The notes beneath the pieces are model-generated. The model made no database searches. It was given only the letters and a program-made list of their open reading frames with translations, and was not told where the DNA came from. The position numbers and the translations under genes are program-made. Below, piece by piece: positions 1-6,129 of a stretch of 6,129 nucleotides of DNA. The stretch spans positions 1 through 6,129 of the forward strand of contig NC_017460.1 in the NCBI RefSeq assembly GCF_000237865.1, in the 5' to 3' direction. Position 1 is the stretch's first letter, and each line of letters starts with the position of its first letter. The DNA comes from Haloquadratum walsbyi C23. GTDB taxonomy: Archaea; Halobacteriota; Halobacteria; Halobacteriales; Haloferacaceae.

Positions 1-106
1 CCTGATCAGCAACGCCGGACAACGATTAAGTATCATGCGGGAATGATACCAGATAGGCAAAGAAGTAACTCAAAACTTGAAAGCATCCTTTGGGAGAAGG
101 ACGCCC

Positions 107-133
107 CTGAAGGGACACCCCACGTCCCTTCAG
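107..133. other. Perfect 10-bp inverted repeat with a 7-nt spacer (CTGAAGGGAC-ACCCCAC-GTCCCTTCAG), either a hairpin or a dimeric-protein binding site
   Basis: The arms 107-116 and 124-133 are exact reverse complements. An inverted repeat this long is expected well under once by chance in 6 kb. It lies in the non-coding leader of the forward module. Confidence 0.6.
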
Positions 134-134
134 A

Positions 135-236
135 ATGAACCCACCTTTGGTCGGGCTGTTGGTTCAAGTGCTCTTTCTCTCGCTGACGACAAGTATCTTA
201 CTGAGAACGTCAGTCAGTCGAATACCAGTCGTATAA
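135..236 (+). CDS. Candidate 33-codon micro-ORF encoding a hydrophobic single-pass peptide (MNPPLVGLLVQVLFLSLTTSILLRTSVSRIPVV)
   Basis: ATG at 135 and TAA at 234-236, translated by hand. It has a 19-residue hydrophobic core. The ATG lies 2 nt after the 10-bp-stem inverted repeat at 107-133. It is below the ORF-track length cutoff, and I see no promoter or SD support. Confidence 0.2.
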   Translation: MNPPLVGLLVQVLFLSLTTSILLRTSVSRIPVV

Positions 237-272
237 CGTCAGATTGTACCGATAACGACCGTGTTAGTCGTC

Positions 273-380
273 TTGCGTCAACTTGCGCAAGGTTGCACGG
301 TTATGTGTCAACTTGCACAGTGCCGTGCAAAGTCGCACGAGTGAGTGCAAATCTGCGAGGGACGTGCGCATGAGTGCGAA
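273..380. repeat. Helically phased TTGCRC / GTGCAA hexamer array with a dyad centre near 321/322
   Basis: TGCR cores are at 274, 284, 294, 314, 326, 346, 354, 365 and 375, all close to multiples of about 10.1 bp. Degenerate copies are at 304 and 334. TTGCAC at 293 and 313 mirrors GTGCAA at 345 and 325, and both pairs are centred on 321.5. A 13-mer GTCAACTTGCRCA occurs at 277 and 307, 30 bp apart. The array ends on the ATG at 370. Confidence 0.75.
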
Positions 381-1263
381 CCCTCACAGAGACGCCGAGA
401 AACGTGCTCAATACGTCGCGAGGACGACCGACCTCGACCATCGCAAGGCACTCGCACTCGCCTATTCCGAGCAAGGGTGCAGTGAACGCGGGATTGCTGA
501 TAATATCGACTCGACCAAAGGCACCGTCTCAAATTATCTCGACGAGATCGGCGAGCGATACGGTCCCGAGACGGTCGTCGCGACCGGCATCGCCGAGAAA
601 GAGGACCTGACGCCGGTCGAAGAGCAACCGACGAAAGGACCGCTGGAGACCATCGACGCCGGTCGTAAAGTCGTCCTTGAAGGAGAGAGTCGAGGACCGC
701 ACACTGTTGAACGATACTTCCGCACATGGGTGCGAGACGGTCGGATTCATCGAGATGCAAAACTCGCACTCTCACTACATGATCACGGCGACGGGGACAC
801 ACGAGACCGTCTCAGTAATCTCGAATGGGACGCACACCACTGCACATACGACCCTGATTATACTTTTGTGAGTGCTGGCGAGAGTCGCGGCTGTTGGACC
901 TTCGATACTGACCCCGTGACTCTCAATGCCATTCGTGAGGTCGTGCATGTCCCGCCTCTCGATACGACGCCTCTTGTCGCCGAGACTCTCCCTCGTCGTG
1001 AGGACCTCGACCCATTCGAGTGCATTAATCCTGATTGCTCAGTCAACGAGGCACACTCAGGTCTCGACCTTCGTGCCTATCCGAGTCTCGGAGGTCCCGC
1101 AATCGAAATTACCGAGATGACAGACTTCGAGACCGTCTCGCACGTCTGTCTTGAGTGCCGGTCGTTGTTTACACCCGTGCCGGTCGGCGTGCCTGATCAG
1201 GAGAACAACGGCGACGAGGACAACGAGGACGACGATAACGTGCTCGTGGAGGCAATGCAATGA
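370..1263 (+). CDS. Acidic DNA-binding protein (297 aa from ATG 370) with an N-terminal helix-turn-helix, a C-terminal Cys4 zinc-ribbon-like motif and a poly-acidic tail
   Basis: This is the long ORF 283-1263 of the track. I prefer ATG 370 because the TTG-283 extension is basic and translates the hexamer repeat array. The HTH is about nt 439-549 (HRKALALAYSEQGCSERGIADNIDSTKGTVSNYLDEI). Cys pairs are CINPDC (1021-1038) and CLEC (1147-1158). The tail is DQENNGDEDNEDDDN. The stop TGA 1261-1263 overlaps the next ATG (ATGA). Confidence 0.8.
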   Translation: MSANPHRDAEKRAQYVARTTDLDHRKALALAYSEQGCSERGIADNIDSTKGTVSNYLDEIGERYGPETVVATGIAEKEDLTPVEEQPTKGPLETIDAGRKVVLEGESRGPHTVERYFRTWVRDGRIHRDAKLALSLHDHGDGDTRDRLSNLEWDAHHCTYDPDYTFVSAGESRGCWTFDTDPVTLNAIREVVHVPPLDTTPLVAETLPRREDLDPFECINPDCSVNEAHSGLDLRAYPSLGGPAIEITEMTDFETVSHVCLECRSLFTPVPVGVPDQENNGDEDNEDDDNVLVEAMQ

Positions 1264-2963
1264 CCGTCGAGAATGAGGACGGCGACGAGATACGCCGCCT
1301 GATCAAGCCGCAAGACCACGAGTTTACCGCGAATTTCAATTATGATAACGGACTCGACGCATGGCTTGCCTGTGACTCGGTAGTGAAGGACCACAACGGC
1401 TCATACGAGACCGAGACCGACGCCCTCGGCGAAACATGGGACGTGACCCTGTACTATCAAGACTCGTCTATCTTGCCACCTCGTGACGGCACGACGCCGA
1501 ACGGCACCGAGATCGAGCACGAACAAATCCGTGAGTTTCGCATCCGTGTCGAGGCTCAGGACGAGCTCGGAGAAAAAAAGGCGAACTATCATATTCGTCC
1601 CCGCTGGCGTCGTATGCGCGTCGAGACTGACGAGGGAGACCAACACGAGTTATCAATCCCTCGTACTCTTGTGAACGAACACGACGCCATGAACGTCCGC
1701 GTCTCAGGGTCTAATATTGACTTTTGTGATTATGGCGACCTACTCATGTGTGCCGCGAGTGCCGTCGATGTGAGTGCACATCACTTCCGCGAGTCATACC
1801 GACACGAGACCAGCAACATTCAGGACGGCGCGAAATACGTGCGTGTCCACGAGGACGTATCTGGTCCCGTGCATGCTCGCACTGGTCCCTTAGTCTCACT
1901 TGCGCACGTATTGGAGAACGACCGTGAGGGCTATCGGAAACTCGTGCAAAACGACAGCAACGAGAGAGGGCGTCAGTTAGCCGGTTATTATCATACCTGT
2001 ACGCTCGGACCTCAGAGAGTCCGTGAGGTATTCCCTGATCATGTCTTGCCCGTCGAGTGCAAACACTACTACGCTCGCGAGGCGCACTCTCGACCTGACT
2101 CTGACCCACTCTCTCACCCGAAAGTAGAAGTCGCCTATCAGACAAGCCGGACTGACGACACACTGCATCTTACCGACGAGAATCTCGCCCAACTTGACGA
2201 GGAACTCACCGAATGGCTGTATGCTATCCTCGCCGACGCCGGTCTCGACCTGAGGGCGAATGAGAACGTCTATGTCGAGGACGAATATTTCTCAGTCGAG
2301 AACGCAACCACGACCGCATCCGTTGTCGACCTCGACCTTACCGAAGTCAGACACGAGCAAGAGTCGGTCGTCTACAAGCATCTTGCTGACGGCATGGCAC
2401 CCACTGATCAGGAATGTCTCAATGTGCTCGTCTCCGACGGTGGTGCCGTGAGTCCTCAGGACCTTGCCGAGTCCACAGGACGACACGAAGATACTGTTTA
2501 CAATTCCCTTGCGAGAATGAACGACCTCGTGACACACACCTACGGCGAGGTCTCATTGAAGTCCACATATACCAGTGAACTTGTCGCCGACGCACTTGAT
2601 CAGGCACAACAAGCCGTCGATAACGCCGCTAAAACTGCCGCTGATGCCGTCCACGCCAGTAAACGAGGTCTCGATAATGCCACGAGTGCCTTTGTTGCAT
2701 GGTGTGAACGATACGGCGTCAACTACAACGACAACGGCGACGGCATGATCATCGACCTCGGTCGCGTCGATAGTATCAAAGAAGTGCGTAATATCTTGCG
2801 TAGTGGCTTCGACCGCTGGTGCAAGATGAAACGAGACGCTATCACCTTCAAATCTGCAAAAGTCAAATGGGAACACGAGGACGACGGCAAAGACCTCAAT
2901 TACTTGCCGTCCTCTCCTACCGTCCGGTCTCACTCTCAACGAGCGTTTACTCTCCTCAAGTGA
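1260..2963 (+). CDS. Large acidic protein (567 aa) with an internal winged-helix DNA-binding domain. It is a candidate replication or initiator-type protein, and the function is unproven.
   Basis: It is an uninterrupted 1.7-kb ORF with an ATG start overlapping the upstream stop (ATGA at 1260-1263). A wHTH-like segment lies at nt 2412-2531 (ECLNVLVSDGGAVSPQDLAESTGRHEDTVYNSLARMNDLV), followed by an Ala/Gln-rich helical segment. Composition is acidic. I saw no Walker or HUH motifs I could trust. Confidence 0.85.
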   Translation: MTVENEDGDEIRRLIKPQDHEFTANFNYDNGLDAWLACDSVVKDHNGSYETETDALGETWDVTLYYQDSSILPPRDGTTPNGTEIEHEQIREFRIRVEAQDELGEKKANYHIRPRWRRMRVETDEGDQHELSIPRTLVNEHDAMNVRVSGSNIDFCDYGDLLMCAASAVDVSAHHFRESYRHETSNIQDGAKYVRVHEDVSGPVHARTGPLVSLAHVLENDREGYRKLVQNDSNERGRQLAGYYHTCTLGPQRVREVFPDHVLPVECKHYYAREAHSRPDSDPLSHPKVEVAYQTSRTDDTLHLTDENLAQLDEELTEWLYAILADAGLDLRANENVYVEDEYFSVENATTTASVVDLDLTEVRHEQESVVYKHLADGMAPTDQECLNVLVSDGGAVSPQDLAESTGRHEDTVYNSLARMNDLVTHTYGEVSLKSTYTSELVADALDQAQQAVDNAAKTAADAVHASKRGLDNATSAFVAWCERYGVNYNDNGDGMIIDLGRVDSIKEVRNILRSGFDRWCKMKRDAITFKSAKVKWEHEDDGKDLNYLPSSPTVRSHSQRAFTLLK

Positions 2964-2994
2964 TGCCGTCCTCGTGAGTGGCAACACTCTCGAC

Positions 2995-3006
2995 GACCCT
3001 CTTTTT
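2995..3006 (+). terminator. Oligo-T (T5) archaeal-type termination signal downstream of the 567-aa gene
   Basis: GACCCTC followed by TTTTT (3002-3006) lies 39 nt after the TGA at 2961-2963. A weak 7-bp stem (3008-3014 with 3036-3042) follows. Confidence 0.4.
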
Positions 3007-3257
3007 CGACCCTCACGCGACATCTGACCGCCTTCGAGGGTCCCCTTTCGTCGTGATCGGTGTGGTGCGCGTCGAGATCGGCGTCAGTGCTGGTTTGGAA
3101 TTTGGTGCGACTCACCGGACTCGCTGTTAGGGGTGTGCCTAAGGGCACAACATCAAAACACATACCGTAGTTTTGCTCGCGCAAAAATTTCTACACACAA
3201 TATCACTCGTGATGTTGTCTCGTTCGGAGCTCCAATTGAGAACGAGACTGCACACTC

Positions 3258-3279
3258 ACAGATTAGACAGATTATCTGT
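3258..3279. repeat. ACAGATTA x2 (period 9), the second copy forming the 6+1+6 palindrome ACAGAT-T-ATCTGT
   Basis: Copies are at 3258-3265 and 3267-3274, and the palindrome is at 3267-3279. A third ACAGATTA at 3532-3539 abuts the iteron block. Each element alone is short enough to occur by chance. Confidence 0.3.
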
Positions 3280-3365
3280 GGAGATACAGCACTATGGAGT
3301 GACTATTCTTTATATGTGTTTTTGCTACACAAACCATGACTGACGGCACTCGTGTAGCAATATCC

Positions 3366-3416
3366 TATTTAAAGAAGTGCCTCGGGAATCCCTGATTCGC
3401 GTGTCCGGCATATAAA
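3366..3416. promoter_or_regulatory. Two canonical TATA-like boxes in gene-free DNA (TATTTAAA at 3366-3373; TATAAA / TTTATA at 3411-3416), possibly promoters of an unannotated small RNA
   Basis: The sequences match the archaeal TATA consensus (TTTAWA-like) on one or both strands. No ORF of plausible composition lies downstream in either direction. Confidence 0.25.
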
Positions 3417-3473
3417 CGGGGGTGTGGGGTTAGGGTGTGATCGTGCCCAATCCCTCACGGTTTGTTAGATTCA

Positions 3474-3489
3474 ATGTGAGGATGTGAGG
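3474..3489. repeat. Tandem 8-mer ATGTGAGG x2
   Basis: Exact tandem copies lie at 3474-3481 and 3482-3489. CCTCAC at 3453-3458 is complementary to either GTGAGG, giving alternative 6-bp stems. Confidence 0.4.
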
Positions 3490-3538
3490 AGAGAAAAGAC
3501 GACAAATAGAGTTCTATTTCTGTCGATAGGTACAGATT

Positions 3539-3601
3539 AAACGTTTTCAAACGTTGATTATACGTTTAATTTTACACGGTCATTACACGGTTCTACACGG
3601 T
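3539..3601. repeat. Six consecutive 10-11-bp-phased direct repeats (iteron-like): 3x (A)ACGTT followed by 3x TACACGGT
   Basis: ACGTT occurs at 3541, 3551 and 3562. TACACGGT occurs at 3573, 3584 and 3594, giving spacings of 10, 11, 11, 11 and 10. The first half is AT-rich (GATTAAACGTTTTCAAACGTTGATTATACGTTTAATTTT). The repeats lie in non-coding DNA between convergent genes. Confidence 0.8.
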
Positions 3602-3625
3602 CACATGTCTGTGGCGCCTGCTCAC

Positions 3626-3637
3626 AAAACACAAAAA
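3626..3637 (-). terminator. Oligo-T termination signals (T5 and T4 on the minus strand) ending the reverse gene block
   Basis: Plus-strand A5 (3633-3637) and A4 (3626-3629) lie 8-19 nt beyond the TGA (3645-3647) of the 108-aa gene. Archaeal RNA polymerase terminates at oligo-T tracts. Confidence 0.5.
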
Positions 3638-3644
3638 TCAATCC

Positions 3645-3971
3645 TCAGAAAAATGAATCCACGCTGACGAATTGGTGCATGTATCCTCGGTCGCTGTGCC
3701 AGTCCTCGCTTAGTCTATCATCTACAGTATCGGCGTCGACTTGCTTGGGTGGTTGATTGTCTCCAAGATCGTCAAAAATGTATGTGCCCTCCTGCTCGAC
3801 GAGCTCCGAATGAGTTTCCTTATTAAGTCTAAATCTATCTTCCTCTTTTGCGAGACGTACCTCTGTGGGTGCACCATTGATCGTGCCGTCAGTGCCGAAT
3901 TTCTCCTGTGGTGTTCCGCCATACGATTCGATTAATTCTTTCTCAATTTCTGTGTGATCGAAGTCTGTCAT
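3645..3971 (-). CDS. Small acidic hypothetical protein (108 aa)
   Basis: The ORF has an ATG start, very acidic composition and the same orientation as the ATPase operon. Oligo-T runs follow immediately on the coding strand. No motif was recognised. Confidence 0.7.
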   Translation of the reverse strand: MTDFDHTEIEKELIESYGGTPQEKFGTDGTINGAPTEVRLAKEEDRFRLNKETHSELVEQEGTYIFDDLGDNQPPKQVDADTVDDRLSEDWHSDRGYMHQFVSVDSFF

Positions 3972-4117
3972 ATCTGAGTTTCGTGTGTGTGCGTGATTTG
4001 TAATCGATTCATCTGAGTTGCAGCTGCAATCGGGATCGGCGACGGGTGCCGGCGTGATCGTGCCGGCGGTGTGACCTTGAGCCGATTTCTCAGTAACCTC
4101 GCGTCTGTGTATAACAT
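3968..4117 (-). CDS. Candidate 49-codon basic ORF (MLYTDARLLRNRLKVTPPARSRRHPSPIPIAAATQMNRLQITHTHETQI), translationally coupled to the 108-aa gene
   Basis: Translated by hand, with ATG at 4117-4115. Its TGA (3970-3968) overlaps the ATG (3971-3969) of the 108-aa gene as ATGA. It starts 16 nt after the ATPase stop. It is basic and Pro/Arg-rich, unlike its acidic neighbours, so it may be non-coding structured DNA or RNA instead. Confidence 0.25.
   Translation of the reverse strand: MLYTDARLLRNRLKVTPPARSRRHPSPIPIAAATQMNRLQITHTHETQI
4035..4086. other. GC-rich structured island inside an AT-richer region, with nested complementary segments and a direct repeat GTGCCGGCG x2
   Basis: GTGCCGGCG occurs at 4046-4054 and 4060-4068. 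Each copy holds the palindrome GCCGGC, so the two copies can pair. The outer ATCGGC (4035-4040) is complementary to GCCGAT (4081-4086). The island lies between the ATPase stop and the 108-aa start and overlaps the candidate 49-codon ORF. Confidence 0.4.
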
Positions 4118-4133
4118 ATTATGTGGTTAGTGG

Positions 4134-4979
4134 TTAGTCGTCGGCAGTGGCTTCGGTGGTGTCGGTCGTATCCGGCATCTCTGTGTACTTGTCAACCCAT
4201 GATTGGGACATATCGACAACATCAGCAACCTCGTATGTGGAGAGTCCTTTTTCTCGTGCCCGTTGTGCATCTGATACTTTTTGCTCGTGTTCTACTTCTT
4301 CAGGGTCTTTTGTGGTCTCATCTTCAATATTGACAAGTTCGTTTGCATTGAACTCATCAGATGATAGTAGTGCATCTTTTTTCTTTGTGATTGCCTGAAA
4401 ATACGGGTCATCTAATGCGTCGAGATTCGGAAAGGCAACCCGTTGCACATCGTTGTATGATTCGGTTCGCACATCGCCTCTATCAAATGTTGATGTGACT
4501 TTGTACGGTCTGAAGTATCCTATCGGTCTCTCAAGACACCACAGACGATAATCAGCACTTCGGCGTAACCGCTTATCGGCATCACTCCAGTGGGGCAATG
4601 TGCAGATCGTAACAATCCGTTTCTTGCGCATCAATTGCCAACTTCTGCCTAAGTTCACATTCTCATTACTCATCGAGCGTCGTGCATCGCCGGCACCGGC
4701 ACCCGCGAGTTCATCGAGAACAATTACACTCGGTTGCTCCTTGCTAGGATGTTCCCGCCATCTCTCCAAATACTGTTCCCCACTCAGGGTGAAGTCTCTC
4801 GGTGACAATTGATAGTCAAATGCCTTAGAGACCGCCAAAGCGGTGGAGACGGCGGCTGTCGTTTTCCCGACGCCGGTGGCTGAGTTCTCTGAGTCGCAGA
4901 TAATACGAGCACCACCAGATCGGGGACCGAAAACCCCGTGCATCAAATCATCCCAAAAGTCGGTGTCTCTCAGATGCAT
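4134..4979 (-). CDS. P-loop NTPase (ASCE/AAA-like core) with an acidic linker and a C-terminal helix-turn-helix (281 aa)
   Basis: Walker A is SATGVGKTT (nt 4857-4883). Walker B is VIVLDE (nt 4710-4727). A hydrophobic strand ending in polar residues (RIVTICT) lies about 35 residues later, in a sensor-1-like position. The C-terminal HTH is SDAQRAREKGLSTYEVADVVDMSQSWVDKYT (nt 4182-4274). The ATG lies 2 nt after the upstream stop. Confidence 0.9.
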   Translation of the reverse strand: MHLRDTDFWDDLMHGVFGPRSGGARIICDSENSATGVGKTTAAVSTALAVSKAFDYQLSPRDFTLSGEQYLERWREHPSKEQPSVIVLDELAGAGAGDARRSMSNENVNLGRSWQLMRKKRIVTICTLPHWSDADKRLRRSADYRLWCLERPIGYFRPYKVTSTFDRGDVRTESYNDVQRVAFPNLDALDDPYFQAITKKKDALLSSDEFNANELVNIEDETTKDPEEVEHEQKVSDAQRAREKGLSTYEVADVVDMSQSWVDKYTEMPDTTDTTEATADD

Positions 4980-4981
4980 TA

Positions 4982-5653
4982 TTAGATTAAATCTGAGTAA
5001 TCAAACTCAGCAATCTCGCTGGTATCATCGGAGAGACCGACATCAAGCCCGATTTCTAGGAGCACATCATTTGCGATTTTAAACCCACTATCAAGCACAT
5101 CGACCGGCAGTGCTGAGAGTTCTGTTTCACCCAGTGGGTCGCCAGTGTGAGACGGTCGGTCAAATGGTGAATCCTCCCACTCCATCGCTATGCCGTCTCT
5201 ATTTGTTGGCTTGCGAATGTCGTTGTACTCATGCCACTCGCGAGCGACAACAATATCTTGTTGAATTAACTGGACAAGTCCGGTAATCTCAATTTGTCGT
5301 CGGGGCAATATCTCAGCGGGTTTGCTGAGTGTTGGCTCCTTCTCGATGTGTTCGTCTAGTGTGATGTTATAGACGTGCCTATCGTACCACACATCCTCGT
5401 GTTGAGATTGAAGAATTACGGGGCGAATATCCAGCAAGAATGAATCAAGAACGGCTTTCAGTTGGGTTATTGCTTGCACGTTGCCAACTTCGCCACTTTT
5501 GCGGGCTGATTCAACATCGGCACGAGTTTTGATGTACTGCGACCGATAGTTGAGAATTTCTTTCACCCGCTGGCGTTTCACATCGCCGTCGTCGTCATTG
5601 ATCGAAAGCCGATTATCGTCTATGCCGTCGGTGGTGTCATTCGTGCCCGACAT
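4982..5653 (-). CDS. Acidic hypothetical protein (223 aa), tightly coupled to the downstream ATPase
   Basis: ATG start. It has a disordered acidic N-terminus (DGIDDNRLSINDDDGD), a predicted long helical segment and an acidic/hydrophobic C-terminal tail (EIAEFDYSDLI). The TAA at 4984-4982 is separated by 2 nt from the ATPase ATG (4979). It has its own promoter-like motif 25 nt upstream. Confidence 0.85.
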   Translation of the reverse strand: MSGTNDTTDGIDDNRLSINDDDGDVKRQRVKEILNYRSQYIKTRADVESARKSGEVGNVQAITQLKAVLDSFLLDIRPVILQSQHEDVWYDRHVYNITLDEHIEKEPTLSKPAEILPRRQIEITGLVQLIQQDIVVAREWHEYNDIRKPTNRDGIAMEWEDSPFDRPSHTGDPLGETELSALPVDVLDSGFKIANDVLLEIGLDVGLSDDTSEIAEFDYSDLI

Positions 5654-5668
5654 ATCTATCAGATAATT

Positions 5669-5691
5669 GCGTATGCGTATGTATCCACCGA
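5669..5691 (-). promoter_or_regulatory. Second copy of the promoter-like 14-mer, in front of the 223-aa gene and lacking the palindrome
   Basis: TATGTATCCACCGA (5678-5691) matches TATGTATGCACCGA (6067-6080) at 13 of 14 positions. Both begin exactly 25 nt from their ATG (5653 and 6042). It is preceded by tandem GCGTAT GCGTAT (5669-5680). Confidence 0.55.
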
Positions 5692-6042
5692 TTAAATGAA
5701 CATGATTAGTTCATTGATGAAGATAATCAAAAGTGAAATCGTAATCACTACACCACCGACAAGACGGATATTGCGGTTTATGCTGTTTACATCCTCAAAT
5801 TGCTCACGGAATGGTTTGTTTGGATCAATGCTTGATTCTTGAATTTCATTGAGTTGTGTGAGTATCTGTTCGTGATCGGACTCTATCTTGTCGGTAACAT
5901 CGTCACCGTTCACGGACTCAAGCCCTTCGCGGACAAGTCGCCTCATACCTTCAGATTGTGAGATGTCATTACGGGCAACGTATGCATCAACATCGCGGGC
6001 AATATCTTCATCAAGTCGTGTTTGATACCGTTCGCGTGGCAT
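5692..6042 (-). CDS. Ribbon-helix-helix (CopG/Arc/MetJ-type) DNA-binding protein with a C-terminal transmembrane anchor (116 aa)
   Basis: The N-terminus ERYQTRLDEDIARDVDAYVARNDISQSEGMRRLVREGLE fits the strand, helix, loop, helix RHH pattern (nt about 5908-6042). An acidic linker follows. The C-terminus LVGGVVITISLLIIFINELIMFI is a hydrophobic helix (nt about 5695-5763) running to the last residue. Confidence 0.85.
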   Translation of the reverse strand: MPRERYQTRLDEDIARDVDAYVARNDISQSEGMRRLVREGLESVNGDDVTDKIESDHEQILTQLNEIQESSIDPNKPFREQFEDVNSINRNIRLVGGVVITISLLIIFINELIMFI

Positions 6043-6058
6043 ATCCGGATTATCTCAC

Positions 6059-6080
6059 TGCATACATATGTATGCACCGA
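6059..6080 (-). promoter_or_regulatory. Promoter-like element (BRE/TATA-like TCGGTGCATACATA on the minus strand) embedded in a perfect 18-bp palindrome. It is a candidate operator of the RHH gene.
   Basis: TGCATACATATGTATGCA (6059-6076) is its own reverse complement. The AT-rich heptamer ATACATA is centred 28 nt upstream of the ATG at 6042. That is the spacing expected for a leaderless haloarchaeal mRNA. Confidence 0.6.
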
Positions 6081-6129
6081 ATCGACAGATGACGTAAATA
6101 CTGACTGATCAATTCGATACCTGTCGAAA

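What the first reader, a model, noticed from the sequence alone, without database searches (positions are those of the whole stretch)
1..6129. The window behaves like an entire small circular, virus-related replicon
No credible ORF crosses either end. Every solid gene belongs to one of two blocks that converge on 2964-3644 and diverge across the window ends. If the ends were joined, 6043-6129 plus 1-369 would form a single 456-bp divergent control region. That region would hold the reverse-block promoter and palindrome, the 10-bp inverted repeat and the phased hexamer array. There is no integrase, tRNA target, transposase or recognisable capsid or spike gene. The element therefore looks autonomous but structurally incomplete as a virus. 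From memory, Haloquadratum walsbyi carries roughly 6-kb PL6-family plasmids with this forward/reverse layout. In those, one forward protein is shared with betapleolipoviruses and one reverse protein resembles the His1 halovirus AAA-ATPase, and related sequences occur in metaviromes. If that recollection applies, this is a plasmid sitting on the plasmid-virus boundary with every gene functionally cryptic.
Basis: partly seen in the sequence, partly recalled or inferred. Interest (0 to 1): 0.7.

Follow-up and report, generated by a model that had tools for sequence, protein, structure and literature searches.

The report
Known Haloquadratum plasmid pL6A, complete circle

Summary
All six main proteins are 100% identical to CCC41960-65 of Haloquadratum walsbyi C23 on a 6,129-bp contig. 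Length, GC (51.05%), absence of GGCC and three published coordinates all match plasmid PL6A/pL6A (FR746101).

Circularity is backed by relatives. One metagenome contig aligns in a single piece across the 6129|1 junction, and another runs 1.49 times round a 7,727-bp circle.

The layout is as described: F1-F2-F3 forward, R4-R7 reverse, and no integrase, tRNA, transposase or capsid gene.

"Every gene cryptic" is out of date. F3 is a DUF7845 "Rep-Arvir" rolling-circle initiator, characterised in virus SNJ2 in 2026. It keeps every residue tested there, and the matching origin, with nick hairpin GTGCC-TAAG-GGCAC, lies at 3135-3148.

The R6 ATPase links to spindle-shaped haloviruses. A 2025 preprint proposes that PL6 plasmids are virus satellites.

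Side observations I did not find in the papers read:
- The R4-R5-R6 module is shared with Halorubrum virus V_ICIS4.
- The "F1" ORF stays open but shows no protein-level constraint, and it overlies three covarying hairpins and a 20-bp palindrome array.

The parts
1..6129 (.). Complete circular plasmid pL6A (PL6A, FR746101) of Haloquadratum walsbyi C23, linearised as in the public record
   Evidence: Six proteins are 100% identical to CCC41960-65 on a 6,129-bp contig. GC is 51.05% and GGCC is absent. Published coordinates match.
22..52 (.). CIS I: conserved block that the literature says holds two overlapping, opposed haloarchaeal promoter motifs
   Evidence: Conserved in pLT53-7, pBAJ9-6 and L009. 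Described in PMC5974055 and PMC11431627.
61..73 (+). CIS II: AGAAGTAACTCA, a conserved block just upstream of the F1 ORF
   Evidence: Invariant or nearly so in 7 relatives.
77..373 (+). F1 ORF (98 aa, basic, TTG start). Its stop overlaps the F2 ATG (ATGA).
   Evidence: The frame is stop-free in 6 relatives, while the other two frames carry 3-10 stops each. Substitutions are spread evenly over codon positions, with dN/dS 0.6-1.25. No family match.
83..166 (.). Three consecutive hairpins (83-104, 107-133, 136-166).
   Evidence: The same architecture is the minimum-energy fold in 7/7 relatives, z -2.0 to -3.8. 14 of 26 pairs change on both sides, reached by 0/500 shuffles. The model also finds L007 and L012, which were not in its seed.
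273..372 (.). Array of about five 20-bp units built on TTGCAC-N6-GTGCAA. It resembles iterons or operators and abuts the F2 start.
   Evidence: Four sites lie in exact 20-bp phase, reached by 0/500 shuffles. Unit number varies from 1 to about 5 among relatives. Direct repeats are noted in the supplement of PMC11431627.
370..1263 (+). F2 (297 aa). The literature describes an N-terminal winged helix, a CxxC motif and an acidic tail. It occurs only in the PL6 family.
   Evidence: 100% identical to CCC41960. dN/dS 0.12-0.29. No Pfam, PHROG or NCBIfam match.
1260..2963 (+). F3 (567 aa): Rep-Arvir rolling-circle initiator. It has an N-terminal DUF7845 nuclease-type domain, a MarR-like winged helix and a C-terminal domain.
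   Evidence: PF25227 at E 9e-103. SNJ2 residues E25/D207/K281-H282-Y283-Y284/E303 align to E21/D189/K268-H269-Y270-Y271/E290. The full-length fold search hits only MarR winged helices. The N-domain model (pLDDT 91.5) hits the Inoviridae Rep_trans protein A0A345MNV4 at E 8e-5.
2972..2991 (+). Conserved motif 1 downstream of rep (TCGTGAGTGGCAACACTCTC). Equivalent to the SNJ2 motif 1 region, which is proposed there to act in transcription termination.
   Evidence: Present at +13/+14 after the rep stop in most PL6 relatives (+82 in L007), in SNJ2 and in HGPV-1; not found in HRPV-3. Described in PMC13107129.
3105..3162 (.). Predicted double-strand origin: a weak inverted repeat (about 3113-3125), then the conserved block TTAGGGGT-GTGCC-TAAG-GGCAC-AACATCAAAACAC. 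The nick hairpin is at 3135-3148 with its loop at 3140-3143.
   Evidence: It lies 172 nt after the F3 stop, against 185 nt in SNJ2. Betapleolipoviruses carry GTGGC-TAAG-GCCAC, a compensatory change. The SNJ2 hairpin is essential by mutagenesis (PMC13107129). This block is also the CRISPR-spacer target 3123-3158.
3258..3274 (+). Two direct ACAGATTA repeats, marking the point where PL6A/PL6B similarity breaks
   Evidence: PMC3119063.
3645..3971 (-). R7 (108 aa, acidic, ends in F). Function unknown.
   Evidence: 100% identical to CCC41962. dN/dS 0.10-0.20. No family or solved-structure match.
3968..4117 (-). Small 49-aa ORF between R6 and R7. The literature notes an extra CDS here in pL6A. Its coding status is uncertain.
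   Evidence: PMC11431627 section 3.3.2.
4134..4979 (-). R6 (281 aa): AAA+/P-loop ATPase with a C-terminal helix-turn-helix
   Evidence: 45.6% identical to V_ICIS4 CDS0001, 31-33% to spindle virus BLv25 ORF1, 27.5% to His1 gp16. Weak hits to PF00004 and phrog_5484.
4982..5653 (-). R5 (223 aa) with the invariant C-terminal FDYSDLI. Function unknown.
   Evidence: Alignment A7. A homologue is found in V_ICIS4 (hhalign 98%, E 2e-13).
5692..6042 (-). R4 (116 aa): ribbon-helix-helix (CopG-type) DNA-binding domain plus a C-terminal membrane anchor
   Evidence: PF01402 at E 5e-4. The protein was detected in membrane preparations (PMC3119063). V_ICIS4 CDS0061 has the same architecture (hhalign 93.5%).
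6059..6076 (.). Perfect 18-bp palindrome TGCATACATATGTATGCA over the expected TATA position of leaderless R4
   Evidence: R4-proximal inverted repeats are described in PMC5974055.

Best explanation
The window is the entire circular plasmid pL6A of Haloquadratum walsbyi C23.

Shown:
- Two operons diverge from a control region that spans the record's start point.
- The forward operon is F1-F2-F3.

Inferred from homology to the experimentally dissected SNJ2 system:
- The forward operon is the replication module.
- F3 is a Rep-Arvir (DUF7845) initiator.
- Its winged helix binds an inverted repeat about 150 nt downstream of its own gene.
- Tyr270 nicks the TAAG loop of the conserved hairpin at 3135-3148.
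- The plasmid then copies itself by the rolling-circle route through a single-stranded intermediate.

The reverse operon, R4-R5-R6-R7, is derived from viruses. It encodes a membrane-anchored ribbon-helix-helix protein, R5, an AAA+ ATPase with a helix-turn-helix, and R7. No capsid or integrase is encoded.

The role of the reverse module is not settled. My preferred reading, at about 40%, follows the 2025 preprint: it lets the plasmid be packaged and spread by a co-infecting spindle-shaped or related halovirus, as a satellite like pSSVx.

The confidence given below applies to the core statement only: identity, circularity and rolling-circle replication by F3.
For: Identity:
- The six proteins are 100% identical to CCC41960-65 (UniProt G0LNF4-9) on a 6,129-bp contig.
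- GC is 51.05% and GGCC is absent, against the published 51.1% and 'GGCC absent' (PMC3119063).
- The spacer target 3158-3123, the inverted repeat at 107 and the ACAGATTA repeats near 3.2 kb sit at the published coordinates.

Circularity:
- L009 aligns in one piece across 6129|1.
- L009, L010, L012, L013 and L017 are circular permutations with the same gene order.
- L015 is a 1.49-turn assembly of a circle.

Rolling circle:
- PF25227 at E 9e-103.
- All residues tested in RepSNJ2 are conserved in F3, and K268 and Y270 are invariant across 51 homologues.
- Motif 1 and the nick hairpin lie at the same distance from the rep stop as in SNJ2, with a compensatory stem change between clades.
- The fold search returns the same Inoviridae Rep_trans protein that the paper reports (PMC13107129).

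Virus-derived reverse module:
- R6 matches V_ICIS4, BLv25 and His1.
- R4-like and R5-like genes lie directly upstream of the V_ICIS4 ATPase.

Satellite reading:
- The PL6 ATPases nest among those of small circular elements related to spindle-shaped viruses (bioRxiv 10.1101/2025.02.15.638363).
- CRISPR spacers target the family, and its reads occur in <0.1 um filtrates (PMC5974055, PMC11431627).
Against: - No replication experiment has been done on any PL6 plasmid. The nick site, the strand nicked and the single-stranded intermediates are all inferred from SNJ2, whose Rep is only about 33% identical to F3.
- The inverted repeat upstream of the hairpin is weak in PL6A (4-5 bp), although it is clear in pBAJ9-6, L015 and L016.
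- Against the satellite reading: pPOLA-c1 reads were 34-fold depleted in an ultracentrifuged virus pellet, and no particles were seen in C23 supernatants (PMC11431627, PMC5974055).
- No helper virus of Haloquadratum carrying a His1-type capsid gene is known.
- The virion type of V_ICIS4 could not be assigned.
- An AAA+ ATPase followed by a helix-turn-helix is also the architecture of DnaA/Orc-type initiators, so R6 could act in replication rather than in packaging.
Confidence: 0.85

Rival explanations
1. pL6A is a purely vertical, cryptic multicopy plasmid. On this view the reverse module is a maintenance system. R4 (ribbon-helix-helix plus membrane anchor) binds plasmid DNA and tethers it to the membrane, and the R6 ATPase with R5 and R7 helps segregate or resolve copies. 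No virus is involved.
For: - R4 carries a CopG-type ribbon-helix-helix domain, the fold of ParG-type centromere binders (from my own knowledge), and a membrane anchor. The protein was found in membrane preparations, and the tethering idea is proposed in PMC3119063.
- Copy number is about 30 per genome, and two related plasmids coexist stably (PMC11431627).
- Reads are depleted in a virus pellet, and no particles are seen (PMC11431627, PMC5974055).
Against: - R6 is an AAA+-type ATPase whose only database relatives are in haloviruses and small virus-related circles. It does not resemble a ParA-type ATPase.
- The R4-R5-R6 block is shared with a 25-kb virus.
- CRISPR spacers from several genera target the family, and near-identical plasmids occur on different continents. 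Both imply horizontal spread, yet there are no conjugation genes (PMC11431627).
Confidence: 0.3
2. pL6A is the genome of a very small temperate virus whose structural proteins are too novel to recognise. R4, R5, R7 or F1 would be the candidates.
For: - Gene order is strongly conserved, with overlapping genes and a narrow size range of 5.8-7.7 kb (PMC11431627).
- Two or more modules are shared with viruses.
- Reads occur in Lake Tyrrell virus concentrates (PMC5974055).
Against: - No capsid, spike or His1-type major capsid protein is detectable.
- R4 is the only membrane protein, and R5 and R7 are acidic soluble proteins.
- No virus-like particles were found in C23 supernatants, and reads were 34-fold depleted in a virus pellet (PMC5974055, PMC11431627).
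Confidence: 0.08
3. pL6A is a defective remnant of a betapleolipovirus. It has lost its structural genes and survives as a plasmid on the viral replication module.
For: - The F3 Rep and its origin are shared with betapleolipoviruses, including motif 1 and the nick hairpin.
- As in those viruses, a gene upstream of the rep gene overlaps its start (PMC5974055).
Against: - Only F3 matches HRPV-3. No other PL6A protein does.
- In published trees the F3 proteins of the family form their own clade, separate from the viral ones (PMC5974055, PMC11431627).
- The reverse module comes from a different virus lineage, that of spindle-shaped viruses and V_ICIS4.
- The Rep also occurs with a quite different partner module in L016. 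This points to module shuffling rather than simple decay.
Confidence: 0.07

Closest known systems
pL6-family plasmids of Haloquadratum (pL6B, pBAJ9-6, pLT53-7, pLTMV-6 and 15 metagenomic members)
   Same: The window is the family's founding member. It shares the F1-F2-F3 / R4-R5-R6-R7 layout, CIS I and II, avoidance of GGCC, and 85% nucleotide identity over the first 3.2 kb. F3 is 97% identical to pL6B and 93% to pLT53-7.
   Different: Nothing at family level. pL6A has one extra small ORF between R6 and R7. It lacks the accessory genes seen in some members: the methyltransferase of pLT53-7 and the sulfatase-like gene of L015.
Betapleolipovirus replication module (RepSNJ2 / HRPV-3 ORF9 / HGPV-1 ORF14; Rep-Arvir family)
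   Same: A DUF7845 domain followed by a MarR-like winged helix; all residues tested in RepSNJ2 conserved; motif 1 and a TAAG-loop hairpin about 170-185 nt downstream of the rep gene.
   Different: pL6A has no spike protein, internal membrane protein or other pleolipovirus genes, and no integrase. The hairpin stem is GTGCC/GGCAC rather than GTGGC/GCCAC. The upstream three-hairpin element and the 20-bp array were not found in SNJ2, HRPV-3 or HGPV-1.
AAA+ ATPases of spindle-shaped haloviruses (His1 gp16, BLv25 ORF1) and of Halorubrum virus V_ICIS4
   Same: R6 is 27.5%, 31-33% and 45.6% identical to these. All have an ATPase domain followed by a helix-turn-helix. In V_ICIS4 the R4-like and R5-like genes directly precede the ATPase, as in pL6A.
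   Different: pL6A has no His1-type major capsid protein, whereas BLv25 carries one immediately after its ATPase. It also has no protein-primed polymerase.
Archaeal virus satellites: pSSVx/pSSVi of Saccharolobus, and the small circular elements related to spindle-shaped viruses proposed in 2025
   Same: A small circular replicon with its own replication gene, an ATPase of the helper-virus type and no complete structural module. The PL6 ATPases nest among those of the 2025 elements (bioRxiv 10.1101/2025.02.15.638363).
   Different: Packaging by a helper virus has not been shown for any PL6 plasmid. The Rep is of a virus type (Rep-Arvir), not one of the plasmid types listed for those elements.
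Bacterial Rep_trans rolling-circle plasmids (pT181/pC221 RepD)
   Same: A two-part origin, with a binding inverted repeat followed by a nicked hairpin loop, and a catalytic tyrosine with acidic metal ligands on a TBP-like fold (PMC13107129). The fold search hits an Inoviridae Rep_trans protein.
   Different: There is no detectable sequence similarity. The archaeal proteins carry a fused winged-helix domain. PDB searches gave no significant hit to the N-terminal domain.

Membership tests
Plasmid pL6A (FR746101) itself | Length 6,129 bp, 51.1% GC, no GGCC | tested here: met
   6,129 bp, 51.05% GC, 0 GGCC sites, against Table 1 of PMC3119063.
Plasmid pL6A (FR746101) itself | Encoded proteins identical to Hqrw_6001-6007 | tested here: met
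   F2, F3, R7, R6, R5 and R4 are each an exact match to CCC41960-65 / G0LNF4-9 on a 6,129-bp contig. The pL6B homologues are distinct: 97% identity, on a 6,056-bp contig.
Plasmid pL6A (FR746101) itself | Base-for-base identity to the public record | not testable with these tools
   FR746101 is not in the plasmid collection searched. Look-ups of contigs encoding the exact proteins returned nothing. Published coordinates do match.
pL6 plasmid family | Circular episome of about 5.8-7 kb without an integrase | tested here: met
   Circular permutations and a 1.49-turn contig occur among relatives. No integrase family was found.
pL6 plasmid family | Outward-facing F1-F2-F3 and R4-R5-R6-R7 modules in conserved order | tested here: met
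pL6 plasmid family | Conserved intergenic sequences CIS I and CIS II between R4 and F1 | tested here: met
Rep-Arvir rolling-circle initiators (DUF7845) | N-terminal PF25227 domain with the catalytic tyrosine in a K-H-Y-Y context and conserved acidic residues | tested here: met
   E 9e-103. K268-H269-Y270-Y271, E21, D189 and E290 align to the residues mutated in SNJ2.
Rep-Arvir rolling-circle initiators (DUF7845) | Central MarR-like winged helix with the D-G-G linker | tested here: met
   The fold search returns MarR-family repressors. D393-G394-G395 are conserved: D393 and G394 invariant and G395 nearly invariant.
Rep-Arvir rolling-circle initiators (DUF7845) | Cognate origin downstream of rep: an inverted repeat plus a conserved hairpin | tested here: met
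   The hairpin lies at 3135-3148, 172 nt after the stop, with motif 1 at +13. The upstream inverted repeat is weak in pL6A.
Rep-Arvir rolling-circle initiators (DUF7845) | Nicking activity and single-stranded replication intermediates | not testable with these tools
   Needs Southern blots or mutagenesis. Shown only for SNJ2 (PMC13107129).
Betapleolipovirus (as a virus) | Spike and internal membrane structural proteins and the conserved structural gene block | tested here: not met
   Only F3 matches HRPV-3. No structural family was found.
Spindle-shaped haloviruses (Halspiviridae and relatives) | Hydrophobic alpha-helical major capsid protein (His1 VP21 type) | tested here: not met
   VP21 and the BLv25 capsid protein match each other but not the window. 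No ORF with two membrane helices was noticed when reading the ORF lists by eye.
Virus satellite (pSSVx-like, or the 2025 spindle-virus-related circular elements) | Own replication gene plus part of a helper virus's morphogenetic module | tested here: met
   F3 Rep. The R6 ATPase is of the spindle-virus type.
Virus satellite (pSSVx-like, or the 2025 spindle-virus-related circular elements) | Encapsidation and spread that depend on a helper virus | not testable with these tools
   No helper is known. Published fractionation data argue against free particles at one site (PMC11431627).

The most novel reading that the evidence does not exclude
pL6A is a rolling-circle satellite assembled from two viral modules. 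One is a Rep-Arvir replication module whose double-strand origin is the TAAG hairpin at 3135-3148. The other is a three-gene R4-R5-R6 block shared with the 25-kb Halorubrum virus V_ICIS4, and it serves helper-dependent packaging. On this reading the published core gene 'F1' is not a protein gene in the usual sense. It would be a translated leader laid over DNA or RNA signals: three covarying hairpins, which could be the single-strand origin or a leader structure, and a 20-bp palindrome array that binds a plasmid protein. The annotated small CDS F3.1/F3.2 would then be by-products of origin conservation.
Probability: 0.25. Interest if true: 0.55.

Novelty: already known. Interest (0 to 1): 0.2.

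Why it matters
As a discovery it does not matter. The plasmid was sequenced in 2011, and its family was described in 2018 and 2024.

It is still a useful case for two reasons.

First, it sits on the plasmid-virus boundary in Haloquadratum walsbyi, which often dominates the community in salt-saturated brines and for which no isolated virus had been obtained until recently.

Second, the 2026 Rep-Arvir work lets a replication mechanism and an origin be assigned to the family for the first time, and that assignment can be tested directly.

The shared R4-R5-R6 block and the non-protein signals under 'F1' give concrete handles on an open question: is pL6 a plasmid, a satellite or a virus?

Tried and rejected
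- Exact-protein contig look-ups for R4, F3, R6 and F2 of the window found nothing. I could not recover a differently linearised copy of pL6A itself.
- A junction-spanning 28-mer and a CIS I/II pattern found nothing in the viral contig collection. R6 peptides found no relative there either.
- A scan of one genome per species with F3 found nothing. The C23 plasmids are evidently not in that set.
- Sequence searches of R6, F3 and the R7 profile against solved structures gave nothing usable.
- Fold searches against PDB gave only the MarR domain for full-length F3, and no significant hit for the DUF7845 domain (best E 6e-3, TM <= 0.2). I first read this as 'no known fold'. The viral library and PMC13107129 then showed the distant Rep_trans/TBP-like link.
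- A precomputed weak PDDEXK_16 label on an R7 homologue was not reproduced.
- R7 is not related to V_ICIS4 CDS0003. His1 gp18 is not R5-like, which also serves as a negative control for the profile comparison.
- The F2 N-terminal helix-turn-helix resembles the R6 C-terminal one only weakly (E 0.068). I dropped this lead.
- Rfam holds no family for any part of the window.
- RNAalifold on the plain MAFFT alignment gave a partly different long-range fold, because the hairpin arms were out of register. I therefore relied on per-sequence folds and on an alignment fitted to a covariance model, which leans towards the tested structure.
- The virion type of V_ICIS4 could not be determined.

Full report
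WHAT THE WINDOW IS

The window holds two forward ORFs of 297/326 and 567 aa and four reverse ORFs of 108, 281, 223 and 116 aa. A 98-aa forward ORF lies at 77-373. There is no tRNA.

Megablast against plasmids finds only two records, both Haloquadratum walsbyi: pLT53-7 and pBAJ9-6. They are 85% identical over about nt 20-3250.

F2 and F3 are 100% identical to H. walsbyi proteins carried on a 6,129-bp contig. The next-best F3, at 97%, sits on a 6,056-bp contig. An exact look-up shows that all six proteins equal CCC41960-CCC41965 (UniProt G0LNF4-G0LNF9) of strain C23.

The literature gives PL6A as 6,129 bp with 51.1% GC and no GGCC, and PL6B as 6,056 bp (PMC3119063, PMC5974055). The window is 6,129 bp with 51.05% GC and no GGCC.

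Three published coordinates fit exactly:
- the CRISPR-spacer target 'PL6A/B nt 3158-3123';
- the inverted repeat starting at nt 107;
- the two ACAGATTA repeats near 3.2 kb.

The window is therefore plasmid pL6A (FR746101), linearised as in the public record. I could not align it to that record directly, because it is not in the collections on hand.

CHECKING THE OBSERVATION

In the circularised sequence only a 33-aa ORF crosses 6129|1. The two gene blocks converge on 2964-3644 and diverge across the ends. The arithmetic holds: 87 + 369 = 456 nt.

- A perfect 18-bp palindrome lies at 6059-6076, about 26 nt upstream of the R4 ATG.
- A perfect 10-bp inverted repeat lies at 107-116/124-133.
- Four TTGCAC-N6-GTGCAA-like sites lie at 273, 293, 313 and 333 in exact 20-bp phase. 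None of 500 shuffles gave a chain longer than one, and self-identity peaks at lags 20 and 40.

No integrase, transposase, capsid, spike or defence family is detected.

One caveat applies. The literature annotates F1 (77-373) inside the '456-bp control region'.

CIRCULARITY

The window cannot prove its own topology, but relatives do.

Contigs found through F2 and F3 homologues are linearised inside F3 or R5. They run F3(C-terminal part)-R7-R6-R5-R4-[about 470 nt]-F2-F3(N-terminal part).

L009 is about 75% identical to the window. It aligns as a single 2,483-bp piece from window 6075, through 6129|1, to 2407. The alignment is colinear at the junction.

L015 is an 11,488-bp contig whose first 3,761 bases equal its last 3,761 at a period of 7,727. 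It therefore represents 1.49 turns of a circular family member.

The published plasmid is a closed circle seen as a gel band (PMC3119063).

REPLICATION MODULE

F3 matches Pfam DUF7845 at E 9e-103. It is 32-46% identical to the conserved large protein of betapleolipoviruses, including HRPV-3 ORF9, HGPV-1 ORF14 and the SNJ2 homologue.

An AlphaFold model of the full protein (pLDDT 83) matches only MarR-type winged helices in the PDB. A model of residues 1-352 is confident (pLDDT 91.5, pTM 0.88) but has no significant PDB neighbour. Against predicted viral structures its second hit is A0A345MNV4, at E 8e-5.

A 2026 paper (PMC13107129) reports the same pattern for SNJ2 ORF19. It identifies A0A345MNV4 as an Inoviridae Rep_trans initiator. 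It shows by mutagenesis and single-stranded-DNA detection that DUF7845 proteins, named 'Rep-Arvir', initiate rolling-circle replication. That paper does not mention PL6 or Haloquadratum in its main text.

Aligning F3 with RepSNJ2 maps every tested residue:
- E25 to E21
- D207 to D189
- K281-H282-Y283-Y284 to K268-H269-Y270-Y271
- E303 to E290
- winged-helix D408-G409-G410 to D393-G394-G395

The same alignment reproduces the paper's remark that HGPV-1 and HRPV-3 have glycine at the E303 position. K268 and Y270 are invariant in my 51-sequence alignment.

The SNJ2 origin has three parts: a conserved motif just after the rep stop, an inverted repeat, and an essential hairpin 176-197 nt downstream. 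pL6A has the equivalents:
- motif 1 at 2972-2991;
- the block TTAGGGGT-GTGCC-TAAG-GGCAC-AACATCAAAACAC, with the hairpin at 3135-3148, 172 nt after the F3 stop.

Betapleolipoviruses carry GTGGC-TAAG-GCCAC there. The stem has therefore changed on both sides while the loop is kept.

I conclude, by inference from SNJ2, that pL6A replicates by the rolling-circle route, with F3 Tyr270 nicking at this hairpin. This replaces the 2011 suggestion of theta replication.

The conserved origin block coincides with the annotated F3.1/F3.2 stop/start junction and with the CRISPR target. Conservation of those small CDS may therefore reflect the origin rather than proteins.

REVERSE MODULE

R4 has a CopG-type ribbon-helix-helix domain and a C-terminal hydrophobic anchor. 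It was detected in membranes (PMC3119063).

R6 is a P-loop/AAA+-type ATPase with a C-terminal helix-turn-helix. Its viral relatives are V_ICIS4 CDS0001 (45.6%), spindle virus BLv25 ORF1 (31-33%) and His1 gp16 (27.5%). These links are already noted in the supplement of PMC11431627.

R5 and R7 match no family.

A 2025 preprint places the PL6 ATPases among those of small circular elements related to spindle-shaped viruses. It proposes that PL6 plasmids are satellites.

The window encodes no His1-type capsid protein. If it is a satellite, it is of the ATPase-only kind, like pSSVx.

Published evidence against free particles is the 34-fold depletion in a virus pellet and the absence of particles from C23 cultures (PMC11431627, PMC5974055).

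OBSERVATIONS I DID NOT FIND IN THE PAPERS I READ

(a) Shared module with V_ICIS4. The gene two positions upstream of the V_ICIS4 ATPase, CDS0061, is a ribbon-helix-helix protein with a C-terminal membrane segment. Its N-terminus matches the R4 profile (hhalign 93.5%, E 2e-7). Between CDS0061 and the ATPase lies an unannotated ORF, 24762..25290 + 1..17, which crosses the record's origin. It is an R5 homologue (hhalign 98%, E 2e-13). His1 gp18 served as a negative control. R4-R5-R6 is therefore a three-gene block shared with a 25-kb virus, not a single shared gene.

(b) F1 is kept open but is not constrained as a protein. Its substitutions are spread evenly over codon positions and dN/dS is 0.6-1.25. 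The values are 0.04-0.29 for F2, F3, R6 and R7. Yet exactly one frame is free of stops up to the ATGA overlap in six relatives.

(c) Hairpins under F1. The 5' half of F1 (83-166) folds into three hairpins. The same architecture is the minimum-energy fold in all seven relatives tested. 14 of 26 pairs change on both sides, which none of 500 shuffles reached, and the controls with slid partners collapse. That alignment was fitted to the structure, which favours it. A model built from seven sequences also finds L007 and L012, but nothing in betapleolipoviruses. The complementary strand folds 4-7 kcal/mol more stably in every case. This may merely reflect its G-richness.

(d) The 20-bp array. The units are palindromic, and their number varies from 1 to about 5 among relatives. 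The published supplement notes the direct repeats only as a cause of deletions.

A reading that fits (b) to (d) is this: F1 is a translated leader coupled to F2/F3, laid over a structured element and a protein-binding array. The structured element could be a single-strand origin or an RNA leader. This is inference.

VERDICT

The object is already known, so the finding itself scores low.

The mechanism can now be stated more firmly than in the PL6 papers: rolling-circle replication by a Rep-Arvir initiator at a defined origin. The lifestyle remains open. My rough weights are 40% satellite, 30% plain plasmid with a maintenance module, under 10% cryptic virus and under 10% defective pleolipovirus.

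Noticed in passing
L003 (Halorubrum virus V_ICIS4, OR762182) 24439-25290 + 1-951: An unannotated ORF, 24762..25290 + 1..17, crosses the record origin and is an R5 homologue (hhalign 98%, E 2e-13). The annotated CDS0062 in another frame looks spurious. Together with CDS0061 (ribbon-helix-helix plus membrane segment, R4-like) and CDS0001 (R6-like), it forms an R4-R5-R6 block syntenic with pL6A.
   Followed up: yes
window 77-373: The published core gene F1 shows no codon-position bias in its substitutions (dN/dS 0.6-1.25, against 0.04-0.29 for the neighbouring genes). Its frame is nevertheless the only stop-free one in six relatives.
   Followed up: yes
window 83-166: Three adjacent hairpins are conserved by compensatory changes across PL6 relatives and are absent from betapleolipoviruses. 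The complementary strand folds 4-7 kcal/mol more stably in all seven sequences. This could be a single-strand origin or a leader structure.
   Followed up: partly
window 273-372: The phased hexamers are palindromic 20-bp units (TTGCAC-N6-GTGCAA). Their copy number varies from 1 (L015) to 4-5 (window, L017). The array is kept, and is at its most regular, in L017, which lacks F2. F2 alone is therefore unlikely to be the binder.
   Followed up: partly
window 3123-3162: The predicted rolling-circle nick hairpin coincides with the annotated F3.1/F3.2 stop/start junction and with a published CRISPR-spacer target. The conserved 'first 19 aa of F3.2' may reflect origin DNA rather than a protein.
   Followed up: partly
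L015 (ENA ERZ24791100 contig, 11,488 bp): A 1.49-turn assembly of a 7,727-bp PL6-family circle. It carries a sulfatase-like accessory gene, an F2b/F2a-type replacement of F2, and two R5 paralogues in tandem.
   Followed up: partly
L016 (JGI 3300027784 contig, 6,397 bp): A 61%-identical F3 with the same downstream origin motifs sits beside a quite different reverse module: proteins of 378, 77 and 108 aa and no R6 homologue. The Rep-origin cassette evidently recombines with other partner modules.
   Followed up: no
window 5692-6042 (R4): R4 residues 1-71 match PHROG family phrog_24852 at E 3e-38, yet tblastn of R4 against 50,697 phage records finds nothing. That family probably derives from PL6-type sequences once predicted to be viral.
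   Followed up: no
window 370-540 and 4134-4300: The N-terminal helix-turn-helix of F2 and the C-terminal one of R6 resemble each other weakly (E 0.068 within pL6A; E 0.002-0.005 against relatives). This hints that both could read the same DNA sites.
   Followed up: partly
window 3572-3603: Three tandem copies of an 11-nt unit (TTACACGGTCA) lie just downstream of the R7 stop in the AT-rich convergent region. Function unknown.
   Followed up: no

Follow-up and report, generated by a model that had tools for sequence, protein, structure and literature searches.

The window analysed in this study, 6,129 nucleotides in length, represents the Haloquadratum walsbyi plasmid pL6A, in which an array of phased palindromes is embedded in the first of three consecutive reading frames:

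77 to 373, + strand: F1, a leader open reading frame with a TTG start, the last third of which is filled by the array (PMC5974055, PMC11431627)
370 to 1263, + strand: F2, with an N-terminal four-helix HTH domain of the LuxR/NarL type (PMC5974055)
1260 to 2963, + strand: F3, a DUF7845 protein of the Rep-Arvir rolling-circle replication initiator family (PMC13107129)

The F1 stop codon overlaps the F2 ATG at position 370 (ATGA), and the array is located ~0.9 kb upstream of F3. Beyond its HTH domain, F2 comprises a beta-rich middle part, CxxC motifs and an acidic tail. The Rep-Arvir family was recognised as a rolling-circle initiator only in 2026 and is structurally related to Rep_trans, while rolling-circle replication with ssDNA intermediates has been demonstrated for SNJ2 (PMC13107129). 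By its DUF7845/Rep-Arvir membership, F3 is a predicted rolling-circle endonuclease/initiator. The F3 of PL6B shows 97% identity.

The array itself is built of the following elements:

273 to 352, + strand: the array proper, four tandem 20-nt units (273-292, 293-312, 313-332 and 333-352)
273 to 290, + strand: unit 1 palindrome TTGCGT-CAACTT-GCGCAA, with G-C as pair 5 and U·G as pair 6
293 to 310, + strand: unit 2 palindrome TTGCAC-GGTTAT-GTGTCA, in which the inner four pairs are retained, one of them as G·U
313 to 330, + strand: unit 3, the perfect palindrome TTGCAC-AGTGCC-GTGCAA, centred on 321.5
333 to 350, + strand: unit 4 palindrome TCGCAC-GAGTGA-GTGCAA

All units share one plan: the left arm TTGCAC occupies offsets 0-5 and the right arm GTGCAA offsets 12-17, with a spacer of 6 nt between them and a linker of 2 nt at the end. 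GCAC and GTGC cores alternate at 10-nt intervals across the array. The hexamers listed in an earlier note on this DNA were all found where it had placed them, and the TGCR enrichment and ~10-nt phasing which it described were borne out. Nine TGCR matches (positions 274, 284, 294, 314, 326, 346, 354, 365 and 375) occur in 273-380, the highest count anywhere in the window, where the mean per 108-nt window is 1.07. Their periodicity power peaks at 10.0-10.2 nt (6.9-7.2 out of 9), a value equalled by random placement in 0.2% of trials (P ~0.002). A scan for TTGCAC-N6-GTGCAA with at most two mismatches gave three matches, all within the array, against an expectation of 0.26, and none of 200 shuffles reached this number. 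The hexamers are genuine and non-random. Their arrangement is, however, not the one first proposed, namely a single flip of orientation about a dyad at 321.5 and head-to-head oligomerisation of a DNA-binding protein. That reading listed left arms for units 1-3 and right arms for units 3 and 4, with the arms GTGTCA at 305 and TCGCAC at 333 labelled degenerate, whereas both orientations alternate through all four units and the architecture is a tandem series of palindromes. The shared centre at 321.5 is the centre of unit 3, since every tandem palindrome array has such centres. Nor do the asymmetric spacers exclude hairpins, as had been argued, each unit constituting by itself a stem of 6 bp and a loop of 6 nt.

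No additional array-like sites occur elsewhere in the pL6-type plasmids, and the lone extra GCAC-N6-GTGC, seen in three plasmids, is one conserved coding site in R6. A search of Rfam 15 covariance models with positions 1-400 gave no match, and with the whole window only a chance-level snoRNA at 5005-5074. Clusters of short imperfect palindromes within transcription units, folding as RNA hairpins, are known from the bacterial REP/BIME elements. These are dispersed in many genomic copies, whereas pattern scans of viral contigs and one genome per species for a dispersed family of the pL6A repeat returned matches at chance level, none of them haloarchaeal, and this possibility was rejected.

Orthologous units are present in pLT53-7, pBAJ9-6 and six metagenomic contigs, and the comparison was made on eight distinct sequences forming two clades (types A and B), with related sequences counted alike in shuffles. 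Mean pairwise differences among the eight sequences are 0.18-0.21 in the arms, 0.31 in the spacers and 0.54 in the linkers. The arm-versus-spacer/linker contrast is significant by label permutation (P = 0.0006), phase 0 is the best of the 20 phases, and the conservation of hexamers but not spacers anticipated in the earlier note is thus seen in the relatives' alignment. Between pL6A and pLT53-7, differences affect 4 of 60 arm positions and 14 of 30 spacer positions.

As the array lies within F1, its conservation as code for the F1 C-terminus was also considered. The F1-frame codon-position scores are flat in the array (0.24/0.25/0.26; 0.31/0.24/0.29 across the whole of F1), whereas F2, serving as positive control, gives a clear signal (0.11/0.075/0.32), and this candidate was rejected. 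The array is conserved as nucleic acid, not as protein code, and the earlier suggestion of a selected cis element, as opposed to ordinary coding sequence, holds in both respects. A start of F2 at TTG-283, which would have rendered the region simply coding, is excluded as the relatives carry stops in the extension. In type B the upstream F2 frame is closed at -3 and in pLT53-7 at -39, and all gene calls and 22 homologues begin at the ATG. The F1 frame nevertheless stays open over 74-108 codons in nine leaders (P 0.005-0.07 each), with an in-frame NTG at one alignment column, and is kept open in relatives which differ by indels of 1-2 nt. The overlap of its stop with the next ATG survives both the deletion of the array (L004) and an F1-F2 fusion (L071, L072). 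F1 thus appears to be a leader ORF, presumably translated, with an unconstrained amino acid sequence rather than a conserved protein.

The array is confined to two sublineages, and most pL6 lineages are without it. It is absent in L004, L010, L011, L019, L024 and L025, as well as in L013, L022, L023, L071 and L072, and in L004 it is cleanly missing beside an F2 that is 81% identical. Any function of the array must therefore be dispensable. It was never observed without F2, both 'no F2' contigs lacking it, but L004 and at least five other lineages have an F2 with the same or a near-identical HTH and no array. Array type does not follow the F2 N-terminus, with an array of type A standing beside a type-B-like F2 N-terminus in pLT53-7. 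No similar array was found upstream of the rep modules of the betapleolipoviruses HRPV-3, HGPV-1 and HRPV-11, and IMG/VR is essentially without pL6 relatives.

Direct repeats of 16-27 nt have been described from F1 nt 199 onward in the pL6 family, among them three copies of TTGCACCAACTCGTGCA in pCOLO-c1 (Dyall-Smith & Pfeiffer 2024, PMC11431627, Supplementary text S1a). They are the same feature and correspond to the type B units described here. In PMC11431627 they figure solely as repeats in coding sequence which give rise to deletions in F1; palindromes, 20-nt phasing, the contrast between arms and spacers, the lack of a codon signal and strand-specific pairing are not dealt with. The published view would accord with a functionless array, a tandem duplication of a short palindrome made by slippage in the weakly constrained F1 and sometimes deleted, which we consider quite unlikely. 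The restriction to two sublineages, the clean absence from L004 and from the 'no F2' plasmids, and the near-identity of three type B units, loops included, as in recent duplication or gene conversion, are all consistent with such an origin. The two array types, however, have the same number of units, phase and distance from the ATG despite ~30-40% divergence of the flanks, and the 14-nt core of type B has changed at only 3 of 210 positions, compared with ~21% difference in the 5' part of F1. Selectivity for arms over spacers and the compensatory changes described below are likewise unexpected for neutral repeats.

Three further elements of the leader bear on how the array might act:

18 to 29, + strand: GACAACGATTAA, the only conserved + strand haloarchaeal promoter motif, with TTAA at 26-29 (CIS I of PMC5974055)
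92 to 181, + strand: a structured leader element with a covarying hairpin at 107-136 (CTGAAGGGAC/GTCCCTTCAG), retained where the array is absent
354 to 362, + strand: the conserved motif TGCGAGG(G/T)A, whose GAGG (357-360) is Shine-Dalgarno-like and precedes the F2 ATG by 5-9 nt

The order along the leader is thus promoter (18-29), array (273-352), Shine-Dalgarno-like motif (357-360) and ATG (370). In a motif scan of six plasmids, all six had the promoter motif ~350 nt 5' of the F2 ATG and none had one within or beside the array, which lies ~220-300 nt downstream of the motif. The transcription start is predicted near position 54, from where transcription would run across the leader. A promoter-like motif on the minus strand at +42 is present in only two of the six plasmids, and PMC11431627 reports antisense reads from other pL6 plasmids. 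All lineages have a GGAGGTGA-like motif ahead of the F2 ATG, whether they carry the array or not. The array ends 19 nt 5' of this start codon and does not extend beyond 352 as the earlier note had it, positions 353-369 holding no palindromic unit but the conserved GCGAGG(G/T)A Shine-Dalgarno-like motif. Of the two hexamers assigned to that extension, GTGCGC at 364 is missing in the type B relatives, and GTGCGA at 374 falls within F2 codons 2-3 and is specific to pL6A.

The substitutions in the arms carry a signature of base pairing. In the array helices, 87% of cells are paired, and the covariation score is 0.202 compared with 0.142 in shuffles, none of 500 of which reached it. In helices 1, 2 and 4, pairing of the inner four positions is never lost, though 6 of these 12 pairs vary, and the one-sided changes among them are all G·U on the + strand. 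Compensatory double changes are seen at pair 5, from A-U to G-C in unit 1 (G-C in pL6A, A-T in type B) and from A-U to C-G in unit 3, and the type B unit 3 arms, CTGCCG/GGGTAA, have lost the consensus but kept the pairing. By parsimony, ~11 of the arm changes are G·U-type events and two are A·C-type. A mutational bias as source of the G·U excess was rejected, with + strand C>T/A>G counts of 51 versus 47 in F2 and 9 versus 16 in the 5' part of F1. Hairpins in an inter-unit register were also discarded, as this register displays zero covariation and is broken by the compensatory changes. Because the arm changes are G·U-type and compensatory, pairing in a single strand is favoured over pure recognition as dsDNA, and the data favour, at modest strength, maintenance of base pairing on the + strand. 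The single-stranded form would be RNA rather than displaced ssDNA.

Several observations count against hairpins in the leader RNA. The type B loop CAACTC is nearly invariant (spacer difference 0.014), while type A loops drift, the left arm is stricter than the right, and single-sequence minimum-free-energy folds often favour long-range pairing between units. The stems are short and would be opened by ribosomes passing through F1. Of the two G·U transitions allowed in the central pairs, only one was ever seen (right-arm position 4, C to T). Furthermore, a single stem sequence is used in all units, which pairing does not demand and which points to sequence-specific recognition.

Such recognition could take place on dsDNA. 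Dimers of an HTH protein, most plausibly F2, would cooperatively occupy the tandem 18-bp palindromes along one helical face and block RNA polymerase elongating from the upstream promoter, resulting in autoregulation of F2 and Rep; we regard this as the chief competitor of the leader reading set out below, possible, but on the doubtful side. The half-sites are alike in all units and follow a strict 20-bp phase (about two helical turns), the type A arms are conserved while their spacers are free, and the asymmetry between left and right arms would suit a site that is read asymmetrically. The array also directly abuts F2 and never occurs without it, and the F2 N-terminal four-helix domain superposes on the DNA-binding domains of LiaR, NarL, DegU and TraR over 41-48 residues with an rmsd of 0.7-1.0 A (probability ~1, E-values only 0.1-0.8). 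Weak MarR and LuxR sequence matches were also obtained for F2. Close formal parallels are the ARG boxes of ArgR, pairs of 18-bp palindromes 2-3 bp apart, and the TyrR boxes TGTAAA-N6-TTTACA, with which the array shares the 6-bp arms, 6-bp spacer, 18-bp palindrome, 2-bp gaps and disposition on one helical face. The ArgR and TyrR operators, however, overlap promoters and are bound by hexameric regulators, whereas the pL6A array overlaps no promoter and its arm changes resemble those of single-strand pairing. LuxR/TraR-type regulators likewise bind palindromic boxes, such as the tra box ATGTGCAGATCTGCACAT, and both the fold of the F2 N-terminus and the junction between units, GTGCA-N4-TGCAC, with its identical core layout, recall this system. 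The likeness rests on a short TGCA-type core, however, in a register that is without covariation, and F2 is widespread in the absence of the array.

The autoregulatory operator put forward in the earlier note is still a serious competitor, given the resemblance of the F2 N-terminal domain to LuxR/NarL-type HTH domains, but its position counts against it, since the array lies ~220-300 bp past the only conserved promoter motif, with none inside it. Changes in the two half-sites are not independent of each other, and a dsDNA reader would also not impose one-sided changes that are of G·U type on one strand, nor the two that are compensated, and the type B unit 3 arms are off the consensus but still pair. 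Further points against an F2 operator are the presence of an almost identical HTH where the array is missing (L004 and at least five lineages), the lack of co-variation between array and F2 seen in pLT53-7, and the absence of further sites in the plasmids, the R6 coding site aside.

The proximity of the array to replication genes also raises the question of a role in replication itself, on which the following motif bears:

3127 to 3161, + strand: Rep-Arvir origin motif TTAGGGGTGTGCC-TAAG-GGCACAACATCAAAACAC, with a stem formed by 3134-3139 and 3144-3149

This motif, situated 164-198 nt beyond the F3 stop, was aligned by eye with those of HRPV-3, HGPV-1, HRPV-11, pLT53-7 and pBAJ9-6, following the family motif of PMC13107129, and 3127-3161 is the probable double-strand origin. 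Since the conserved nick hairpin lies there, the array is not the replication origin. Tandem ~20-bp repeats beside replication genes do resemble iterons of 19-22 bp and the 20-bp repeat centromere parC of pSK41 in period, and an initiator-loading or centromere-like site was among the roles initially envisaged. Both roles are highly improbable here. The initiator, F3, belongs to the rolling-circle endonucleases, the origin motif of whose family lies 3' of F3, and most replicons with the same Rep lack the array, as do the regions upstream of the rep modules in HRPV-3, HGPV-1 and HRPV-11. No AT-rich unwinding element adjoins the array. As for a centromere, no ParA/ParM-type partition gene lies next door, where F2 and F3 are the neighbours and R6 gives only a weak AAA Pfam match, and most family members lack the array.

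Alternatively, positions 55-370 of the displaced strand might form ssDNA hairpins that contribute to a single-strand origin or serve to signal lagging-strand priming or protection, which appears distinctly improbable. The assignment of F3 to DUF7845/Rep-Arvir, the ssDNA intermediates shown for SNJ2 (PMC13107129) and the conserved nick-hairpin motif of pL6A at 3127-3161 would accommodate such a role, and the strand-specific tolerance of G·T fits ssDNA as well as RNA. Third-position strand skews give no pointer to the displaced strand. The single-strand origins of bacterial rolling-circle plasmids are dispensable, orientation-specific and cassette-like, matching the patchy distribution of the array, but they are long irregular hairpins and not tandem mini-hairpins. 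The array, in addition, lies ~2.8 kb upstream of the double-strand origin motif, within an ORF of the rep operon and not in origin-adjacent non-coding DNA, and would be ~3.3 kb of leading-strand synthesis away if the + strand were displaced. The structure that is conserved family-wide is that at 92-181, not the array.

The reading which we prefer, tentatively and at somewhat less than an even chance, is that the array forms + strand stem-loops in the operon leader which modulate the coupled translation of F2 and Rep. Within the transcribed leader of the F1-F2-F3 replication operon, the array would act in cis as a nucleic-acid element, each 20-nt unit folding on the + strand into a GCAC/GUGC core stem with two weaker A-U pairs and a 6-nt loop. 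Four such stem-loops would be positioned in the last third of F1, just 5' of the Shine-Dalgarno-like motif of F2. F2 is probably translated by termination-reinitiation from F1, and F3 likewise via the second stop/start overlap, although both the coupling from F1 through F2 to F3 and the regulatory effect of the array are deduced from this arrangement. The stem-loops, alone or bound by a factor, may limit or regulate the ribosome flux or the fate of the mRNA reaching F2 and Rep, and would thereby control Rep dosage and copy number in an accessory and lineage-specific manner. A more specific version, in which an F1 whose peptide is irrelevant gates reinitiation into F2 and then Rep by means of four mini-hairpins of identical stem, possibly bound by F2, is rather unlikely.

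Control of Rep synthesis in the leader is exemplified in bacteria by the pT181 repC leader attenuator, the pMV158 RNAII target, R1 tap-repA and IncB repY-repZ. The stem-loops in these systems are likewise placed between the promoter and the replication genes, and R1 tap-repA and IncB repY-repZ further share a leader ORF which is coupled by stop/start overlap and whose product is immaterial, with Rep dosage as the likely outcome. The Rep protein of pT181 belongs to Rep_trans, the structural relative of Rep-Arvir (PMC13107129). The pL6A array differs from the bacterial leaders in comprising four near-identical tandem mini-hairpins instead of one or two distinct stem-loops or a pseudoknot, and in its archaeal host, dispensability and lineage specificity.

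Judged from the sequence comparisons, 273-352 is most likely a compact, mutable cis element tuning the expression of F2 and Rep, while the probable double-strand origin at 3127-3161 is now set apart from the region of F1 and the array. Should the array prove to be a simple operator or neutral repeat, the result would be an ordinary one; should the gating device exist, it would be an archaeal counterpart of bacterial copy-number control by leader peptides and stem-loops, built as a tandem hairpin array. The pL6 plasmids are abundant in Haloquadratum, a dominant organism of salt-saturated brines, and the array may be relevant to how archaeal rolling-circle replicons control copy number and couple translation, as well as to the design of pL6- and SNJ2-type vectors.

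The window covers an entire plasmid of the pL6 family, the 6129-bp pL6A from Haloquadratum walsbyi. Its F2 and F3 proteins match H. walsbyi proteins at 100% identity, and its nearest plasmid records are pLT53-7 and pBAJ9-6, with ~85% identity across the replication module. The gene map below was taken from the literature (PMC5974055, PMC11431627) and converted to window coordinates; the array of phased hexamers claimed in the earlier note for 273-380 therefore falls in the last third of F1 as annotated and reaches the first F2 codons.

Genes of pL6A in window coordinates
77-373, forward strand, F1 (TTG start)
370-1263, forward strand, F2
1260-2963, forward strand, F3 (DUF7845)
3645-3971, reverse strand, R7
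4134-4979, reverse strand, R6
4982-5653, reverse strand, R5
5692-6042, reverse strand, R4

All of the named hexamers are present in the window. TGCR occurs nine times in 273-380, the plasmid-wide maximum (windows of the same size average 1.07), and TGCR positions are sharply periodic at 10.0-10.2 nt (P ~0.002 versus random placement). Alignment with relatives revealed a tandem series of four 20-nt units that begin at 273, 293, 313 and 333, each comprising a TTGCAC left arm, a 6-nt spacer, a GTGCAA right arm and a 2-nt linker; in terms of 4-mers, GCAC alternates with GTGC every 10 nt. The pattern TTGCAC-N6-GTGCAA (≤2 mismatches) has three matches, all within the array, where 0.26 are expected, and three were reached in none of 200 shuffles. 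The original observation was real, yet mis-described: the array consists of four small tandem palindromes. The supposed dyad at 321.5, about which orientation was said to flip, is simply the midpoint of unit 3; tandem palindromes always have such centres. No unit exists at 353-369, which was included in the hexamer array and instead carries a conserved, Shine-Dalgarno-like GCGAGG(G/T)A; a GGAGGTGA-like motif precedes the F2 ATG in every lineage. GTGCGC at 364 is present but absent from relatives of type B, one of the two array-bearing sublineages, while GTGCGA at 374 is likewise present but pL6A-specific and located within F2 codons 2-3. Just 5' of the array, 200-270 contains short direct repeats (AACGTCAG at 206 and 235; CAGTCGAATA/CAGTCGTATA at 215 and 226), partly kept in relatives, including the array-less L004 (L-numbers denote collected relative contigs and plasmids). 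A minus-strand promoter-like motif lies upstream of the array at 263-252.

The repeats themselves are already known. The distal half of F1 was described by Dyall-Smith and Pfeiffer (2024; PMC11431627, Supplementary text S1a) as containing 16-27-nt direct repeats, with pCOLO-c1, carrying TTGCACCAACTCGTGCA in three copies, as an example. The repeats were read there solely as a cause of F1 deletions, and F1 proteins were reported as basic, diverse and without predicted structure. The palindromic anatomy, the non-coding conservation, the pairing signature and the functional reading proposed here are new.

Mean pairwise difference is flat across the F1 codon positions, both in the array (0.24/0.25/0.26) and in the entire F1 (0.31/0.24/0.29), whereas F2, taken as control, varies most at third positions, as expected (0.11/0.075/0.32), and indels of 1 and 2 nt occur within F1 among relatives. 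Conservation tracks the 20-nt unit, with differences of 0.18-0.21 in the arms, 0.31 in the spacers and 0.54 in the linkers (permutation P = 0.0006; the true phase ranks first of 20), so that arms are kept more than spacers in related replicons, the pattern that the earlier note proposed to look for. Between pL6A and pLT53-7, 4 of 60 arm positions differ, compared with 14 of 30 in the spacers. Set beside this contrast, neutral tandem duplication appears an improbable explanation for the array. An alternative F2 start at TTG-283 was rejected, the frame being closed in relatives and 22 homologues beginning at ATG. Nine diverged leaders keep the F1 frame open over 74-108 codons (P = 0.005-0.07 each, dinucleotide shuffling), with an in-frame TTG, ATG or GTG at a single alignment column, and the F1 stop overlaps the start of the next gene in all cases, including L004 after deletion of the array. 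In the two "no F2" contigs, L071 and L072, one deletion took out the array plus nearly all of F2, so that the 5' half of F1 runs in frame into the final ~30 codons of F2, with the stop still on the F3 ATG; the fusion (L071 730-1026, L072 60-368) reads ...CRTLFTPVPVGVPDQ...VLVEAMQ-stop. Rather than encoding a conserved protein, F1 appears to be a leader ORF that is translated with no selection on the sequence of its peptide, and is presumably coupled to F2 and F3 through termination-reinitiation.

When four intra-unit hairpins were imposed on an alignment of eight sequences, a sample whose small size and phylogenetic structure speak against invoking pairing alone, 87% of cells were paired and the covariation score of 0.202 (0.142 in shuffles) was equalled by none of 500. 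In helices 1, 2 and 4, the four innermost pairs stay paired in every sequence, though 6 of these 12 pairs vary, and their one-sided changes are all G·U on the + (forward) strand. Two independent compensatory doubles are observed at pair 5: A-U to G-C (unit 1, type A) and A-U to C-G (unit 3, type B). Parsimony counts of arm events gave ~11 of G·U type versus 2 of A·C type, and no + strand C>T/A>G background bias was found in F2 (51 versus 47) or the 5' part of F1 (9 versus 16). An alternative inter-unit register paired 81% of cells, and covariation was not seen. Against pairing alone, however, are the single stem sequence common to all units, the almost invariant type B loop CAACTC, a left arm stricter than the right, and single-sequence minimum-free-energy folds that often prefer long-range inter-unit pairs. 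The remainder of the leader is likewise structured (z = -4.5). Within the annotated F1 coding sequence, 92-181 forms a long composite stem holding a perfect 10-bp hairpin at 107-136 (CTGAAGGGAC/GTCCCTTCAG), which covaries among plasmids with at most three pair types per position; the 92-181 structure is kept in array-less and "no F2" contigs and represents the conserved leader structure of the family as a whole.

As a somewhat less likely rival to the mRNA-leader reading given below, a double-stranded array of operators bound by an HTH protein, with F2 as the candidate, is kept alive by an HTH-like model of F2 and weak sequence matches to the MarR and LuxR families. In this model, built on a 22-sequence alignment (mean pLDDT 64; residues 10-60 at 80-87), the N-terminal four-helix domain superposes on the LuxR/NarL-type DNA-binding domains of LiaR, NarL, DegU and TraR over 41-48 residues (rmsd 0.7-1.0 Å), with E-values of only 0.1-0.8. 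Many lineages nevertheless have an F2 with the same recognition helix but no array, and there is no correspondence between array type and the F2 N-terminus.

Work from 2026 established DUF7845 proteins as Rep-Arvir rolling-circle endonucleases; in SNJ2, a variable inverted repeat together with a conserved hairpin forms the origin, 150-200 nt past the end of rep (PMC13107129). The Rep-Arvir origin (nick-site) hairpin motif is found at 3127-3161 of pL6A (TTAGGGGTGTGCC-TAAG-GGCACAACATCAAAACAC), 164-198 nt past the F3 stop, and is common to HRPV-3, HGPV-1, HRPV-11, pLT53-7 and pBAJ9-6, with one compensatory stem pair (C-G to G-C) relative to HRPV-3 and HGPV-1. pL6A probably has its double-strand origin at this site, which is not described as one in the pL6 literature examined. 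The conserved hairpin argues against the array as an initiator-loading site, one of the roles originally suggested, and an origin or centromere there is very unlikely. Rolling-circle replication raises the further possibility that + strand hairpins act in the displaced single-stranded DNA, with a single-strand-origin-like role, which we consider distinctly unlikely. In the F3-R7 intergenic region, 3510-3605 comprises an AT-rich stretch with AAACGTT repeats and, after it, an 11-nt repeat in three tandem copies (TTACACGGTCA, 3572-3603), and is a candidate single-strand origin or regulatory site.

Among the contigs linked to F2 and F3, the array was found in two sublineages: type A in pL6A, pLT53-7 and L003, with a partial copy in L032, and type B, where units 1, 2 and 4 are TTGCACCAACTCGTGC, in pBAJ9-6, L005 (identical to L033 and L034), L006, L007 and L018. 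It is missing from L004, a clean deletion despite an 81% identical F2, from L010, L011, L013, L019, L022, L023, L024 and L025, and from both "no F2" contigs, and was not found upstream of the HRPV-3, HGPV-1 and HRPV-11 replication modules. Scans for the pattern in viral contigs and in one genome per species gave chance-level matches only. On this distribution the array is a dispensable accessory of certain lineages, neither an essential site of the whole family nor a dispersed repeat. The array-less L010 (~797-814) and L011 (~1351-1368) each have a single palindrome at -98 from the F2 ATG; the two sequences, TTTGTC-AATTCC-GACAAA and TACGTC-AATTCC-GACGTA, share the loop and have compensatory changes in the arms.

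The haloarchaeal promoter motif SRnnRnnnTTWW has its sole + strand match at 18-29, corresponding to the published CIS I (PMC5974055), and each of the six plasmids scanned has it at the equivalent site, ~350 nt before the F2 ATG, with none inside the array on the + strand. Transcription is therefore predicted to start near 54, placing the array 220-300 nt into the transcript; its end lies 19 nt before the F2 ATG (16 nt in type B). Directly 3' of the TATA-like TTAA (26-29), in the divergent promoter region, 30-49 is a perfect 7-6-7 palindrome (GTATCAT-GCGGGA-ATGATAC), only partly retained in pBAJ9-6 and not retained in pLT53-7 or L005, which may be an operator at the real promoter. The array, immediately upstream of the F2 ribosome-binding region in the replication operon, is conserved as nucleic acid and lies in an apparently translated, unconstrained leader ORF. 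In the favoured, though tentative, reading, its + strand stem-loops in the mRNA leader would modulate the coupled translation of F2 and the initiator Rep (F3). Two of six plasmids (L001 and L002) also carry a minus-strand promoter-like motif, G(A/G)GCACGTTTTT, at +31 to +42 of F2 within the conserved AEKRAQ codons, to which the pL6A counterpart at 398-409 has one mismatch; if active, this motif would give rise to an antisense RNA starting near the F2 start codon and reading back over the array.

Follow-up and report, generated by a model that had tools for sequence, protein, structure and literature searches.

Why should a small archaeal replicon encode a protein in which a ribbon-helix-helix (RHH) DNA-binding domain is joined to a hydrophobic helix that ends at the very last residue, and what could such a protein do for the DNA that carries it? 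We addressed this question for an open reading frame (ORF) of 116 amino acids, whose start codon (ATG, 6042–6040) and stop codon (TAA, 5694–5692) lie on the minus strand of a 6,129-bp stretch of DNA, referred to here in its full length as the window. A first-pass annotation of the locus had read the product as a tail-anchored RHH regulator that would pin its replicon to the cell membrane, and had offered three possible roles: segregation with the help of an ATPase, localisation of replication, and recruitment of the DNA to sites of vesicle or virion budding.

The PL6A plasmid and its R4 protein

The landmarks of the window are those of plasmid PL6A from Haloquadratum walsbyi C23, in which the ORF corresponds to the R4 gene (locus tag Hqrw_6007; Table 1). 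The window and the published PL6A are both 6,129 bp long, with GC contents of 51.05% and 51.1%, respectively, and GGCC is absent from both. Furthermore, the landmark direct repeat of PL6A, ACAGATTA, is present in two copies (at 3258 and 3267), the landmark inverted repeat starts at nt 107, and the replication half of the window shares 85% identity with the pL6-family plasmids pLT53-7 and pBAJ9-6. The translated ORF contains, as exact tryptic fragments, all three peptides published for Hqrw_6007 (DVDAYVAR, NDISQSEGMR and EQFEDVNSINR); they were detected by mass spectrometry (MS) in membrane preparations (Table S3 of Dyall-Smith et al. 2011; PMC3119063).

Table 1. Coordinates of genes, protein segments and candidate operators in the window
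Feature	Position	Strand	Description
F2	373–1263		
F3 replicase	1260–2963		DUF7845 match, E=9e-103
R7	3645–3971	minus	last module gene
R6	4134–4979	minus	P-loop ATPase, C-terminal HTH, His1 gp16-like
R5	4982–5653	minus	second module gene; conserved C-terminal FDYSDLI
O2, candidate R4 site	5671–5686	minus	GGATACATACGCATAC; within the 38-nt R4–R5 spacer, −33 to −18 relative to the R5 ATG
R4 (Hqrw_6007)	5692–6042	minus	116 aa plus stop; exact MS peptides, 14 orthologue clusters
R4, predicted C-terminal transmembrane helix	5695–5763	minus	residues 94–116, LVGGVVITISLLIIFINELIMFI; reaches last residue
R4, variable acidic spacer and conserved juxtamembrane motif	5764–5832	minus	residues 71–93, ending in NRNIR
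R4, conserved third helix	5833–5901	minus	residues 48–70; possibly a coiled coil or partner-binding site
R4, RHH DNA-binding domain	5911–6030	minus	residues ~5–44: strand YQTRL, helix 12–25, helix 29–44
O1, candidate R4 operator	6059–6076		perfect 18-bp palindrome TGCATACATATGTATGCA with half-sites GCATAC N4 GTATGC; −34 to −17 relative to the R4 ATG

The 2011 genome paper had already noted a C-terminal anchor and a CopG/MetJ-like N-terminus in R4 proteins, and had proposed that R4 tethers PL6 to the membrane (PMC3119063). Because the anchor, the CopG-like N-terminus and the tethering idea were all published for Hqrw_6007, the observation and the main interpretation of the first-pass annotation are a rediscovery, and the membrane-anchored RHH protein of PL6A was already known both as an annotation and as a hypothesis. 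The statement of the first-pass annotation that no characterised example of this fusion is known holds in the biochemical sense, but the fusion in Hqrw_6007 itself was described in 2011. The subsequent papers on the pL6 family (2018 and 2024) report R4 proteins of 90–134 amino acids with a C-terminal transmembrane domain in every one of them at identities ranging from 5 to 100%, an ATG start in all R4 genes, and, in each of the plasmids, ‘R4 proximal inverted repeats' located at −16 to −25 whose centres are AT-rich; by BLASTp, their R4 matches were pL6 homologues only. PL6A R4 fits the pL6 R4 definition with its 116 residues, its hydrophobic C-terminus and its position as the first gene of a leftward R4-R5-R6-R7 module, and its orthologues fall into 14 clusters of 56–61% identity. 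What is new here is the broad R4 family, the portability of the module, the correspondence between R5 tail and R6 type, and two mapped candidate operators, of which the conserved O2 is an addition to the published repeats.

Architecture of R4 and its wider family

The Pfam RHH_1 model matched residues 9–42 of PL6A R4 (E=4.8e-4) with 20.4 bits, against a gathering cut-off of 20.5. Scores above the cut-off were obtained for close orthologues (20.8–22.9 bits) and for the very divergent R4 of pBAJ9-6 (23.8 bits), which RefSeq names ‘ribbon-helix-helix protein, CopG family'; pLT53-7 R4 gave no match to RHH_1. NCBIfam returned weak hints of aCcr1, NikR and RelB-type RHH proteins. Among 75 family members, R9, R34 and G40 of the RHH domain are invariant, and Q7, T8, E31, R35 and L36 are nearly so. 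An AlphaFold2 (AF2) monomer built on a 23-sequence alignment places residues 1–11 in an extended conformation followed by helices 12–25 and 29–44 (pLDDT ~75), a further helix at 48–70 (low pLDDT) and a terminal helix at 90–115 (pLDDT 81–86); the overall confidence of the R4 monomer models is low (pLDDT 61–63, with a pTM of 0.28 for the 23-sequence model). A monomer built on 15 close orthologues was set aside as unusable (pLDDT 60.6, strand modelled as helix). Comparison of the R4 model with the PDB by Foldseek gave no significant match, every E-value being about 1 or higher; the top entries were almost all RHH proteins, none of them significant. The best PDB sequence match, and the sole one found by phmmer and profile search, was the RHH regulator ArtA, at a weak E=0.095. 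Taken together, these comparisons suggest that R4 belongs to the RHH proteins at the family level, and marginally so when the PL6A sequence is considered by itself.

Between the RHH domain and the tail lies a linker (residues 43–92) with 12 D/E against 4 K/R, which is not a plain spacer: it combines a conserved predicted helix, a variable insert and a conserved juxtamembrane motif. In the third helix E54, D56, H57, Q59, I60, L61, E66 and Q68 are invariant among R4 orthologues, the length of the spacer differs by up to 25 residues among them, and R79, F82, N86, R93, G96 and G97 are invariant in the juxtamembrane region. The Kyte-Doolittle 19-residue mean (KD19) peaks at 2.65 over residues 98–116 and is at least 1.6 for windows starting from residue 90, while before residue 87 there is no other hydrophobic segment (no KD19 window of at least 1.0). 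R91 and R93 (in NIRLVGG) flank the helix on its N-terminal side, and 0 residues follow it, which would agree, indirectly, with post-translational insertion that leaves the N-terminus in the cytoplasm. With one terminal helix and no N-terminal signal sequence, R4 is predicted to have the layout of a tail-anchored protein, a layout of RHH, linker and tail that recurs in R4 proteins with just 5–30% identity. Sequence, conservation and published proteomics support an architecture in which a cytoplasmic RHH domain is connected through a linker to a membrane helix at the C-terminus, and which lacks an extracellular domain.

To obtain a broader view of the family, a profile of 15 R4 orthologues was searched against 1.84 billion cluster representatives at a threshold of E≤1e-3. 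The search returned 82 proteins, 81 besides the query, and mostly metagenomic. A C-terminal hydrophobic segment (KD19 of at least 1.6 after the RHH domain) was found in 72 of the 81 representatives: 40 of the 81 carry a single tail helix followed by at most five residues, and 31 have a longer hydrophobic span that is consistent with two helices. The other nine fall below the tail threshold, two of them with weaker hydrophobic ends. Most of the matches aligned only to profile positions 1 to ~45–70, so the tail was not what drove the search, and the nine tail-less matches indicate that soluble relatives were detectable by it. This breadth appears to be new relative to the pL6 homologues that the family papers retrieved by BLASTp. 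The members of the family differ too much in sequence for their alignment to serve in a pattern scan. A tblastn search of R4 against phages gave chance-level matches plus ORF15 of a cultured virus, Halorubrum pleomorphic virus 2 (HRPV-2), the same type of search with a typical family member (P0027) gave no match in PLSDB and the phage collection, and the phage protein family phrog_24852 matched R4 over residues 1–71 only.

The first-pass description of an RHH N-terminus, an acidic linker and a hydrophobic helix running to the last residue is confirmed. By the KD19 peak the C-terminal segment is hydrophobic to its end, AF2 models it as a helix, the N-terminus models as strand-helix-helix, within a model of low overall confidence, and the tail persists both in remote representatives and in divergent R4 proteins.

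Two readings of this architecture differ from ours. In one, R4 is not a DNA-binding membrane protein at all: the RHH match arises by chance, and the hydrophobic end is buried or aggregation-prone. The marginal Pfam score of PL6A R4 and the insignificant PDB and Foldseek matches are what one would then see, but orthologues score above the Pfam cut-off, the RHH signature residues are conserved in 75 sequences, R4 was found in membrane preparations and the tail is present in 72 of 81 representatives, which together make this reading highly improbable. In the other, R4 is an RHH repressor that its anchor holds in an inactive or locally confined state, to be set free by proteolysis or by a signal at the membrane, and any tethering of DNA is incidental. 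The layout does resemble that of membrane-bound regulators, the linker contains a variable, protease-accessible spacer, the match to phrog_24852 stops at residue 71, and soluble relatives end after helix 3 (HRPV-2 ORF15 with 74 amino acids, and several tail-less family members). We nevertheless consider release from the membrane distinctly unlikely, given that an extracellular sensor domain is absent and that 40 of 81 members have no more than 0–5 residues beyond the helix, that N-terminal and juxtamembrane peptides were found together in membranes by MS, and that a juxtamembrane motif of the RxxGG type is conserved in just 17 of 81 members.

Candidate operators and the R4–R7 module

Two short elements next to the gene are candidate binding sites of R4. 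O1, a candidate operator, was published earlier in the pL6 family papers as the ‘R4 proximal inverted repeat'. Its centre, at −25.5 from the R4 ATG, falls where the TATA element of a leaderless transcript would be expected. A palindrome with an arm of at least 9 at the O1 position occurred in 0 of 3,000 shuffles, and O1 is found in the same register in 10 contigs that carry a PL6A-type R4. O2, a candidate second R4 site, consists of two G[GC]ATAC half-sites in direct orientation with a spacing of 10 bp, which O1 shares. The composite patterns of O1 and O2 are each found a single time in the window, whereas 200 shuffles gave neither. The simpler motif GSATAC occurs 10 times in the 6,129 bp of the window, compared with 4.4 expected, and does not form an array. 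A 12-mer, GGTG[CG]ATACATA, lies in the same register upstream of R4 and of R5, and may represent a promoter element that was duplicated, instead of or besides an operator.

We then compared the DNA around R4 between PL6A and three related loci (L003, L007 and L008). The block containing O1 (−47 to −17 from the R4 ATG) is 90–94% identical to PL6A and O2 is 88–94% identical, in comparison with 38–58% for the flanks of O1, 34–42% for the start of R5, 55–59% for the tail-coding DNA of R4 and 78–82% for the RHH-coding DNA; O1 and O2 are thus the best-conserved DNA around R4, above even the sequence encoding the RHH domain. L007 and L008 share an identical R4 and near-identical O1 and O2 and differ in R5 and R6, which indicates that the sites belong to R4. 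At loci with a divergent R4, different inverted or direct repeats are found, mostly centred at −21 to −26.5; pLT53-7 is an exception, with a repeat centred at −11.5 and not near −25. Many of the repeats at divergent loci contain an (A/T)TAC core, to which we give little weight. An RNA element in the R4–R5 spacer was rejected, as its folding is no better than that of shuffled sequences (z=0.10), and a search of Rfam gave no match. A scan for bacterial sigma-70 promoters was disregarded as inapplicable to an archaeon.

Residues Q7, T8 and R9 are nearly invariant in the family while the repeats differ between loci. With strand residues held constant and repeats that vary, binding specificity would need other residues of R4. 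PL6A and a second plasmid, PL6B, share one cell. The published peptides of PL6B R4 (Hqrw_7007) resemble a family representative (P0016) that is ~40% identical to PL6A R4, a divergence that would fit separate specificities of the two plasmids.

The reading we prefer, with a probability of roughly one half, is that R4 is a membrane-resident autoregulator whose binding to its operators also holds the plasmid at the membrane. R4 would be a tail-anchored inner-membrane protein with its RHH domain at the cytoplasmic N-terminus, and a dimer or tetramer would bind two short sites, each composed of G[GC]ATAC half-sites at a distance of one helical turn. On O1 it would cover the TATA position of the R4 promoter, which is probably leaderless, and on O2 it would occupy the 38-nt spacer upstream of R5; repression through these contacts would set the expression of the R4-R5-R6-R7 module. 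As R4 cannot leave the membrane, the plasmid copies bound to it would be held at the inner membrane face, where the ATPase machinery of R5 and R6 would act. Pinning of plasmid DNA to the membrane, as the first-pass annotation supposed and as Dyall-Smith et al. had proposed in 2011, is a reasonable expectation. The autoregulator model by itself does not account for what a plain repressor would gain from a membrane anchor, unless R4 has a further role.

R4 is the first gene, adjoining the promoter region, in all 13 modules, and in contigs that are long enough the order is a gene for an RHH-membrane protein, an R5-like gene, an R6-like P-loop ATPase gene and often an R7-like gene. The same module is found on small replicons with a DUF1424 replicase (L029, where a ~4.7-kb unit is assembled twice, L031 and L038); its occurrence with unrelated replicases, DUF7845 and DUF1424, indicates that the module is portable. 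R6 gave weak matches to Pfam AAA and HTH_23 and a DnaA-like PHROG match, and it is 66–76% identical to its counterparts in metagenomic modules. An R7 homologue in L031 (65% identical) has the precomputed Pfam family PDDEXK_16. With the patterns used, no relatives of R6 were found in GTDB genomes and IMG/VR. A defence-system reading of R4–R7 was dropped, PADLOC having detected nothing in these genes. A fused toxin-antitoxin, with an RHH antitoxin and a membrane toxin, was also dropped: the gene always heads an ATPase operon and there is no toxin-family signal.

The modules fall into two R5/R6 types, and the C-terminal tail of R5 matches the type of R6 without exception. R5 tails of the form DYSDL[IL] or EYADIL pair with a TGVGKT R6 (eight modules), and DEW[EQ][IV] tails pair with an ERGSGKTT R6 (four modules); pLT53-7 has an R5 tail of the DYSDL[IL]/EYADIL type and a frameshifted R6 gene. 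R4 assorts independently of this pairing, its sequence being identical in L007 and L008, which carry different R5/R6 types. This independence, together with the linkage of both sites to R4, favours a repressor-operator cassette over an adaptor for the ATPase.

The same evidence bears on the segregation role envisaged by the first-pass annotation, in which R4 would be a centromere-binding protein of the omega/ParG kind, with R5 as the link between the plasmid and the R6 ATPase for segregation at the membrane. The conserved order of RHH gene, middle protein and ATPase gene agrees with such a role, as do the movement of the module among replicons with unrelated replicases, reminiscent of accessory stability modules, and the matching of R5 tails to R6 types, which hints that the two proteins form a physical complex. 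Moreover, the RHH proteins omega of pSM19035 and ParG of TP228 are described as both repressing transcription and binding centromeres (PMC9499535, PMC3130281). Against it, the P-loop of R6 (GVGKTT) is not the deviant KGGxxK motif of ParA, PL6A R6 has no ParA match in Pfam or NCBIfam, the two sites of two half-sites each do not make a repeat array, and one identical R4 pairs with two R5/R6 types. Only ~5 residues precede the RHH strand, leaving no room for a ParG-like N-terminal tail, and PL6 plasmids are multi-copy according to the 2024 paper. The centromere-binding role is weakened by these observations, and we regard it as unlikely.

A role in export or packaging, with R4 and R6 marking the plasmid at the membrane for vesicles or for the capsids of a helper spindle-shaped virus, is likewise unlikely. 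It draws on a 2025 preprint that groups R6 with ATPases of spindle-shaped haloviruses and proposes PL6 plasmids as satellites of these viruses (10.1101/2025.02.15.638363). The capsid proteins of spindle-shaped viruses are small and hydrophobic, a feature set beside the two-helix hydrophobic tail of 31 of 81 R4-family members, and PL6-like DNA is abundant in 0.1 μm filtrates (2024 survey). The same survey found one pL6 plasmid 34-fold lower in virus pellets, however, no relatives of R6 were found in IMG/VR with the patterns used, and His1 has no gene for an RHH-transmembrane protein beside gp16. The His1 capsid protein gp21, gp17 and gp18 likewise show no similarity to R4 tails or to the R4 family, so that homology of the R4 tail to a spindle-virus capsid protein is unsupported. 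A more specific form of the export idea, which we also consider unlikely, would make R4 the DNA-selection component of a mobile export module of three proteins (the membrane RHH protein, the R5 adaptor and R6 as a morphogenesis-type ATPase), and O1/O2 the short pac-like site that it recognises on its own small replicon. Were it true, R4 would present this DNA at the membrane to helper spindle-virus capsids or vesicles, and would confer specificity in what would be a new class of satellite plasmids in archaea.

Returning to the membrane-resident autoregulator, the precise location of the candidate sites O1 and O2 makes the tethering hypothesis directly testable. More generally, a sequence-specific DNA binder fixed in the membrane offers a testable handle on the positioning, inheritance and export of small archaeal plasmids and virus-like elements.

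R4 in comparison with known DNA-binding proteins

R4 has in common with CopG of pMV158, ArtA of pSK41 and the RHH_1 family (PF01402) a small N-terminal strand-helix-helix domain, and with CopG-type systems a gene placed beside its own promoter, where short repeats, inverted or direct, are spaced by about one turn of the helix. Repressors of the CopG, Arc and MetJ types are soluble proteins of ~45–60 amino acids, whereas R4 is extended by a third helix, an acidic spacer and a membrane helix. In effect, R4 would work as a CopG-type autorepressor fitted with a membrane anchor. The repressors and centromere binders omega and ParG resemble R4 in their RHH fold, in short direct or inverted repeats upstream of promoters and in an ATPase encoded nearby (PMC9499535, PMC3130281). 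They differ from it in having a ParA-type partner, arrays of many repeats and no membrane anchor; PL6A R6 is not ParA-like, and with a Walker A motif of TGVGKTT in R6 and two composite sites in place of an array, R4 departs from the ParG/omega pattern.

Among viral proteins, HRPV-2 ORF15 also has an RHH domain followed by a charged helix, with a weak resemblance to R4 (31% identity over 58 residues, E=0.6). Unlike R4, it is only 74 amino acids long, stops after the helix and lacks the hydrophobic tail.

The anchoring of a DNA-binding domain in the membrane has precedents elsewhere. ToxR, TcpP and CadC combine a cytoplasmic DNA-binding domain with a single membrane helix and bind promoter DNA at the membrane; their DNA-binding domain is a winged helix, and they have a periplasmic sensor domain. 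R4, in contrast, has an RHH domain in place of the winged helix and no residues after its membrane helix, which sets it apart from ToxR-like regulators. The phage phi29 protein p16.7 is small, with an N-terminal anchor and a DNA-binding domain that is not RHH; it binds DNA independently of sequence and serves protein-primed replication. This integral membrane protein binds displaced DNA strands of the phage genome as well as the terminal protein, and a role in bringing replicating DNA to the membrane has been proposed for it (PMC4974454). Phi29 p16.7 and the ToxR-type regulators are the nearest functional parallels of R4, which belongs to neither group.

Pairing of the R5 tail with the R6 type

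The C-terminal tails of R5 proteins were compared with the P-loop ATPases (R6) encoded downstream in the modules of the window and L003, L007, L008, L014, L018, L029, L031, L034, L037 and L038, revealing that the tail matches the type of R6. Tails of the form DYSDL[IL] or EYADIL accompany an R6 with TGVGKT (8 modules), beside which we counted the pL6-family plasmid pLT53-7, with a tail of this class and a frameshifted R6; DEW[EQ][IV] tails accompany an R6 with ERGSGKTT (4 modules). This covariation between the two sequences is suggestive of docking between the R5 tail and R6. The available text of the 2024 survey of pL6 plasmids (Dyall-Smith et al.) already reports the tail motif and one exception, and the pairing with R6 type was not found in that text.

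Module boundaries and replicon background

The metagenomic contigs L007 and L008 encode identical R4 (membrane-anchored RHH) proteins followed by nearly identical R4-R5 spacers, whereas their R5 and R6 types differ, so that a recombination boundary falls at the start codon of R5. The R4-R5-R6(-R7) genes are also borne by small replicons with a DUF1424 replicase in place of the F3/DUF7845 replicase (L029, L031 and L038). As L029 contains its unit twice, it looks like a circle of ~4.7 kb rendered as a dimer by assembly. The 7,703-bp contig L031 carries two different RHH-membrane genes and two R5-like genes, representing either two variants assembled together or a true duplication.

Coordinates of the features discussed (window unless a contig is named)
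Feature	Position	Detail
R5 C-terminal tail	4985-5005	last 7 R5 codons
R7	3645-3971	
R7 homologue, L031	3324-3650	
R7 homologue, L038	2071-2394	
L029 repeated unit	255-4837; 4949-8998	contig 9196 bp
L031 RHH-membrane genes	709-1128; 6423-6812	139 and 129 aa
L031 R5-like genes	1125-1790; 1787-2434	tandem
L028 membrane protein	98-421	107 aa
Conserved block TGTCGATTC(G/A)G	6077-6089	
Repeats upstream of O1	6082-6127	
Inverted pair	6082; 6121	TCGACAG; CTGTCGA
Inverted pair	6105; 3	CTGATCA; TGATCAG
Direct repeat GTCAACTTGC	277; 307	within 277-331
Inverted pair	293; 323	TTGCACGG; CCGTGCAA

Relatives of R4 and R7

The PHROGs family phrog_24852 (74 profile positions) matched residues 1-71 of R4 (E=3e-38), ending short of the membrane helix; given that ORF15 of the pleomorphic virus HRPV-2 is 74 aa long, this family may mix soluble and anchored relatives. 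On the R6-bearing contig L028, a membrane protein without a recognisable RHH is encoded upstream of the ATPase region and may be a replacement for R4.

A Pfam scan run directly on PL6A R7, the last gene of the module, gave zero matches. Precomputed Pfam annotations assign PDDEXK_16 to the R7 homologues of L031 (65% identity) and, weakly, L038, so R7 may have a nuclease-like fold.

Repeats near O1 and in the F1 region

The candidate R4 operator O1 is adjoined on its upstream side (coding strand) by a conserved block common to PL6A and its relatives, the latter having an additional TGTCGAAAC copy farther upstream; PL6A has two inverted pairs here. At 277-331, a direct repeat is accompanied by an inverted pair located in the small F1 region that precedes F2; the arrangement resembles the deletion-prone direct repeats known from F1 genes.
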